Below, in pieces: positions 1 to 64,000 of a DNA stretch of 64,000 bases. The notes below the pieces were generated by a model. It did no database searches, had not been told where the DNA came from, and worked only from the letters and a program-made list of their open reading frames with translations. The DNA comes from a virus. The stretch lies in the IMG/VR virus record IMGVR_UViG_3300035158_000384, positions 1 through 64,000 of that record; one strand, given 5' to 3'. Made by a program: the position numbers and the translations under genes. Numbering within the stretch: position 1 is the stretch's first letter; each line of letters opens with the position of its first letter.

Positions 1-241
1 ACTGTCGCCAGATGTATTTAGGCTCGGGTGGCTGCTCAGGGTCCAGCCGACACACATAAAGAGGCCAAGCGGGGTTAGCAGGGCCAATGCCTAAAGAATC
101 CAGATACTCCGGGCTCGGAGTGTATGCAAGACACTTCTCCAATGTGCCCGGTCCATATACGCCACCAAAGCCTTCACCCGTCGTAACGAGTATGCCGACG
201 CCGTAGACCTCACCGTCCGCTTTTACCTGCTTCTCACTCAC
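1..241 (-). CDS. hypothetical protein, partial (runs off window start)
   Basis: GTG at 239-241 with GAGGGAGG RBS; frame MSEKQVKADG... stays open to position 1; not in the ORF track. Confidence 0.55.
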   Translation of the reverse strand, partial: MSEKQVKADGEVYGVGILVTTGEGFGGVYGPGTLEKCLAYTPSPEYLDSLGIGPANPAWPLYVCRLDPEQPPEPKYIWRQ

Positions 242-1169
242 ATGTACCTCCCTCAAGAGAGTCGAACACCTCTAAAGTCTGTGCGTCGTAGTCAGAGAAC
301 AGTTCATGTTGTTTACAAAATTCTTGAGCCTCCTCTAACGTCCCGAAGGAATCCAACCAGAAGCCAGCTTTTCCAGAGTCGGCATCCGCAAAAACAACCG
401 ACCACAGAACCTCTCCTGCCTCGTTGTTATGGTCAATCAAAACACGCGGCTTCTCTGCAAAAAGACGATCACGTTCACGTATCGTGTCGGTTTCCTCATT
501 TGTGGTTGCGTCTTTGTAGTAAGCTGTGATTCCAACGTACATCTCGCCTTTGTCCTCCGCTGGTCCTGCCGTAACCTCGAACGGCACAGGGTGTGCGCAC
601 AACATCTCCCGCAAGGACGGTTCGAGCGCATCAATCAACTCTTCCATACTGACCTCAAGCCCAAGCCTACGCCCTACCAAGGGCTTGCACGCTTCTCGTA
701 ACACCTCTTTGACGGATTCAAACGAATAGTCGTGATCATCGTATACGCTACCTGTTATCCTGCTTTTGGTTTCCTCATAAGACAGTCCCATAACGTCGTT
801 CTCGTGACACAGATAGGCGGTTTTTCCTACCCCAACCCATTCTCTGACTCTCCACGCAAGCGCTATGGCAAACTTTGCGAACTCTGCGCTTTGCTCTGCA
901 TGTTTGCCGGGCCAGATGAAACACCAATTGGACAGGCAAGTGTAAACCGTAGTCCAATTAACCAGCAGCGGTCCACCGTCTTGTATCCATCCCTTTTCGT
1001 CCGTGGTACAGAAAGGAAACCCCTTTCTGAACTCTCCATCTCCCAACTCGAACACTTCTGACTTGTCCGGTTTTACCAAGTACCAAGTTACGCCCATCTT
1101 TCTCCGCCTTCCTGTTTTGTGTGGGAAAAATAGAGGCCAGATGCCCGTCATAGCTACTCCGCTCTCCAT
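234..1169 (-). CDS. hypothetical phage protein
   Basis: 311-aa ORF co-oriented with neighbours; true start may be downstream. Confidence 0.7.
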   Translation of the reverse strand: MESGVAMTGIWPLFFPHKTGRRRKMGVTWYLVKPDKSEVFELGDGEFRKGFPFCTTDEKGWIQDGGPLLVNWTTVYTCLSNWCFIWPGKHAEQSAEFAKFAIALAWRVREWVGVGKTAYLCHENDVMGLSYEETKSRITGSVYDDHDYSFESVKEVLREACKPLVGRRLGLEVSMEELIDALEPSLREMLCAHPVPFEVTAGPAEDKGEMYVGITAYYKDATTNEETDTIRERDRLFAEKPRVLIDHNNEAGEVLWSVVFADADSGKAGFWLDSFGTLEEAQEFCKQHELFSDYDAQTLEVFDSLEGGTCE

Positions 1170-1445
1170 GAGGCTCGACCCACAAAACGTATCTCTCGGT
1201 GGTGGTGCGTTTCACGGGTGGTCCCCATACCAAGCTCGGTAGTCAATTCCGGGCACCCTTTCGGGAAAGCTAATTCCCTTGTGCCTTACCAGTAACCTCT
1301 ATGAAGGCTGGCCGCCGGGTCCAGCGCCGGTGCGCTGGCGGGGGTGTGGGGCGAGGAGCCCCACGAAGGGGCCAACCATTAACCACCACCTGACCGGGCG
1401 TTGGGAATCCCACGCGGTCACGGGGAAGAGGTGATGGGAAAAACC

Positions 1446-1628
1446 TCAGATTACGTGCATGAAGAGCGTCTCGCCAGTCTTCGGACACTCCCCACGAAAC
1501 TCAAACACCTCACCGTCTATCACCTTCGGCTCTGGTAGTGGAACAAACTCTACCGATTCGTGGTTCTCGCCACACGATGAACAGTTCTTCACGGCGCGAG
1601 GACCAGAGCAGTTCTGTACGTCTGACAT
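1446..1628 (-). CDS. small Zn-ribbon-like protein
   Basis: GGAGG RBS before MSDVQN; CxxCG and CPKTG motifs. Confidence 0.6.
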   Translation of the reverse strand: MSDVQNCSGPRAVKNCSSCGENHESVEFVPLPEPKVIDGEVFEFRGECPKTGETLFMHVI

Positions 1629-1680
1629 TTGTTCCTCCGTTACAAGCAAAAAAACGGGAAAGAAGTGGTGGTAAAACACC

Positions 1681-2130
1681 TTACCCTCTGTTTTTATCTC
1701 GCTCACACGTTTTTCTCGAACCCTTTTTTAGTGGCCAGAAGCCTAGAGCTTTAGCTAATTTTATATGCTTGAAGGCTTCAAGAAGTCCACTATCGCCCCA
1801 CACTTCACGGGCCTTGGAAATGATAGCGGCACCATCTGATGCTTCTTTTTCATCCACGAGTTCCGACATTGCTTCTGTAACCTCGCCCACCGTAGCATCC
1901 TTTTTGGTTATTTGAATAGAGTCAGTTAGCAATGGGCAGTCGTTAGGGAAACCGCCTCGATCTATCTGCGCATCATGTGTAAGGTCTTCTCCGGTAAACC
2001 GACACTCTCTGTAGATGTCATCAGGATAATCACGGTAAAAAGGGCATTCACAACAAGCACCCACCACCCACACACGCTGAGGTTTTGCCGCCACAGCGTA
2101 GGGACCAAAGTAGTTCTGTACGTCTAGCAT
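1681..2130 (-). CDS. hypothetical Cys-rich protein
   Basis: 149-aa ORF, GGAG RBS, CxxCPF...C...CPL. Confidence 0.65.
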   Translation of the reverse strand: MLDVQNYFGPYAVAAKPQRVWVVGACCECPFYRDYPDDIYRECRFTGEDLTHDAQIDRGGFPNDCPLLTDSIQITKKDATVGEVTEAMSELVDEKEASDGAAIISKAREVWGDSGLLEAFKHIKLAKALGFWPLKKGSRKTCERDKNRG

Positions 2131-2304
2131 TTGTTACTCCGTTACAAGCAAAACAAGCGGGGGAGCGATAAAAGCGTCCCGTAGGAAGGCTCCCCCTTTC
2201 TTCAAGCCACCGTAAAGGCGGGTTCACGCAACTTGCCCAACGCTATTGGTTACATCCCCGTGGTTAGCAGGTTCAACACTATAACGCTTGTCAGGTCAAG
2301 AAGC

Positions 2305-2337
2305 GGAGACAGTATGGAGACAGTATGGAGACAGTAT
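2305..2337. repeat. tandem repeat 3 x GGAGACAGTAT
   Basis: three perfect 11-mers at 2305, 2316 and 2327. Confidence 0.95.
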
Positions 2338-2340
2338 GTG

Positions 2341-2931
2341 TCAAGCTGAATCCCTCATAGGACCAATGATCCAATCACGATCCCTGTCGGGGTCCATAAT
2401 GATCTTTAACGTGCCTTCCTCAACAGCAAAAAACCGCACGCGCCACCCGTCAGGCAATCTTAAACGACGTAGCCACTTCCACATGTAAGACGTCTTACCT
2501 CCCGCGTGTCGTGGAAGCGCAGGTACTCCGACGATCCAAAAAGCTTTATGCCGATCTAGTTCCCGGTACCCGTTCTCCATAACACGCCGTATATGCTTGC
2601 GGAAACGCACCAACACTCCCGAAGGGCCTACCTTCGGCGGCTTGGCTTTCTGGATGTGCTGTTCGACGGCAGCCCAGTAAGCGTAGTCATCCCGCTCTGC
2701 CGCATACCGCACATCCGGGCCGGAGATGTTGTCGAGCATGGTGTGAAATACCCCCCAGCACCTGTGTTCCATCCCCATGCGTCGATACTCTACCGCCAAT
2801 TGGAGGTACAAATCGACGTCCTGCGGGTACGCATATATCTGCTTCTGGATTTTTTGAGCCCTGTTGAACATGCACGCCTCCAACCCTAGACCAGCCGTAG
2901 CAGACCTCTCAGGATCGTCCGAATTTCTCAA
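2341..2931 (-). CDS. hypothetical protein
   Basis: 196-aa ORF in tight minus-strand gene run. Confidence 0.6.
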   Translation of the reverse strand: MRNSDDPERSATAGLGLEACMFNRAQKIQKQIYAYPQDVDLYLQLAVEYRRMGMEHRCWGVFHTMLDNISGPDVRYAAERDDYAYWAAVEQHIQKAKPPKVGPSGVLVRFRKHIRRVMENGYRELDRHKAFWIVGVPALPRHAGGKTSYMWKWLRRLRLPDGWRVRFFAVEEGTLKIIMDPDRDRDWIIGPMRDSA

Positions 2932-3346
2932 TCATCTCTTCTTTACTCATGATCAAGCACTCAGGAACCCTCCGAGTAACCTTCCGGTACTTAATGCCTC
3001 GAATCCAAAGCCAAAACATCCACCACCTAACGCGCTCGAAGAACGTCTTCTCCACAAGTCTTGAGCGGTACGCCGCTTTTTCATCGTCCTCAGCACCAAC
3101 AACGACCGCAACCTGTAGACCTTTAGCGCCACCCTCGACAGACTCCTCTAACTCGTCGAGGTGGCTGTCTAGCCTGTCAAGGTCTTCGTCCAGCTCTTCG
3201 ACGTAGTTTGAGAAGTCGTGTTCGATCCAATGAACGCCCGGCGATAGGAGTACCTTTGTTTGCGTCGAGGGTGTCCGAGGTTTGCTTTTCTTGCTCAATC
3301 CAAGGATTGACGCCACCCACTTACAAAAACGCCAAATATGCCGCAT
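2909..3346 (-). CDS. hypothetical protein
   Basis: 145-aa ORF, strong AGGAGG RBS. Confidence 0.65.
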   Translation of the reverse strand: MRHIWRFCKWVASILGLSKKSKPRTPSTQTKVLLSPGVHWIEHDFSNYVEELDEDLDRLDSHLDELEESVEGGAKGLQVAVVVGAEDDEKAAYRSRLVEKTFFERVRWWMFWLWIRGIKYRKVTRRVPECLIMSKEEMIEKFGRS

Positions 3347-3361
3347 CTCGTCCTCCTTCAG

Positions 3362-3458
3362 TAGCCCCGGCAGGAATCGAACCTGCTTCTAGTGTAGCAA
3401 GGGAAATCCCTTGGTGCGCACTTTCAACACTTGCCCATCACCAATGGGCCACAGGGCT
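3362..3458 (-). ncRNA. tRNA-like RNA with expanded anticodon arm
   Basis: acceptor AGCCCTG/CGGGGCT, D-arm GCCC/GGGC, T-arm GCAGG-TTCGATT-CCTGC; stem AGTGT/ACACT encloses 31 nt instead of 7. Confidence 0.75.
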
Positions 3459-3464
3459 TGACTC

Positions 3465-3770
3465 TTATTTTGCCTTTTCAACGGTGATGAACAATATACC
3501 GTTCCTTAAAGATGGCAAATCCTTTCGTAGTGTCCGTGTCTCCATATGGATCATCTCACGAGCGCATTTAGCTGATAAGGTGTCGGCTCCCTCCAACGCA
3601 TCCAGACATTGAGCCAAAAGCGCTCTCTTATACTCCTCTGTGCCCGGTTCTATGTAGCCTTTTCCATTGCACACTTCGCATATTGGACCACTTGAGGGCT
3701 TCTTCCAATACACTAGATACCCAGTTCCCTGACATCCGCCGGGGCATCCCAAGACTTCATTTTGTGACAT
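3465..3770 (-). CDS. DnaJ-type zinc-finger protein
   Basis: CPGGCQGTG and CEVCNGKG (CxxCxGxG-like) motifs. Confidence 0.6.
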   Translation of the reverse strand: MSQNEVLGCPGGCQGTGYLVYWKKPSSGPICEVCNGKGYIEPGTEEYKRALLAQCLDALEGADTLSAKCAREMIHMETRTLRKDLPSLRNGILFITVEKAK

Positions 3771-3810
3771 AAGGCAATGACCTCAAAAATCACCAACAAA
3801 ACAATTAGAG

Positions 3811-3894
3811 TAGGGGCACCGGGATTCGAACCCGGACGACCTTTCGGTCACGGGCTTTTAAGGCCCGAGCGTCTACCAATTCCACCATGCCCCC
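3811..3894 (-). tRNA. tRNA-Leu(TAA)
   Basis: cloverleaf; anticodon arm CGGGC-CTTAAAA-GCCCG; long variable arm. Confidence 0.95.
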
Positions 3895-3900
3895 AAAGAA

Positions 3901-4278
3901 CTATTCTGGAAACTTAACCTCACCTTCGCCTGTTACATAACAATCAAATTCAATTTTGTCAGCGGCAACGGGTGGGGTGAAAACGACCTTTGGAATATCC
4001 ACGCAGATAAACGGAAAGACAAAGCGGCGGAAAAAGGTCAAAACAGAATACTGGAAAAGCCCTTGGTTTTCGTTGGTCAAACCTTCCCAAGCTAGATCAA
4101 AAACCTCCTTCACTACTTTGGGTATAATAGCATCCATATCAAGGAAATCCCTACAAGGGAACTCCTTCCTATAGTCCTTAATTATCTCGAAAACCTTATC
4201 AACATCTTGGAAAAGACGATAAACACAGAAGGGCGGATTTTGAGCTTCGTTCTTGGAACAATCCATGTAGTCCTCCAA
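3901..4278 (-). CDS. hypothetical protein
   Basis: ORF with GGAGG upstream of the internal ATG. Confidence 0.6.
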   Translation of the reverse strand: MEDYMDCSKNEAQNPPFCVYRLFQDVDKVFEIIKDYRKEFPCRDFLDMDAIIPKVVKEVFDLAWEGLTNENQGLFQYSVLTFFRRFVFPFICVDIPKVVFTPPVAADKIEFDCYVTGEGEVKFPE

Positions 4279-4282
4279 AAGT

Positions 4283-4549
4283 TCATTCTTGCATCATTGA
4301 TTTCAAACGCTCAAACTCGGTTTTATCGAGGTGGAACCAAAATTCTTCCTCGATCCCCCCACTCCAAAATAGCACCACAAATTCTCCCGGTCGCGGTCGA
4401 ACATCTATCTCACCAGCATCACGATACCCAAGCACACGAATACCCGGTGCGAGAATGCCTCCCATCGTCACCTCATAAATGGAGCCTATCCCGCACGAGT
4501 ATGGACCGTAACTTTCAAAAGGAAAGCGCGTGCGAGAAAGATGCTCCAT
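4283..4549 (-). CDS. hypothetical protein
   Basis: 88-aa ORF, AGGAG RBS. Confidence 0.6.
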   Translation of the reverse strand: MEHLSRTRFPFESYGPYSCGIGSIYEVTMGGILAPGIRVLGYRDAGEIDVRPRPGEFVVLFWSGGIEEEFWFHLDKTEFERLKSMMQE

Positions 4550-4602
4550 TGCTTTTCTCCTGTTTATAATCCAACAACAAAGCTATTCAGAATCGGAAGA
4601 TA

Positions 4603-4863
4603 TTACACCTTCTTTGCTCTTGATCCGCTTTTCTGCTCTCGAACAACAGCCCGATAACAGTCGTAGCAAATAAAATGGTACAGGGGAGATTCCTTTATAC
4701 CTTGGAGTGAGACTTGATCAACCACTCGCAAGGTTCTCCCACAAACAGATTTTGCTGTTCCGTTATCCGTTTGAAGCGATAAATGTATAGCTCTACCCTT
4801 CGGGGATTGGCCTATGCCGTAAGTTTTCATGATGGCTCCGTTTTCAAAAAGGTCTCTCGGCAC
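4603..4863 (-). CDS. hypothetical protein, possible Zn-binding
   Basis: H...CG...CxxC pattern, GAGG RBS. Confidence 0.55.
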   Translation of the reverse strand: MPRDLFENGAIMKTYGIGQSPKGRAIHLSLQTDNGTAKSVCGRTLRVVDQVSLQGIKESPLYHFICYDCYRAVVREQKSGSRAKKV

Positions 4864-4872
4864 CTCTTTTTT

Positions 4873-5115
4873 TTATTGCCGCGCCTTCCAAGAGACAACC
4901 TTACCCCCGCCCCCTTTGTTGAAGCACCAACGCTCTGCACAACCCTTCTGTGCAAACCGATCCACCATCTCGTACCAATGACCATCCTCGAGCCGCTTTA
5001 GATTGTCGTCGATGTACTCGAGGGCATCCTGTTTGCGGTCAAGGTACACCTCCGCGTCGGATTCTTCGTTTTCCCAACATTGAATCACGATGTAGCGTTG
5101 TGAAAAATCACCCAT
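4873..5115 (-). CDS. hypothetical protein
   Basis: 80-aa ORF overlapping upstream gene stop. Confidence 0.6.
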   Translation of the reverse strand: MGDFSQRYIVIQCWENEESDAEVYLDRKQDALEYIDDNLKRLEDGHWYEMVDRFAQKGCAERWCFNKGGGGKVVSWKARQ

Positions 5116-5335
5116 TCTGCCCCCCTATATCGTCCGGTAGAGTAACACCCAAAGCCTTGGCTAAAGTCACCAGCGCCGCGTAGGGTGCTTGAGGATCAAT
5201 CGCACACATACCGTCTCCAACAACCTGCCTGATAGCTCTCTTGAGGCGTCTGCGCACCTTCGCCCACCCGATCACCGAATACCCGTATGCAGCCGCTTCG
5301 TCCTGCATCATGTCGTTGTAAGAAGGCTTGTCCAC
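5108..5335 (-). CDS. hypothetical protein
   Basis: 75-aa ORF directly below promoter 5376-5404. Confidence 0.6.
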   Translation of the reverse strand: MDKPSYNDMMQDEAAAYGYSVIGWAKVRRRLKRAIRQVVGDGMCAIDPQAPYAALVTLAKALGVTLPDDIGGQNG

Positions 5336-5375
5336 CTCGATCCCCCTTTAACAAAAAATCATACCCTTCGAAAAG

Positions 5376-5404
5376 AGTATACCACACGTTTGACATTGCG
5401 TCAA
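5376..5404 (-). promoter_or_regulatory. sigma70 promoter with overlapping palindromic box
   Basis: TTGACG-17 nt-TATACT with TG extension; palindrome TTGACATTGCGTCAA at 5390-5404. Confidence 0.8.
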
Positions 5405-5457
5405 GCTCTTTTTAGGAAAAATTACTGGGGGTTGCGAAAACTGGCGGGTTTATTTTG

Positions 5458-5532
5458 TCGGGCAGACAGGATTCGAACCTGCACCCTCCCGGACCCAAAC
5501 CGGGTGCTCCACTCAAGTTGAGCTACTGCCCG
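5458..5532 (-). tRNA. tRNA-Pro(TGG)
   Basis: anticodon arm CCCGG-TTTGGGT-CCGGG; canonical T-arm. Confidence 0.95.
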
Positions 5533-5546
5533 TATACATCGTCTTA

Positions 5547-5619
5547 TGGAGCCTGTGGGATTCGAACCCACTACCCCCACCGTGCAAAAGTGGTGCTCTC
5601 CCAAGTGAGCTAAGGCCCC
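5547..5619 (-). tRNA. tRNA-Ala(TGC)
   Basis: GGGGCCT/AGGCTCC acceptor with G3.U70; loop TTTGCAC. Confidence 0.95.
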
Positions 5620-5639
5620 GTTTGTCACTCTCACATTTG

Positions 5640-5724
5640 CGGAAGGTGTAGGATTCGAACCCACGGACCTCTCGGTCTTCGGTTTTCAAAACCGACGCCA
5701 TAAACCGGACTCGGCCAACCTTCC
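5640..5724 (-). tRNA. tRNA-Ser(TGA)
   Basis: TCGGT-TTTGAAA-ACCGA, long variable arm, G73. Confidence 0.95.
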
Positions 5725-5729
5725 TTTTG

Positions 5730-5803
5730 TAGTGCGGACGGGACTTGAACCCGTAACCTCGTGCTTATAAGGCACGCGCTCTCACCAGTTGAGCTACCGC
5801 ACC
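5730..5803 (-). tRNA. tRNA-Ile(TAT)
   Basis: CGTGC-CTTATAA-GCACG; canonical D and T arms. Confidence 0.9.
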
Positions 5804-5805
5804 AG

Positions 5806-6063
5806 TTATCCAGCCCACGTCATTTTTGACCACTTGTTCCACTTCTCGACCGCATCGGCTTTGCTGTCGGCGTATCTCACATGCAACGTGTGCTCTCTAT
5901 ATGATCCTTGTCCGTGTTTGGAGCAACACAGAAACAACCATATTCCACCCTGCCCCCTCCGCGACTCGTCGCAGATCAACATCGGCGGGGCTCCACACAT
6001 GCAGGGTTCGGCACCCAGCATTTTCGCCTCTGTTATGGCCTGTTCGGTTTCTGCGTCAGTCAC
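5806..6063 (-). CDS. Lar (restriction alleviation)-like Zn protein
   Basis: GAGGAGG RBS plus GTG; PCMCG...CC...ADAVEKWN resembles the Lar-family PCPFCG...AIEAWN pattern. Confidence 0.5.
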   Translation of the reverse strand: MTDAETEQAITEAKMLGAEPCMCGAPPMLICDESRRGQGGIWLFLCCSKHGQGSYREHTLHVRYADSKADAVEKWNKWSKMTWAG

Positions 6064-6089
6064 CGGCGGTACCTCCTCGGCGTAGTTTG

Positions 6090-6178
6090 TGGGAGCGGCT
6101 GGATTTGAACCAGCGAAAGTCAATACGACTATCGGGTTTACAGCCCGACTCCTTTGGCCAGACTCGGAACACGCTCCC
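6090..6178 (-). tRNA. tRNA-Tyr(GTA)
   Basis: TCGGG-CTGTAAA-CCCGA, long variable arm. Confidence 0.95.
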
Positions 6179-6201
6179 TCTATCCGTCTCGTTTACTTTT
6201 T

Positions 6202-6284
6202 TGGGGGCCGGAGCAGGACTCGAACCTACGACAAGTCAGACGAAGCGTGTTCGCCAACCGTTCTGCCAACTGAACTATCCGGCC
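6202..6284 (-). ncRNA. tRNA-like RNA with no canonical anticodon loop, encoded CCA
   Basis: acceptor GGCCGGA/TCCGGCC+C+CCA, D-arm GTTC/GAAC, T-loop TTCGAGT; anticodon arm is a ~9-bp stem with loop CACGC. Confidence 0.8.
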
Positions 6285-6595
6285 TTGTAAATGAACACCG
6301 GCGCTGTTAAGGGGTCAAAAGAAGGGTCAGTATCGAACGGGCATCCGTAGTAACGACAGCGAGGCACCCATCCGGGAGCCCCTCTCTTCCTAAAAGCGGG
6401 GTCAGTAATCCAACGCGGACGGTTAATGTAGACGCCTGTGAAACGACAGAAACCCACCGGTACCCCACTCCCCCAAATCGTTCCATCCAACGTGTCTCTC
6501 GGCTCTGCGTTCTGATCAACCTTACGCGAGTCCACAAAAGCGGGACACTCATTGCACGTTTGGGGGGCTTCACCTTTTGGCAACGTCCACAACAT
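6275..6595 (-). CDS. hypothetical Cys-rich protein
   Basis: CxxCP...C...CP pattern like 1681-2130; GAGGTGG RBS. Confidence 0.55.
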   Translation of the reverse strand: MLWTLPKGEAPQTCNECPAFVDSRKVDQNAEPRDTLDGTIWGSGVPVGFCRFTGVYINRPRWITDPAFRKRGAPGWVPRCRYYGCPFDTDPSFDPLTAPVFIYKAG

Positions 6596-6621
6596 TTACC
6601 ACCTCTGACTCCAACGCGCGT

Positions 6622-6699
6622 TGGCACACCCGGAAGGATTCGAACCCTCAATCTGCTGGTCCGTAGCCAGCCGCCTTAATCCAATTTGGCCACGGGTGT
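6622..6699 (-). tRNA. tRNA-Arg(ACG)
   Basis: GCTGG-CTACGGA-CCAGC; encoded CCA. Confidence 0.95.
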
Positions 6700-6706
6700 G
6701 TATAAG

Positions 6707-6779
6707 TACCCCGACGGGGAATTGAACCCTCGATTAGCGGATTGAAAGCCCGCCGTCCTAACCATTGGACCACCGGGGC
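6707..6779 (-). tRNA. tRNA-Glu(TTC)
   Basis: GCGGG-CTTTCAA-TCCGC. Confidence 0.9.
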
Positions 6780-6865
6780 ATTTAGAACGCTCTGCACATG
6801 CTCTTCTCCGTATTACACCGGCCCGACTCGAACAGTCCGCCCGTCAAGGATGAGGAAAGGGGGTG

Positions 6866-7117
6866 TTAATCGGGCACGGCGTCCTCGCCGCACTCCTCGA
6901 AGAGGGCGTCGTACACCCCCTCCGCTGCGGTGTCCAGTAGTTCCCCTTCGCTCAAGGAAGGGTGATCTTTCGTAGGGGAGAGCACCAGAACACCTTTTTT
7001 CTCGATTTCAGCCCAAATGTAGGGCCTCAAGTTCTCTGGCACCATCTTCTGAAAGTTCGCGCGGGTCTTGGTGCCCACAACATCAGCATTGAAGTGAATC
7101 ACATAAATCTCACCCAT
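6866..7117 (-). CDS. hypothetical protein
   Basis: GGAGGAGG RBS before MGEIYV. Confidence 0.6.
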   Translation of the reverse strand: MGEIYVIHFNADVVGTKTRANFQKMVPENLRPYIWAEIEKKGVLVLSPTKDHPSLSEGELLDTAAEGVYDALFEECGEDAVPD

Positions 7118-7174
7118 ATCGTCCTCCTCCTGTCTGATTGCGTAACCCTGTAACCGTTCTTCCAAAACAGCTTA

Positions 7175-7249
7175 CCCAGCATACGGGATTTGAACCCGTG
7201 TCACCGGATCGACAATCCGGTATTCTAAACCAAGCTGAACTAATGCCGG
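7175..7249 (-). tRNA. tRNA-Asp(GTC)
   Basis: CCGGA-TTGTCGA-TCCGG, G73. Confidence 0.9.
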
Positions 7250-7250
7250 T

Positions 7251-7328
7251 TGGTGGAGCGGGAGGGATTTGAACCCACGATGTTCTGCTTGTAAGGCAGA
7301 CGCCCTAACCAGACTAGGCCACCGCTCC
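7251..7328 (-). tRNA. tRNA-Val(TAC)
   Basis: TCTGC-CTTACAA-GCAGA, encoded CCA. Confidence 0.95.
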
Positions 7329-7421
7329 AAAACTGAAGGTGGGGGAGGAGTAAGAGGTCCAGACGAGTCCAAGGGTGTATCCCTCTTCTTGGTGCTATTG
7401 AAAAGTCGCACCGGGTAGTTG

Positions 7422-7496
7422 TTGCGGGGGTCGGATTTGAACCGACGTACTCGTGCTTATGAGGCACGCGAGGCGACCAGACTCCTCAACCCCGCA
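7422..7496 (-). tRNA. tRNA-Met(CAT), initiator-like body
   Basis: TGCGGGG/CCCCGCA acceptor, A11-U24 pair, TTCAAAT T-loop; arm CGTGC-CTCATAA-GCACG. Confidence 0.9.
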
Positions 7497-7502
7497 ATCA
7501 AA

Positions 7503-7584
7503 TGAACCAGCAAGGATCGTAGTGATTGGCTTTTAAGCCCTGATTATGAGTCAGGTGATTGTAATCACTCCGGCATCTGGTTCA
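7503..7584 (-). ncRNA. short Y RNA carrying an isolated anticodon-arm-like hairpin
   Basis: terminal stem TGAACCAG/CTGGTTCA, ATGC//ATCCTTG internal loop shared with the two neighbouring RNAs; downstream of the Ro60 gene. Confidence 0.8.
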
Positions 7585-7590
7585 ATATGA

Positions 7591-7725
7591 AAGGGCAGCA
7601 AGTATTGACAGAGAACGTGTACGGGGCCTAACCACTCGGCCACCCCCTCGTAAGTGAGGGGGGCAGGATTCGAACCTGCGTTCTCCGGCTTTCCAAGCAA
7701 AGTAGCTCTGCCAGCATCTACCCTT
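7591..7725 (-). ncRNA. YrlA-type Y RNA
   Basis: Ro-binding stem plus permuted tRNA domain: T-arm GCAGG-TTCGAAT-CCTGC, closed acceptor CCCCCTC/GAGGGGG, D-arm GCC/GGC. Confidence 0.88.
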
Positions 7726-7734
7726 ATTTGTTTT

Positions 7735-7862
7735 GGGCCGACAAGGATGAGCAGGAGTCATTGGCGCTCTACCTCTGAGCTACAGGAGGTTTCCCTCCTG
7801 ATGGGATTTGAACCCACGTCCTCCTCCTTACTTGGGAATGTAATCCTACCCGCATTCGGCCC
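7735..7862 (-). ncRNA. YrlA-type Y RNA
   Basis: GGGCCGA/TCGGCCC stem; T-arm GTGGG-TTCAAAT-CCCAT; acceptor hairpin CAGGAGG-GAAA-CCTCCTG; D-arm GCTC/GAGC. Confidence 0.9.
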
Positions 7863-7938
7863 TTTTGTCAACTGTTAAAGAGCAGTATTACAACCTTACA
7901 ATTACCGCATCACGCAAAGATGTCACACGATTTCCCGC

Positions 7939-9570
7939 TTATATCTCCACAGCCTCGATCCGACTGAGCCACAACTCTGGACCTTCCTGCGGCTGTGCTT
8001 CCTGCTCGTTTGCCACAGCGCCTCCAAGGACACGCAGAAGGTCATCGCTGAACCCTCCGATGTAATGCACTTCGTTGCCCTTGGCCTGTGTTGTAGTAGT
8101 CGAGCCTGCCAGATTAACGAAATACAATTTCGCATCCGGGCAAAGCCGTCGGTAATCAAGCCACCGCCCCATAATAGGTGTAGTTTCACCTCTTGGATGC
8201 GTAACCCCTGCGTATGAGGCATCCCACATGCCGTACACCTCCATGTCAGACAGCACAATCACCCGATCAGCTTTCTCCCTCTTCTCCACGATGTGGTCAA
8301 GAACCAGATGCGCGTAGGTACAACCGCCGCCATAGGCAGAAAGCCGCTTCTGAAGCGTGAATACCGTATCCCGAGGCTCCAGCTTCTCCGCTCCGTAGGC
8401 AGCATCGAGGTGCAACTGCCCATCAAACGGGAGAACCAACGTGTCCGGGTTCTTCTTGAGAAAGATCGCCCCGAACAGCGCGGCGACATCAACACACTTG
8501 ATCTCCGACGACTGGTTGCGTCGCATCCCGGTAACAGGCGTCCACGTCATTGACCCGGAGACGTCTACCCCCAATATGGTGCGTCCCGAGAACGGCTCCA
8601 TCTCCTCGATCAAACCACCCATCACAGCGTGTAAAGCATCTGACACGGCCCTCGGCAGGTTTTCCCTCGCGAAGAGGTAAGTAGCCAATAAGTGGTGAGG
8701 GAACAACTTCTGCTTGTCGTAATCACTCGGATTCTGGAGGCGCTCCGCCACCGTAGCGCACACCTTGGGCTCCTGCAAAAGACCCTTCCTCGCGAGCACG
8801 TTCAGGTTCATCCGCAACCACGTCCAACTCACAAACTCAAGCATCTGCGCCCAATGGACCGGCTTTTTCAGGTGGTTCTCGATAAGCGCCTTCGGGAGCG
8901 TAGGGAGTTTGTCCGACTCGCCGCGCTTGAACGCCTCGAACTCCTTCACCACCGTCGGAAGTATCTCACGGTTGTAGTCACCCTTGCGGCGGTTCACCAA
9001 GTACCCAAAAAGCGCCTCGTGCTCTGCCGTGGCAGGCTTTGGATGGACCATGCGGATCACGTCCGCCAGCGAAGGGTTCTTGCCCATGCTGTTACGGAAA
9101 ATGGTAGCGGGTTTGCGGTCTGCGAACCATCGCTCCATACACCTCCGAGCCGCATTGCTGAAGCTCTTGCGCCCCAATACACCACTACGAACGACCTGCG
9201 CGAACGTGCGAAGCTGCTTCCCGTTGTCAACCACTCGAGGGAACACCTTCTCAGCGAGTTCCTTGTCGCGGTTGAACAAGTGCGCCAAAAGGACCACAGG
9301 AGCGTCCTTCATCTTAGCCATCTCACGCCCATACACAGCCGCCTTTGCCTCAAAAAGAGCATCGACATTGTCAGCCAAACGCAGGAATGTTGCAAGCTGG
9401 TCCTCGGCGGTGTTGTAGAAGCCGTCTTGGATCGTGAACGTACAGACACCCTGTGCAAGCGCCAGCTTCGGGGTCTGCACAAATGCAATCCCGCCCGCGC
9501 TGTTGCGAGTGTCGGCCTGCGGAGTTGCAGCCCGTAGTGTGTTAAAAATCTTCTTGTTCGCCATGTCCAA
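7939..9570 (-). CDS. rsr: Ro60/Rsr TROVE-domain RNA-binding protein with C-terminal vWA
   Basis: NSAGG N-terminus, DVIRMVHPKP, LRMNLN, MIDAS DVSGSM, GGCT, VLSD; followed by Y RNAs. Confidence 0.92.
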   Translation of the reverse strand: MDMANKKIFNTLRAATPQADTRNSAGGIAFVQTPKLALAQGVCTFTIQDGFYNTAEDQLATFLRLADNVDALFEAKAAVYGREMAKMKDAPVVLLAHLFNRDKELAEKVFPRVVDNGKQLRTFAQVVRSGVLGRKSFSNAARRCMERWFADRKPATIFRNSMGKNPSLADVIRMVHPKPATAEHEALFGYLVNRRKGDYNREILPTVVKEFEAFKRGESDKLPTLPKALIENHLKKPVHWAQMLEFVSWTWLRMNLNVLARKGLLQEPKVCATVAERLQNPSDYDKQKLFPHHLLATYLFARENLPRAVSDALHAVMGGLIEEMEPFSGRTILGVDVSGSMTWTPVTGMRRNQSSEIKCVDVAALFGAIFLKKNPDTLVLPFDGQLHLDAAYGAEKLEPRDTVFTLQKRLSAYGGGCTYAHLVLDHIVEKREKADRVIVLSDMEVYGMWDASYAGVTHPRGETTPIMGRWLDYRRLCPDAKLYFVNLAGSTTTTQAKGNEVHYIGGFSDDLLRVLGGAVANEQEAQPQEGPELWLSRIEAVEI

Positions 9571-9622
9571 CTCTCCAATTCTAAAACCCTAATTCGATGC
9601 CCTGCCTTGTGAACAACCCCCT

Positions 9623-10264
9623 TCAATAGTCCTCTTGCTCGCAAGTGTCACATACTCCAAACACAACACATGCTTCACAGCACAATTTCCCACACTTACG
9701 GCACCGCGTTACACCGCTCTCCACACCACAATTCGGGCATTCCACAAACCAACCACCCTGTTTGGCAACAACGAGAACAGCGTCTACCGATTGCGCTTTT
9801 GTGACTTCTTTTCGTGCGGCCAGCGCCATTTGGTAGTCCAAAAATGATCGCTCCAACTTAACACCAAACTTCACAGCTATCACCCTCAAACGACCGTCTC
9901 CGTCGTGAACCAAACCACTCTTGAAGTGGTGCCTCGTGTACCGCTTGTTTTGTGCGTTCTCTTGTGGTGTCACAACCCGAAGGTTCTCCAAACGATTGTT
10001 AAGGGTATCGCCGTCTACATGATCCACCACGAAACCCTCTGGAACGTCCATTAAAAGCCGGTGGATGTACGCACTTTTACCGTTTTTGTACCCGCGAACC
10101 CAACCTATACCACGCTTGCGATCAACCCAATTCACAAAAAAGCGCCAACCTGCAAGCACGTCCAGCATATCCACATCCACAATTGCAGGTCTTTTGCTAT
10201 TTTTCAAATGGATATGGGCAACACCATTCACCAACTGTATTAGTGAGGGATTTGTCCGAGCCAT
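9623..10264 (-). CDS. HNH endonuclease
   Basis: HRLLM...VDHVDGDTLNNRLENLRVVTPQEN; Cys-rich C-terminus. Confidence 0.9.
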   Translation of the reverse strand: MARTNPSLIQLVNGVAHIHLKNSKRPAIVDVDMLDVLAGWRFFVNWVDRKRGIGWVRGYKNGKSAYIHRLLMDVPEGFVVDHVDGDTLNNRLENLRVVTPQENAQNKRYTRHHFKSGLVHDGDGRLRVIAVKFGVKLERSFLDYQMALAARKEVTKAQSVDAVLVVAKQGGWFVECPNCGVESGVTRCRKCGKLCCEACVVFGVCDTCEQEDY

Positions 10265-10267
10265 TGA

Positions 10268-11554
10268 CTACGTGGTATAACGCATGTGTTTGAAAGGGGG
10301 TCTTGCACGCTTTGGGTGGGGCACCTCCAAAACGTGCTGGAAACCCATTTTGTCGGTCAATTCATCGTCATCGACTGTAATGCCCTTCGCCACCTCCATA
10401 CACGCATCCAAAGGCGCTTTATTACAACCATGCAGACGCTTTATACGTATCACCCATTCCTGTAGATGTGCAAATGACATATTCTTCTGCACCGCAGTTT
10501 CCGCAAGCTGGTGCAGTCCCTCTTCGTGTTCACCCCCTTGGACACACAAACGACGGGAGGACAAAAACCTCTCGGCCTCCTCCACCCCCGGTCTAGGGAA
10601 AGCGTAACGAGCGTCAAACCGTCCGGGGCGGTTCATAACGGCGTCCTGAATATCCTCGGGGTTATTCGTGGTAGCAATGAATAACACACCACGAACGTGG
10701 GTAATACCATCCAGAGCATTCAACAGCTCCCGTAAATCCAATGCCTGATGACCGTCCAATGTCCTATGTGAGAGTCTGTCAATGTCCTCTAACGCGACTA
10801 TTCGCGGTCTAGCGGTCAGCGCGTTACTGTCGTCGAAATATGACCAGACAGACGCGGTGCTCACCAACTGATCAAAGTCCAACCGCCCTCGGGAGTAGTA
10901 ATCCATCACATCGCGGACGGTCAAATTGAAAATTTGTGATAAGGTGCGTATCATACACGTTTTACCATTACCCGGCGGCCCGTGGAATACCAACCCCCGT
11001 TTCCACGGTATCCCTAACTCCTCCTCATATAATTTGCGGCTAGCCAAAAACTGCTCCACGTCGTTCACGATTTCCTCATAACAAGAACCATGAAGCACTA
11101 CATCATGCCGACCGATAGGTTTGCAGAGGTCTGCCCTCCGTCTCTCTCCTTCGAGTTCCGGTTTGCCGACTTTATCCCAAAAGGCCGTAAGCCATTCTAG
11201 CGCTTCACGTTCATGCCGCGGCGCACGACGCGCAACCAAACCACAGAACCCTAACTCAGCACCGAAAACAACTCCGGGTAAGTACGCGAACGTAACTCCG
11301 GCGTCTCCATGCACTTCGAGGTCACGAAAACATGGGCCAGCCACAGAAAAAGTACTCGTGTAGGTGAAGGCTTCAAAAATTCCATCCATGAACTTGTAGA
11401 CAGGGGCAAAGCCAACCCATTCTTGCAACACCTCGTCCATTTTACTGTACGCGGTAAGGTATCCTTTGGAAGCCCCCAAAACCTTCCCTGAAGGGTTTGG
11501 TGTTTCTAGCATACGTTCACACGTATACTCCAATTCCTTCGTTACGTTCGACAC
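10268..11554 (-). CDS. AAA+ ATPase
   Basis: Walker A GPPGNGKT, Walker B VALEDID, TTN, SRH RPGRFD. Confidence 0.92.
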   Translation of the reverse strand: MSNVTKELEYTCERMLETPNPSGKVLGASKGYLTAYSKMDEVLQEWVGFAPVYKFMDGIFEAFTYTSTFSVAGPCFRDLEVHGDAGVTFAYLPGVVFGAELGFCGLVARRAPRHEREALEWLTAFWDKVGKPELEGERRRADLCKPIGRHDVVLHGSCYEEIVNDVEQFLASRKLYEEELGIPWKRGLVFHGPPGNGKTCMIRTLSQIFNLTVRDVMDYYSRGRLDFDQLVSTASVWSYFDDSNALTARPRIVALEDIDRLSHRTLDGHQALDLRELLNALDGITHVRGVLFIATTNNPEDIQDAVMNRPGRFDARYAFPRPGVEEAERFLSSRRLCVQGGEHEEGLHQLAETAVQKNMSFAHLQEWVIRIKRLHGCNKAPLDACMEVAKGITVDDDELTDKMGFQHVLEVPHPKRARPPFKHMRYTT

Positions 11555-11651
11555 TCTAAACCCCTACCAAACCGTGGTGTTTTTCTTATTAAAGAAAATG
11601 AGCCTAAACTTGAATAAGGGAAGGACTTACTAAAATCCCTTTAGTTCGTTA

Positions 11652-11791
11652 TGACAAGGGTGGGAGTCGAACCCACTTGAGACTTACACTCACCTGTTTC
11701 TCTGCCGCGGCTCCACAGGCTATTGATGCTCGGAACGGTAGTTTCGATTCGGGTTATACTGACCGCTCCGCATTCCATCTGCCACCTTGTC
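11652..11791 (-). ncRNA. 140-nt tRNA-like RNA with extended anticodon and variable arms
   Basis: acceptor GACAAGG/CCTTGTC, T-arm GTGGG-TTCGACT-CCCAC, D-arm GCA/TGC, stem GGAGCGGT/ACCGTTCC. Confidence 0.75.
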
Positions 11792-11794
11792 AAG

Positions 11795-11920
11795 TGCCGG
11801 TCTCTCCCGGCTGTCACACCTTAGTTGGTGGCCGAGGCATCCGCGACTAGCGCGGGAACCACCAACCTCTTTGAGCCTGCCACAAGCACGTCTGGAAGGT
11901 GTCTCTAAGACGCTAAGGTG
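11795..11920 (-). ncRNA. C4-antisense-like structured RNA
   Basis: CACCTTAG/CTAAGGTG closing stem, then TGACA and hairpin GCCGG-GAGAGA-CCGGC; family call is from recalled motif only. Confidence 0.5.
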
Positions 11921-12225
11921 GAGCCCTGATTCGAACAGGTAGGGGTTTAGCCTCTCCCTTAAGAGGGACTTCTATTCAAGAGTCACTTAAAAGCTAACGT
12001 AGTCCGCCTCGTTCTGGTGTACCCGTCGGTACGTAAGGCTTGTCAAGAATGGTACCATTCTTGGGGCTTCCGCTCCAAAAGTCCTACGTGTTGTTCCACC
12101 GCCTTACCCCACTAGTAAGAGCAGTCACGGAGGCACGTATTTCCTAAGTTTACACCCGGACCCGACATGATGGCATTAAAAGCCGCGCTCATGTTGCGCC
12201 CAACATCCAAGTTGGCAACTCCACC
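11917..12225 (-). ncRNA. ~310-nt RNA bracketed by tRNA-like acceptor and T arms
   Basis: GGTGGAG/CTCCACC ends, CCTG-TTCGAAT-CAGG T-arm, CCAAC-TTGGAT-GTTGG D-like arm; region has no long ORF. Confidence 0.55.
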
Positions 12226-12229
12226 GTTG

Positions 12230-12898
12230 TCAATGAGCACTTTGTTTGCGAATGAACGGTTTCAACTCCTCGAATATCTCCTGCGCGTTCATTCGCTCTT
12301 CTATCCCCGTACCTCTCAAACCGGGGGCTATATTGTAATCCAACGCATAGGCTTCGTAAGTATCCCGGTGTATCACAAAGTCAATGGCACAGAGTGGGTA
12401 GTTCTGAGCCCACGCAGGGCGGGGATAGCGTAAAAGCTCACCTATCAATGTTATGTCCCCGTCTCCCACGTTAGACCGCCAATCACGACGGCTCGCATAC
12501 AACAACTCAAACACTCTGTAACCGACCACCAAAAGCCGCAAACTCCACGACGCATACCCATCACCGTTACCTCTCAAATCTGCGGGCGGGATGTACTCCA
12601 CGGCGAAGGTGTCCGCCGTAACATACGGCTCGTGTAAACCGGGGTTCAAAACCTTCCCGTGCCCGCAATGCTTCTGTATGTCAAGGAACGCCACAACACC
12701 GTGGTCTACCTCTTTTGCAACTTCACAGTATGGCCCGTACAAAGGCACCCTCAAACCCGCCTTTGACATAAAGTCAAACATCTCAGGTCTGGTCATACCG
12801 TCGTAAGTGTAACGCTCGAACACGCACCGGTCTGTCGCAAAACCCGGCAAGTCGAACATGTGGTCGTAGTAATCGTGAAAGTCACTCTTCAAAATCAT
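12230..12898 (-). CDS. ATP-grasp (RimK-like) ligase
   Basis: VEYIP, LRLLVVG, DWRSN, AIDFV, LDYNIAPGL correspond to ATP-grasp motifs. Confidence 0.6.
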   Translation of the reverse strand: MILKSDFHDYYDHMFDLPGFATDRCVFERYTYDGMTRPEMFDFMSKAGLRVPLYGPYCEVAKEVDHGVVAFLDIQKHCGHGKVLNPGLHEPYVTADTFAVEYIPPADLRGNGDGYASWSLRLLVVGYRVFELLYASRRDWRSNVGDGDITLIGELLRYPRPAWAQNYPLCAIDFVIHRDTYEAYALDYNIAPGLRGTGIEERMNAQEIFEELKPFIRKQSAH

Positions 12899-12901
12899 GA
12901 C

Positions 12902-13201
12902 TTAACACTCAATGCTTTCCGAGCGCCCACCACCTTGTCTCTGCTCACCGCAGATGATGGTACACTTGTGTTTACGTGCGAGCTTGTGCAAATCCTCCAC
13001 CAATTCTGTGAGTGTTGTAGTGGTTGCATCCCTTCCGCAGGGGATGACCGCAAAACGCAAACCCTCACTCGACCTAACTTGGATGGTGCAGGGGTCGCCA
13101 ATGAAAATGTCCGATTGATGGATAACCTCGGGATCAAACTTGATCTCGTCCATTGTGATTTCGTCAGGTTTTTTCTCCATAGCCCTCACCCTTTCTGTCA
13201 T
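12902..13201 (-). CDS. hypothetical protein
   Basis: 99-aa ORF in operon. Confidence 0.55.
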   Translation of the reverse strand: MTERVRAMEKKPDEITMDEIKFDPEVIHQSDIFIGDPCTIQVRSSEGLRFAVIPCGRDATTTTLTELVEDLHKLARKHKCTIICGEQRQGGGRSESIEC

Positions 13202-13207
13202 TGACCC

Positions 13208-13480
13208 TTAACACTTCCAACCCCACGCAATCACGGCATCGCCCATCGACTCCAAATGACGCTCAAACGCCCCGGAATCGCTCTTGTATACCGAGAAATA
13301 GGCCACAGTTCTTCCATACTGTGGCTTGTCTAGCTTCTCAACAAATTCGATGTCGCGTGTCAGACCCTTCGCGGCCTCTGCCAACGTAGCGCACTCGTTC
13401 CACTTCCAAGAACCTCGAAGGTGTACCCAACAACGGTAGTAGTTGAACAGCATAATGGGTGCTCCTTGACGTTGTGTCAA
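13208..13480 (-). CDS. hypothetical protein
   Basis: ORF in operon; AGGAG RBS before the internal Met. Confidence 0.5.
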   Translation of the reverse strand: MTQRQGAPIMLFNYYRCWVHLRGSWKWNECATLAEAAKGLTRDIEFVEKLDKPQYGRTVAYFSVYKSDSGAFERHLESMGDAVIAWGWKC

Positions 13481-13803
13481 TTTTCAAGGACAACGTGGTC
13501 GTCCGCACCAACAACCGCCACAACAGAAGTTCGCTGGATCATGCGGTACTCCTCACCATCGACCGCGACCTCCACCCCGGAGTACTTCTCGTAGATGATC
13601 TCATCTCCGACGTCCACGTCGGCAATGGGTACAAGCTCTCCGGTTTCTGGATTGTGGTACCCCGGACCCTTCGCCACGACTTTACCGCGACACCACGCGA
13701 TCCGCTGGTGTTTCTTGGCGAGGATGATCCCTCCACGGGTTTTTTCCTGCTCCAAAACCTTTATGAGCAGACGGTTTCCAACAGGCTTAATTTCACGCTT
13801 CAT
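13477..13803 (-). CDS. groES: co-chaperonin GroES
   Basis: IKPVGNRLLIK, TRGGIIL, GKVVAKGPG, VDVGDEIIYEKYSGVEV. Confidence 0.93.
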   Translation of the reverse strand: MKREIKPVGNRLLIKVLEQEKTRGGIILAKKHQRIAWCRGKVVAKGPGYHNPETGELVPIADVDVGDEIIYEKYSGVEVAVDGEEYRMIQRTSVVAVVGADDHVVLEN

Positions 13804-13893
13804 GTGTAGCCCCCAAAAGAATAAACAAGCGGGCACCTTCACTTGGTTAGAGTGATTACTCCTCGGAGAAGGGCGGTGCCCGCCGATTTTCAA

Positions 13894-14994
13894 TTATGCC
13901 GCAGGCTTGAACGCATCCACGAAGTTCAACAGGGCCTCGTGGCCAAGCTCTTCAAGCTTGCGTTGCTGTTTCATCGTTTTGGTTTCGTGCTGTGCGTAGT
14001 ACGTGATCCCATTCACGGCGTTCCAAATCGTAACCTCGTCCGCGTGGCGACCCTCATGTTGCGCCTCTGTCACCGCAAGGTCAATCACCTTCTGCGCCAC
14101 TTTCTTTCCACCGTTCTTGTGCCCCGCGACGAACCCTTCCATCAATTCCAACCCCTCACCGGGGAGTATCAGGGTTGCCGCACTCTCCATGACCGGCAGT
14201 AATTCCCTAGCTCGCGCACCTGCGGTAACTGCCGCCCTCTGCACCATCATCAAGGGATCGGCGGTCTTACCGTAGTCCACTCTGGTCGTGGACACCTTAT
14301 CGGAGCCCGTCATACCGTTGGCGCAAAGCAACCGCTCCCAATAATCCGAAACGAAAGCTTGGCACCCCATCGAATTGTCCACGTCGAAGGACGCCCCAAA
14401 ACGCACCTTGTCTCCGTCACGAGGCTCCAACCACTCCGGGGAGAGCAAGGAAAAGTGCATGCGAACACCCTCTACCCACCCTCTTGAAAGTTCCGTGGAT
14501 GTGATAGCCGTCACCGCGGACTCGAACACATCTAGGGGTTGTACCCATGAGTGCTTGTCGGCGTCGATTGCCGCCAACACAAGCCCATCTCGGGTATCCA
14601 CGATCAAATCGGTATCCCGAGAGTGAAACGGCCCGTTGATGATCTCGTACAACACCTCCAACGCCAACTCGGGGTTGTACTGTGCCAAATCACCAACGAA
14701 TTTACTCGGTGCTTTGCCCAACCGACAAATGTCGTCAAAGGCTTCGGGCGTGAGACGGTAGTCGGTACCTGCAACGGCACCATCCAACCCGATCCTCTGA
14801 ACGTACCGCCCGTTGACGAACGCCAGCGCATCGTCCTGCTGTCGCAGAGCGTCATGAAAAGCGTCTGCGTCCGTGTATTGCTGTGTTGGTGTCTGCGGCA
14901 GCTTGAACCCCGGACTCAACCTCTCGAGTTCGCGCATATCCGGCACGGAACGTACAGCCTGCCGAAATTTTGTGTTGCGTTTTGCTTTTCTCAC
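13894..14994 (-). CDS. DUF932-like phage protein
   Basis: RLLCANGM motif and C-terminal TIWNAVNGIT; own promoter. Confidence 0.65.
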   Translation of the reverse strand: MRKAKRNTKFRQAVRSVPDMRELERLSPGFKLPQTPTQQYTDADAFHDALRQQDDALAFVNGRYVQRIGLDGAVAGTDYRLTPEAFDDICRLGKAPSKFVGDLAQYNPELALEVLYEIINGPFHSRDTDLIVDTRDGLVLAAIDADKHSWVQPLDVFESAVTAITSTELSRGWVEGVRMHFSLLSPEWLEPRDGDKVRFGASFDVDNSMGCQAFVSDYWERLLCANGMTGSDKVSTTRVDYGKTADPLMMVQRAAVTAGARARELLPVMESAATLILPGEGLELMEGFVAGHKNGGKKVAQKVIDLAVTEAQHEGRHADEVTIWNAVNGITYYAQHETKTMKQQRKLEELGHEALLNFVDAFKPAA

Positions 14995-15024
14995 GTCTCG
15001 CTCCTTTTTTTATCATCCACCCCA

Positions 15025-15053
15025 ATCATACCCCATAAACCGCCCGCTGTCAA
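15025..15053 (-). promoter_or_regulatory. sigma70 promoter
   Basis: TTGACA-17 nt-TATGAT. Confidence 0.8.
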
Positions 15054-15088
15054 GTAAAAAATCCATAATTATACGCTGACCGGGGAAA

Positions 15089-16105
15089 TCAACGATTAAA
15101 TCTGGCTTTGATTATTGACGTAACTGACGGCTCTCCACGGCTTTGTAACAAATCCCGTAGCTCTTCTCGGCGTTCATCGGGATCGCCATGTGTCAACAAG
15201 AGCGCGGAGACTTTCGGGACGCGCCCGAGCAATAGGTTGTAATACTCCGCACTCTCCCGTGAGGCATCGCTGTCCAACGAAATAACAAACTCCCGTGTAC
15301 CGTGCTCCGCCAACCGTGTAAGAAGCGCCACCTGTCGCTCACTTAGTCGCTTACCTATGAGCCCGAGCGCAGGTATCCCATTATACCAATAGGCCAGAAC
15401 GTCAAAAGGCCCCTCCACCAAAGCCACAAGCCTTGCCCCTAACGCATTATCGTAATTGAGCAAGCACTCTTGCGCGGTGTAATGCCCTTCTTTATTTGGC
15501 GGGTTCTTGGTTTTTCGGTACGCCTTTCCGCAAAACCGATTCGTCCAGTATACCAGATCGCCCCCCTGATACACAGGAAAAATCAAACGTCTCTGGTAGT
15601 CACCTGTGGGACAATACCCCAAGCGCAAGGCTTGCACAGCTTCAGCGCTGACGCCCCGCTTTTCCATGTACACAAAAGCTGGACGGCACATTATTTTTTG
15701 ACGCGCTGTCAAGTCCTCATACAACGGTATGTGCTCCCGCGGCAGTTTCACAGGCTTACGTTCGGTCGTCGGTGACGCCTTGGAAAAAAGAATCTCCCTC
15801 ACCGTAGTCTTGACCTGTTTGGGCGGCACGGTCTTGACTTCCCTTTTCAGGATCGCGAACTCCTCAATCAACAAGAAGCCGCCATTCATATCCCGGAAAA
15901 GTTTCTCCAAGCCACCTTTCCAACCGCACCTAAAACAATGCCCCACCCGCATTTTACTGTTCACATTCAGCTTGCGTTTGGTGGACTCGCTACCCAAGTG
16001 ATCGATACAAAAAGGACAGAACCATTGATACTCAGGACCGTCACCGAAGTGACTGCCCAAGCGCCTATCCAAATACTCCACCAACCCGGACCTGCGCAAT
16101 TTCAT
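15089..16105 (-). CDS. DNA primase (Zn finger plus Toprim)
   Basis: CPFC...CFRC, RLIFPV, VEGPFD, LDSD, DPD. Confidence 0.9.
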   Translation of the reverse strand: MKLRRSGLVEYLDRRLGSHFGDGPEYQWFCPFCIDHLGSESTKRKLNVNSKMRVGHCFRCGWKGGLEKLFRDMNGGFLLIEEFAILKREVKTVPPKQVKTTVREILFSKASPTTERKPVKLPREHIPLYEDLTARQKIMCRPAFVYMEKRGVSAEAVQALRLGYCPTGDYQRRLIFPVYQGGDLVYWTNRFCGKAYRKTKNPPNKEGHYTAQECLLNYDNALGARLVALVEGPFDVLAYWYNGIPALGLIGKRLSERQVALLTRLAEHGTREFVISLDSDASRESAEYYNLLLGRVPKVSALLLTHGDPDERREELRDLLQSRGEPSVTSIIKARFNR

Positions 16106-16108
16106 TTT

Positions 16109-17629
16109 TCAACCCTCGTCGTCTGAATCTCGGATGTCGGCCACTTTTTTCACCTTTTTGCTCACCTTCTTAGCCTTCTTTTTCCGTTTCCTGCCCCCCG
16201 CTTTCTTCTCTGAAAGCACCCTACCTTCTTTCTTCATACGCTTTTGAAGGTCGCCCTCGGGTCGTCGAGTCTGAAGGCCCTCTGCCTCCTCTGCTTTGGA
16301 TAAAATGGCTTTTCCGGTTGGGTCCAGTAGTGCAACGGATTTTATCGAGCACCTGTCCCTTTTGATTTCGCAATCCACAGTCCTGCCGTCACCGTAACTG
16401 CGCAACGCCGCGAAGAAAATACGGCACAGGTCGTCGGCTTTTTCATCCGGTGACTGACACAAAGCTATTACTGTATCAGCAATCGCGGCCTTCTCAAAAC
16501 TCTCACCGAAGTCTGTAATTGTGACTACCTCTTTCGAAGCTCCCTGCCTGTTGGTCTGACTCGCCGTCCACAAAGCGCAATCAAATTCCTGCGCAAGCGC
16601 CCGCAGGTCTTCGTAAATACCGGCCTGCTCATGCCGCATCTCCCCCAAGCGCCTGTCGGGTTTGAGTATATCCGCGTAGTCCACGATTACGAGATCGGGA
16701 CGGAAGCTATTCGCCGCCAAAATCGAGAGGTGAGAACGCAAAGTGGACACCGACGCCCTGCGCGTGGAATACCCTTTCACGAAAAGCCGCCCATTGACAA
16801 ACGCCTTCGTGCGCTGTTTCAGCAACTCAATGTACTTCTTCGGATTGGTGTACTTCCACCCTACACGCCCACCTGCAATACGGTCATCGAAGCGACGCCC
16901 GATCTTGTCCTGACTCATTTCGCAAGTGTAGTAGACGACGTTGTAACCCCACAACGCCAACAACGCACCAAAACCGAAATTAATCAGGAGCGTCGTTTTG
17001 CCGCGCTTGGGTGGTGCGAGAATAACACCCAACTCCCCACGGCCAAGACCTCCACGGAGTGCCCGATCCAAGTGAACCAACCCTGTTGGCACGGTTTCCC
17101 CGATATGCTCACCCTGCAAGTAGTAGTCATACCTGCTGCTTTCGGTATCCGCGTACTCCAACCCCAAGTCGGTCAAATCCTCACCAACAGCGAGCGCGTC
17201 CTGTATGAGCGGCATCACGTTTCTGTCGCCCCGCTCCAACATATCCGCACCCTCAATAATGGCATTGATCATAGCTTGATGTCTGCCGAAATTGATGGCC
17301 TTGTCCATAACCGCTTCAGCGTCTGAAACGTCGGCCTTGTACATATTCTCAAGTAGTGCCTCGAGATCGAGCATCTTCTCGTCGTCCGCGATCTCACGGA
17401 CCAACTCAGTCATGAGCGCACGCCCCGGAAGACTGCCGTACTCGTCGTGGTGCTGAAACAAGGCTTTCGCGATTGTGTAGTGCAAGTCGGACACGAAATA
17501 CGCTGGGTCCAACGCGGCTCTGTAACGCGGGATAAAACTCGGTATGCGCAACGCCACTTCCAAAACGTGCTTCTGGAATTCACGCCCGAACTGAACGTCG
17601 TAGGTACCTGCCTGTTTTACGTCACTCAT
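16109..17629 (-). CDS. replicative DnaB-like helicase
   Basis: APPKRGKT, YTCEM, IVDYADIL, TASQ; adjacent to primase. Confidence 0.92.
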   Translation of the reverse strand: MSDVKQAGTYDVQFGREFQKHVLEVALRIPSFIPRYRAALDPAYFVSDLHYTIAKALFQHHDEYGSLPGRALMTELVREIADDEKMLDLEALLENMYKADVSDAEAVMDKAINFGRHQAMINAIIEGADMLERGDRNVMPLIQDALAVGEDLTDLGLEYADTESSRYDYYLQGEHIGETVPTGLVHLDRALRGGLGRGELGVILAPPKRGKTTLLINFGFGALLALWGYNVVYYTCEMSQDKIGRRFDDRIAGGRVGWKYTNPKKYIELLKQRTKAFVNGRLFVKGYSTRRASVSTLRSHLSILAANSFRPDLVIVDYADILKPDRRLGEMRHEQAGIYEDLRALAQEFDCALWTASQTNRQGASKEVVTITDFGESFEKAAIADTVIALCQSPDEKADDLCRIFFAALRSYGDGRTVDCEIKRDRCSIKSVALLDPTGKAILSKAEEAEGLQTRRPEGDLQKRMKKEGRVLSEKKAGGRKRKKKAKKVSKKVKKVADIRDSDDEG

Positions 17630-18564
17630 TCGATCCCCCACTCTTTGCCGGGTACATTCGACAAATCCCCTCGCGCCTTTGGTTTCACGTCTGCGAATTG
17701 GTTGCGGAGAAAATAAGCCAAACCATACCAGCTAAACGGTTCGTGATAGCCCAACCACTCTGACAAGCCACTACACAACATTTCCACCACGTCGTGCGCA
17801 GCCTGTAAAACAACCAACCGTTTGGTGGCGTGTAGTAATGCTGGGTAAAACTCCCTTTCGAGATTTCGTCGGCGTGCCTTGTACGCATGGGTCATATTGC
17901 TTCTGTCGTCCAACACGCGCCAATCCCACGAAGGGTTGCAATCCAAAACAACATCCTTCCACGCCGGACTCTCGCCCAACATGTGCAACCGGACGTAGTA
18001 AGAACCAACCTCAAACTCGTCCTCGTACAACGTCCTGCGCAACACCCCTGCGAGTGTCCGCTCGTTGTACACGTCGTAATATCCGCGACGAAAACGCCTG
18101 TGAGCACGCCGCAAAAAGATATTGTAACGGGCCTTGGCCTTCTCACCTAAAAGCAAATTCGGCTGAAAGCCGTATTGTTCGACTTGGGGCGCATCAAAAA
18201 GCATCCACATCTGCGCCGCGATGTACGTTGTTCGGTCTGCTCCGCTCACCGTGCAGTAGTCTTCCGCCTTCTTGAGCAACTTCCGAGCACGATCTGACCG
18301 CAAAACTTTCTCGGAAGGCGGTTGTCCGAAATGCTGTGTATGGAGTGTTATGTAGAGGTCTGTAAAAGACATGTCGGCACGAGGCCGGAAACTTCTTTCG
18401 AGGGCTGCTTTACTCTCCGCTAAAGATTTGCGTTCGGTCCACCGTTTGGCTTGTTCAGAGCAAGCTGCCCGTTCTCCACACTCCACACACGATTCACTAT
18501 CGGAAATAAATTCAACACCAAAGCACGGCGGAACAACACCTATCACAGGTGTTCTCTCCACCAC
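17626..18564 (-). CDS. hypothetical replication-region protein
   Basis: 312-aa ORF with N-terminal Cys cluster, translationally coupled to helicase. Confidence 0.7.
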   Translation of the reverse strand: MVERTPVIGVVPPCFGVEFISDSESCVECGERAACSEQAKRWTERKSLAESKAALERSFRPRADMSFTDLYITLHTQHFGQPPSEKVLRSDRARKLLKKAEDYCTVSGADRTTYIAAQMWMLFDAPQVEQYGFQPNLLLGEKAKARYNIFLRRAHRRFRRGYYDVYNERTLAGVLRRTLYEDEFEVGSYYVRLHMLGESPAWKDVVLDCNPSWDWRVLDDRSNMTHAYKARRRNLEREFYPALLHATKRLVVLQAAHDVVEMLCSGLSEWLGYHEPFSWYGLAYFLRNQFADVKPKARGDLSNVPGKEWGIE

Positions 18565-18570
18565 ATCACC

Positions 18571-19254
18571 TCATTCGCTACCTAAGCCGTATTCAGCATC
18601 CCTATCCGCGTCGACTTCTTCGTTCGGCGGCCATGTGTACCCGAAGTCCTTGCGTTTGATTTTGACCATACGCCCGTCCGGGTGGTGCCACACTACACCC
18701 TCGATTTTGGTCCTCGAGAAATACTGAAGCAGGCCGTAGAAGTCTCTCGGGACATCCCGCAATTCAACAGCCCCGTGCCGATAAAACTCATGCTCCTCGA
18801 GCTTATACGGGTTCCCTTGCACCTTTGGACCGACCAACTCGAACGTCGCCGGACCTCGAAGATTGTGCAACGAAGGCTCGCGGTTCCAAGCCTCCTCAAA
18901 CATACCGTAGTCCGACGCTTTCGGGTCCACCGGAACCCATCCGGGCCAATGCCCCGTGTTTACGTCAGGCTCCGTTTCACACTCACGCCAACTCTCGGGG
19001 GCTGGTTTGAAATCTGATAGACGATAGGGCTTGTCTGGATGTTTTGCGTGCGCCCTGCGTGCGGATTTTGTAACCTTTCGGTCATACCGCCGCCACAGCC
19101 TCCCTTCGAACACCAAGCAGGCCATACCATCCATTTTAACGGTGGCTTTGCCTTCCCCAGCCACAACCCACTCGCAACCCGCCACCAATTCGTCTTTCAC
19201 GAGCCGCGTACCGCCTGTGTAGTCCCTCTGAAACAAACTCGGAACCTTTTTCAC
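18571..19254 (-). CDS. ATP-dependent RNA ligase, C12orf29/RLIG1 (DUF5565)-like
   Basis: motif I TVKMDG, DFKPAPESW, GHWPGWVPV, motif III ELVG..VQGNPY, motif IV IEGVVWH, motif V VKIK. Confidence 0.85.
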   Translation of the reverse strand: MKKVPSLFQRDYTGGTRLVKDELVAGCEWVVAGEGKATVKMDGMACLVFEGRLWRRYDRKVTKSARRAHAKHPDKPYRLSDFKPAPESWRECETEPDVNTGHWPGWVPVDPKASDYGMFEEAWNREPSLHNLRGPATFELVGPKVQGNPYKLEEHEFYRHGAVELRDVPRDFYGLLQYFSRTKIEGVVWHHPDGRMVKIKRKDFGYTWPPNEEVDADRDAEYGLGSE

Positions 19255-21449
19255 GCCAGCATCCTCTCCAAGTGTCGCTGGAGTCCTGTAACTCGGCGCA
19301 CTTGTTTGTTACGGTCAATAATGTCAACGATCTCCTCTCGCACCCCAACCAAGACACACATCTCCTGCGCACGGCTGACGGCGGTGTAGAGCCAATTTCG
19401 TTGTGTGATCATTGGGCCAAGACACGGGTGAATCGGAATCACAATGATGCGATTCTCCGACCCTTGGAATTTGTGCCCTGTTATCGCATATGCCAACTGC
19501 AAATTGTTGGAAACAGCGTCGACAGTAACCTCTCTATCAGGGTTGTCAAAACGCGCATCCAATGTCTGCTCCTTGTAGTCCACGTCGAACACAAACCCGA
19601 TGTCGCCATTGATCAACTGCGCCGCGTAATCGTTGCGGGTCTGGATGACTTTGTCGCCCGGATTGAACTGTACCACCTCGTGCTGACGTTCCCCTGTGAA
19701 ATGCTCCTGCAAGCGCTCGTTCAAAGCTTTGCAGGACAATTCGGAGCGCTCTCGTAGTGCAGTTATAACCTGAATATCTCGCAGAGGATCAGCGCGGAAA
19801 TCCGCAGGCAGGACGCTCGTTACCAATTCCACAATCAGGTCTTGAATTTCATCGGGGTCTTCAAGCTCTACAAAAGCAAAATCCGACTCCTCGCCATCTC
19901 GCGGCAAAAGTATGTCCGTGCCGTCCTTAATCCTATGGCAATTACGAATTATCAACCCCGCGTCCTGTCGCTTAATCTCTGTCAATTCTACGCTTGGAAC
20001 CTCCCCGGAATGTATCATATCCCGCAACACCGAACCTGAACCCACGCTCGGCAATTGGTAAATGTCGCCAACCAAAATCAGCCGAACGTCGTTCCTCAGC
20101 GCCTCACACAACCGCGCCATCAGACTCGTGTCCACCATTGACACTTCGTCAACAATAACCGTGCTGTGCGGTAGTGGGTTTGACTCGTTGTACTCGAAAG
20201 ACCACGTTGAGACGCCAGTTACGTCGTCTGTTGTGACCGACGTGGGTTGAAGTGCTCGGTGTATTGTGTGCGCGGGCTCTCCGGTCAATTCCGTCAATCT
20301 GCGGGCAGCTTTGCCTGTCGGAGCTACTAGAAGCACTTCCTTGCCCCGACACATGGGCTGGTCGAGCAGGTAACGCACCGTGAACGTCTTGCCGGTGCCG
20401 GGAGCCCCGGTGAGAATGAACACACGGGACGAAATCGCCGCTTTGACCGCCACTTTCTGGTCGTCGGCCAACGTGTTCGACGTGACCTCAAAATCGGCCT
20501 GCGGGGGGTTCTGCAACAACTCGGCCAGCTTTGTGGCTATCTTCAACTCGTCGGCGTAAACCAACGGGTCGTAGATGTGGCCGTCATCCTCAACAAGCTC
20601 GCCAGCTTCGAGCATGGTCTCCAAAACAGGCTTGACCATGCGGGAAAACAAACCGAGCACCTGACCGACTTCACGGGCGAATTTGGACGCAGGACGGCAG
20701 GTGTGTCCCTCAAACCGTGCGGCACGGTCAAGCGTGTAGTACGTCCCAGCCTTTACTCGACATGGGGCGGTTCGCGGGATACCGACGGCGGCTCCGATCT
20801 TGTCGGCAAGCTCGAAATTGAATCCCCTGATCCTGCGAATCATCTGGTAAGGGTCGGTTTTGAGAAGCTCGGGAGTCTTGGCACCATAAACTCGAACCAT
20901 GCGACTTTTCATGGCCTTGGAAACGCCCTTGATCCCCTCCAAAATGTCCGCTACGGCAATCAAAGCCTTTTCGCTGGCCTCATTGTCGAGAAGGCACTTT
21001 TGGATTTCCTGTGCGCGTTCCGGGGTGATTCCCGGTATATGCGCCGCTACCGTCTCCGGCTCGGTCTTGCAAACGTGCAAGGTGTTGGCACCGAAGGCGG
21101 CCACCAACGCTTCCACGCGCTGTTCCCCGAGCCATTTGGCGTTCTCTTTCAGGTAGATACAAATACCGGCGGAGGTCTTGGGAGCCTCGGTTTCGTATGT
21201 CTCGAAATCAAACTGGACACCGTATTTGGGGTGTTCTGTCCACTCGCCGTGGAACGTGTAAGTGAGCCCCTCAACAGGCTCGAAGTGTTGTCCCTTAACA
21301 ACCGCCCAACCTGTTACCCGAACTCCCCCGAAGGGCTCCTCCGGTATCTCTTCAACGTCCAGAGAAGCCATGTCAAGCTCGGCGTAGGCGATCAGAAAAT
21401 CGTCCTTTTGGAACAGAAAGCGGTCAAGTGTTGCCGTGATGGTAGTCAC
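19251..21449 (-). CDS. recD2: RecD2-like SF1B helicase
   Basis: HPKYGVQF, GAPGTGKT, APTGKAA, VDEVSM, GDIYQLPSVG, AYAITGHKFQGSE, LYTAVSRA. Confidence 0.93.
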   Translation of the reverse strand: MTTITATLDRFLFQKDDFLIAYAELDMASLDVEEIPEEPFGGVRVTGWAVVKGQHFEPVEGLTYTFHGEWTEHPKYGVQFDFETYETEAPKTSAGICIYLKENAKWLGEQRVEALVAAFGANTLHVCKTEPETVAAHIPGITPERAQEIQKCLLDNEASEKALIAVADILEGIKGVSKAMKSRMVRVYGAKTPELLKTDPYQMIRRIRGFNFELADKIGAAVGIPRTAPCRVKAGTYYTLDRAARFEGHTCRPASKFAREVGQVLGLFSRMVKPVLETMLEAGELVEDDGHIYDPLVYADELKIATKLAELLQNPPQADFEVTSNTLADDQKVAVKAAISSRVFILTGAPGTGKTFTVRYLLDQPMCRGKEVLLVAPTGKAARRLTELTGEPAHTIHRALQPTSVTTDDVTGVSTWSFEYNESNPLPHSTVIVDEVSMVDTSLMARLCEALRNDVRLILVGDIYQLPSVGSGSVLRDMIHSGEVPSVELTEIKRQDAGLIIRNCHRIKDGTDILLPRDGEESDFAFVELEDPDEIQDLIVELVTSVLPADFRADPLRDIQVITALRERSELSCKALNERLQEHFTGERQHEVVQFNPGDKVIQTRNDYAAQLINGDIGFVFDVDYKEQTLDARFDNPDREVTVDAVSNNLQLAYAITGHKFQGSENRIIVIPIHPCLGPMITQRNWLYTAVSRAQEMCVLVGVREEIVDIIDRNKQVRRVTGLQRHLERMLA

Positions 21450-21545
21450 GATTAAGCCCCCTAAAGTTGACATTGTGTCAACCGCGTGGACAGGCGTGAC
21501 GGACAGCCCAAAACGCAGGTCCGCCAAATTCGTTACGGTATTCGA

Positions 21546-21574
21546 AGTTTAGCACGCGGTTTGTGATCTGTCAA
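21546..21574 (-). promoter_or_regulatory. sigma70 promoter
   Basis: TTGACA-17 nt-TAAACT with TG extension. Confidence 0.7.
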
Positions 21575-21630
21575 GCGTATTTACGAATCCATTGCCCTGT
21601 GCCGCGTGTAAAATGTGCCTGTTTAACGGT

Positions 21631-23211
21631 TTACGCTTCTTCATAAGTTTTCTGCATCGCCTCTTCCCACTTCAAAAACGGGAGGAGATCGTCGAACCCC
21701 TCGGTCGATCCCGGCTCGGGCCAATCTTCCAACAACGCCACCTCGTAGCCCTCATCTTCGTAAAACTCGGCGCGTGATGCGGCGTGTTCGGTGAGTTTAG
21801 GGTGGCAGACGGGTACGAAATCCACAACCCACACGTCCTCTCCGCCCTTTCGCCGCATGCCCCGACCAACGCGCTGTAGTGCGCTCGTGTTGACCTTGAC
21901 GCCTTCCGCCAGAACAATCGCGTTCACGTTCGGTACGTCCTCGCCCTCGTCCCAAATCGTGGACACAAGCACGGCGTGTATCTGCCCGCTGTTCAGGAGT
22001 TTTTTCGCTTCCAGCCGGTCCTCGGTTGTCGTTGCCCCCCAGCACGCCCGGAAGTCCACGCCCTTGTCGTCAAGCATGGCTTCGAGGGTGCGGAAGTGCT
22101 TCTTGTACCGGCACAGCACCATGACTTTGCGCCCTTGGTCCACCAGCCACGTAGTGGCCTTGACCACCGCGTCGTTGTGCAGTTTGTTCTCTACGATTCC
22201 AGCGTCGTAAGCCGCCTTGTAAGCCAATTCGCGGGATTTACCCTCTCGCCAAACCTTACCCAGCGAGCCCCGCGCACCGGATGCGTTATCCGACATCACC
22301 ATGACAATTCGAGGACGTGCGGCCAAGCCTTCGGCAATCAGGTGCTCCGCCTCGACGTTGTAAATCACAGGCCCTGTAGCACCAATAAGCCGGAGGTCCG
22401 AAAGCTCGTTCTCCTTCAGCGGCGTTCCCGACAAACCGTAGCGGAATCGCGCGGGGCACGCCATCGCTATGTCTTGCCAACTGTTGGACGAGGTGTGGTG
22501 GCACTCGTCCAGCATTATGCAATCTACTTGTTCTTCTATCAAAAACCTTAAATCTTCGTTGGCAGGTATTAACTTACCTTTGCGGCGTCTCGGCTTAAAG
22601 CCTATAAGGGTTTGAGCCGTCCCGACAGTCACGTCTCCGGTCGTTTTCACACCATCGCCGCATTGTCCGACAGTCAAGTCACCCTCGTAGTAACGCTCGA
22701 AACGCTCGACGGTCTGCGTAAGCAAGCCTTTCTTCGGTACGACCACCAGAGTGCGAACGTCGTACTCCTCCCACAAATAGCGAGCAACGGCGGCCATTAT
22801 CTCCGTTTTGCCGGATGCGGTCGGGGACTTCACTACACCTCGAGGGTGTGCCAGCATGGACATGCACGCCTCGTATTGGTGATCCCACAGGGTAATTCCG
22901 GGGAGGTACTCCGGGGTAAACCGTTTCAAATCCACCGTTACCCTGTACGGGTCGAGGACTTCAAGGTCCGCAAATTCTTGAAACTCCAGCAAGTACGTTT
23001 GTGCTCGCGCTACCAACCCAGCGGGAAAACGATTGCCGGAGTAGAAACGAACCTTGCCGTCCCAACGACCATCCTTGCAAATCTGCAAGAAGTGCGCTTT
23101 AGGGTCACGAACCGCGAGGCATTGTTCGAGGTGCCTACCGGGGATGCCTTCCAAGAATGCCCACGCCCCATCAATCTCAATTTTTGGTTTGGTGCTCTCG
23201 TTCTTCGGCAT
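21631..23211 (-). CDS. UvsW-like SF2 helicase
   Basis: WDGKVRF, PTASGKT, DECHH, SGTP, QRVGRGMR. Confidence 0.9.
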   Translation of the reverse strand: MPKNESTKPKIEIDGAWAFLEGIPGRHLEQCLAVRDPKAHFLQICKDGRWDGKVRFYSGNRFPAGLVARAQTYLLEFQEFADLEVLDPYRVTVDLKRFTPEYLPGITLWDHQYEACMSMLAHPRGVVKSPTASGKTEIMAAVARYLWEEYDVRTLVVVPKKGLLTQTVERFERYYEGDLTVGQCGDGVKTTGDVTVGTAQTLIGFKPRRRKGKLIPANEDLRFLIEEQVDCIMLDECHHTSSNSWQDIAMACPARFRYGLSGTPLKENELSDLRLIGATGPVIYNVEAEHLIAEGLAARPRIVMVMSDNASGARGSLGKVWREGKSRELAYKAAYDAGIVENKLHNDAVVKATTWLVDQGRKVMVLCRYKKHFRTLEAMLDDKGVDFRACWGATTTEDRLEAKKLLNSGQIHAVLVSTIWDEGEDVPNVNAIVLAEGVKVNTSALQRVGRGMRRKGGEDVWVVDFVPVCHPKLTEHAASRAEFYEDEGYEVALLEDWPEPGSTEGFDDLLPFLKWEEAMQKTYEEA

Positions 23212-23269
23212 GACCTCTCGCTTCGTTTTTTGACACAAAGTCAACTACGGCGTCGGCCCCTCGCGCACG

Positions 23270-23420
23270 GGCTTTTGATCGTACTTCTCTTTCGGTCTTC
23301 TCTCTTCTCTCTCTTTTTTTGATCCCTCTCTCTATAGAGAGAGGGTTTTTTTATTAATGATCTCTAGATCAAGAACTATACAAATTAGCTTTGAAGAACG
23401 ATCAAAAGATCAAAAAGAAT
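23270..23420. other. candidate replication origin
   Basis: non-coding, AT/CT-rich, perfect 22-bp palindrome 23324-23345, six GATC sites. Confidence 0.4.
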
Positions 23421-23493
23421 GGGGGCGCGAAAGTCACTTTCAGCGTACACCCCCGACAGGTCGAGAGTCAAGACTTTTGCCACAGAATTTCTG

Positions 23494-23745
23494 TCAAGAA
23501 TCCCGTGGTTCAGGAACAAACTCCCCCGGCTTGCGTAGTGATTCCACACGGGCAGACAACTTGCCGGAAGGTTCCTGCGAACACCTCCGGCAGACATGGC
23601 GGTGTTTCGGTAGAAACTGTACCCAAACGATAACCTCGGGAACCTCTTCCAGCTTCCCACAACTCAAGCATTGACTCAAGACCTTCATACTATCCCCCTG
23701 TAGCCAAGGATAACGCACAAGGGACAGTTTGTAACAAATGCTCAA
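23494..23745 (-). CDS. small Zn-finger protein
   Basis: CLSCG...CRRC. Confidence 0.45.
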   Translation of the reverse strand: MSICYKLSLVRYPWLQGDSMKVLSQCLSCGKLEEVPEVIVWVQFLPKHRHVCRRCSQEPSGKLSARVESLRKPGEFVPEPRDS

Positions 23746-23749
23746 CCCG

Positions 23750-24193
23750 TCAGCCGCCGAAACCCGGCTTAAACCGCAAGAGATTTCTCAGGAAGTTCGC
23801 CGCCTCCTCCGAGGACACGTCATCCCCGCGCTTGGCACGGCAGGCTATGCACTCACACAGCCCTTCCACAACAACAAACGCACCCTCAACTTTTTTGATT
23901 GTGCGCGAGAATCCGTCGGGAGTTTTCTCTACACCAACAGCCTTTTCAACGGCTTCCCAAAAGAGCCTGATTTGTGCGATTGTACACTGAGTGCTCTTCT
24001 GCGCCATATTTTGTAGTCTTTCAAGCTCCTCCATCAGTTTCCTGTCCTTATCCACACGCTCAAGGACGTTGCGGAATTGTTCCTTGACGGCTTCGGGAGC
24101 TTCCGACAGGTGGAGTATTACTTCGTCTCCCTCCTTTACCTCGTTACCAAATATCCGGTTGATGTAGTCTTCACCGCTGTTTTTGTCGTGCAT
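23750..24193 (-). CDS. hypothetical protein
   Basis: 147-aa ORF. Confidence 0.65.
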   Translation of the reverse strand: MHDKNSGEDYINRIFGNEVKEGDEVILHLSEAPEAVKEQFRNVLERVDKDRKLMEELERLQNMAQKSTQCTIAQIRLFWEAVEKAVGVEKTPDGFSRTIKKVEGAFVVVEGLCECIACRAKRGDDVSSEEAANFLRNLLRFKPGFGG

Positions 24194-24209
24194 GCCTTAC
24201 CCTTTCTGC

Positions 24210-24431
24210 TCAATCCTGTTGGGGTGAAGAAGCACCCCACAAGTTTTCCAGCGTTAGCACTTCAAACTCTGAAAAATCAACTTTCTCACGCGGTTTGTAA
24301 AACACGTACCGCGGAACCCGCGCCCCTGCTATTTCAATGTAAGTTAAAATATAGAACGCCGCATCCCCGGCGTAGTACCAGTTCTCGGTGTCATCCTTCC
24401 TAATACACAGACCCCTCACATTCGCATCCAT
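24210..24431 (-). CDS. hypothetical protein
   Basis: 73-aa ORF, AGGAG RBS. Confidence 0.6.
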   Translation of the reverse strand: MDANVRGLCIRKDDTENWYYAGDAAFYILTYIEIAGARVPRYVFYKPREKVDFSEFEVLTLENLWGASSPQQD

Positions 24432-24440
24432 TGGGCTCTC

Positions 24441-26165
24441 CTACACTTCGTACTTCGCCTGTGGACCGTTGTTGAAGTAATTGCGGATGAAATCCACCCG
24501 ATCTGCTCTGTCAATCGTCTCGCCGTACTCGATCATCGCACCGAATCGCTGGGACTCTCGACTCCTCTTCCGAGCAACGTCCTCTGGAGGCAGGAGACGC
24601 CGCAGGTCGCCTTTTTCGAGCAATTTGGTGTATCGACCCAAAAAGACAGGTTCGAGCACCACAGCGCCGCTCTGTGCGATTTTTGTAAGGCTCCGTTTGA
24701 TCTGCGACGTAGGCAGGCCGGAACGGTCCCTCAAAGTTCGGTAATTCAAAGTATGCCGACCGCTTTGCCCAACCAATGACAACAGCAAAGCCGCAATGGT
24801 TCCCGCGTTCCTCTCGTGGGCCTCCCGTGCATAGTGTGCTAAAGCATTTCGAGAGATTGTCACTTCGAATTCCAAAGGTGGTTGTGCAATACGCTGAACC
24901 AAACCGTAGAGTTCCATGATGTTCAGGATATTCATGATAGCCATGTCGGGCAGAAAGGTTTTGAGTGCTTTCCCCAACGTACACGCTATGTATTTCTCAG
25001 TTTGTTTTATGGTTTGGCCCACGTCCCCGCACTCATGCAGGTAGCGCCACACAAGGTCGAAAGTCTCATACGCGGGGTTTGCGTTCTTCAAAAAATCTTT
25101 ACGCAGGTTATACGTGAATTCGTCCGTTATGAGAATAGTCCGTGAGGGTTTGCCGTCCCTACCTGCTCTCCCCGCTTCCTGCGTATAGGATTCGAGGCTG
25201 TTAGGATAGCCGACGTGAATGACATGGCGAATGTTTGGTACGTCGATACCCATGCCGAAAGCACAAGTAGCCACAATAATACGAGAACGCCCCGATTTGA
25301 AGCGATCCTGTACCCTGCGGCGTGCATCTCCGGGCATCCCAGCGTGGTAAAACGCGGCATCGTTAGCTGTATTCGCTCGAATTATCTCCGCAACCTTCTC
25401 CGCACCTTTTCGTGTTCCGATGTAGATAATGTGTGCGTCTGTCTTAAACGCTTGGGTTTTGCACAGGTCACGCACGATGTTCCATGCGTTGTATTTCCCC
25501 CCGTGCATGACTTCGTATGACAAATTTTCCCTTATGGGATCACCTATGAGGCGAGCCGGGTCTTCCAAACCCAAAGAATCACAAATGTCCCGCTCGATGT
25601 CTGCGGTGGCAGTAGCGGTGACGGCTATGATCTGCGGGCGTTCACCGTTTTCATCAATCAGGTTGTCCACAAGGTGCCGTCGGATGTGACGGTAAGCGGG
25701 TCGGAAATCGTGCCCGTACAAGCTCACGGTGTGTGCTTCGTCAATTACAATATAGTTCACATCGGTGTGACGCAGAGCTTCCTTAAACCGCTTGGTCCGC
25801 AGGCGTTCAGGTGCGACATACACCAAGTCGTAGTGTCCTTCCTGCATGTTTTGCAGAATGTTCAGGTGCTCTGCCTCGGGCACCAAACCGTTGAGCATTG
25901 CGGCCTGTATGCCTCTCGCTAAACAATCATCTCGTTGATCCTTGTGTAAAGCCACAAGTGGGGACACTACAATTGCAGTCCCTTGTGTTATCCGGGCCGG
26001 GATTTGAAAGATCAAGCTCTTGCCCCCTCCGGTGGCTTCGACCAGAAACAAGTCTTCGCCCTCGGCAACCGCACGAAGAGCGTGCTCCTGTACCGGATAG
26101 AACCGTGAGTATCCAAAATATCTACTGAGAGCTTCGTGACACGCGGACAGAAATTCAACGGACAT
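24441..26165 (-). CDS. recQ: RecQ-family helicase
   Basis: TGGGKSLIFQIPA, YVAPERL, DEAH, GHDFRPAY, TATA, AFGMGID, QEAGRAGRDG. Confidence 0.95.
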   Translation of the reverse strand: MSVEFLSACHEALSRYFGYSRFYPVQEHALRAVAEGEDLFLVEATGGGKSLIFQIPARITQGTAIVVSPLVALHKDQRDDCLARGIQAAMLNGLVPEAEHLNILQNMQEGHYDLVYVAPERLRTKRFKEALRHTDVNYIVIDEAHTVSLYGHDFRPAYRHIRRHLVDNLIDENGERPQIIAVTATATADIERDICDSLGLEDPARLIGDPIRENLSYEVMHGGKYNAWNIVRDLCKTQAFKTDAHIIYIGTRKGAEKVAEIIRANTANDAAFYHAGMPGDARRRVQDRFKSGRSRIIVATCAFGMGIDVPNIRHVIHVGYPNSLESYTQEAGRAGRDGKPSRTILITDEFTYNLRKDFLKNANPAYETFDLVWRYLHECGDVGQTIKQTEKYIACTLGKALKTFLPDMAIMNILNIMELYGLVQRIAQPPLEFEVTISRNALAHYAREAHERNAGTIAALLLSLVGQSGRHTLNYRTLRDRSGLPTSQIKRSLTKIAQSGAVVLEPVFLGRYTKLLEKGDLRRLLPPEDVARKRSRESQRFGAMIEYGETIDRADRVDFIRNYFNNGPQAKYEV

Positions 26166-26167
26166 GA

Positions 26168-26443
26168 TTATTCATCCTCGTAAATCTCGTTGCGAGCAAG
26201 AGCTTTGGCCGTTTCCAGCGTCAGAAAAGCGTCCCCCACCTCTGCGGGATACTGCATTGCTTCGACGCTCTCTTTAAGCTCTTCGTAGTCCTTCACAAAC
26301 CGCTCAAATACCTGTCTCTGTTTGCCTGTCAACGCAAGTTTTATTTCGTTAATCTCTTTCTGCGTCATGTTGACCCTCGTGTAAAGTGTGGGGCCGCTCG
26401 TGGTTTGAACGGCCCCGAATATGGAACAAACAACGTACAGCAT
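26168..26443 (-). CDS. hypothetical protein
   Basis: ORF, likely start MTQKE. Confidence 0.5.
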   Translation of the reverse strand: MLYVVCSIFGAVQTTSGPTLYTRVNMTQKEINEIKLALTGKQRQVFERFVKDYEELKESVEAMQYPAEVGDAFLTLETAKALARNEIYEDE

Positions 26444-26585
26444 GTCACAGTTTCCCCCGTAGTACTCAGAGTGCGTTTAGGTTTACATTTTAACACCCCC
26501 CTTTTTGCTCGGTTCCCGAGGTTTCGAGATCGTTCATCGGAGGTTCATACATTCAATTTGACGCCCCCTTTCAAATCCTATCACG

Positions 26586-26867
26586 TTAGCACAAAGCCAA
26601 GCCCATGATGACTTCATCGTCCCCGCAAAGGCGCACCAAAACAGCGGCAAAAGCATTTAGGGGATAATACCCGTCCCACCCCTTTTTGTGCAACTCCCCG
26701 CCGTCCTCGAAGCGTAAAAACTCGTTTATGTTGTACCATCCCCCTCGGAATTTTATGAAACCGTCCATCACAGCGTCGTCAAGGTCGTCGAAGTCCTCCT
26801 CAAGTACGGTTTCAGGAACCTCGTAGCGATAGCAAAGTGGACGTTCGGGTTCTGTCAAAATCTCCAT
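26586..26867 (-). CDS. hypothetical phage protein
   Basis: GGGGAG RBS; FxxRGxWY and WDGY pattern. Confidence 0.65.
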   Translation of the reverse strand: MEILTEPERPLCYRYEVPETVLEEDFDDLDDAVMDGFIKFRGGWYNINEFLRFEDGGELHKKGWDGYYPLNAFAAVLVRLCGDDEVIMGLALC

Positions 26868-26877
26868 TGTCTCCCCC

Positions 26878-27111
26878 TTACCATACGCCTTCCCACAGTT
26901 TCAATTCGCGCTTACCCTCTTCGGTGTCAAGCGCGGCCTCAACTTCCTCCGGCGCGAGAATCCTGCCGGTGTTGAGGTCCATGACGTGAACCGTCCCCGG
27001 CTCAGAAAAGGCGACTCTTGCGGCGGCCTCCGCCTTGCTAAGGTTTTTTGTCAACGGCTGGTACCGTGTCGGCCCCCAAGCCGCCGTTGCGTAATGTTTT
27101 TTCGCTTCCAT
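26878..27111 (-). CDS. hypothetical protein
   Basis: GGGGAG RBS before MEAKKH. Confidence 0.6.
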   Translation of the reverse strand: MEAKKHYATAAWGPTRYQPLTKNLSKAEAAARVAFSEPGTVHVMDLNTGRILAPEEVEAALDTEEGKRELKLWEGVW

Positions 27112-27112
27112 G

Positions 27113-27421
27113 TCACTCCCCCTCGTCCTCAGTAGTCCAAGGGCCAAGAGCCTGCATCTCCTCGATGTGCTCTTTGGTAATGACCCCAAAACTGTTGTTG
27201 AAGCCGTTGACGGCAAACACATAGTACCTGTCATCGACGGCCTCTAGCTCCGCGCCTGCGTCGCGGAGCAGTATGTCCAATTGATTATGTGGGCGGTGAG
27301 TCGCGTAGGATCGCCATTGACGGGCCGCGATCACCTTTGAGGTCTTGGTGTCGAGCAGGTATATTGTCGGTCCACCCGCAGGATTCACACGGCCCGTGTT
27401 CACTCTGTCGGACATCTTCAC
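27113..27421 (-). CDS. hypothetical protein
   Basis: 102-aa ORF abutting neighbours. Confidence 0.6.
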   Translation of the reverse strand: MKMSDRVNTGRVNPAGGPTIYLLDTKTSKVIAARQWRSYATHRPHNQLDILLRDAGAELEAVDDRYYVFAVNGFNNSFGVITKEHIEEMQALGPWTTEDEGE

Positions 27422-27772
27422 TCACTCCCAATCGGTGAAATGTGCATCAAAATCGGCCATATCTGCCGTGACGATGACCACCACAGCCTGTTCGAGCCGG
27501 TAGCGATGTCCGATGTTGCCGTGGGCGCGGACGGTGAGTTCCGCCGCCCGCTCCGCCAGCGCCGCCGGGGTGGTCTCTGTAGCACGCATCCAGAGGTCGA
27601 CGAGATTGCGGCGGACGAACCCCCCGTGTGTGCGGTACACGACGAAGGTCGGGAGTTTGCCTCGACCCTCGCAAGCGAGCTTTTCCCTCGCCTGCGGGGT
27701 CACGATGATAGAGCAGTCATAGGCCAAACGCGGGTGCCGCTCTGCCTGACTTTTGGCTGTCATTCTGTTCAT
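27422..27772 (-). CDS. hypothetical protein
   Basis: ATGA overlap with upstream gene, GGGAG RBS. Confidence 0.6.
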   Translation of the reverse strand: MNRMTAKSQAERHPRLAYDCSIIVTPQAREKLACEGRGKLPTFVVYRTHGGFVRRNLVDLWMRATETTPAALAERAAELTVRAHGNIGHRYRLEQAVVVIVTADMADFDAHFTDWE

Positions 27773-28305
27773 TTCATGCTCCCTTCTGTCGTGGTTTTCC
27801 GGGCCGCCTGCCACACCAAGGCCATCTCCGCCTGTATTTCGTCCTCGCGGCGGTAGGCGGCGTGGCGAGCCTCCCGAAATTTTTTCGATGTTACGTCGGT
27901 GGCGACCCAGCACCCGTAGGCATAGGCCGCTGTTTCACGAGCGACGCGGGCGATGTCGTCCAACGTCCAGTCGTCATTGCCGCCGAACTCCTCCTCCCAC
28001 AGGTCGAGGATTTCGGCGCTCCACAATTTGGAGGTATCCTCGCCTGCGGCGTGGGCGTAGAGGGCTTCGACGATGCGCCCGAGACCTTCCCGCTCGGCAT
28101 CAGGCACGCATTTGCGCACCCGCTCGAGAAAGAGCGCCCCGAGCCGGAAGCGCTCGCGGCCCCCCTCTTTGTCGAGCTTCTCGATTTCCGCCACCAAACT
28201 GGTCTCGTGCCTCCAGATGACGGGATTTTCGCGCTTGCACCTGCGGCACATGGTGTCGTCGCTCTTGGTCGGTGCGCCGCACAACGAACAGGGTCCGCCT
28301 CTCAT
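27769..28305 (-). CDS. hypothetical protein, N-terminal Zn finger
   Basis: CSLCG...CRRC; first gene after promoter cassette. Confidence 0.65.
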   Translation of the reverse strand: MRGGPCSLCGAPTKSDDTMCRRCKRENPVIWRHETSLVAEIEKLDKEGGRERFRLGALFLERVRKCVPDAEREGLGRIVEALYAHAAGEDTSKLWSAEILDLWEEEFGGNDDWTLDDIARVARETAAYAYGCWVATDVTSKKFREARHAAYRREDEIQAEMALVWQAARKTTTEGSMK

Positions 28306-28425
28306 GGTCCTCGCTCCCTTCTCCGATTTTGGCCCCTGTTTCCGGTTGGAGCCGTTCACCGTATCACTCTGCCTGAAGTATACCACACGCTTGACACAAT
28401 GTCAAGCCCTTTTTCAAAAAAATTT
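28303..28425 (-). repeat. promoter-leader cassette copy A
   Basis: UP tract, TTGACA-17-TATACT, palindromic box, ~70-nt leader and GGAGAAGGGAG RBS; repeated at 28725, 31713 and 41509. Confidence 0.92.
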
Positions 28426-28456
28426 ATCGGTCATGCGTGTAGTGACCCTCATAAAT

Positions 28457-28496
28457 AAAAAAGCCTTGCCCACCCTAAAGTCAGAGCGGACAAGGC
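28457..28496 (-). terminator. intrinsic terminator
   Basis: GCCTTGTCCGCTCT/AGGGTGGGCAAGGC hairpin plus T6. Confidence 0.8.
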
Positions 28497-28511
28497 ATGA
28501 GAAGGGCTCGG

Positions 28512-28727
28512 TTACGTGACCTCCGGCGCATCCAGCCACGCATCGATCATGGCCTGTGCTTCTGCGAGCGTCTCCGCCTGCGGGCACTCTTCATCGGGCA
28601 ACTCGCGCCCCTGTTTGCACACAGGGATCACGATGGGCAGTTCCCCGATGGGGGGGTCGTTCTCCCAGCCCTGCTGGAAGGCCGCGTTGAACTTGATTCT
28701 GTACCCTCTGTGGTAAAAGTAACTCAT
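28512..28727 (-). CDS. hypothetical protein (single-gene cassette)
   Basis: lies between cassette B and a terminator. Confidence 0.65.
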   Translation of the reverse strand: MSYFYHRGYRIKFNAAFQQGWENDPPIGELPIVIPVCKQGRELPDEECPQAETLAEAQAMIDAWLDAPEVT

Positions 28728-28882
28728 GGTCCTCGCTCCCTTCTCCGTTTTTGGCTCCTGTTTCCGGTCGAAGCCTTCCACCGTATCACTCTGCCTGAAG
28801 TATACCACATCTTGACACAATGTCAAGCCCTTTTTCAAAAAAATTTCCGGGAAGCCGGGGAAACGGCATTGGAAAAGGGTTT
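28725..28882 (-). repeat. promoter-leader cassette copy B
   Basis: near-identical to copies A, C and D; TTGACA-16-TATACT. Confidence 0.92.
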
Positions 28883-29103
28883 CACGCCGCGGCAGATTTC
28901 AGCCGCTCAACCAACGTGGCCCCCTCGGATGTGGTACCGTATTCAGTATCGCCACCCCGCCCAACGAACCAATCGATCAGCCCTCTCGTTTCGAGGGCCA
29001 TTAAATCCATCTGTATCGTTCCGACATGGTTTTCGCGGCGATAGGTTCCGCGGTGGATGTCGAGCAAGATCATAATTTGATTGAGGGTAAGAGCCTTAGT
29101 CAT
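28882..29103 (-). CDS. small winged-helix-like protein
   Basis: LMALETRGLI...YGTTSEG pattern. Confidence 0.55.
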   Translation of the reverse strand: MTKALTLNQIMILLDIHRGTYRRENHVGTIQMDLMALETRGLIDWFVGRGGDTEYGTTSEGATLVERLKSAAA

Positions 29104-29121
29104 TTTAGCCCTCCGAGGGTG

Positions 29122-29328
29122 TCAAGCGCGACCTTTTCTTTGAAGCATCCTGTTCAACTGGGCAAACGCTCTGTGCATGGCCACCTCTTTTCGAGAGTGC
29201 CATGCTGTAGCCCGAAGTTTCGCGGTGACGTGGTGCAAGTCCACCTGAAACTCACCTGTAGTGTTGTTATACTTGACCTTGATCCTCACCCTTGGGTCTT
29301 GCTTGTGTACTCTAAATGGCATCATCAC
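29122..29328 (-). CDS. hypothetical protein
   Basis: 68-aa ORF, GAGG RBS. Confidence 0.5.
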   Translation of the reverse strand: MMMPFRVHKQDPRVRIKVKYNNTTGEFQVDLHHVTAKLRATAWHSRKEVAMHRAFAQLNRMLQRKGRA

Positions 29329-29548
29329 CTCGATCCTCTCCCTCTTGCCGAGTCCGACGTTTTCTCGTGACTAGACCAAAAAACCAGCCTCCGATAGTAA
29401 CGCCATAGAGTCGCCAAGCCCACGATTGACGGCTGTTACGCACCGCCAGCGACAACAATGTCTCGGGTTCTCCGAGACCCAAAGCTTCCGCCCCAAAGAG
29501 GTATAAAGCGTCCTGCCCCCGTAGTTCCTTGCCGAAGTATATCTTCAT
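29312..29548 (-). CDS. hypothetical protein
   Basis: GGGAGGGG RBS. Confidence 0.5.
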   Translation of the reverse strand: MKIYFGKELRGQDALYLFGAEALGLGEPETLLSLAVRNSRQSWAWRLYGVTIGGWFFGLVTRKRRTRQEGEDRGDDAI

Positions 29549-29574
29549 TTATACCCCTCCCGCTTGACACAACG

Positions 29575-30477
29575 TCAAAGTCTGTCGAGGGCTTTCCGGG
29601 TGATCTCGTGTATTTCGCGAAGAGCCTGCTTATCGGCGTCGGAACGTACAATTTCGGCATTGGACAGCTTACCGAAATTGTGCTCCAAACAATTCAGTAG
29701 CAACTCTGTGAGAGCATCCCAATCAGGGCTGTATCGCAGGTCGCTTGTGTCATACAGAGGCTCAAGCGCTTTCATCTTGTCGTCAAAATGATTCTCCAAC
29801 CGTTCAACCGTCCACTCACCCCGGCGAACAGCCTTCATCTCTTCTGCGTTCCGCCCGAGTACAAGATCGCCGGTGGCGAGTATTTGCTCGACCTCGTCAA
29901 GTAGTCTCACAAGGTGATAGCCAAATTTCACGTCAAACCCATGCTTCTCCACCAAAGCTTGCCGCTTACTGTCCTTTTTGGGGTTCTTGGTCTTGATTTT
30001 GTGCAACTGCGAGTAAGCGTAGCCTTTGAACTTGTGCCACGCTCTCTTGGAGAGGAAAAGCTTGCGGTTCTCGCGGACCATGTCCCCGACTGCCGTACTG
30101 TGGAGAACGCAACGCTGTGGAACAAACAGGCTGTCCACCATATTTGGGTTGTTGTCTCCACACAAGGCGAAGTACTTCGCAATGGAGTAGATACAAAAAT
30201 CATACTCCTGACCGGTATCGGGGACGACGACCCCATGTTGCGAATACTGATCGAACGCCTCTTTTGGCTTGTTGTACCCGTAAATGAACCCGTCGGTGTG
30301 CGGGAACACGATCCGCTTTGGGGGGATACAAAATCCGTAGAGGTCCATGTCGCTCGTGTCGTTGGACACATTGTATGCAACCGAACCCATTATGACTTCC
30401 CATTGCGTAGTGTTGGGAAACCACGGCGGCCCGTGTATCAAACCCTGCTTGATCAGTTTATCCACATGGCTGGCCAC
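29575..30477 (-). CDS. Pol-beta-superfamily nucleotidyltransferase (RlaP/YcgL-like)
   Basis: GSVAYN..NDTSDMDLYG, NNPN, FKGYAYSQL, YHLVRL. Confidence 0.85.
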   Translation of the reverse strand: MASHVDKLIKQGLIHGPPWFPNTTQWEVIMGSVAYNVSNDTSDMDLYGFCIPPKRIVFPHTDGFIYGYNKPKEAFDQYSQHGVVVPDTGQEYDFCIYSIAKYFALCGDNNPNMVDSLFVPQRCVLHSTAVGDMVRENRKLFLSKRAWHKFKGYAYSQLHKIKTKNPKKDSKRQALVEKHGFDVKFGYHLVRLLDEVEQILATGDLVLGRNAEEMKAVRRGEWTVERLENHFDDKMKALEPLYDTSDLRYSPDWDALTELLLNCLEHNFGKLSNAEIVRSDADKQALREIHEITRKALDRL

Positions 30478-30726
30478 TCAATCCTCCGGCGTCTCTTTTG
30501 TTATGTAACTTTCCAGCCTTTCCAGTCTTTTCAGTATTTCTCCTACCCAATCTTTCGGCGGTTCGTCCCCCTTTCGCCGCTTTATCACCTTGACGGTGAA
30601 GGGCGTCGTCTCCGTGCTGATTTCCAGCGCAAAATCCGCCTTGAAAAGTGGTTCGACGGACTCCCCTAAATCCACGGTCCAGCCCTCACGAGGGTTGTAG
30701 TACACGTACAGTTTGTTTTTGAGCAT
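30478..30726 (-). CDS. hypothetical protein
   Basis: 82-aa ORF abutting neighbours. Confidence 0.55.
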   Translation of the reverse strand: MLKNKLYVYYNPREGWTVDLGESVEPLFKADFALEISTETTPFTVKVIKRRKGDEPPKDWVGEILKRLERLESYITKETPED

Positions 30727-30735
30727 TGCGAGCCC

Positions 30736-31257
30736 CTATGCGTTTACGCGATACCACGCCGCACGTAATGCGGATGCCCACCGTGCGGCTTTGTCCACCT
30801 CACCCGCCAAAATGACCCTGTGGAGTTTGCGGGTATCGTTCATGTAATTGATGATGCCCATAACAACAGATCGATCCAGCGATTCGGTCGTGAGCATCGT
30901 GAGCCCGTTGCCGTTGGAGTCAAATATCGCCCGGAAAACCGGCTCCAAACGTATTGTCCCCGTACCTTCCCACTCCCAACCCGTAACCGCTCCGCTTGTG
31001 CCGTACACAGGGGCGAAGGCCAGCGTATCGAGACGAAACAGACCCGCCTCGTACACCTCTACACATTTGGGTTTGGTGAACGCATAAACGTGGTCGTACA
31101 GACACGTAACCCACAGAGAATTACCGTGTCCGCCCTCGTAATCCGGTTCACGGATTTCGAGGTCCGTGGTGAACACCCCCATTGTCGGGGGAAGCCATAA
31201 CGCGGGAAAGCCTGTTTCCCGCGTTAGGACCGCCTTCCGTTTTTTATCATGATTCAT
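30736..31257 (-). CDS. hypothetical protein
   Basis: ATGA overlap with upstream gene (MNHDKK). Confidence 0.6.
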   Translation of the reverse strand: MNHDKKRKAVLTRETGFPALWLPPTMGVFTTDLEIREPDYEGGHGNSLWVTCLYDHVYAFTKPKCVEVYEAGLFRLDTLAFAPVYGTSGAVTGWEWEGTGTIRLEPVFRAIFDSNGNGLTMLTTESLDRSVVMGIINYMNDTRKLHRVILAGEVDKAARWASALRAAWYRVNA

Positions 31258-31715
31258 GACGCCATCAGATTCTCCTCGATCACCCTGCGCAGAAGTGTGC
31301 GCGGGGTGAGCGTTCGCATGTCGATCCACCACCCGGCATCGTCGCGAGCCATGACCGCGTCCACGCCGGAAATGAGGGCGGCCTTTTTGCGCTCGTCCTT
31401 CTCGCTCTTGGGGGTCGCCTCGTCGAGGCGTTGCAGGAGCGCGGAGTACTCGGCCCATCTTTCGGCGCGGATTTGGAGTGCCCACCGCACCTGCTTTTCC
31501 GAGCCTTGAAGCTCGGGGAAGCCTTCCTTATCGGCCTCTGTAGCGGCCTGCTCTGCCGCCGCATTTCGCTCGGCCTCGACCTTGGCCTGCCAGCACTCCC
31601 GGCAAAGGCGTTCGGACTCGACATTTTCCAGCCGCCATTCCCGTTGCCTGTGAGGGCCGTAAAGCTGGATTTCTTCCTCGTGCCCACAGGCTCTTTCCAC
31701 CGTGTACCACGCCAT
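31254..31715 (-). CDS. conserved phage Zn-binding early protein
   Basis: CGH...LYG...CxxC...PELQGSEKQVRWA..IR...WWID pattern common in phages. Confidence 0.75.
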   Translation of the reverse strand: MAWYTVERACGHEEEIQLYGPHRQREWRLENVESERLCRECWQAKVEAERNAAAEQAATEADKEGFPELQGSEKQVRWALQIRAERWAEYSALLQRLDEATPKSEKDERKKAALISGVDAVMARDDAGWWIDMRTLTPRTLLRRVIEENLMAS

Positions 31716-31869
31716 TTGTTGCTCCCTTCTCCGTTATTGGCTCCTGTTTCCGGTTGGAGCCGTTCACCGTATCACTCTGCCCGTATTATACCACATCTTG
31801 ACACAATGTCAAGCCCTTTTTCAAAAAAATTTCCGGGAAGTCGGGGAAACGGCATCGGAAAAGGGTTTT
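31713..31869 (-). repeat. promoter-leader cassette copy C
   Basis: TTGACA-16-TATAAT, same leader. Confidence 0.92.
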
Positions 31870-32425
31870 ACTCGGCCAACAGAGTGCCGGGGTGTATCCA
31901 CCTGTGCAATTCCCCTGCGCGAAGATCATCCAACCACGCCGCCCTGATTGTGGCGGCAGACTGCGTGTTCCACGGTTGCGGGAATATGCACGCCTGTCCA
32001 CCCTTTGCCACAAAAGCTGATACATTGTGCAGAGCGTCATCTATCAGGATGTGATTTGGTGAAGCGAGCAAGTCCTTACGGTTTGTCAACACGTAGTCCC
32101 GAAAAGCGGAACCGAAGCGGTCAAGGAGAAAGCCATGCTTACCAGCAGTACATGCAGGATCGTCAATCGGGGCGGTGCAAAACACTACCTCGTCAAATTG
32201 ATCCTGCAACAACCCGTACATCTCGTCAAACCACGGGTACGTCACAAGGTTACGCCAAAAAGCCTCACCCTCGGCCCTTATTCGACCCCAAAACTCCTCT
32301 GCGGTTACACCGAGACATTCGTGTATTTCCCACCGAGTGACTACCTCCCCGGATGCCCCAAATAAGCGACAAGTGGCCTCCATCATATCAACGCAGACGC
32401 CGTCAAGGTCCAATAAGATTTTCAC
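31868..32425 (-). CDS. HAD 5'(3')-deoxyribonucleotidase (NT5C-like)
   Basis: DLDGV, CTAP, K, LIDD, QPWN. Confidence 0.88.
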   Translation of the reverse strand: MKILLDLDGVCVDMMEATCRLFGASGEVVTRWEIHECLGVTAEEFWGRIRAEGEAFWRNLVTYPWFDEMYGLLQDQFDEVVFCTAPIDDPACTAGKHGFLLDRFGSAFRDYVLTNRKDLLASPNHILIDDALHNVSAFVAKGGQACIFPQPWNTQSAATIRAAWLDDLRAGELHRWIHPGTLLAE

Positions 32426-32431
32426 ACCCCG

Positions 32432-32716
32432 TCACTCCTTCGTTTCGTTGTCGTCAACCAGACAATAAATAGGGGCGGCGTAGGGGATACCGAGGACGTT
32501 TTTGCGTTCCCCAAATTTTGCGATCAGGGTACCGTTTTCCACCGCCTCCCGCAAGAGCCTCCCCAAACGACCATTCCCAATGGAAATACCAGCGTTTCTG
32601 GCCTTTTGTAAAAGCTCGCGCTTAGTGAAGCCCTCGGATTTACCTTCGTCCTTCGCAATGGCCACCGCGTCGATAAGCCATCGCTCCAAAAGTAATTGCG
32701 ATTCGTCTTTCTTCAT
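32432..32716 (-). CDS. small winged-helix-like protein
   Basis: 94-aa ORF, FTKRELL...LREAVENG. Confidence 0.55.
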   Translation of the reverse strand: MKKDESQLLLERWLIDAVAIAKDEGKSEGFTKRELLQKARNAGISIGNGRLGRLLREAVENGTLIAKFGERKNVLGIPYAAPIYCLVDDNETKE

Positions 32717-32729
32717 ATTAACCCCCTCG

Positions 32730-33629
32730 TTACGCTAAAGATTTGGTCATATCGTGTATAACCAGCCTACCAAACCGATCCTCGGTTATACACAAGATGC
32801 CAAAGATAGGTAAAAGCTGTTTGGGAACGTGTTTGTCATGCAACCAATCGTTGGGCAACTTCCAACAGGGGCAACTCACAGCATAGAACGTATGGTTGTT
32901 GCCCACCTTTGTCCACAGCCCTGCGTAGTCGTGGCGATGTGCCCTAACGATTACATGCGGCGCTTCCACACCCCAACGTCCAGCCACTTCCCACGCTACC
33001 TTGGCCTCTTTCTCCAAGGCTCTCAAACCATACTCCCCTGTCCCCATAGAGTGATAAAACTGTATGCGATGCTTGCGCCAATGGATTGTGAGACATTTAT
33101 GTGTGCGCGTTCCTGAGTGTTTCGCTCTCGGAATCTTGAACCGTGCGGCCAGCGTTTCGGAGTATTGCCCTGCACGCCCATCATGTGCAGGCGTACCTCT
33201 GATAATATGAAACGCACGGGCGGCATCTACTATGGGGAAGAAAAGGTCGAAAGCAGAATTGATCTGGTCCATTATCTCGGTGGAAATCAAAAACTCCGGG
33301 TGCTTCTTCCCATCGACGAAGTCACCAACGTGAACCACGTCAAAACAAGCGTTTTGAAGCTTTTTAACCCGTAACACATGAGGCAACCACTCCCACCAAC
33401 AAAAATCCCAAAACTTGTGTAGTTCCAAACCTGTCTTGTGTGGGATATAGGTTGAACCTGATTCCAACTCGGTCTCTGCGGGGTTGATCCCGTGCTTTGC
33501 GCCACAATGAGTATCCGCAACGATAGGTATACCTTTGACTTTGTCGGGGATAGTGATCGTGTGCCTTGACGGTATCGTCAAGTGAGGAAAGTCGTAGTCT
33601 GCGGCTTTTCGCATGAGCACACCTGTCAA
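32730..33629 (-). CDS. calcineurin-like metallophosphoesterase
   Basis: ADTH, GDFVDG, RGTPAHD, H, AHRH. Confidence 0.82.
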   Translation of the reverse strand: MTGVLMRKAADYDFPHLTIPSRHTITIPDKVKGIPIVADTHCGAKHGINPAETELESGSTYIPHKTGLELHKFWDFCWWEWLPHVLRVKKLQNACFDVVHVGDFVDGKKHPEFLISTEIMDQINSAFDLFFPIVDAARAFHIIRGTPAHDGRAGQYSETLAARFKIPRAKHSGTRTHKCLTIHWRKHRIQFYHSMGTGEYGLRALEKEAKVAWEVAGRWGVEAPHVIVRAHRHDYAGLWTKVGNNHTFYAVSCPCWKLPNDWLHDKHVPKQLLPIFGILCITEDRFGRLVIHDMTKSLA

Positions 33630-33749
33630 CCGGTTGTCAAACTAACGAACCCATTATACCACAGAATTGGGACTTCGCGTTAATTTCATATGAGTTTTAG
33701 CAGATCGACAGGTTTAGGTATTTTGACGTAACCCTTTGGTGTGCAAACA

Positions 33750-33781
33750 AAAAGAAAAGGCCACCCTCTTCAGGTGGCCTT
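33750..33781 (-). terminator. intrinsic terminator
   Basis: AAAGGCCACC-TGAAGAG-GGTGGCCTTT followed by a T-rich tail. Confidence 0.85.
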
Positions 33782-34031
33782 CCGGGAGTTTCCCGATTAC
33801 GGATGTCACAGAGTGTACCCCCCAACTCTGCGTACACCCGGAGAGTTTTCTCGTGCAAGCGTGGGCAGCTATACCCTCAACTTACCTCACACTTGGAAGG
33901 TTTTCACGGTCGAGGGTCGGTAGCTATACCTCCAACTTTCCGTCCCCTCGGGCAGTTTTATCGGGTTTGACTGCCAACCCTCGGCGCTTCTGGCGTCCCC
34001 GCGCGTCTCCACGCGGTTTTGTTGTGTTGAT
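33750..34031 (-). ncRNA. ~280-nt ncRNA with four tandem H-type pseudoknots
   Basis: bounded by perfect promoter and terminator; units 33784-33839, 33840-33894, 33895-33949 and 33950-33982 with covarying loop-tail pairing. Confidence 0.78.
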
Positions 34032-34037
34032 ACTTGT

Positions 34038-34066
34038 ATTATACCCCACCCGTGACGGAATGTCAA
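34038..34066 (-). promoter_or_regulatory. consensus sigma70 promoter
   Basis: TTGACA-17 nt-TATAAT plus UP tract. Confidence 0.9.
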
Positions 34067-34246
34067 GTGGTTTTTCAAATTTATTTTCCCGACCACCCAG
34101 TAGTGTGGGGGTTTATCCTTGCAGAGCCAACCAGTCAAAAATTGATTTGACCCGCTCAATCCCTGACGTCTTTCCCTTCCTTGTGTATTTTGTGCAATTT
34201 ACACAAACCTTTAAGTACGAACGACTTAAAAGTTTCTTTCGCTGTT

Positions 34247-34262
34247 TGGCACGCCGTTGGCA
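34247..34262 (+). promoter_or_regulatory. candidate sigma54 promoter
   Basis: TGGCACGCCGTTGGCA: GG-N10-GC spacing, one mismatch to TGGCACG-N4-TTGC. Confidence 0.5.
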
Positions 34263-34311
34263 ATAGGTTTTACCGTGCTTTTATCGGGTCAAACAACGAA
34301 GGGAGCTAAAA

Positions 34312-34755
34312 ATGGAACTCGTCAACCTGACACCTCATGCCGTAAACATTGTGGACGACAATGGAAACGCTCTAAAAACCATAGAGCCCTCGGGTAAGGT
34401 CGCCCGAGTGTCCATGTCTCGCGAGGTCGTGGACCACATCAATGGTATCCCCGTGAACCGCGCTGTCACCGGTGAGCCCACCGACCTCCCCGATCCTGTC
34501 AGAGGTACTACGCTCATCGTCTCCCGAATCGTGGCGGAAGCTTGTAAGGTCCGTCATGACCTCGTCGTCCCCGACGAAACCGTCCGCGACGACAAGGGCC
34601 GGATTGTCGGATGCAAGGCGCTCGCCACCGTCTCCGACAGCCGCAACGAGTACTACTACTGCCGGGCCTGCGGGCTTACCACCGAGCACAAGCCTGTCAC
34701 AGGTCGGTGCCTCGAGTGCGGGGAGGACGACAGCTACACAGGCCCGTGCGCGTAA
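34312..34755 (+). CDS. conserved phage protein (NLTPH motif) with C-terminal Zn ribbon
   Basis: GGGAG RBS; VNLTPH, IVSRIVA, RDDKGRIVGC. Confidence 0.75.
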   Translation: MELVNLTPHAVNIVDDNGNALKTIEPSGKVARVSMSREVVDHINGIPVNRAVTGEPTDLPDPVRGTTLIVSRIVAEACKVRHDLVVPDETVRDDKGRIVGCKALATVSDSRNEYYYCRACGLTTEHKPVTGRCLECGEDDSYTGPCA

Positions 34756-34789
34756 TTTTGTCAAGCGATACAACGTGAAGGGAACAAAC

Positions 34790-35011
34790 ATGGCCACTTA
34801 CGCAAACTGCCCGAAGTGTGACGGGAAGATCGAAATCAAGCTTAACTGTGAACTGGATGCAGTCTGCGAACATTGCGGAGCGTCGTATTGTCCGTGGTGT
34901 GGAGCGGACGACAAGCACATGACCGTACATTCAGAGGACGAAGAAGTAGACCAGTACTGTGGACCCGGATGCGCCATCTGCGGGTGGGAGCATTGCGGGA
35001 GGTGTGTATAA
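34790..35011 (+). CDS. Cys-rich Zn-ribbon protein
   Basis: multiple CxxC pairs; GAAGGG RBS. Confidence 0.65.
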   Translation: MATYANCPKCDGKIEIKLNCELDAVCEHCGASYCPWCGADDKHMTVHSEDEEVDQYCGPGCAICGWEHCGRCV

Positions 35012-35056
35012 GCAACGACTTTCTCACTCAGGCAATACAACCGAAAGGACGAGACA

Positions 35057-35728
35057 ATGTTCGAGATTCACATGCACGACGCCGTTAGACTCGCGGAAAC
35101 CGAACTGGACCGTGAGGACGACTACTTGGTGTACTGCGGATTCTACGGGTTCGGCGGGGCGCGGGTTCTGCCGTCGTACTCGGAGTTTACCTTCGAAGCC
35201 CTCACCGAACTCGCTCGCGAACTGCGGGACGATATATTCTGGCAGGAAGCGTATAACTGCGGCATGCCGGAGCTTATCGTCGAACGTCTGCGGGATCAGG
35301 TCTTCGACGCTCACCCCAACTACCCCACCAAGGCCCTCGATCTCTCCGCGAACCTCGCCAAGGCAGGCGTGGACCATTTTGTGGAATCGGACGGCTTGAT
35401 AGGGTTCAGAGAGGGTGAAGAAATACACACCTACCCGGTGGACATCCCCGATCTCGACCGCAAACTCTCGCACAGCCGTGCAACATTTGGGTCCGCTCTG
35501 CGCATGTACCCGCCCGAAGTCTACGGGCACGGTGTGGTGTCGCTCCATTTCTATCGGGAGACCACGCAATTCGTCTCCAAAACCGGACCTTATGTCCAAA
35601 TCTTCACCGAGCGGATACTGGACAAGGGGGTCAAGCTTCCGAAGAACACGGAACTTGCCTTGTCTACAGGCACGGATTTGGACAACATCGAAATGGAGGG
35701 GGATGAAATCCGATTGTGGCCGATGTAA
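35057..35728 (+). CDS. hypothetical protein
   Basis: 223-aa ORF, AAGGA RBS, ends at terminator. Confidence 0.75.
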   Translation: MFEIHMHDAVRLAETELDREDDYLVYCGFYGFGGARVLPSYSEFTFEALTELARELRDDIFWQEAYNCGMPELIVERLRDQVFDAHPNYPTKALDLSANLAKAGVDHFVESDGLIGFREGEEIHTYPVDIPDLDRKLSHSRATFGSALRMYPPEVYGHGVVSLHFYRETTQFVSKTGPYVQIFTERILDKGVKLPKNTELALSTGTDLDNIEMEGDEIRLWPM

Positions 35729-35736
35729 TCGACACA

Positions 35737-35780
35737 AAAGAACCCCGCGGGAGCCTTGTTTGCACCTGCGGGGTTCTTTT
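35737..35780. terminator. bidirectional terminator
   Basis: AAAAGAACCCCGCGGG...CCTGCGGGGTTCTTTT between convergent genes. Confidence 0.85.
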
Positions 35781-35784
35781 GCGG

Positions 35785-36339
35785 TTACTCACTGAGAAGG
35801 TGGAGACTGTCGTGCCGCTCCAAGTGCGTCTCCAATTTCTCCAAACTTCGGAAAATGAACACGTTGTAAACACCACCCGCTACGATGGACCACTTGTGGA
35901 TGTAAATTACAAAGTCATCCACACCGTCGTTCTTGTGCCTGCATACGCACTTTTCGAGCTTGCGCGGGTAAGCATTGGCGACCCCAACAGCCTCTTCCCC
36001 AAGTACTTGGCGCGATTTCAACTCGTCAATGGCGCAAAGGGTGGCCCAACCGTCCTCCACCATATGCTCATTGGACTCGTAGACCATCGTGATCAAGTCC
36101 TGCGCCGATGCGCTGACTTTCTGTGGGCTGTGTTGTATGGCTTCGGTTTCCAAACCCTTGGCCGTCGTAAGGATGTAGTCATCCCACATTGCCCAAGTGT
36201 GCTCCTTCCGCCGGGGGTCGAACGCGACGTGTATCAGGTTTGTGTCCGCGGTGGCAAAAGACGTGTGACCTTCCATCCGCAGAAGTTCCCGCAGACGGTC
36301 TTTTGTTGTACAAACGTGTCCTTTCGAGGCATAACGCAT
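35785..36339 (-). CDS. hypothetical protein
   Basis: 184-aa ORF, AGGAG RBS. Confidence 0.65.
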   Translation of the reverse strand: MRYASKGHVCTTKDRLRELLRMEGHTSFATADTNLIHVAFDPRRKEHTWAMWDDYILTTAKGLETEAIQHSPQKVSASAQDLITMVYESNEHMVEDGWATLCAIDELKSRQVLGEEAVGVANAYPRKLEKCVCRHKNDGVDDFVIYIHKWSIVAGGVYNVFIFRSLEKLETHLERHDSLHLLSE

Positions 36340-36378
36340 GGCTCACTCCTTTTGACTGTTCGTCGGGTGTAGTCGCTT

Positions 36379-36906
36379 TTACTTTTTGCTTTTCTTGCTC
36401 TTCTTGGTTTTCTTCGCCTTCTTCGGTTTAGCGTCCTCTTCTCCGTCAGAAACAGTATCGAGCGAAAGGTCCGCACCCTCTGTTTCCGGTTCGGTTACGT
36501 AGGACAATTCCCCGAGCATGTACGCCTTCAGGTCCGTATCGCCGGGGTCGATCTTGACGTGGTTCAGAACCGCTTGTGCAACCTGCACCGCTATGTGCTC
36601 CACGTCGTGGTCGCGAAGCATGTGCGGAGGGGAGTAGTACCGTACAGCTTTCCAGATAGCGGGTTGGAGTGTGCGAAAGCGGTACCTGACGTCGTGTTGG
36701 CTCAAATCCTCAAGTATGCGCTGTTCGGTGTAGGGGTTCAGGCAACCGTTGCGGCTCCACGGACGCCACATATCGCTCGTGGGGGCACGCAGTTGGTCGA
36801 TCTTGGCAATGTACTCGTACCCGTGTTCCAACGCCCAAAAAAACAAGGATCGCCCAACCCATAAACGCATGTCGGCCTTGCTGAAAGACATAGTCACTAC
36901 CTCCAA
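36379..36906 (-). CDS. hypothetical protein, Lys-rich tail
   Basis: GGAGG RBS; candidate promoter TTGCGT-17-TAAACT at 36949-36977. Confidence 0.65.
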   Translation of the reverse strand: MEVVTMSFSKADMRLWVGRSLFFWALEHGYEYIAKIDQLRAPTSDMWRPWSRNGCLNPYTEQRILEDLSQHDVRYRFRTLQPAIWKAVRYYSPPHMLRDHDVEHIAVQVAQAVLNHVKIDPGDTDLKAYMLGELSYVTEPETEGADLSLDTVSDGEEDAKPKKAKKTKKSKKSKK

Positions 36907-37039
36907 TGAAAAAACAACCTGTTCAGGTCGATGTCGGTTACTGTGCGCAGTTTAGCACGGTGGGAAGGGTAACGCAAGCCTTTTCACACGCTTGCCCGCG
37001 TCACCCGATGTTTGAATCGTTTGACGTTGTGTCATTATC

Positions 37040-37420
37040 TTACGGCGTGCCCCACATGCTTACGATTTGATCTACTATCTGTCGCAGTTTCCACTCTTCC
37101 CACTCCGACAAAAGTATTTTGGTGGGGGTACTTACCGATATATGTAGGCCCAACTTCATGCCCTCGTCGTTTTGCTCACACGTTTGGATTCGCTCTGTGT
37201 AAGCCTCGACGCGGTCTATTATCTGCTCAATAGTCATTTGTTCGGTATCAGGATCAACAACCAGCAAGGCAAGCTTTTTGCACTCCTGCGCGAGTGTCTC
37301 CGCGCTTGTCCTTATCGTTTGCGGTGTGTATTTTTTTACCCACAGCTTGGTTAGTGTTCCGAAGAGCTTACGAAAACAATGTATGTACTTTTGGACTTGC
37401 TGGTCTGTTATCTTGGCCAC
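37040..37420 (-). CDS. hypothetical protein
   Basis: GAGGAG RBS plus GTG. Confidence 0.6.
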   Translation of the reverse strand: MAKITDQQVQKYIHCFRKLFGTLTKLWVKKYTPQTIRTSAETLAQECKKLALLVVDPDTEQMTIEQIIDRVEAYTERIQTCEQNDEGMKLGLHISVSTPTKILLSEWEEWKLRQIVDQIVSMWGTP

Positions 37421-37421
37421 T

Positions 37422-38024
37422 TCACTCCTCTTTCTCCTCCTCTTTTGCGGAAAGCAGAGGAAAACAAACCGCGGGTAGCCGTCCTTGTTTGATACCCTCA
37501 AAAAGCTTGTTGAAAAGCTGAACCCATTCTTGGTGTTTGGAGCGTTTTTTAAGTTCCGTAACGAAATCCGTCAGGGTAAGCCACTTGTCGTCGTCACCGT
37601 CTGGATAAACTCCTGTTGTCATGTCGATATTCGCGTGTTGCATGAGTGCAAGCAGGAAACCTGTATCGCTAATGGCCATGCCTCCGCTCATGGGCGAATA
37701 GTAGTGACCGGCGATGTAATTGGCAATCGCCTTCGAGATTGTCCGAAAAAGGCCGTTTGTGCCTCCAAACGCCTCAAAGTACGCCTTGAACCTGAAAAAC
37801 GTATCCAGCGCCAACGTGAGGCGTTCTTCGGGGGGTTTTTCGTCGAACCTGTGCCCTCTGAAAGCGGTGTTCAGATTTTCTTCTTCAAAAATCGGGCGCT
37901 CAAGGGTCACTCGTGTTACGCGGTGTGAAGCCGGAAAAGGGCCGTAGACTACCCATTCGTCGTTATTGATCATATTGGAGGTCTCGTAAATGCGCCTCGT
38001 AAGGTCTCTCTTCGTGAGTTTCAC
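37422..38024 (-). CDS. hypothetical protein
   Basis: 200-aa ORF. Confidence 0.65.
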   Translation of the reverse strand: MKLTKRDLTRRIYETSNMINNDEWVVYGPFPASHRVTRVTLERPIFEEENLNTAFRGHRFDEKPPEERLTLALDTFFRFKAYFEAFGGTNGLFRTISKAIANYIAGHYYSPMSGGMAISDTGFLLALMQHANIDMTTGVYPDGDDDKWLTLTDFVTELKKRSKHQEWVQLFNKLFEGIKQGRLPAVCFPLLSAKEEEKEE

Positions 38025-38069
38025 GGATCACTCTCCAAATTTTGGTGTGCTTGGCCTGCAACCAAGGGT

Positions 38070-38489
38070 TCATAGGATGAGGTATTGTAATTCTCCATCC
38101 GTAACCCATTTTACCAACTCAGCGTAGTAAAATGGGTTAATTGTCGGCATCTGCATCGGCAGTACCGACTCCTTGGCCACCATCTCAGAAACCAACTCAG
38201 GGTAATTCTGGACGGCGTACCACACCATAAGGTCCGCCTCGAAAACCTCGGGCAGACCGAGTGCGAACGCAACCCACGGATTGCACCCGCAATCGTACCA
38301 GTCACGGGTGTGACTTTCGGACGTAGACGTGCCTATGATCCACTTCGGGCGGGGCACCCCGGCCATTATGTCTATGGCCGCCTCATACCGCGGTGCGCCC
38401 TCCATTGCGTTTTCGCGAGCGCGGTAAATCAACCTAGTGTCTATCGTTAGGCCAATCACCCTGATTTTGTCCGCGAAAACGTGGAACAT
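38070..38489 (-). CDS. hypothetical protein
   Basis: 139-aa ORF. Confidence 0.6.
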   Translation of the reverse strand: MFHVFADKIRVIGLTIDTRLIYRARENAMEGAPRYEAAIDIMAGVPRPKWIIGTSTSESHTRDWYDCGCNPWVAFALGLPEVFEADLMVWYAVQNYPELVSEMVAKESVLPMQMPTINPFYYAELVKWVTDGELQYLIL

Positions 38490-38491
38490 AT

Positions 38492-38965
38492 TCAGCCCCT
38501 ATCCTGATTGAAGGTTGTAGTGGACAAGGGTAACAACTCTTTCAACCAATTGCCGAGGGCTTCATACTCCTCAATTACATCCTCCTCGAGAAACCGTTTG
38601 TCAAGCTGTCTCTGAACCTCATATTGGAAAGCACCCCCTTCACCCTCCACGATGTTACGGTTCTCAATGACGAAAAGCTCACGGATTGGCATGAATCCAA
38701 ACCCATCCGCGAAAATTTCATCGCTATCGGTGTCGTTGTACAACGAAATTTCCTGCCAATCAACCTGCCCCGTGATTTCAGCCACGAAATACATCTCACA
38801 CATGTTGATCAGCACAACGTCACCCGGCTGAAGGGTGAATAACTGCCCTCGCTCGCTCTCCCAACAGGAATCAGTCTTGCCGGAACGGTAGCGACCTAGA
38901 AATTGGCCGTCTGTCCACTTTGCGGGTGCTCCGTTCCGTGTGGTGGGTTCCACAAGCAAGTGCAT
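38492..38965 (-). CDS. hypothetical protein
   Basis: GAGG RBS before MHLLVEP. Confidence 0.6.
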   Translation of the reverse strand: MHLLVEPTTRNGAPAKWTDGQFLGRYRSGKTDSCWESERGQLFTLQPGDVVLINMCEMYFVAEITGQVDWQEISLYNDTDSDEIFADGFGFMPIRELFVIENRNIVEGEGGAFQYEVQRQLDKRFLEEDVIEEYEALGNWLKELLPLSTTTFNQDRG

Positions 38966-38975
38966 GGCTCGGTCC

Positions 38976-39305
38976 TCAATGTATTGTTTTGGGTAGTACG
39001 GTAAAGAATTTTGCGCGTGCGGGATCGCGCTTTCGTTGCTTGGCCTGTTCAGCCTCTGCCTCTGCACGGCTCTTGAACACCTTTAGATAAGGTGTGCTGT
39101 GCTTACGCACTCCACACTCGACAAGGACATAAACCTTGCCTGTCCGAGGGTTCCTCCTGTCTTCTTCTGAAAGCCCCTGAAAGACGGGACGCTGACCTCT
39201 GCGTGCGAGTGTAATTTGGCGACCGCATGCTTTGCATACGTTGTTTGTAGCCGGTACCAAATTACCGCATCGACATCTTGTGGGTATCCCTATGTCGTTT
39301 GCCAT
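38976..39305 (-). CDS. Zn-ribbon protein
   Basis: CRCG...CKACG; GGGAG RBS. Confidence 0.6.
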   Translation of the reverse strand: MANDIGIPTRCRCGNLVPATNNVCKACGRQITLARRGQRPVFQGLSEEDRRNPRTGKVYVLVECGVRKHSTPYLKVFKSRAEAEAEQAKQRKRDPARAKFFTVLPKTIH

Positions 39306-39325
39306 TGTGTTTTCTCCCATGAAAC

Positions 39326-39378
39326 AAAAAGCACGGGGACGGGTTTGCGGGCAACACGGTGAGGAACCGTCCCCGTGT
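39326..39378 (-). terminator. intrinsic terminator
   Basis: CACGGGGACGG/CCGTCCCCGTG stem plus T5. Confidence 0.65.
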
Positions 39379-39387
39379 ATTGCAACG

Positions 39388-39936
39388 TCACCTCGTCTCG
39401 TGATCCCCCTCGTTCTTGGTTTGATCAGCGCAAGCGGGTGGATACTCCAAAGGACTAGCACCCTTCAGTTTGATGTCGTTGACGATACGCTCACACGACG
39501 TGCGCTTGTCGCACGCTTGACACGTCGGGGAATCCGCGGCGTAATGGTTCAGCGCGTGGAATACGTAACCGCGAGGCGCAAGCGCGAGCAACTGGTCTAC
39601 GAACGGTTCCATGATCTCGGTCGAAGCTTTCAGGACCGCCTTTTCTTCCCCCTCGTACTTCTCGAATACGGCCCCGCTTTTATGCGCTTCAAAAGCGATA
39701 TACAGGGCATCTGGCACACCGACTTGGAGCACAAACATCCCGATTGTTCGGACCAAGCTCAGGTAGACATCCACATAGAGATCAAGCTTTGCCACCTGCA
39801 TATTGGTTTCATCCGCACGCCCTGTCTCAAGCGCGTCCAAGCGTGTCCCACACACCTGTTGCTTCATGTCTTCCAGATGTGTTTGAATCAGGCCGAGTAG
39901 TTTTCTGAATTGGTTTTTTTCTTCGTCGGTCATCAC
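39388..39936 (-). CDS. hypothetical protein
   Basis: 182-aa ORF coupled to upstream gene. Confidence 0.65.
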   Translation of the reverse strand: MMTDEEKNQFRKLLGLIQTHLEDMKQQVCGTRLDALETGRADETNMQVAKLDLYVDVYLSLVRTIGMFVLQVGVPDALYIAFEAHKSGAVFEKYEGEEKAVLKASTEIMEPFVDQLLALAPRGYVFHALNHYAADSPTCQACDKRTSCERIVNDIKLKGASPLEYPPACADQTKNEGDHETR

Positions 39937-40640
39937 GTACCTTTCGGAAACGGTGGAGGTTCAACGAGGTGGCATGCACAAAAGGCGTAAATCGTATTCC
40001 ATTGTGCTTGTGTCAACTTCTCGGCACTCTCGTAGTGAAACACCCCAAAGTGAGGCGCAAAAAGGTCTGTACTCAGGGACACACGCACCCAACCAAGGGA
40101 GTCTGCGGTGGCCTCGGGGTTTTTATCTGTTGGTCTGAGTATTCGGATCAGTTCGCTGTGTTTGCCGTATTTGCACGGGTGGTATTTGCCGTCTGGCGTA
40201 ATATAGCCGCTTCCCGTCGCAAAAGGGTTGTCGTCCTCGTCCTCGTCGGGGAGAGGGGTGTACTCGTCGGGTTCTTCGGGTTGAATTTTGGTATGCACAG
40301 TAGCGGCCCCATACTGTTCCAACAGCGGGCACGTTTTGACGTCGCCCAAGCTCTCACGCGGGTTGTTCTCGAGGTACAAGTTTGCGGCGGCGAAGATGTC
40401 TGCCAGCGCAGGGTAGTCCGCGGGGGGTGTCCAGTCGTCATCGACCACGTCCCACGCACCCTCGCCGTCATCAGCGTACTTTTTCCGCCCGTAAATGACC
40501 TCCAAGCACAGTTCCAGCGGCTGGGGTGGAACTGTGCAGGACAAAACATCGAGTGCGACCGCGAAACGTCCCTCGCGCCAAAGGTCTCTGGCGCACGTCG
40601 TCACACTTTCTCCTTTAATGCTCATGGTTATGGTGTCCAT
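39933..40640 (-). CDS. hypothetical phage protein
   Basis: GYITPDG...H...GWVRV motif. Confidence 0.65.
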   Translation of the reverse strand: MDTITMSIKGESVTTCARDLWREGRFAVALDVLSCTVPPQPLELCLEVIYGRKKYADDGEGAWDVVDDDWTPPADYPALADIFAAANLYLENNPRESLGDVKTCPLLEQYGAATVHTKIQPEEPDEYTPLPDEDEDDNPFATGSGYITPDGKYHPCKYGKHSELIRILRPTDKNPEATADSLGWVRVSLSTDLFAPHFGVFHYESAEKLTQAQWNTIYAFCACHLVEPPPFPKGT

Positions 40641-40651
40641 TACCCCCCCCC

Positions 40652-40996
40652 CTAGTAGTGGATGATCTCGGTCTGCATGAGAGCCTGCGCAAGGTCTCTC
40701 AGCTTGTCCGTGACCTCGACGATGCAACGCACCCGGTCGGCGTCGTCATCGAGCTTGACGTCCACCGTGATGGTGTCCATGTCCGTGCGTCCCATCTTTG
40801 CCATCGAAACCACAGCGGCTTCGGCCTCGGGGTCGTGTAGCGCATCAATGAGGACGCCCACGCACGATTTGCACATGGTGGGCGCTTTGAAGATTGGACG
40901 GTACTTCAGAGGGCGCTCACAGACCTCACACTCTGATTTGTGAAGGCGGACGACCTCGCACCCCAAGTGGGTGATGTTGTTTTCGTCTCTGTACAT
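40652..40996 (-). CDS. hypothetical Zn-finger protein
   Basis: CEVC...CKSC; cassette-type RBS GGAGAAGGGAG. Confidence 0.6.
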   Translation of the reverse strand: MYRDENNITHLGCEVVRLHKSECEVCERPLKYRPIFKAPTMCKSCVGVLIDALHDPEAEAAVVSMAKMGRTDMDTITVDVKLDDDADRVRCIVEVTDKLRDLAQALMQTEIIHY

Positions 40997-41034
40997 TGTA
41001 GTTCTCCCTTCTCCGATTGAAAAAAAAGACTGGG

Positions 41035-41511
41035 TTACTGTTTGGGCCAGCCGGGTTCCCACGTTATCGCGTCTTCGCCCCATGTGCGAGCCACAAGCGC
41101 CGAAGCCTGCGCCGCATCCTCAACGAGGATGTTGCCGTCGTCCGTGAGCCAAACGATGTCAGAACTGCTCGCGACACTCGCAGGGATTGCCGAAATGTCG
41201 AGAGCAACGCTCTCGCGTTCGGGAACGTAGTAGAGCACGAGCACTTCGCCCGTGGTACCCATCTTCTGACCGAACGCGCGGACGATCTGAAGGTCGGTGA
41301 GGTCCATCTGCACAGCGAGGCGGTACACCGTCGCCCGTGTGGTGTCGTCGTCCGTGAAGTGGTTGGCGATCTTGGTGATTTCGTTTACCCGGCTGTCGGG
41401 CTGGGTCTCCGCTTCTGCTCCGCATTTCGGGCAGGTGAGCCGGTCACACTTGTTGTGTATGTAGTGTGATTCACACTCACAATCCCAAAACCCATCGTGT
41501 GTTGTTGGCAT
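41035..41511 (-). CDS. hypothetical protein, N-terminal Zn ribbon
   Basis: WDCEC...YIH...CPKCG; first gene after cassette D. Confidence 0.65.
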   Translation of the reverse strand: MPTTHDGFWDCECESHYIHNKCDRLTCPKCGAEAETQPDSRVNEITKIANHFTDDDTTRATVYRLAVQMDLTDLQIVRAFGQKMGTTGEVLVLYYVPERESVALDISAIPASVASSSDIVWLTDDGNILVEDAAQASALVARTWGEDAITWEPGWPKQ

Positions 41512-41640
41512 CTTGTCTCCCTTCTCCGATTTTGGCCCCTGTTTCCGGTCGAAGCCTTCCACCGTGTTCTATTTCAAGTATACCACACGCTTGACACAAT
41601 GTCAAGCCCTTTTTCAAAAAAATTTCCCCGGTTCCGGGGA
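41509..41640 (-). repeat. promoter-leader cassette copy D
   Basis: TTGACA-17-TATACT, palindromic box, shared leader. Confidence 0.9.
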
Positions 41641-41880
41641 ATCCGCATCGAAAACCGTGCGGAGGGGTGCGGGTGTGCGCACGTCCACATCGAGCGTCTC
41701 GAGCATCATCTGCGGGTGCTTATCCCACAGGGTTAAGAGCATGCGTACCGAGACCGGGGGGAAGTAGTTGCCTTGCTCCCACTCCCGTGCGGCGTTGGAG
41801 CTGATTCCCAACGCACGGCCCAAATCGGTGTAACTCCACCGATACTCGAGCATGAGCCTTCGTATTAGTCCATTCTCCAT
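41614..41880 (-). CDS. Xre/Cro-type HTH regulator
   Basis: WSYTDLGRALGISSNAAREWEQG..P; GGAGG RBS. Confidence 0.8.
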   Translation of the reverse strand: MENGLIRRLMLEYRWSYTDLGRALGISSNAAREWEQGNYFPPVSVRMLLTLWDKHPQMMLETLDVDVRTPAPLRTVFDADSPEPGKFF

Positions 41881-41881
41881 T

Positions 41882-42178
41882 TTACCTCCCGCATCCGGCG
41901 CGACGCATGGCCTGCGTGGGTCCGTGGACATCGAACCACTCGCGTGCCTCTTCACGCGCCTCTTCGAGCCGATCCTCGTCCTCGGAGCACCGCTCGCAGA
42001 GGTATGCGTAATCCTCGGAGCAGTCACATCCGCAGTACGCACAACGGGTTTCGTCCGCTTCCCGCTCCCATGCGCCTGTGGCTTTGGCGTGGCGGGTAAC
42101 GTGGGCATGCGCATGGGAAATGAGTATATCGAGGACTTTCTCCTCGTAGTCTTCCCGTGCGGCGTCGTGAATATCCAT
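41882..42178 (-). CDS. hypothetical Zn-finger protein
   Basis: CAYCG...CERC; cassette-type RBS. Confidence 0.6.
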   Translation of the reverse strand: MDIHDAAREDYEEKVLDILISHAHAHVTRHAKATGAWEREADETRCAYCGCDCSEDYAYLCERCSEDEDRLEEAREEAREWFDVHGPTQAMRRAGCGR

Positions 42179-42200
42179 CTGTTGCTCCCTTCTCCGGTTG

Positions 42201-42227
42201 AAAAGTGGCGGGGGGTTTACCCCCGCC
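42201..42227 (-). terminator. intrinsic terminator
   Basis: GGCGGGGG-TAAA-CCCCCC-GCC hairpin plus ACTTTT. Confidence 0.65.
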
Positions 42228-42247
42228 TGTCGGGTATTGCGGACGGT

Positions 42248-42688
42248 TTATTTCGTGCGACACACCGGCCCGATCCCGAGATCAATCGAGATGGGGTCGG
42301 TGAGCGGGCGGTTGCACCGCAGGCATCGTTTGGCGAGTTTCACGGAGTATTTGGCGGCGTCGAAATGCGGTGATTTGCGCCCCAAAACGAGGGTGGTGAA
42401 CATGTGGGCGAGCTTCTCCCACTTGCTCCACAGCGCCCATCCGTCGCCGTGTCCGCGCCGTGACTTCCATACGGCGACGCGGTCGCCGTTGATGACGAAG
42501 CCGAAACCGGTGTAGTCGGCCTCGTTATCGGGGCCGGTGAGCAACCCGATAACGCGGGAACCGGGCGCGAATTTGGCCTTTTCCGCCTGCGTTCGCACGC
42601 GGAAGGTCCGGTGTTCACCGGTTTCCTCGTTCCTCAGCGTGAAAAACCCGTTGAGGATTCCGGGCGTTTTTGCCGTCGTTTCTTCCAT
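42248..42688 (-). CDS. DUF6011-domain protein
   Basis: CLRCNRPLTDPISIDLGIGPVC; GPDN..DY. Confidence 0.8.
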   Translation of the reverse strand: MEETTAKTPGILNGFFTLRNEETGEHRTFRVRTQAEKAKFAPGSRVIGLLTGPDNEADYTGFGFVINGDRVAVWKSRRGHGDGWALWSKWEKLAHMFTTLVLGRKSPHFDAAKYSVKLAKRCLRCNRPLTDPISIDLGIGPVCRTK

Positions 42689-42810
42689 GTGCTCCCCCTT
42701 CTCCGAAAATCAAAGCTCACCTGAAGCATACCACACGATTGGCCTTGTGTCAAGCGATTTTCCAAAAAAATTTTCGGGGAGCCGGGGAAACGGCATCGGA
42801 AAAGGGGTTT
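42686..42810 (-). repeat. promoter-leader cassette copy E (short leader, palindrome broken)
   Basis: same upstream block as B and C; TTGACA-17-TATGCT. Confidence 0.8.
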
Positions 42811-42973
42811 GTGTCACTTCCTGTGAGGCGCTCGCGGGAGTTTGCGTTGCACAATCTGTGAGCCTGTGCCGGGGCACGGTTTGCCCGCGCAATAATGGTC
42901 GTAAGTACGGAAGTGTTGTGCAATACGCCCATCTGTAGTGATTTTCACCAAACGACCACACCGGGGGCACATC

Positions 42974-43270
42974 TTAGGAACCATCCTCGGATACATCTGG
43001 TATCCCCCTTTCGCCACACAGAATTTCTATGAGGAGCGCTCTGTAGTCATTCAATTGGTCACTTAACCGGTTCAGGTATTTTGGATCGGCCCCGTGCGCG
43101 ACAAGGCCGAGCATACGAAAAGCGATGTGGTCAGCGCATTGCTGTAGTACCAAGTTTTCGCCCTTCGGGTGGTCCTTTATAGACTCTTCAGCCACGTCGA
43201 GGCGTTCGCGGAAGCTCTTGAGCCATTCGTCAAACGGTTCTGGTTTGGACACTTCCTTGCGGTCTGCCAT
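42974..43270 (-). CDS. hypothetical protein
   Basis: 98-aa ORF below promoter TTGACA-17-TAAACT (43310-43338). Confidence 0.6.
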   Translation of the reverse strand: MADRKEVSKPEPFDEWLKSFRERLDVAEESIKDHPKGENLVLQQCADHIAFRMLGLVAHGADPKYLNRLSDQLNDYRALLIEILCGERGIPDVSEDGS

Positions 43271-43347
43271 AATGCCCCCGTAGTTGTGGTTTGGCTTGTT
43301 TTATTTTGCAGTTTAACCTATGGACCGGGTTTTGTCAAGAAAATACA

Positions 43348-43515
43348 ACAAAAAAGTACCCCGGTGGGCTAATCCGGGGTTCTGGAAAGGGCGTCGCGGT
43401 GGTCGACGCCGCTTGGCAGGTTTTATGGAATTACTACACACTTGCGCCTTACACGTCAAGCGTAATTCGGATTTTTCTTGAAAAAGAAGAACCCCGGTGG
43501 GCTGGACCGGGGTTC
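43348..43515 (-). terminator. two near-identical terminators ending the structural operon
   Basis: ACCCCGG-loop-CCGGGGT hairpins with T-tracts at ~43348-43381 and ~43481-43515. Confidence 0.75.
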
Positions 43516-43538
43516 AAGGGGCTGACAGAGATGGCCCG

Positions 43539-43967
43539 CTACTCCGGGGGCTGTGGAGCGGCGGGCTCTGTCGGAAAGGATGAAGGATTTTGTTCTTCCG
43601 CTCCTTCAACGGGAGTTTCCTCTTTGGCTTCTTCCGGGTAGCTGTACTCGGTCGTGGCCTTCAATCTTGTGTCGAGGCGGACCCATGCAATAGATTCCTG
43701 CCCTTGCAGGTTGGTGCGTTCAAAAAATGACCGCAACAAATCTGTCTCGCCTTCCTGAACCTCGAAAACGATCATGTCAACAGGGTCTGCGTCAAGCACA
43801 ACCCGCTTGGGCTGTAACGAGCCAATCCTCTGCATCAGCGTGTAGTACGTCCGCGCTTCACGCCCTGACATACTGACACGTTCAAGGAATACCATAAGGT
43901 CTTGTCGGTCTTGCACGGTCAACAGAATTGCCGGTTTCGGCTTTGCTTCTGCCATACTCGCCTCCAC
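43539..43967 (-). CDS. hypothetical protein with internal duplication
   Basis: FLERVSMSGREA / FFERTNLQGQES repeat. Confidence 0.65.
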   Translation of the reverse strand: MEASMAEAKPKPAILLTVQDRQDLMVFLERVSMSGREARTYYTLMQRIGSLQPKRVVLDADPVDMIVFEVQEGETDLLRSFFERTNLQGQESIAWVRLDTRLKATTEYSYPEEAKEETPVEGAEEQNPSSFPTEPAAPQPPE

Positions 43968-44048
43968 GTTTTTTGAAAGTGTTTTACGGGTAACTCGATA
44001 ACCATACTCTATCGAACTAAGAGCGTTCTGTCAAACACAAATCGCGTT

Positions 44049-45581
44049 TTAAGGTGCGAAGTATGGTAAGAGTATGCGCACGCGCAAATCTCCAGCGTAG
44101 CACTCCGCCGCAAAATCGCCTCCGGTTTCCGAACCGTCGCGCATGGCAAGGTTGTCGGTTTTGTACATCCAGTTGTCCACGTAGGACATCGCAAACATCG
44201 CGTTGTCGTTGACAAATCCAAGCTTCAAAACATCAGGGTCTACCGAGTGTACCCAAAAGCCTTTTACAATCAACGAAGCACTTCCTATGTTTTCCCCTTC
44301 CACAGCCACATTTTTTCCGAAATCGGTGAGGTAATTCCCTTTTATAAACTGCGTACCTGAACCATCGTCAATAACCGGGCGGAGGAAAATTTGGATGTGG
44401 AAATTCAGGAAGTCGTCGAGGGTGAGCGACCCGTCGAAAATGGTTTCGTCAAAAACACCCCCGTTTTCGGCCCGTATGTCAAAATTGTCTTTCGATGGTA
44501 ACGGATTCTCGGGGTTGCTTTGGCTAATGCCCGACACAATGTACTGGTAGTTGGAGGAGCCACCGGCTGTTGGGCGGCTTGTAACAACCTCACCAAGCTG
44601 CCCCGCCCAGTTGCTCAGGTGGATGTTGTAGAAGTCCGGGTTGTCGTAACCCATGAAATCGCAAGTGGCTGTACCAAAATCACCTCCACCGTTGCCTCGG
44701 TTTGATACTCCATTCCTAGCACCTGTAATGCCACCAATATCGGCTAGTCGAAACCAGCCAGTATCCAAAGCAACCTGCATACCAGCTTGACTTAACGTCA
44801 AAAAAGGATTGGCCGCTGACGGAGACGACGCGCCATCCGCAGCATCTTTCTGATCGTCTGTGAGATGTTTCTCATTCGACCGCACGTTTGTAATGTGGTC
44901 TTGTAGTTTGGACGAAGCTTCAAACTGTGAGGTGCCGTCGTTGTACTCCAAAATTTGATTTGCTGTCGGGGAGAGGCTCGTCTGCACATCCTCGAGGCTC
45001 TTCAGTTCACGTTCCGGCAGGCCGGTCGTCCACTTGGCCCCGTCGTAGTAAAAGCCGTCCCCTGCGGACGGAGCAAGACTGTCAACGTCTTGCAAACTCG
45101 ACAGGTCCATGTCCGGTGTACCGGCAACCCATGTACTCGTGCCTGCATCGTAAACCAGCGCGTCACCGTCCACAACACCCGCGGTATCCACATCCGTCAA
45201 TTCTGCGAGCGTAAAAGCGGTAGCAACCCATTCTGCACCGTCGTATGTGATCACATCACCTGTGGACGGGCTTAACGGGTTTTGGACGTCTGTGAGGTCT
45301 TCCAGCGCGATTGTTACAGCCCCGCCCTTGAGCACGCCGTCGTCGTCAAGCGACACACGAAGATAGTCATGGAGCGAAGCCAAGTTACCTGCGGCGTCAT
45401 TAATGGCGTCGATTATTTCATCTTGCTTGACTCGCACAACAGTATCGCGGTACGCAAGGTTTTTGCTTGGCCGGTTGAACGCCTCGAAAAAGACAGGGTC
45501 CGGTCCAATCAAGTAGTCAACGTCGCCGCTGTTATAATTTGTCCCGTCTGCGAGGGGCAAACCTGTTTTGGTTATGGCCAT
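44049..45581 (-). CDS. tail fibre protein
   Basis: L.DL.DV...G..L.YDG..W repeats; N-terminus paralogous to 45595-47565. Confidence 0.75.
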   Translation of the reverse strand: MAITKTGLPLADGTNYNSGDVDYLIGPDPVFFEAFNRPSKNLAYRDTVVRVKQDEIIDAINDAAGNLASLHDYLRVSLDDDGVLKGGAVTIALEDLTDVQNPLSPSTGDVITYDGAEWVATAFTLAELTDVDTAGVVDGDALVYDAGTSTWVAGTPDMDLSSLQDVDSLAPSAGDGFYYDGAKWTTGLPERELKSLEDVQTSLSPTANQILEYNDGTSQFEASSKLQDHITNVRSNEKHLTDDQKDAADGASSPSAANPFLTLSQAGMQVALDTGWFRLADIGGITGARNGVSNRGNGGGDFGTATCDFMGYDNPDFYNIHLSNWAGQLGEVVTSRPTAGGSSNYQYIVSGISQSNPENPLPSKDNFDIRAENGGVFDETIFDGSLTLDDFLNFHIQIFLRPVIDDGSGTQFIKGNYLTDFGKNVAVEGENIGSASLIVKGFWVHSVDPDVLKLGFVNDNAMFAMSYVDNWMYKTDNLAMRDGSETGGDFAAECYAGDLRVRILLPYFAP

Positions 45582-45594
45582 TGTAGTCCCTCAA

Positions 45595-47565
45595 TTACAC
45601 GCCTGAATACGGGAAAGTATCTGTAAGACCACCGGCGGAGTTGTACGCCGTATTTCTTGAGATCGTGAGGGTGGACGCGCCGTCCACACGTATTGCTCTA
45701 TCCGTTCCTGCCGCGGCGCTATCGTGGTAGCCTCGGGACTGTATGAGGAAAACGTGGTTGTACAAGGACAACCCGTTCGCTGTACCGTTCGCGCCACCAT
45801 AACAATTATCCACAAAGTTCGGGTCTCCCACAGTTCCACCCTTAACGACAAACCCGCTGACATGATCACCTCCACCGGGGTCTTCACCAATCCCTCGACA
45901 ATCCACAAGATGATTCCCAAGACTCTCTACATGGATACCTGCCATGTCGTCGTAAGTGAGGGTTCCGGTTTGAACCAACCCGCCTGACCGTCCAACGCAA
46001 GCGGTGAGGTGTGCGCGTGTTCCATCTACTTTGATACCAATACCGCGGACGGCATAACCAATGCAGTTTGTCAATTTTGGTTCAGGTGCCGCAGAATTGA
46101 CACGAATACCCATTCCGTTGTCAACCGCGTCCGCTGTTGTGATACCAACGCACTTGCGCAGGTAGTCGGCTTCCGTTTCGATTGCTGTTGCTGCGGCTCC
46201 GGCATGTATAACTTTGCAACCTTCAACGTGGCTGTTTGTGTGCGCCATAATACCTACTGTTGACGCACCGTCACACTCCGCAAGGCTGTTCAAGAAGTGC
46301 CCTTCGTAAACCCTGATTTTCACGGGGCTTGTACCCGCCGCGTATACATAACCATTTCGGAACATGGCAGTTTCATCACCGTTCATGTAGACAGCCGCGC
46401 CGTCTGTACTGTAAATTCGACAATTCGTAACCTGCCCCTGATCCAAACGCAGCGTGAGTTCATCCGCGCCGTCGGACACCGATACGTTTTGCATAACCGC
46501 CCCGCTGTACTGCAAAGCCAGCAGCCACGTAGTCGCGGGATTTCCGGGGATCAACGCGCGGTTCAAGTCTCGATGCCCGTTGCCGAGCCAACCAAAGTGG
46601 TTTGTCACGCGCATACCACCGTCAGGTGCGGTATTGGTGTTGATTGTAATGTGACCCTGTGTAGTGTCGATATACAAGTACGCAGGCCACGGGTCAACCC
46701 AGCCCAACGCGGCGGGCCAAGTTGCGTTACCAAGCACAGCGATTCGATAACGGTATGTGCCTGATATGTCGCTCCACCCGGACGGACGTTTTCCTGAGTC
46801 TGTCGTGGCGTCAATCGCTTCCGACAAAGTGTTATAGTGTGCCACACCGTAATCGGTAGTGAGTTCATCCCCGACATAGAGCACGTAAGCATCCGCGATC
46901 TTTTCTTCCAGATCACCCACGTCGTCCATCGTGGCGAATACATTGGTGGAGCTTGGTGAATTGGCCCCTGTCAGGGCGTCAAGTTCATCCTCGAAAGCAA
47001 GGTTCTGCCACTTGCTTGTTCCTGAATCGTATGTCAGTATGTCCTTGTCCGCTACCCCGACAATGTCTGTATCACCGAGTTCGTCCAAAGCCGCTTCTTC
47101 GTTGACCCACTCCGCACCGTCGTATTTCAAAACTTCGGTTGCCGCAGGTCCGGTGATGTTGACGTTGTCCAAATCATCCAACGTGAGTGTGATGGAGTCG
47201 GGTGCTGTGGCAACCCACTCTGCACCGTCGTATTCCAAAAGATAGCCTGCCGCCGTGGGAACCGCTGTGACGTCGTTCAGGTCGTCCAGATTGATTGTCA
47301 CAGGCCCCGGTTTGAGGTTTCCATCATCGTCGTGCGCCACACGAAGGTAGTCGTGAAGGGAAGGCTTGTTGCCAGCAGCGTCGTTTATGGCGTCAATGAT
47401 GTCGTCTTGTTTGTCATGAACCATTTTGTCCCGATACGCAAGATTGCGGAGCGGGCGGTTCATAACCTCGTAGTAAACAGGATCGAACTCCGTGAAGTAA
47501 TCGACGTCACCGTCTTCGTAATTCACCGCCAAAGCCAAAGGCAGCGTCACTTTGCTGATAGCCAC
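45595..47565 (-). CDS. tail fibre/spike with probable beta-helix C-terminus
   Basis: same repeats plus periodic N-C-x-G...GI beta-helix-like pattern. Confidence 0.75.
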   Translation of the reverse strand: MAISKVTLPLALAVNYEDGDVDYFTEFDPVYYEVMNRPLRNLAYRDKMVHDKQDDIIDAINDAAGNKPSLHDYLRVAHDDDGNLKPGPVTINLDDLNDVTAVPTAAGYLLEYDGAEWVATAPDSITLTLDDLDNVNITGPAATEVLKYDGAEWVNEEAALDELGDTDIVGVADKDILTYDSGTSKWQNLAFEDELDALTGANSPSSTNVFATMDDVGDLEEKIADAYVLYVGDELTTDYGVAHYNTLSEAIDATTDSGKRPSGWSDISGTYRYRIAVLGNATWPAALGWVDPWPAYLYIDTTQGHITINTNTAPDGGMRVTNHFGWLGNGHRDLNRALIPGNPATTWLLALQYSGAVMQNVSVSDGADELTLRLDQGQVTNCRIYSTDGAAVYMNGDETAMFRNGYVYAAGTSPVKIRVYEGHFLNSLAECDGASTVGIMAHTNSHVEGCKVIHAGAAATAIETEADYLRKCVGITTADAVDNGMGIRVNSAAPEPKLTNCIGYAVRGIGIKVDGTRAHLTACVGRSGGLVQTGTLTYDDMAGIHVESLGNHLVDCRGIGEDPGGGDHVSGFVVKGGTVGDPNFVDNCYGGANGTANGLSLYNHVFLIQSRGYHDSAAAGTDRAIRVDGASTLTISRNTAYNSAGGLTDTFPYSGV

Positions 47566-47590
47566 AGCACCACCTCAATTTGACACAATG

Positions 47591-48532
47591 TCAATACAAG
47601 ATCGTGTGAATGAAGGAGTAGCTCACTCCAACAGGTTTGTTCAAGGCCGCAAACGTCTTTCGAGCAAACAAAAACTCCAGCCCGGACGTTCCAGCCATCG
47701 TCAGACCTTCTTCGGAGATCGGTTCCCCAACTGCCTCTGTTTCGTCCAAACCTGCGGTGAATTGTACCGACCGGTCGTCGGGGAACTCAATCGTAGGTAG
47801 TTTGTAAGGAGGGCTTGAAAGGGTGTCGTACAGGTCTTCGTCAGTTTCTTCCGGGTCAATTGCGCGCGTGGGGTCCGACGGGTCGTTGCCTCCGTTGCCC
47901 CATTTCATCTTCGTGATGTAGAAGTACTCGGGATGCCCTGTAACCACGATGTCGTCAGGAAAACCTACCTCACCGGGGTCCGTACCCGGAACATACGCCG
48001 CGTATGTACTTGTGTCCACACCGTCAAGCTGGAAACTGTTGGCATCCAAAACCGTCACATCGTAGACACGTCCGCGCAAATTGATCCAGTCACTCTGTTC
48101 AATGTTGCGCAGGCGTGCTGTTGTTTGTGTCCCCGCTGGACCAAGCCCGTGACCTGTAACGGTTACAACACAGACAACTGCGCTGGTCATGCCTTCAATC
48201 GCTACGTAATTGTTGTGGTATGCAAACGTCGTGGGTCCGACGGAGTTTTGTACCCCAACACACAAACGAGACATAGCTTTGCGAGCGGCCAAAACCACAA
48301 GGTTTGAATCCTCAAAGACTACACCTTTGAAACGACCCTCACGTTTCAATTTTTCTCGCGCTTCCGTGGTCAAAGGTGCAACAGGTGCTTCATAAGCCTC
48401 TACACACAAACGCCCACCGGGAACCGTAAATCGATCTGCTTTGACTGTCGCCAAAGCCTTTACTGCCTGAATACGTAAGGCGTCGGCGAGCTTGTTGCAA
48501 AACCGTTTGAAGCGATCTCCGAAATCACCCAT
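47591..48532 (-). CDS. tail/baseplate fibre-attachment protein
   Basis: NLVV, ITKMKWGNG, ISEEGL, LFARKTF..LNK pattern of tail collar-type proteins. Confidence 0.65.
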   Translation of the reverse strand: MGDFGDRFKRFCNKLADALRIQAVKALATVKADRFTVPGGRLCVEAYEAPVAPLTTEAREKLKREGRFKGVVFEDSNLVVLAARKAMSRLCVGVQNSVGPTTFAYHNNYVAIEGMTSAVVCVVTVTGHGLGPAGTQTTARLRNIEQSDWINLRGRVYDVTVLDANSFQLDGVDTSTYAAYVPGTDPGEVGFPDDIVVTGHPEYFYITKMKWGNGGNDPSDPTRAIDPEETDEDLYDTLSSPPYKLPTIEFPDDRSVQFTAGLDETEAVGEPISEEGLTMAGTSGLEFLFARKTFAALNKPVGVSYSFIHTILY

Positions 48533-49670
48533 CTAGTGCCTCCTTCATACCCTCACCCATCGCCAATACTGCTTTTTCAACGGTGTAAGAGCGGCTTTTC
48601 GATCTAGCCCTGTTCCTGTACTTCTTGGCCGAAGCCTTCGTTTGTAGTTGTTTCTGCACTTTTCGAAGCACTCGGGTCAAATCCTTCGGGTCTTCAAAAC
48701 GACAGGTTTCAGTTGCTGCATTCGCACCTTTTCTCGCAATGACTGGACAGCCGCACGACGTAGCTTCCAGAACCGTTCGGTTATCCTCTGCCGCGGGTGT
48801 AACCAATACGTCGGCGGCTCTATGCACCTGTTCGATTTCTGTATGTACTGTGTGCAAGTCACCGACCACCGATTTTAGACCATCGGTGACAGCATACAAA
48901 ATCGAATGCCACGGGTGCCCAGTCAATTGTATTACAGGCGTCATAGACTCCATACCATCCACAAGCTCTTTCGGAATTGCAAACAGGTGAATTTTTGAGC
49001 CAGTTTGCAAGCAAAACTCACGGGCTCCGTGTAGTAGCTGGAAAGGGTCTTTGAACGCCGTATAACGCCAATGATCCGCAAAAACAATGTTCAACCCGTC
49101 TTCCTCTGCGGGCTTTTGGAACTCATACACCGGCCCGTCAGGACTGAATCGCTCCTGATCGCAGAAGTGGTTAGTTACGATTACATTGTCAAAGTACGGT
49201 TCCCAAAACGGGGCGTGGCGCTCCCACATTGTAATTGCGCCCTTGACCCACGGTTTGTCCCTCAATGTTATGGTCACGAGCGACCACGAGCCTGTGAAGG
49301 GGCCTTTTTTGGCTCTTTCAACCCTCCCGACATCGCTCGAAACACATTCAAGCATCATCTGCGAGTAGAAGCAGTATTCAGGTGTGCCATGCGCCACGAA
49401 GAAGGTTGGTTTCTTCCCTTCAAACTCACGAGGTATCCCTGAATGTAGTACATGCACGTCGGCCTTCAAAGCGAAGTCCAGAGGTGCAAGCGGGGTTCCA
49501 CGATCATCCGGCTTGTCTGTACGTTTGCCGCCTTTGGTCGTAACGTGGGTTACGTCGATCATGCGAGCATCCCAACCAAGAAAATCACGCTGGCCTTGGG
49601 TTATTTCGCGAGTGGTCTCGTACAAGCCTGAACGCATCGGCGCGTATTGTACAAAGTGAGCAACCTTCAT
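48525..49670 (-). CDS. GT-B (GT4-like) glycosyltransferase
   Basis: MKVAHF..P..SG, ADVHVLH, HG, ADVLVTP..EDNRTVLEATSCGCPVI. Confidence 0.82.
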   Translation of the reverse strand: MKVAHFVQYAPMRSGLYETTREITQGQRDFLGWDARMIDVTHVTTKGGKRTDKPDDRGTPLAPLDFALKADVHVLHSGIPREFEGKKPTFFVAHGTPEYCFYSQMMLECVSSDVGRVERAKKGPFTGSWSLVTITLRDKPWVKGAITMWERHAPFWEPYFDNVIVTNHFCDQERFSPDGPVYEFQKPAEEDGLNIVFADHWRYTAFKDPFQLLHGAREFCLQTGSKIHLFAIPKELVDGMESMTPVIQLTGHPWHSILYAVTDGLKSVVGDLHTVHTEIEQVHRAADVLVTPAAEDNRTVLEATSCGCPVIARKGANAATETCRFEDPKDLTRVLRKVQKQLQTKASAKKYRNRARSKSRSYTVEKAVLAMGEGMKEALDG

Positions 49671-49760
49671 GCTTCTACTCTCCTGTGGTCGTTTGACCTT
49701 TGAAAGAAGAGGGCGGCGGCTCGAAAACCACCGCCCTCAATATAAACGCTGTTGGAGGTA

Positions 49761-51755
49761 CTAGATGGAGTACGTTACGCTGATCGTGGAACCGAGAAGG
49801 CCGTTGACTGTCAGCGTGTCAGCACCGTTGTCCACCTTACCCACAAGCATGATGGTGAACGGTAGCTCGTCCATCGCTGTGGAATGGAGGAAGTTGCCGG
49901 AACGATACTCGGATTTCTCCGCGGTCGTTTCAGCGCGTTCAGTTCCGGGGATGTCCACAGCACCTGTTAGGGTTGGTGTGTCTCCTGCAACAACCATGAG
50001 CTTCGTGTCGCCGTCGTTGGCATCCATCGACGCAGCCCACCCGATGTCGAGGTAGCAAGCCTCGACGGTCTTGGTTCCGGTTGCGGGCGCGTCAATAGTG
50101 ACACTATCGAGGATAGCGTAGGACGTGGACTGTGTGGTGTTTGTCCCCGCTTTCTCGTAGTCGATGCCACCGTCTGCGAGACTGACATTCACGGTTTCGT
50201 TGTTGTTCCAGACGTACTCGGTGAATTCACCCTTCTGTACGCCGGAAGCCGCGGACATGTCGTCCACTTTGGAATCGACGGTTGAAACCTGATCTCCAAC
50301 AGAGTCAACCTTGGAATCGACGGTTGAAACTTCGCCGTCCACAACGTCGATCTTGGAATCCACGGTAGACACGTCGGTTTCGACGTCGCCAACAACCGTT
50401 CCAACAGAGTCAACCTTGGAATCGACGGTTGAAACCTCGTTGTCAATGACGGTGACTTTGGAATCGACGGTTGAAACCTGATCTCCAACAGAGTCAACCT
50501 TGGAATCGACGGTGGAAACTTCGTCGTCAATAACGGTGACTTTGGAATCGACCGTTGAAACTGCGGCTGACGAAGCAACGTCTGTCGGGATGAGAGCCCC
50601 AACGGAATCCACTTTGGAGTCCACTACGGAAAGTTCGTCGTCAATGACCGTAACTTTGGAATCGACGGTGGAAACGTCTGTTTCAACATCACCAACCAAC
50701 GTACCAACAGAACCAGTCTGAGTTCCGACGGAATCCACACGAGAATTGAGGTCCGGGTTGTCGTCGTAGACGGTGAAGTACCGGGCCTGATAAATCGTGT
50801 TGGTTTCTTCATCGTAATCGCAAACGATGCGATAGTTGCCCAAGTCCGCGGTGGTGATGAGATCGACGTCCGTGTAGTAACGCCCAACACCGTCCCGCGT
50901 CATAAGTGTGCGGGCAATAAGGTCTGATCCGTCGGGTTCCACAACCTGAATGTAAGCCTCGTTCGAATCAGGGTCTTCCATCGCGCCGTCTGCACCGTAG
51001 ATGTACAGCCACGCACGGATTGTGAGCGTACTGACTTCATCCCGCACAACGTCGGACGGAAAGAGAATCTTGGCGGAGACGTTGTTGTCGAGGGCGTCAA
51101 TAGCGGTCGAAATGTTATCGACCTTGCCGTCGATTGTCGTTGCCTGCCCGCCGACGGAATCAACTTTGGTGTCAACAACTACAACACGCGAATCGACGGT
51201 TGAAACAGCAGCAGAAGAAGCGGTATCGGACGGAATTTGCGCCCCGACCGAATCCACCTTGGAATCAATCGTTGAAGACTGCGTTCCAACGGAGTCAACC
51301 TTGGAATCGACGGTTGAAACTTCGTCGTCGACAATTGTAACCTTGGAATCCACGGTAGATACAGCGCTTGACGACGCAATATCTCCCGGAATTTGATCAC
51401 CGACAGAATCGACCTTGGAGTCGATTGCAGATACCTCGTCGTCAACTACCGTAACCTTGGAGTCAACGGTGGAAACTGCACTCGAAGAAGCGATGTCTGC
51501 GGGTATTTGTGACCCCACGGAATCGACCTTGGAGTCAATCGTTGAGGACTGATCCCCAACGGAATCGACCTTGGAGTCAACAACAACCACACGGGAATCC
51601 GTAGTGGACGTTGCTGTCTCCACGGTTGTTACTTGTGTGCCGACAGAATCAACCGCGGTGTCCATAACAACAACACGCGAATCAACGGTTGAAGTCTGTA
51701 CGCCGACAGAATCGACCTTTGACGACACCCTGCGACTAGATGCCTGAAAACCCAT
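49761..51755 (-). CDS. Ser/Thr/Val-rich heptad-repeat fibre protein
   Basis: many VDSKVDS/VGDQVST/VDSKVTV heptads in two blocks. Confidence 0.75.
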   Translation of the reverse strand: MGFQASSRRVSSKVDSVGVQTSTVDSRVVVMDTAVDSVGTQVTTVETATSTTDSRVVVVDSKVDSVGDQSSTIDSKVDSVGSQIPADIASSSAVSTVDSKVTVVDDEVSAIDSKVDSVGDQIPGDIASSSAVSTVDSKVTIVDDEVSTVDSKVDSVGTQSSTIDSKVDSVGAQIPSDTASSAAVSTVDSRVVVVDTKVDSVGGQATTIDGKVDNISTAIDALDNNVSAKILFPSDVVRDEVSTLTIRAWLYIYGADGAMEDPDSNEAYIQVVEPDGSDLIARTLMTRDGVGRYYTDVDLITTADLGNYRIVCDYDEETNTIYQARYFTVYDDNPDLNSRVDSVGTQTGSVGTLVGDVETDVSTVDSKVTVIDDELSVVDSKVDSVGALIPTDVASSAAVSTVDSKVTVIDDEVSTVDSKVDSVGDQVSTVDSKVTVIDNEVSTVDSKVDSVGTVVGDVETDVSTVDSKIDVVDGEVSTVDSKVDSVGDQVSTVDSKVDDMSAASGVQKGEFTEYVWNNNETVNVSLADGGIDYEKAGTNTTQSTSYAILDSVTIDAPATGTKTVEACYLDIGWAASMDANDGDTKLMVVAGDTPTLTGAVDIPGTERAETTAEKSEYRSGNFLHSTAMDELPFTIMLVGKVDNGADTLTVNGLLGSTISVTYSI

Positions 51756-51772
51756 TGTTTCCTCCTAGATGT

Positions 51773-52486
51773 TTAGAGTGGCAGTATGACGATGTTTTTC
51801 AGGCCGAATTCGCCGCCGTGCGTGTCTGCCGCGTTGTCGCCGTCACGAGTCAGCCTTGCTTCAATTTCAACAGTATCGCCTGTGATTACCCCGCTTGGAA
51901 TAGTAAGGGCTGTTAATACACCCAAGTTGTCCATGACATTAAGAGGGGTTACAGTCTGTGTGTTGGTGTAGTCTGTACCACCATCGTATGCTTCCCCGCT
52001 GTCATGGACGGTGTAATCCAACGTCAGAACAACGTCGGCGCTCTCGGATGTACTCATTGCGTAAATAAGCCACAACTGAACCCCGTCTTCGTAGTCATCG
52101 AAGGGAGGTTTCAGGTTGAACACAATATCTTGGTCAACGCCCGGTTCAAACGCGGCGGACTCCTCGATGTCAAACTTGTCGATTTGTACGACCAAGGGGG
52201 AAACTGTACCGGGGTAAAAGTCAATTGAATGTCCAATTTGAACATCTGCCCCGACTACGGTGATGTTCCCCAATGCGTCGTAAGTGAAGATCGTTCTCCA
52301 ACCGCCACTTAAATAGCGCTTGAATGCTTGGTTGGAGGTGTCAAGCCATGATTGGCCCTCCTGCGGGCTCGCAGGTGCTGTAGGTCCAGAATGCGCAGTA
52401 TTCAACGCGGTTAGTTGCGTCCTTATTTCGGACGAATCCAGAGGTGAGCGATACCCCGGAACATTCGGGTCGAATCCTTGGCTCAT
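51773..52486 (-). CDS. tail fibre-associated protein
   Basis: SGPTAP.SP.EGQ.WLDT...KRY..GGW motif. Confidence 0.65.
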   Translation of the reverse strand: MSQGFDPNVPGYRSPLDSSEIRTQLTALNTAHSGPTAPASPQEGQSWLDTSNQAFKRYLSGGWRTIFTYDALGNITVVGADVQIGHSIDFYPGTVSPLVVQIDKFDIEESAAFEPGVDQDIVFNLKPPFDDYEDGVQLWLIYAMSTSESADVVLTLDYTVHDSGEAYDGGTDYTNTQTVTPLNVMDNLGVLTALTIPSGVITGDTVEIEARLTRDGDNAADTHGGEFGLKNIVILPL

Positions 52487-52543
52487 GGTTCCACTCCTTT
52501 TTTGCGTAGGTTCTTTCCCATTCTAGCACAGAGGGGCACCACG

Positions 52544-53566
52544 TCAACGAGCAATCGTTTGGGTTTCAATCAGATTCCCAAGACTGTCGTATTTGTTGAT
52601 AATCAACGGGTCGGAACCGGCATACTGACATGTGTTGTTCATAAAGTAGCCACCCCAATTGTCCAAGTGAACCAAGCCTCCGCTGTCCGGGATAATTTCC
52701 CCCAACTGCCAACGCGAGAAATCATAGGGGTCTATCGCCGCACCTGCACCGGGAGGGTCGGGGTAAAAACGCCGCTGCCAACCGAAGCAGCAACCTATGG
52801 CCCAACTTTCCAAATCGACGGTGGGGTTTTCACCGTAAAACAGCGTTAAGCACTCTGGCTTGCGCGGTTTACGTCTAAACTTGTCGTACAAGCGCATCGT
52901 CCCGAAGATTTGCAAGACGTCGGTAGTCTCGGGGAAGCTGTCAAAAAACTTGACGATATAGATGAAGTCTCGCAACAGGACGTGAATAGGGCGAACTTCT
53001 TCCATACGGGCCACGACCCAATCGAGCACACTCGCAAAATACGCGGGTGGTACCGCGTTCTGGTCAATCGCAGTCACTTCCACGTCAATTCGACTGTGCG
53101 GATACCACTCGGCAGGCACGTCAACCCAAGGAATGTAGTCTGGAGGGAGGGGAATTTCCGAAGCGCGTTTCACTTCATCGGTGTTTTCATTCCACCAAAG
53201 TTCATAAACCTCTACGTCGTACCCCAGCGCTTGAAACAAAATCTCGAACGAGGACATCTTGCCTTTTTCCTTGTATTTCAAAATCGCACTCTTGATCTGC
53301 ATACGCCAAGACGCCTCCGTGTCACCTTGACGTAGTGGTGCTCCGACCTGATATGCGAGGTAAGGCAAGAAACGCTTCGGGCACTTGTCAGGGTCAAACA
53401 GGTCCAGAAGCCCCGCTTCCAAATCGTCTTCCACACGCCGCTCTTCGTCCAACAAGGACAACAGATATTGCAAAACAGCATCCGGGTCAAGCACAAACAA
53501 AGCCTGTGGAAAGTTACGCAACATGAAGTCTGCGTCTGCCCCGAATATGCTGTCTGCGTCACTCAT
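52544..53566 (-). CDS. baseplate wedge protein (P2 gpI / T4 gp7-like)
   Basis: DPDKCP..FLPYLA..VG, YKEKG, VRPIHV. Confidence 0.8.
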   Translation of the reverse strand: MSDADSIFGADADFMLRNFPQALFVLDPDAVLQYLLSLLDEERRVEDDLEAGLLDLFDPDKCPKRFLPYLAYQVGAPLRQGDTEASWRMQIKSAILKYKEKGKMSSFEILFQALGYDVEVYELWWNENTDEVKRASEIPLPPDYIPWVDVPAEWYPHSRIDVEVTAIDQNAVPPAYFASVLDWVVARMEEVRPIHVLLRDFIYIVKFFDSFPETTDVLQIFGTMRLYDKFRRKPRKPECLTLFYGENPTVDLESWAIGCCFGWQRRFYPDPPGAGAAIDPYDFSRWQLGEIIPDSGGLVHLDNWGGYFMNNTCQYAGSDPLIINKYDSLGNLIETQTIAR

Positions 53567-53586
53567 TCTTGACACCGTGTCAAAGA

Positions 53587-55662
53587 TTAGGTAGCGTACT
53601 GCAAAGTCATCGTTATTGTGCCGGGGACGAGCAACCACTCGTTGCCCGCAGGTACTACATCAGCCGCCGGAGCAACCAGCGTGAAGTGCAGTACACCCGC
53701 CACATCGCTGATCGTGTCGTAAAACCGGGAGATTCTGAAAGCGTCCCCCGGCTGGAAATCCGCCGCGGAGAAGAAGTCTGCAACGGCATTCTCAATGTTG
53801 TCCTCAACTTCGGCCAAGTCATACTGATCGTCTACCGTGACGGTTCCGAGGTCGATGTTGACGGTTTGCATCTTACCATCGAGAACATATGCCTGTGTGC
53901 AAATTACACGGCGTTCGTGCAAATACCGATACAATGCCACTTTCAACCCTTCAGACGGCACCGTGAACGTGTTCCCTGTCTGTGTCCAGATGTAAATGTC
54001 AACACGATTGATGTTTGGGTCGGTTGGGGGCGTCGCTCCACCATTCGAGTTATGCAATTCTACATAGGCACGCGCAACAGCACCATAATCCGGGTCTTCA
54101 AACTGCTCCGAGAGAGTCGTGTAGTCCTCTGCGGTTATTGCCTTATCCACCGTGCGCGTCCACGCGGGGATATTTACCCGAAGCTCTGCCAATGTCTCTT
54201 CGTCTGCTCCCCCCGAGGAAGGGAAGTAGTTGGTGAACACAATCTTCGCACCGTCGGCCCCAAAATACCCTTGTACCTGCGTACCGTCTGCGGCCCCCGT
54301 CAACACTTCTCCACCGGCTCCGCCACCTGTACGATAATCGACGGAAATCAATTTGCCGGATGCGGGTATCTTACCTGTGTTCCCGTCACCGAAAGTGATC
54401 ACCAAATTCCCGTCCGCTGTCAATGTTGCTTCGTAGACTTCTGTTGCTGCCGCCAATAGCACGGAATCCACTTCCGTCCACTCGATGCTCCCCACTTTGA
54501 CAGTCCACGAATCTTCCAACACATCACCCTGTGTAGTCGTGAAGCTTTGGAAAGCCGATCCGTCCGAATTGAAACTGTCAAACTGTGCCTGACTGTTTGA
54601 CACGCTGATTTCCACATTGGTTCCGCCCGACATACCTGTAACGACGATGTCGGAACCCTCTTTTTCCAGCGGTTGGTTTCCCAACGGCATTTGGTAGTCG
54701 TGGTACAGCGTCGCTGTGTCTGTTGTGGCGGTGCTTGTGATCGCGAGAACCGAGCCGTCAATCGCCGCGTCAAGGTTCGTATTTGTTGCGAGAACGTCCG
54801 CTCCTATCGTTACAGCCGTATTCGCGGGGTCAACCGAGGCGTTGTCATCAAATTCAAACGTCACGCTTTGTGTGGCGTCTGACAGGGTTATTGTGTCGCC
54901 GTCCGTGGGCTGGGTTTTGAGCAACAGGATTTTATCAGGGTCGTCGTCGTAGATGGAGAGGGCAGAACAGTCCTTCGACGCAGTTATTGTCGCACCAACC
55001 AAACGACACGCGGCACCCGCCACCATTTGAATTGTGGCGTTACTATTGAACGCGGTTATGAAATTGACGATTGTCTCCGGGATTGTCGCCCCAATGGTTA
55101 CAGGAACGTAATCGTTTCCGTAAGTGCCATTGTTGTCAAACTCAAAGGTCACTAGGTTGAAGCCGTCGTAAGCAATAACTTTGTCGGCATCATCCGGTAT
55201 TCCTATGAGTTGCACCGATCCGGTCGGGTATGCCGCAGACGTACCAGCGAGAAAGGTGTAGTCATCGACAAGCTGAAACGTGAGGTCATCTATCTTGACA
55301 TCCGTGCCGGAAGCAAAGGACAAATTCTGAGACGTCAATTGCGCTGGGAGAGTCACAGCGGTCAACGTGAGTGACGATGCGGTTTTTCTTCGCGGGCTGT
55401 ATGCGTTTGTTGAGGCGTGCTTCAACCCGGATGCGTACTCTTGACATGTAGCAAGGAACATCTCTTGTTGTGTGTAGTTGTCCATGTACGCTTGCAACGC
55501 ACCGTTGGCGGCAATCATACGCATGATCTTCATGCCGATGTTCGACTCGAAGAAGTCCGTCCATAGCTCGGGACGATCCCCGGAGCGAACAAGCTCCTTC
55601 AACCACGCCATGATTGAGCTTATATCCCTCGCCGTATATTGAATGTCTGGCAGAGACGACAT
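53587..55662 (-). CDS. baseplate J / T4 gp6-like wedge
   Basis: YTARD, FGDG.TGKIP, YRTGGG, GGADEET..ELR, AITAEDY. Confidence 0.88.
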   Translation of the reverse strand: MSSLPDIQYTARDISSIMAWLKELVRSGDRPELWTDFFESNIGMKIMRMIAANGALQAYMDNYTQQEMFLATCQEYASGLKHASTNAYSPRRKTASSLTLTAVTLPAQLTSQNLSFASGTDVKIDDLTFQLVDDYTFLAGTSAAYPTGSVQLIGIPDDADKVIAYDGFNLVTFEFDNNGTYGNDYVPVTIGATIPETIVNFITAFNSNATIQMVAGAACRLVGATITASKDCSALSIYDDDPDKILLLKTQPTDGDTITLSDATQSVTFEFDDNASVDPANTAVTIGADVLATNTNLDAAIDGSVLAITSTATTDTATLYHDYQMPLGNQPLEKEGSDIVVTGMSGGTNVEISVSNSQAQFDSFNSDGSAFQSFTTTQGDVLEDSWTVKVGSIEWTEVDSVLLAAATEVYEATLTADGNLVITFGDGNTGKIPASGKLISVDYRTGGGAGGEVLTGAADGTQVQGYFGADGAKIVFTNYFPSSGGADEETLAELRVNIPAWTRTVDKAITAEDYTTLSEQFEDPDYGAVARAYVELHNSNGGATPPTDPNINRVDIYIWTQTGNTFTVPSEGLKVALYRYLHERRVICTQAYVLDGKMQTVNIDLGTVTVDDQYDLAEVEDNIENAVADFFSAADFQPGDAFRISRFYDTISDVAGVLHFTLVAPAADVVPAGNEWLLVPGTITMTLQYAT

Positions 55663-56063
55663 TACGCCTCCTCGCGTTGAACCGTAAGTTCAGTAGTATC
55701 CGTGTCTTGCAGGGGAATGATCGTGTAGGTAATCTCTATTTTGAGTTCATGGTCATCCGCAGTTATATCGCACCCTATGATGGAAATTCGGGGCTCCCAA
55801 CGCTCGAGTGCTTCAACTGTGTAGATGCGTCCTTGTGCTTGCAGAATGTCGTCGTTCGGCTCAAACGCCAGCAAATGTAGGTTTGAGCCAAATTCCGGGT
55901 TGAAAAACTCCGAGCCAATCGGCGTCATGAGCACGACGTGAATGCTTGATCTAATCAGCTTTCGGAGTGTTCTTGACGTAAAATAACCGTCCGCCCCTTT
56001 GAACATCGGGAGCGTTGGACCACGCCAATCCGTAGGTGTGTCATGTACTGTGTTCTGTGCCAT
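55662..56063 (-). CDS. gp25/GpW baseplate protein
   Basis: LMTPIG....PEFGS.L...FEP, LERWEPRI. Confidence 0.9.
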   Translation of the reverse strand: MAQNTVHDTPTDWRGPTLPMFKGADGYFTSRTLRKLIRSSIHVVLMTPIGSEFFNPEFGSNLHLLAFEPNDDILQAQGRIYTVEALERWEPRISIIGCDITADDHELKIEITYTIIPLQDTDTTELTVQREEA

Positions 56064-56097
56064 GCTCTAATTGTACGTTGAACCCTGTAACTGTCAA

Positions 56098-56289
56098 CTA
56101 CGTGTGGCCGGGGCTTGGGGGGTTTCCGGCTGTATCCTGCAACAACTGCATGTTTTTGTACACCGCTGTCGCGATAGCCATGATGAAAGCATCCATACTG
56201 CCCCCGGTAGGAGGTGTTACGAGTACAAAACCTGCGTCCAGAAGTTCCTGCTTGATGTCCGCGTAAATCTGAGCCGCCGAAGTAGCCAT
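56098..56289 (-). CDS. small baseplate-region protein
   Basis: 63-aa ORF, GAGG RBS. Confidence 0.55.
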   Translation of the reverse strand: MATSAAQIYADIKQELLDAGFVLVTPPTGGSMDAFIMAIATAVYKNMQLLQDTAGNPPSPGHT

Positions 56290-56299
56290 TTTTACACCT

Positions 56300-57199
56300 C
56301 TATGTCTTCGTTGCTTTCACGTTTGTACTGCCATCGTAATGCGGCAGACCTGTAAACGGGCAAATCGTGCCATTTGGACCAGCCACAACCACACCACCAG
56401 TCGGCGAAGTTCCGCCGTTGCCTTTCAACTCTATCATCGTGGCACTCTCAATTTCCACGTCGCTCCCCTCGACCTTGACTGACCCACCGTTCACGAGTAC
56501 CTGCACCGCGCCGTTTATCTCTACGTTACCAAGCGCTTCAACACTCACGGTGCCTGTTTCTTCATCCAATTGCACAAGATTGCCTGTGGAGTCCTTTATC
56601 TCGATACCTCGCGGTTGCCCTTTTCCTGTGGCTTGCGGCGATTCACGAAGCCAGATTTTTTGACCCCCCGCGGTCCGTAGTACGATCTCCAAATCCAGCG
56701 TTTCATCGCTGATCTCAATTACATGCCCGTGGGCAGTCTTGTTCACCTGCCGTCGCGGATACCCCGTCAAGTAAGGTTTGGGCGTCTCAAGGTTGTTGTC
56801 GTTTTTGTCGTGCTGTTGCCACGCCTCTGCGGGTGTTTCCGGCTGTGTGTACTTCGTTGGTAGCGACATACCCCACCACGAACCAATGTAAACGATGTCG
56901 CGTTTCCGTCCGCCCACGAAGAGCACAAAAACGGTGTCACCGATGTTGTACGGGACGTTGAATTGCCCGTAACCGTCACCTGCTCCGGGAGGTGCATTTG
57001 GTGTGGCCCAAGGTAGTGTCATTGTGGGCACTTTATTGGGATCGGGATCGTGAACCCCTTGAACCCTCGCCTTGATCCGCCCTCTGTATTCAGGGTCTTC
57101 CACACTCTCCACCGTACCGCGGTAAAGACCATAGAAGTATCGCCTCCCCAAGAATTCTTCTGGACGCCGTATGTAATTGATAGGGTCCAAAACGCCCAT
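56300..57199 (-). CDS. baseplate spike (gp5/gpV/Vgr OB-fold)
   Basis: YRGTV..VEDP..RGRIKARV, LPWA, P..GDTVFVLF. Confidence 0.9.
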   Translation of the reverse strand: MGVLDPINYIRRPEEFLGRRYFYGLYRGTVESVEDPEYRGRIKARVQGVHDPDPNKVPTMTLPWATPNAPPGAGDGYGQFNVPYNIGDTVFVLFVGGRKRDIVYIGSWWGMSLPTKYTQPETPAEAWQQHDKNDNNLETPKPYLTGYPRRQVNKTAHGHVIEISDETLDLEIVLRTAGGQKIWLRESPQATGKGQPRGIEIKDSTGNLVQLDEETGTVSVEALGNVEINGAVQVLVNGGSVKVEGSDVEIESATMIELKGNGGTSPTGGVVVAGPNGTICPFTGLPHYDGSTNVKATKT

Positions 57200-58449
57200 T
57201 ATTCGACCTCCCGCACTACGAAGTCTTTCGCCAAGTCATCTGCGTACTTGGTTATGTCCTCGGGGTTTTTGATCTCCAGCTTCCGCCCTAGCACATTTAT
57301 AATTCCAGCACCGCTCGTATCACGAACCAAACGCAATTCGGACTCGAAAGACCCTGCGGAAATCAAGTGCTGTATACCTTTCACTAAGTAGCGCCCCGAC
57401 CACCTATCGTGAATCGTCCCATCGGACTTCACAACATTTACAACTACAATATCCAAAGGCCGGACAAAAGGGTCTCCCACGACTGTCAACGTCGCTGAAA
57501 AGCTCGCGATGTTGAACGTGGCCCACCGCCACCGCAAATACGCTTCAAACTCTTCTTTAGATTTGAAAGGCATGTTTATGACTTTTGTTATGCGAGCATC
57601 TGGATAGACCGGTGAGTACTCGCCGGGGCCTATAACCTCACTCTGTGATGTTGTTCTGTGCTCTTCCTCGCTCACTCTGCGTTTACTCCGTGGGTCCACA
57701 AACTCAAAACGCGCATCCTCACCCGCCAACCACGAAATAGCTACAGAGTTGGTTTCTGGCGCGAACGAAATAACATCCCCCTCCAAATCACGACCGAATG
57801 TATACACCCGGTAAGCCTCGCGAACACCCCCAACTGGATCGTTGTTGTACTGCGGTCGATGGAAATGCAATTCACGGTTGCGTAGAAGGTATGTTTGGAA
57901 GCCTCCGTTCCCCTCCAAGTTAAAAGAAAGCTCCAATAGAGTTTCCTTTATGAATTGCAAATCAGGCATATTGTCCTGTGTCAATGGCTCTGTCAACGGC
58001 CTTGTTGGTTCTCCCACGAAAGCCCAACCGTTTTCTAAGGCAATCTGCCGCACGATGTCTGTAGGTGTAGGAGTAACTGTGGGCGACCACCCCCGAGACT
58101 TTGGATTGAGCATTGTTCGCCCGCCAGCATCCAACAAGGGTATATCCAACTCCACACCTTTATGCTCAAACGTAGGGGTATATTGCCCAATGAGCAATGT
58201 AATCTGCTCACTCAACTTCCCCGCAAACCCAAAACGAAAATCCACAGGAGCAAATTGACCGGCGCGGGCAAGGAAAGTTTCAAGGTAGTCCCAATCAGGA
58301 TCATACAGTACCATACGACCCGTACTCGATCCCGCGGTGGCTTCCTCATACTCGAACTCTAAAAGATGATCAGTCACGTCCAGAGGAATCCCTGCGATAG
58401 AGAGTTGTACCGTCGCCATTCTTTCAGGGCCAAGGTCTGCCACTCTCAA
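57199..58449 (-). CDS. baseplate hub (gpD/gp27-like)
   Basis: DIVRQIA...GW, Q....D..F, VGDP, SGRYLVKGIQH. Confidence 0.82.
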   Translation of the reverse strand: MRVADLGPERMATVQLSIAGIPLDVTDHLLEFEYEEATAGSSTGRMVLYDPDWDYLETFLARAGQFAPVDFRFGFAGKLSEQITLLIGQYTPTFEHKGVELDIPLLDAGGRTMLNPKSRGWSPTVTPTPTDIVRQIALENGWAFVGEPTRPLTEPLTQDNMPDLQFIKETLLELSFNLEGNGGFQTYLLRNRELHFHRPQYNNDPVGGVREAYRVYTFGRDLEGDVISFAPETNSVAISWLAGEDARFEFVDPRSKRRVSEEEHRTTSQSEVIGPGEYSPVYPDARITKVINMPFKSKEEFEAYLRWRWATFNIASFSATLTVVGDPFVRPLDIVVVNVVKSDGTIHDRWSGRYLVKGIQHLISAGSFESELRLVRDTSGAGIINVLGRKLEIKNPEDITKYADDLAKDFVVREVE

Positions 58450-58772
58450 ACTCCTGCCATGTAGTTATTAACTGTGTCTCTTGAAGGAATTATGATTGTC
58501 TTGCCCGCGGTCAAGCCTCGTAACGGATGGTGAATTTTATTGACCCATAGAATGACCCAAAACAAATTCACGTTGCGGTAGTATTTGTACGCCAACAGGT
58601 CTGGACGTCCTTCTTCCGCTTGTGTAATCGTGTGCTGTATATCAGATGTTTTTGGGCTGTAATCAAAGGGAGGAACCCAAATACCGAAGAACAAATTCCC
58701 ATCGCCGTCGGTGTGGATGGGGGTGTCCACCAACATCGCATCCCGTCTTACCCGTACTTTTTGTGTCATCAC
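58446..58772 (-). CDS. gp53/LysM-like baseplate wedge protein
   Basis: RPDLLAYKYY...LFWVIL..N...P...G..I.IP. Confidence 0.85.
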   Translation of the reverse strand: MMTQKVRVRRDAMLVDTPIHTDGDGNLFFGIWVPPFDYSPKTSDIQHTITQAEEGRPDLLAYKYYRNVNLFWVILWVNKIHHPLRGLTAGKTIIIPSRDTVNNYMAGV

Positions 58773-58781
58773 TACACCCCT

Positions 58782-59375
58782 TTACTGAGGGCCTGCGTGT
58801 GCCGCACGGGAAGCACCCCCGAGAGACGAAGCAGGGTGAGGATTCAAAACGCCGGACGCGGTATGTCCGTGCAACGGGACCGTTACAAAAGTGCAATCCA
58901 TCTCGGCCTGATACGGAAGTAGCGGCTGATCCAACCAAGGCCCCATGTATGTCGGGTTCGCGCCGCCTTCCAAAATGACTCTCTCAGTTATGATGTCCCC
59001 TATTTTCAAAATACAGGTTGCAGGACGGGAAACCAAACCCTCGAACGTCCTGATAGGGTAAGCCAAGGACTCTAAAAACCGTATGTTTGACATAACTTCG
59101 TCGTCAATAGCCTGTCGTATGGAAGCTGTCCGATTACCTTCTGCGAAGAACTGAAATTTGATGTCTATTTCCTTCGCTCCGGTACTCCCGTAGATGTGAT
59201 ACGGATGTGAACGGCCTATGACCTCCACCGTATCCCAATTAGCCTGCACAGACGTGGAGAAGTCCTCAACCCAAAACTGAAAGAATATCCGGTCCTTGCC
59301 TGCGTAAGCCTGCCGAACTTCCTCGCGGCTTTTATCTACCGCAAGCCATGCGTCTATCGGATATGGAAAAGACAC
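58782..59375 (-). CDS. tail tube initiator (CIS tube-like)
   Basis: ANW....IGRS.P...Y, FLESLAYP, P..C.LKIG. Confidence 0.75.
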   Translation of the reverse strand: MSFPYPIDAWLAVDKSREEVRQAYAGKDRIFFQFWVEDFSTSVQANWDTVEVIGRSHPYHIYGSTGAKEIDIKFQFFAEGNRTASIRQAIDDEVMSNIRFLESLAYPIRTFEGLVSRPATCILKIGDIITERVILEGGANPTYMGPWLDQPLLPYQAEMDCTFVTVPLHGHTASGVLNPHPASSLGGASRAAHAGPQ

Positions 59376-59376
59376 C

Positions 59377-62300
59377 TTAACCTCCCCACGTTTTGATCAT
59401 CTCTTGCACCATGCCGTCTTGTCGATTGCGCCCACCTCTTTGACCTGCGGTTGCTCCTCCTTTGAGTATGTCACGTATCTCCGTCAGGAGAGTGACAACA
59501 CGGTCGTCACCTGTTGTAACACCAATGCCCGTAGCTTCCGCTTGAGGGCCGGTGAGAGGAACGACGGCTTCTGGTCCGGCTTCGCCAATCAGCGCCAAAG
59601 TCGGTCGGGTTACAATACCACCTTCTGCAAGCCCTAACAGGTTTGACAAGGAACCCATAGGGTCTTCTACAAAGTCCTTGGCACCCTTTGCAATATCACT
59701 CACCAAACCGCCTCCGGCCTCCATTAAATCACCTATTGGCGCAAGCACGGTCTCTATCGCACCTTTGAGAGCATTGAAGGCATCCGCCAGTAGTCGAACA
59801 GCGCTGGACGCGGCGTTAAAAACGGTATCGAATGCACCTTTTACAGCACCACCTATATTCAAAAAGGTAGTTAGAACAGTCACCAAGCCTTCCATAGCCT
59901 CAGACATAAACTGCACAACCTCTGGCTTACTTAACACGGCCATAAAAGCCCGGAACAAGCTCATTATCTCAGGTAAATTATCTGCTACAAGATTCAACAC
60001 CACAACCAGCCTATCCAACCCCTTCTCTAACAATTCCGCTATCAATTTCATCATCGGCGGCAGAATGGCCTCTATCATGGGGAGGAACGCTTCAATAGTG
60101 TCCGCTATATGGTGCCCCAAGATTTTGATTATTGTAGTTAAGGGCTCCATAAGCTTAGGTATAGCGTCGTCCAAAAGATCAAACAAGGGTTCCAGTAAAC
60201 TATCTAATAGAATACTCACAAGACGCACAATCGGAGGCAATAGGTTTTTGAACAGATTCCCAATAACCCCTATAATAGGAGCAAGGACGTTTGCTAAAAG
60301 TGTGATTAAACGCGACACATGAGGCAACAACGCCTGAACGAGGCTTATAACTGCGTCAAAAACGGGCATGAACATGCTTGTGAGGGCGTTAGCAACTTGA
60401 ATTATAGGAGGCAGTAAACCGTCGAGGAGGTCAATAACCACAGGGAGTAAAATAGCTAAGTTACTCTGCAAGCGTTCTGACAACAGCTCTAAAACGGGCG
60501 CGAAATGCCCGGTTATCGTCTTGACAATTCTTTGAATGGGCGGCACCAAAGCCGCTATAATGGGTTTCAACGCCTGTATAATTGGAGGTAGTATCTCCAC
60601 CAACATATCAATCAAAGGCTTGCCTATCTCCCCTAGAGCATCAAGCACCACATTTTTCAAGCGCCCAAGTTGCCTATCTAACGACTCCGCGGCGGCGTTG
60701 GTAACTTCCGCGTACCCTTCCATCGAATCTGCTTGAGCCGCCAAACCTGCTTGAAAATCGTCTATGAAAGCTTGCGCACCCCCAGCAGCTATTTGCTGTA
60801 TGGTTTCCTTATCAAAAGCGTCACCAAACAGTTGTTCCAAAGCCACACCGTATTGATCCATCATAGCGGGGTCTACGCTTTCTATCCCCTCGAAAATAGA
60901 CGTAACAATCGGTGCAATGTTTCCGGCTTTGGCGCTCTGTAACATACTATCGAAAGTCTCGTCTGTAACATTTGCTATCCGCGCCAACATAGGAGCAATC
61001 GACTCCATCTGCTCCGCATCTTGTACCGACGTCATAAATTGCTGGATACTACTGGTGTCCAACCAAAAATCACCCCCTGCTTGTGTCAGAGCATTAAGTT
61101 GTTGCGTCAAACCTAGTATGCGCTTCTGTTGCTCCTCCGCAGGAACATTGGCGGCTGCCATTGAGATTTTTAACTGATCGAACATGTTGACGTTCTCACC
61201 AATCACATCAACAAAATCTTGGTAGAGCACATCCCCTTGTTGTATAGAAGTAACGATGTCAGCAAACGCTTTTCGAAAGTTTTCACCCTCCAAACCTACA
61301 CGGCTTAGAGAAGTCCAAACATCGTCCAGCATTTGATTAACGGTTACGTCTTCACCCATCGCCTCCAACGCCATCTGCGCTTCTCCGAGAGCTTCCCCCC
61401 AAACCGCCCAGTCCGTTTCACTTATGCCCTTCTGCGCAGCATTGACGGTTGCCGCTATCATATCTTCACGGTCTGTACCGAATTTGTTTATGACATCGCG
61501 ACTGTGCTGCATAAACTTGTCGACTTCTTCACGGGACTTTCCTGTGGACGTTTGGATAGCAATGCGAGCGTTATCCCACTCTAACGCAACAGACCCCGCT
61601 AATATCCCGAGACCGGCGACCGCACCACCTACAATCGTTCCCGTGGTTGCCGCCGTTGCGCCCACACTACGCAGAGCACCCCCCACATTACCAGCTATTC
61701 CACCTCCTGCTTTTTCTGCTTTCTCGCTCGCTTCCTCCAAACCCTTTTCTATGTCCTCCATCGCTTCGACGCCCTTCTCACCTGTTTCCTCAAGGGCATC
61801 CCCTAAATCTTCCACAACAGGGGTTTGTACACGATCCATATACCGCGTAGTCTGGCGAAGGGCTTTGCTGTAAGCCCTGAAAACCTTGGTGAAAGTATCC
61901 CCGATGGACTCCCACGTTTCGTCCAACTGTTTGGAAACAAGGCCCAAATCAGCGACAGAAGATGCTACGGAGGGTACGGGTTGCATACCACCTACACCTG
62001 CGGAACCGCCCCCTTCTAATGGAATGACTGCTTCCGGCCCCGCTTCACCAATAAGTGCGAGGGTCGGCTCTGTAACGATACCACCCTCCTGCAACGCGGG
62101 TATTTCACCAATGTAATTCGGAGGTACAACCTGATCCCGATACGCGGCCATAAGCCCCGTGCGCTTGAAATAGGGACTTTTCGATCCGCGAGGGAATGCG
62201 GCGCGAAGGATGATCTGTTGTGATTTTTGAGCTTTCTGTGCGCCCGCGGTAGCGGCCCTCATCCCTGCGCTCGAGAAACCTTGCAAGGACTTGGTGGACG

Positions 62301-62511
62301 ACTGTGCGTTGTTGGCAACGGCTTCGAGAGAGCCAGCGAGCATCGCCATACCTTGTGTAGACTTCTCGCTGGTTTTGGACGCGGTTTTGGCCACCGCATC
62401 CATTGTGCGTTCGAGAGAAGCATAGCGATCCTCGGCCTTTTTCAAAGCCGAGGATGCTTTGTCTTGGACTTCCAAGTAGAACCCTATTGCTGCTCCCGAA
62501 AAATCAGGCAC
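59377..62511 (-). CDS. tail tape measure protein
   Basis: 1044 aa, helical repeats, EGGIVT.PTLALIGEAGPEAV motif, position in tail operon. Confidence 0.9.
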   Translation of the reverse strand: MPDFSGAAIGFYLEVQDKASSALKKAEDRYASLERTMDAVAKTASKTSEKSTQGMAMLAGSLEAVANNAQSSTKSLQGFSSAGMRAATAGAQKAQKSQQIILRAAFPRGSKSPYFKRTGLMAAYRDQVVPPNYIGEIPALQEGGIVTEPTLALIGEAGPEAVIPLEGGGSAGVGGMQPVPSVASSVADLGLVSKQLDETWESIGDTFTKVFRAYSKALRQTTRYMDRVQTPVVEDLGDALEETGEKGVEAMEDIEKGLEEASEKAEKAGGGIAGNVGGALRSVGATAATTGTIVGGAVAGLGILAGSVALEWDNARIAIQTSTGKSREEVDKFMQHSRDVINKFGTDREDMIAATVNAAQKGISETDWAVWGEALGEAQMALEAMGEDVTVNQMLDDVWTSLSRVGLEGENFRKAFADIVTSIQQGDVLYQDFVDVIGENVNMFDQLKISMAAANVPAEEQQKRILGLTQQLNALTQAGGDFWLDTSSIQQFMTSVQDAEQMESIAPMLARIANVTDETFDSMLQSAKAGNIAPIVTSIFEGIESVDPAMMDQYGVALEQLFGDAFDKETIQQIAAGGAQAFIDDFQAGLAAQADSMEGYAEVTNAAAESLDRQLGRLKNVVLDALGEIGKPLIDMLVEILPPIIQALKPIIAALVPPIQRIVKTITGHFAPVLELLSERLQSNLAILLPVVIDLLDGLLPPIIQVANALTSMFMPVFDAVISLVQALLPHVSRLITLLANVLAPIIGVIGNLFKNLLPPIVRLVSILLDSLLEPLFDLLDDAIPKLMEPLTTIIKILGHHIADTIEAFLPMIEAILPPMMKLIAELLEKGLDRLVVVLNLVADNLPEIMSLFRAFMAVLSKPEVVQFMSEAMEGLVTVLTTFLNIGGAVKGAFDTVFNAASSAVRLLADAFNALKGAIETVLAPIGDLMEAGGGLVSDIAKGAKDFVEDPMGSLSNLLGLAEGGIVTRPTLALIGEAGPEAVVPLTGPQAEATGIGVTTGDDRVVTLLTEIRDILKGGATAGQRGGRNRQDGMVQEMIKTWGG

Positions 62512-62521
62512 CTGTCACCTC

Positions 62522-62778
62522 TCAACGTCGGCGCGGTCGTCGGGAGTGCATACGGCTCTGTTGCGCTTTCATCTTTTGTTGGGCTTCTTTCTGTCGGGCG
62601 ATCTCGTCCTTGATCTTCTTGTTCAATCGCCGGACGTGCCATTGCCGCTCTACAAAAGACATCGACGACACATCGCTATAAGTGTAACCGTTGCCATAGT
62701 TTAGGAGGTAAAATATCTGCTCCCAAACGTCCTCGCTACTACCGCGAGCTTGGCTGAAAGAACTCCGCGGTGAAGGGC
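62522..62778 (-). CDS. gp51-like tail assembly chaperone extension (no own start; probable +1 frameshift product)
   Basis: open +1 frame EDVWEQIFYLLNYGNGYTYSDVSSMSFVERQWHV... overlapping the end of 62739-63506. Confidence 0.7.
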
Positions 62779-63506
62779 ATCATAAACTCGTTTATGTACC
62801 CGCACTTGGAGCACTCTTTCATGATCGTGAGGTCGATACCCGGTTCGACGTCAGCAACAGCGGCACGGAACGCCGCGGCATCACCGAGATTCAAACCCTG
62901 CGCAAATTCCAAGGCGGCTTGTTTATCCTCTGGAACCTGTGCTTGGTCCAAGGTTTTCCCACCGATGCTCACCAATTGTAAACCTATACGGTAGCGATGT
63001 GACGGGTCTCCCGCGTCGTTGCTCCGCATGAGGACACGCTTGGCATGACGGCTGACCTCTATTTCGTCTTTACCCCGCAAAAGGCGGAACTGAACTTTCT
63101 TCCCGCTGTGCGGTAGTTTGACTTCAAACGGCTCGACCTGATCGTCGGTCATTCTCTGGTCGTCGAGGTCTTCCAACAGGTTGACGCTGATCTTCCGTTG
63201 TGCTCTGCACGAGGAACAACGGAACGGCACACCGTTGTAGGTGGGGCCGAATGCCTGAATCCGAAGCATGAACAAAATGTACATCCTGTCGGTTACAAGC
63301 AAGTCTTCGGGTGGCACCTTATCGGCGTCCATGTAGCAGTTGTCGATAATTTGGCGAATGTGCGACATCGCATCGCCCTGTTGAAACAAGATTTGCTCTT
63401 CGGCGGCTCCCATAGGCTTCAACAATGCTTTGCCTTCTGGAAGGGCTCCGTTGTAAGGCACACCTCTCGACGGCAGATCGACCGTAAAGGTATCGTTCTT
63501 GCTCAT
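62739..63506 (-). CDS. gp26-like baseplate hub/tail assembly chaperone
   Basis: LPSRG..Y, DR..IL..LRI..FG, CxxC, LP.SG..V.FRLL, CxxCG, FF.P. Confidence 0.85.
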   Translation of the reverse strand: MSKNDTFTVDLPSRGVPYNGALPEGKALLKPMGAAEEQILFQQGDAMSHIRQIIDNCYMDADKVPPEDLLVTDRMYILFMLRIQAFGPTYNGVPFRCSSCRAQRKISVNLLEDLDDQRMTDDQVEPFEVKLPHSGKKVQFRLLRGKDEIEVSRHAKRVLMRSNDAGDPSHRYRIGLQLVSIGGKTLDQAQVPEDKQAALEFAQGLNLGDAAAFRAAVADVEPGIDLTIMKECSKCGYINEFMMPFTAEFFQPSSR

Positions 63507-63593
63507 GACACACTCCTTTTGTCTAAAAGGCTACGTAAATGCCTGAAAATAACCAACCGTCTCGGTGGTTAAGGTTTTGACACAATGTCAATT

Positions 63594-64000
63594 TTACACG
63601 GGCGGGATCACTCGACCGGAGTAAAAACCGGCACTCGGGAGCGCCCTGTCACAGCTACAAGTCAAGCTGATTTTCAGGATGTCATCGGCGCTCATGTCGA
63701 TGTCACCGGGGTCCATGTTGTTGATCCACAACCCTTGCACGATCATCTCTCGGTCGAAGAAGCCATTCGGACCATAAGTCGTAATGGTCCCTGCCTTCTT
63801 GTAGTACCGTGCCAAACCGTTTCTGCCGGTGTAAGGATCGTGTGTTTCGAGGAACCAATCCCATAACACCAACGCAGTCTGCACGTCTACAAAGTCGCGA
63901 ACAACGATGGTGAGGTCTTCCACGTTCACGTTGCCTGCGAATTTCGAGCGTGTGTTCAGGTACATCGCTTCAACAGGGTTGATTGTGAACTTCGGCATCG
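63594..64000 (-). CDS. tail tube protein (gp19-like), partial
   Basis: KFAG, D.VD, W, G....YKK, GP.G, L.CD.A. Confidence 0.85.
   Translation of the reverse strand, partial: MPKFTINPVEAMYLNTRSKFAGNVNVEDLTIVVRDFVDVQTALVLWDWFLETHDPYTGRNGLARYYKKAGTITTYGPNGFFDREMIVQGLWINNMDPGDIDMSADDILKISLTCSCDRALPSAGFYSGRVIPPV

Follow-up and report, generated by a model that had tools for sequence, protein, structure and literature searches.

What function might a large, uncultured phage assign to an RNA gene that is both protein-free and tightly folded? This question is raised by a locus in the window (the whole stretch of 64,000 nucleotides that was analyzed, from a 95.7-kb record), where a promoter and a terminator on the minus strand bracket approximately 280 nucleotides that carry no credible ORF (positions 33750-34066). 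A preliminary description recognized here a stand-alone non-coding RNA, running from promoter to terminator and made of tandem structured modules, and proposed that it serves as a decoy for type III toxin-antitoxin (TA) antitoxins. The analysis described below bears out this architecture. A counter-defense decoy is also the most plausible role for the RNA, but a type III TA system as its target is not supported by the results for the ToxN gene, Rfam, PADLOC and Tandem Repeats Finder, and we tentatively look to type III CRISPR immunity instead.

The promoter region (34038-34090, minus strand) comprises a UP-like A/T-rich stretch, a -35 element, a 17-nucleotide spacer and a -10 element. Its sigma-70 core spans 34066-34038, with TTGACA at 34066-34061 and TATAAT at 34043-34038, and matches the consensus at 12 of 12 positions. 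The -35 element overlaps a copy of the phage's TTGAC-N5-GTCAA box that carries one mismatch. Six other strong promoters of the phage (at 28405, 28826, 31812, 41605, 42753 and 5404) share the same architecture of an A/T-rich upstream element followed by TTGACA and TGTGGTATAMT, and by this sequence criterion the RNA promoter is a member of the phage's own promoter family. It is of the host type and appears to be an early-looking promoter, and the location of the -10 element would place the start of the RNA near 34031. At the other end, the intrinsic terminator (33750-33783, minus strand) forms a 12-bp stem (33783-33755) with a 5-nucleotide loop and a U-rich tail. Both boundary elements thus agree with the perfect promoter and intrinsic terminator that had been claimed previously.

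The RNA strand is predicted to fold with a minimum free energy (MFE) of -121.8 kcal/mol (z -5.80), a stability equaled by 0 of 200 shuffled sequences, whereas the opposite (plus) strand yields -102.8 kcal/mol (z -2.92). In both the MFE and centroid structures, the 5′ part of the RNA (33983-34031, minus strand) consists of a 15-nucleotide C/A-rich single strand, hairpin 1 (34016-33999, seven base pairs capped by a GAGA tetraloop) and hairpin 2 (33998-33983). The record annotates a plus-strand ORF of 176 amino acids (33736-34266) as a gene, but its composition is not protein-like and no homologue is present among 5.8 billion proteins, which agrees with the earlier view that the region lacks a credible ORF. 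ARAGORN finds no tRNA or tmRNA in the RNA region. The preliminary description had called for a check against riboswitches and other Rfam families, and a search of 601 nucleotides at E values up to 10 returned weak matches solely to the terminator hairpin, as expected of terminator look-alikes. Taken together, these sequence features show the locus to be an independent gene whose product is predicted to be a strongly folded non-coding RNA of approximately 280 nucleotides, with two small hairpins followed by four tandem modules.

The four modules share a simple plan in which a pyrimidine-rich tail located behind a run of A nucleotides can pair with the apical loop of a hairpin to form an H-type pseudoknot. 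Unit A (33950-33982, minus strand) is a short pseudoknot of 33 nucleotides, wherein the stem GGGUU/AACCC supports a GGCAGU loop that pairs with the tail ACUGCC after GAUAAA; all 11 of its pairs are standard and none is G-U. Unit B (33895-33949, minus strand; 55 nucleotides) is an interrupted 12-bp hairpin with an 8-nucleotide loop (UUGGAGGUAU region) and a 10-nucleotide linker ending in AAAA, and its loop GGAGGU pairs with the tail ACCUUC. Unit C (33840-33894, minus strand; 55 nucleotides) has the same architecture, with loop GAGGGU, tail ACUCUC and outer stem AAGUGUG/CACGCUU, and is 69% identical to unit B by manual count on the alignment, corresponding to a difference of 31%. Unit D (33784-33839, minus strand; 56 nucleotides) again has the plan of unit B, with a loop of 10 nucleotides, the loop-tail pair GGGGGU/ACUCCC and the outer stem GGGUGU/ACAUCC. 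These coordinates confirm the earlier count of three units of 55, 55 and 56 nucleotides plus one short unit. A covariance model built from units B through D scores them at 69.8, 64.8 and 57.7 bits, respectively.

All stem pairs across the four units, and 24 of 24 proposed loop-tail pairs, are standard, which holds for each of the loop-tail and outer-stem pairings quoted in the preliminary description. A handful of bases, UUG..GU in the loop and AAAC..C in the tail, are constant among the modules, whose stems differ. On a reading of the sequences, the cognate arrangement is the only one of 24 loop-tail permutations that yields 12 of 12 pairs at the three variable pseudoknot positions, and at each of these positions one or more double (compensatory) changes distinguish the units. 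The previously claimed covariation therefore stands to the extent that compensatory changes are present, but the comparison is solely among four paralogous units of one RNA, not among orthologues, and the loops of units B through D are unspecific. The cognate loop-tail duplex of unit A is valued at -10.0 kcal/mol, and shuffled tails match the observed duplex energy in 21 of 2000 cases for A, 214 of 2000 for B, 225 of 2000 for C and 155 of 2000 for D. Likewise, a loop-by-tail duplex matrix reveals true specificity in unit A only. The four pseudoknots are probable on these sequence grounds rather than proven, because the purine loops of units B through D could pair with any of the RNA's pyrimidine tails. 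A loose structural descriptor for such pseudoknots is too permissive to serve as evidence, as it returns chance clusters in AT-rich DNA. The covariance model for units B through D finds its own three units as the sole matches in the phage genome. Even if the functional model presented below is wrong, the locus by its sequence is a well-delimited orphan RNA fold, with four tandem long-stem H-type pseudoknots predicted.

The genes flanking the RNA offer some guidance regarding its possible function. Located divergently is a gene (34312-34755, plus strand) whose product keeps the N-L-T-P-H and V-R-D motifs and carries a lineage-specific C-terminal zinc ribbon. This protein matches the PADLOC family Unk_01 (‘sometimes fused to CARF’) with an E value of 2.7e-31, and matches the Crn4b structure PDB 9r7b with E values of 2.5e-22 for the family profile and 4.6e-12 for the single protein. 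By these sequence matches it is a Crn4b-type ring nuclease, and it is a candidate anti-type III CRISPR or anti-CBASS enzyme. Crn4 proteins degrade cA3, cA4 and cA6, and phage copies have been proposed to be anti-CRISPRs (PMC12830947).

The gene on the other side (32730-33614, minus strand) begins 120 nucleotides past the terminator; it lies outside the RNA and provides context only. It has its own promoter-like TGTGGTATAAT extended -10 element and codes for a calcineurin-like metallophosphoesterase of a type common in phages, as evident by an Atlas feature score of 0.96 and a structure TM of 0.85 to viral calcineurin-like phosphoesterase clusters, and by the alignment motifs DxH, GDxxDG, GTPAHD and RAHRHD. 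The product has no Pfam, PHROG or PADLOC match. The confidence of its AlphaFold prediction was too low for use (pLDDT 31.6). The single relative of the phosphoesterase (P0002) is 74% identical and the Crn4b protein has a relative (P0004) with 84% identity; P0002 and P0004 are probably encoded on one NCBI contig, since the longest contig listed for each is 14,255 bp. The earlier statement that no ToxN-like gene resides nearby is correct, since the ToxN family (PF13958) is absent from the 95.7-kb record and the downstream gene is the phosphoesterase. RAMP (PF03787) and Cas6 (PF01881) proteins also have no match in the record, which represents ~47% of the genome, and PADLOC identifies no Cas proteins or toxins among 10 neighbors.

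Within the RNA, a segment of 36 nucleotides (33936-33971, minus strand) resembles a solitary type III-A CRISPR repeat in the crRNA sense. It covers the 3′ half and tail of unit A together with the 5′ strand of unit B; the consensus promoter lies ~60 nucleotides upstream. When aligned to the Mycobacterium III-A repeat (reference sequence from PMC4762764), 29 of 30 aligned bases are identical and three small indels are present, for a score of 32. This score was reached by 0 of 2000 dinucleotide shuffles, a statistic that is partly post hoc because the repeat sequences were chosen for comparison after the neighboring gene had been identified. The segment is the top match in the 95.7-kb record, where the next best score is 24, and the part upstream of an 11-nucleotide seed yields on its own a p value of about 0.007-0.009. 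It also matches Microcystis DR6 across 22 nucleotides. The likeness extends to the GGGG/ACGGAAA processing and 5′-tag region.

There are also departures from a genuine repeat. The segment ends in GGGGACGGAAAG whereas genuine repeats end in GGGGACGGAAAC, such that the final tag base is G rather than the C of a real repeat. Its repeat hairpin is shortened to three base pairs and a 3-nucleotide loop, with a predicted stability of -5.5 kcal/mol compared to -10.3 kcal/mol for the real repeat. Moreover, most of the repeat-like bases take part in pseudoknot A and stem B of the stable fold, both of which compete with the repeat hairpin. The remaining unit junctions show no repeat likeness, which is confined to one of the four modules. 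A second tag-like stretch in the RNA leader, GGGGACGCCAGAAG, was dropped as not significant. Arrays with repeats of the Mycobacterium III-A-like family are common in sampled cyanobacteria, and none was found among 401 sampled Actinomycetota. An exact 16-mer from the repeat-like part has 11 matches in viral contigs, all of which reside in coding regions.

An independent link between such repeats and Crn4b genes comes from other phages. Among 3.0 Mb of unrelated loci searched with the Mycobacterium III-A repeat, scores of at least 30 are confined to two other phage Crn4b loci. One of these, on a viral contig (G806, L413:1240-1434), is a true mini-array with three identical 35-nucleotide repeats and two spacers at a period of 75, and is divergent from the Crn4b gene; one of the spacers matches a small gene nearby at all but one position. 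The other is a complete 95.5-kb phage that carries a truncated repeat 470 nucleotides upstream of its Crn4b gene. The G806 array uses repeats of the same family (…CCCCGNNAGGGGACGGAAAC) and occupies the same divergent position relative to Crn4b as the RNA described here. However, it is a regular array, whereas our RNA combines a single diverged repeat copy with structured modules at a period of 55 nucleotides.

CRISPR-repeat mimicry and a Crn4b neighbor together suggest a decoy against CRISPR immunity rather than one aimed at a TA system. We therefore favor, with confidence that falls somewhat short of even, the hypothesis that the RNA is a decoy directed against type III systems that resembles the RNA anti-CRISPRs called Racrs and is held in a pseudoknot scaffold. 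The RNA would be made early and abundantly, and would act as a false pre-crRNA for the type III-A Cas6 and the tag-holding Csm subunits of the host. Cas6 cleavage is predicted to occur in the repeat-like site between GGGG and ACGGAAAG, near 33944/33943, and the pseudoknots behind the tag, presumably stable and nuclease-resistant, would trap these proteins in dead-end complexes. Alternatively, the pseudoknots might merely provide a long decoy lifetime. The adjoining ring nuclease would clear residual cyclic oligoadenylate signal, and the RNA and the enzyme would constitute a two-layer anti-type III locus. Unlikely, in our estimation, is the proposal of a composite island wherein a pseudoknot-armored false pre-crRNA jams surveillance-complex assembly and the zinc-ribbon Crn4b clears cyclic oligoadenylate.

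The RNA shares several features with Racrs, the solitary repeat units of viruses (Camara-Wilpert et al. 2023, PMC10651486). Like them, the phage RNA is small and non-coding, has a strong promoter close upstream (~60 nucleotides, where the Racr criterion is ~250 bp), carries a CRISPR-repeat look-alike in the crRNA sense as in a pre-crRNA, has no cas genes in its record, and adjoins an anti-CRISPR gene, albeit a candidate in our case. Racrs are essentially a repeat with its flanks, whereas this RNA extends over 280 nucleotides with three more pseudoknot modules that are not repeat-like, and its repeat copy differs by three indels and a shortened hairpin. In addition, tested Racrs target I-C, I-E, I-F and V-A systems, but the would-be target here is type III-A. 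The decoy hypothesis thus draws on the repeat match and its rank in the genome, the linkage at two other phage Crn4b loci, the Crn4b-type neighbor, the RNA-gene signals (a perfect promoter, a terminator, z values of -5.8 versus -2.9 for the two strands and the lack of a coding signal), and standard module pairing with compensatory changes between units. Against it stand a match sought after the neighbor had been identified, the buried position of most repeat-like bases, the three indels and altered tag base, and the lack of a match to Rfam CRISPR-DR models. Because only one of four modules is repeat-like, mimicry also leaves the array itself unexplained.

In a quite different role, the RNA would be a multivalent sponge or scaffold for another RNA-binding protein or nuclease of the host or phage, and its repeat likeness would be either a relic of a crn4b-plus-array module captured from a type III locus or the product of chance, with no part in function. 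Four modules that share a fold and a few fixed bases while their stems differ are what a shape-recognizing protein might select, three of the four modules lack repeat likeness, the repeat-like bases lie inside helices, and the phage is well supplied with genes for RNA handling (Ro60, RlaP, phosphoesterase). The sponge RNAs CsrB/RsmZ and CrcZ are similarly stand-alone transcripts with repeated stem-loops and a terminator that are suited to titrating one protein, but the phage RNA has GGA in one loop only, zero AAnAAnAA motifs and no Rfam family match. A chance repeat match is very unlikely, however, and two more Crn4b loci have repeats of the same family; we consider the sponge or scaffold function possible, although on the unlikely side. 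Well below this we place a cis-acting leader, wherein terminator read-through would put the array 5′ of a long minus-strand operon to serve as an xrRNA-like block to 5′-end-dependent RNases or in put-like antitermination. The order of promoter, structured RNA, terminator and operon fits this arrangement, as does the topology of the class 3 plant-virus xrRNAs (PMC12397905), in which an apical loop pairs with a 3′ tail over a short linker, which are used in tandem and which are likely to share mechanical and nuclease stability with the phage modules. Yet the phage RNA has no T-loop, its stems are approximately twice as long and no cargo follows the array in the transcript; only two nucleotides follow the paired loop bases, leaving no room for the class 3 T-loop (L2B). 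The terminator (12 bp plus a U-run) is strong, the next gene lies a further 120 nucleotides away behind an extended -10 element of its own, the unit D pseudoknot tail and the terminator stem do not overlap, and Rfam xrRNA and riboswitch models give no match. The coremin element (xrRNA-C), defined by a hairpin of three base pairs whose loop reads YGAD or YGNNAD, then a GUUAAAC-type spacer and another hairpin (PMC10520033), was rejected since the RNA contains neither the mini-hairpin nor the spacer. Such a leader function is improbable.

Marginally more improbable is that the RNA is a crRNA-like guide or degenerate mini-array, cut by host Cas6 and loaded from ACGGAAAG onward into a type III complex that targets or regulates another transcript. 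A repeat-like unit in the crRNA sense followed by unique sequence is consistent with this idea, and so is the three-repeat mini-array beside Crn4b on the related phage contig, with its spacer matching a nearby small gene at one mismatch; viral crRNA-like regulators have been described (bioRxiv 10.1101/2024.10.29.618823). Conversely, there is no second repeat to complete processing, a stable pseudoknot occupies the would-be spacer, no piece of the RNA of at least 14 nucleotides has a second copy anywhere else in the phage genome, and switching on type III signaling would hurt the phage. The original proposal of a type III TA antitoxin mimic (ToxI, CptI or TenpI) that soaks up ToxN-like endoribonucleases is now very unlikely. 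It retains the appeal of decoy logic like that of phage pseudo-ToxI, of tandem pseudoknots between promoter and terminator, and of an A-run in every unit, given that A-rich sites are where type III toxins cleave (PMC5086642); differences of up to 35% occur among tenpI repeats, which keep a stem and A-stretch (PMC12283969), a range that accommodates units B and C. However, no toxin gene accompanies the RNA, nothing in the neighborhood is related to type III TA systems, and sequence or model similarity to the antitoxins is lacking, including in the Rfam search that had been proposed, where ToxI-type models gave no match. The 55-nucleotide units exceed the 36-45 nucleotides of well-studied toxI and cptI repeats, and Tandem Repeats Finder, whose criterion, alongside curation, serves to define type III loci (PMC3401426), detects no repeat with a 55-nucleotide period in the RNA. 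Furthermore, ToxI is a compact triplex pseudoknot, whereas the phage RNA places a loop-to-tail pseudoknot on a long hairpin. Least probable of all is an array of small-molecule aptamers, in which each H-type pseudoknot would act in the style of preQ1-I or SAM-II and might even sponge cyclic oligoadenylates. Unit A resembles small pseudoknot aptamers of these kinds in size and layout, in that its stem has five base pairs, its linker is A-rich and its 3′ tail pairs with the loop; no RNA is known to bind cyclic oligoadenylates. The adjoining enzyme acts on such molecules (PMC12830947), but riboswitch covariance models, including those of the preQ1-I and SAM-II type, fail to match at E values up to 10 in the 601-nucleotide search, the long stems of units B through D are unlike known minimal aptamers, and there is no expression platform.

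Relatives of the RNA were sought by several routes. Neither a blastn search of phages, plasmids and E. coli genomes with the RNA nor a megablast search with 8 kb around it returned a homologue. A loop-motif pattern matched viral contigs at chance level, a tandem loop pattern matched solely the coding repeats of leucine-rich-repeat proteins, and a loop-tail-loop pattern gave 9, 44 and 40 chance matches in viral, metagenome and genome collections, respectively. When run on 80 Crn4b loci, 93 pattern loci, 100 motif loci and Myxococcus phage Mx1, the covariance model for units B through D gave no match.

Phages have difficulty in evading type III CRISPR systems through mutation, and most of the known countermeasures are proteins that degrade cyclic oligoadenylate or bind it. 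If the favored decoy hypothesis is true, an RNA decoy back-to-back with a ring nuclease would allow the phage to attack at two levels, crRNA loading and signaling, and the Racr concept would come to cover type III systems as well as composite structured RNAs. If the composite island were real, it would be the first type III-directed RNA anti-CRISPR paired with a signal-degrading enzyme, and also the first RNA anti-CRISPR to work via a structured ‘poison spacer’. Repeat-like elements that recur beside phage Crn4b genes also provide a simple search rule for finding further loci.

The closest cultured relatives of the phage are distant, with protein identities of at most 34-39%, and the best match for its Ro60 protein is from Myxococcus phage Mx1. 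The RNA biology of this phage is unusually rich, including Ro60 with Y RNAs, RlaP, an RNA ligase and many tRNAs.

The RNA gene lies on the minus strand of a 95,753-bp viral contig from IMG/VR (completeness estimate 47%). The contig comes from a tailed phage and has genes for a tape measure, baseplate and replication as well as a large cluster of tRNAs. A perfect promoter and an intrinsic terminator enclosing ~280 nt had been claimed in the preliminary description, and both are present: a sigma-70 promoter (TTGACA at 34066-34061, 17-nt spacer, TATAAT at 34043-34038) that agrees with the consensus at 12 of 12 positions, and a terminator of 12 bp plus a U-run at 33783-33750. Because its A/T-rich upstream stretch, its -35 element and its TGTGGTATAMT -10 element are common to six other strong promoters of the phage, this promoter can be placed in the phage's own host-polymerase promoter set. 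A TTGACA-N3-TGTCAA palindrome, likely an operator, covers the -35 element in strong promoters (28405, 28826, 31812, 41605); it is degenerate in the ncRNA promoter (34052-34066, TTGACATTCCGTCAC), so that this RNA may not be subject to the regulator of the other cassettes.

From its 5′ end the RNA comprises a single-stranded, C/A-rich stretch of 15 nt, two small hairpins (the first has 7 bp and a GAGA tetraloop), units A (33 nt, 33982-33950), B (55 nt, 33949-33895), C (55 nt, 33894-33840) and D (56 nt, 33839-33784), and the terminator. The claim that this span holds no credible ORF was borne out, as evident by the lack of a coding signal and by an ARAGORN search that returned nothing in the RNA region. 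A 176-aa plus-strand ORF (33736-34266) spanning the entire RNA gene is a called protein on the record for the source contig, yet it has no relatives among 5.8 billion proteins, whereas the flanking genes each have one, and it is almost certainly a false gene call. These two relatives, the sole trace of a related phage, are P0002 (74% identical to the downstream phosphoesterase) and P0004 (84% identical to the upstream neighbor). For each of them the longest listed contig is an NCBI entry of 14,255 bp, and the two flanks of the RNA are therefore probably syntenic there.

The RNA itself appears to stand alone. An Rfam search of its region gave nothing beyond weak matches to the terminator hairpin, and no relative was found by blastn (phages, plasmids and E. 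coli genomes), by script-checked pattern scans of viral, metagenome and genome collections, or with a covariance model built from units B through D. Myxococcus phage Mx1 carries neither the RNA nor a Crn4b homologue. A coremin element was also considered and was rejected by a motif check, and with class 3 xrRNAs (PMC12397905) the RNA has topology alone in common.

Folding of the minus-strand RNA yields -121.8 kcal/mol (z = -5.8), a stability equaled by none of 200 shuffles. The complementary strand folds less stably (-102.8 kcal/mol, z = -2.9), as expected of a minus-strand RNA to whose fold G-U pairs contribute. We conclude that this is a real, orphan and strongly structured phage ncRNA. In each unit the loop of a hairpin can pair with a 3′ tail, and every pairing listed in the preliminary description was found: all 24 loop-tail pairs and every stem pair are Watson-Crick or G-U. 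Covariation had been claimed as well, and two-sided changes do occur at three variable positions of the loop-tail helix, which for units A through D read G-C, G-U, A-U and G-C (position 2), C-G, A-U, G-C and G-C (position 3), and A-U, G-C, G-U and G-U (position 4), although the four units are paralogues within one molecule. By our own count, only the cognate assignment among the 24 permutations of tails and loops retains all 12 variable-position pairs. However, units B, C and D have loops rich in purines and tails rich in pyrimidines, such that nearly any combination pairs when G-U is allowed. A loop-by-tail matrix of duplex energies is diagonal for unit A only, and shuffled tails reach the observed energy in ~10% of trials for B through D and in 1% for A. 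Moreover, Tandem Repeats Finder did not detect the 55-nt period in the RNA. We therefore rate the hairpins as certain and, because of the paralogy, the promiscuous pairing and the undetected period, the pseudoknots as probable. They are sterically plausible: unit A has the form of a small H-type knot of the classical kind, and in B through D a 10-nt linker running along a stem of ~16 layers is tight yet possible. On structural reasoning, A-minor contacts are usual where the A-run sits.

Divergent from the RNA, on the plus strand at 34312-34755, is a gene for an ‘NLTPH’ protein that matches the PADLOC model "Unk_01, sometimes fused to CARF" (E 2.7e-31). A profile of 26 members of its family matches the solved structures of Crn4b (PDB 9r7b), Crn4a and Crn4 H15A (E 2.5e-22 and weaker), the protein alone matches Crn4b (PDB 9r7b) with E 4.6e-12, and its T-x-H and V-R-D align with the catalytic histidine and arginine. 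Judging from these matches, the product is a Crn4b-type ring nuclease; it has ~230 relatives in IMG/VR viral contigs and bears a lineage-specific C-terminal zinc ribbon shared only with P0004. The CRISPR-associated ring nuclease Crn4 degrades cA3, cA4 and cA6, and its phage and plasmid Crn4b copies have been proposed as anti-CRISPRs (PMC12830947).

RNA anti-CRISPRs (Racrs) are solitary CRISPR-repeat mimics on phages that lie just behind a promoter, often beside acr genes (PMC10651486), and we therefore compared the RNA with type III repeats, using type III-A sequences from Microcystis (DR6; PMC4428289), S. aureus (PMC5687920) and Mycobacterium (PMC4762764). Type III-A repeats have a conserved 3′ end, which is present at the A/B junction as GGGGACGGAAA. 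A local alignment with positions 4-35 of the 36-nt Mycobacterium repeat, in crRNA sense, shows 29 of 30 aligned bases identical with three indels (3, 2 and 2 nt), and its score of 32 was reached by none of 2000 dinucleotide shuffles, a statistic that is partly post hoc because the comparison was chosen after the neighboring gene had been identified. This minus-strand segment (33971-33936) is the top site for the repeat on both strands of the 95.7-kb record, where the next best site scores 24 and the background averages 12.5 (sd 2.3), and the bases that lie upstream of the 11-nt seed reach significance even when taken alone (p ~0.007-0.009). Neither the leader nor any of the remaining three unit junctions resembles the type III-A repeat, and no RAMP or Cas6 genes are present in the record (an estimated 47% of the genome).

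An association of such repeats with Crn4b is independently supported by two further loci. Within a background of ~3.0 Mb, made up of loci that had been fetched for other purposes, only two places score at least 30 against the Mycobacterium repeat, and both are in loci fetched because they encode Crn4b homologues; a signature for the 3′ module of the repeat had no match in 2.4 Mb of non-Crn4b background. One locus (L237) is on G806, a 42,960-bp virus contig. Its mini-array, of type III-A style, is regular: three identical repeats of 35 nt that end in CCCCGTAAGGGGACGGAAAC follow one another with a 75-nt period (L413, G806:C1, 1240-1434), and the array is transcribed divergently from Crn4b, ~700 nt away. 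The second of its spacers (1360-1399) copies, with one mismatch, sequence in a small minus-strand gene 600 nt off (L413 737-776), and the corresponding crRNA may be self- or kin-targeting, or regulatory. The other (L243) is on G807, a complete 95.5-kb phage with terminal repeats and 60% GC, where a truncated repeat (~2517-2545) agrees at 20 of 21 bases with the Mycobacterium-type repeat over its 5′ two-thirds. This copy, with a T-run and then a promoter-like TTGACA..TATTAT behind it, lies ~470 nt upstream of Crn4b. Among sampled genomes, arrays of this repeat family are carried by ~25 of 401 cyanobacteria and by none of 401 Actinomycetota. The cyanobacterial arrays (G013, G040, G163, G171, G271, G333 and others; L396-L402) have 7 to 180 copies of 35-37 nt ending CCCCG(C/T)AAGGGGACGGAAAC, with variable 5′ halves that do not match the phage RNA, unlike the Mycobacterium-type 5′ half. 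A pattern scan also met, by chance, an AT-rich viral contig (L180, minus strand, ~500-800) with five tandem ~70-nt units; each closes with TATAAAAGTTGGGG, behind which the sequence varies.

What is observed, then, is a structured RNA that stands alone, contains one unit resembling a type III-A repeat, and lies next to the gene for a viral ring nuclease. The preliminary description had proposed an anti-defense decoy aimed at type III toxin-antitoxin systems. The RNA does resemble type III antitoxins in layout, but it has no toxin gene, no match to their models and no detectable nucleotide repeat, which makes that target very unlikely. The idea of a decoy survives, and the Crn4b neighbor and the repeat-like segment move its proposed target to type III-A CRISPR. 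We tentatively favor a Racr-like decoy, with which the RNA shares repeat likeness, a promoter, an acr-type neighbor and the absence of cas genes from the 95.7-kb record. What sets it apart from described Racrs is its composite build, an array of pseudoknots 280 nt long in which a single, diverged copy of the repeat is embedded. Such an RNA would be transcribed early from its strong promoter and would present a false pre-crRNA to Cas6 and the tag-binding Csm subunits. The highly stable modules behind the tag might jam complex assembly, or might merely prolong the lifetime of the decoy, while the neighboring ring nuclease would clear residual signal.

Several features argue against the Racr-like reading. 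Only one of the four modules of the RNA is repeat-like. This mimic is mostly base-paired in the stable fold, its own hairpin is shortened (-5.5 versus -10.3 kcal/mol for the real repeat), its last tag base differs from that of the repeat, and the match came from a directed comparison. The main rival, somewhat unlikely in our estimation, has the RNA serving a different partner as a multivalent sponge or scaffold; its repeat likeness would then be left over from a captured crn4b-array module. A leader that acts in cis, as an RNase barrier or by antitermination, is improbable. We consider a crRNA-like guide quite improbable, and a ligand-binding array scarcely credible. The type III-A decoy hypothesis is specific and easily tested, and the association of Crn4b with a repeat provides a search rule for further such loci.

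Other genes of the phage are also concerned with RNA. Downstream on the minus strand, a calcineurin-like phosphoesterase (32730-33614), an NT5C 5′-nucleotidase (31868-32425) and an RlaP RNA-repair nucleotidyltransferase (29575-30477; PF10127, E 1.7e-14) lie in a row, and the tRNA region encodes a Ro60-like protein (7939-9570, minus strand) whose best cultured match is in Myxococcus phage Mx1 (E 1e-100, with 35.8% identity across its full length). Together with an RNA ligase, these genes suggest a phage RNA-repair set.
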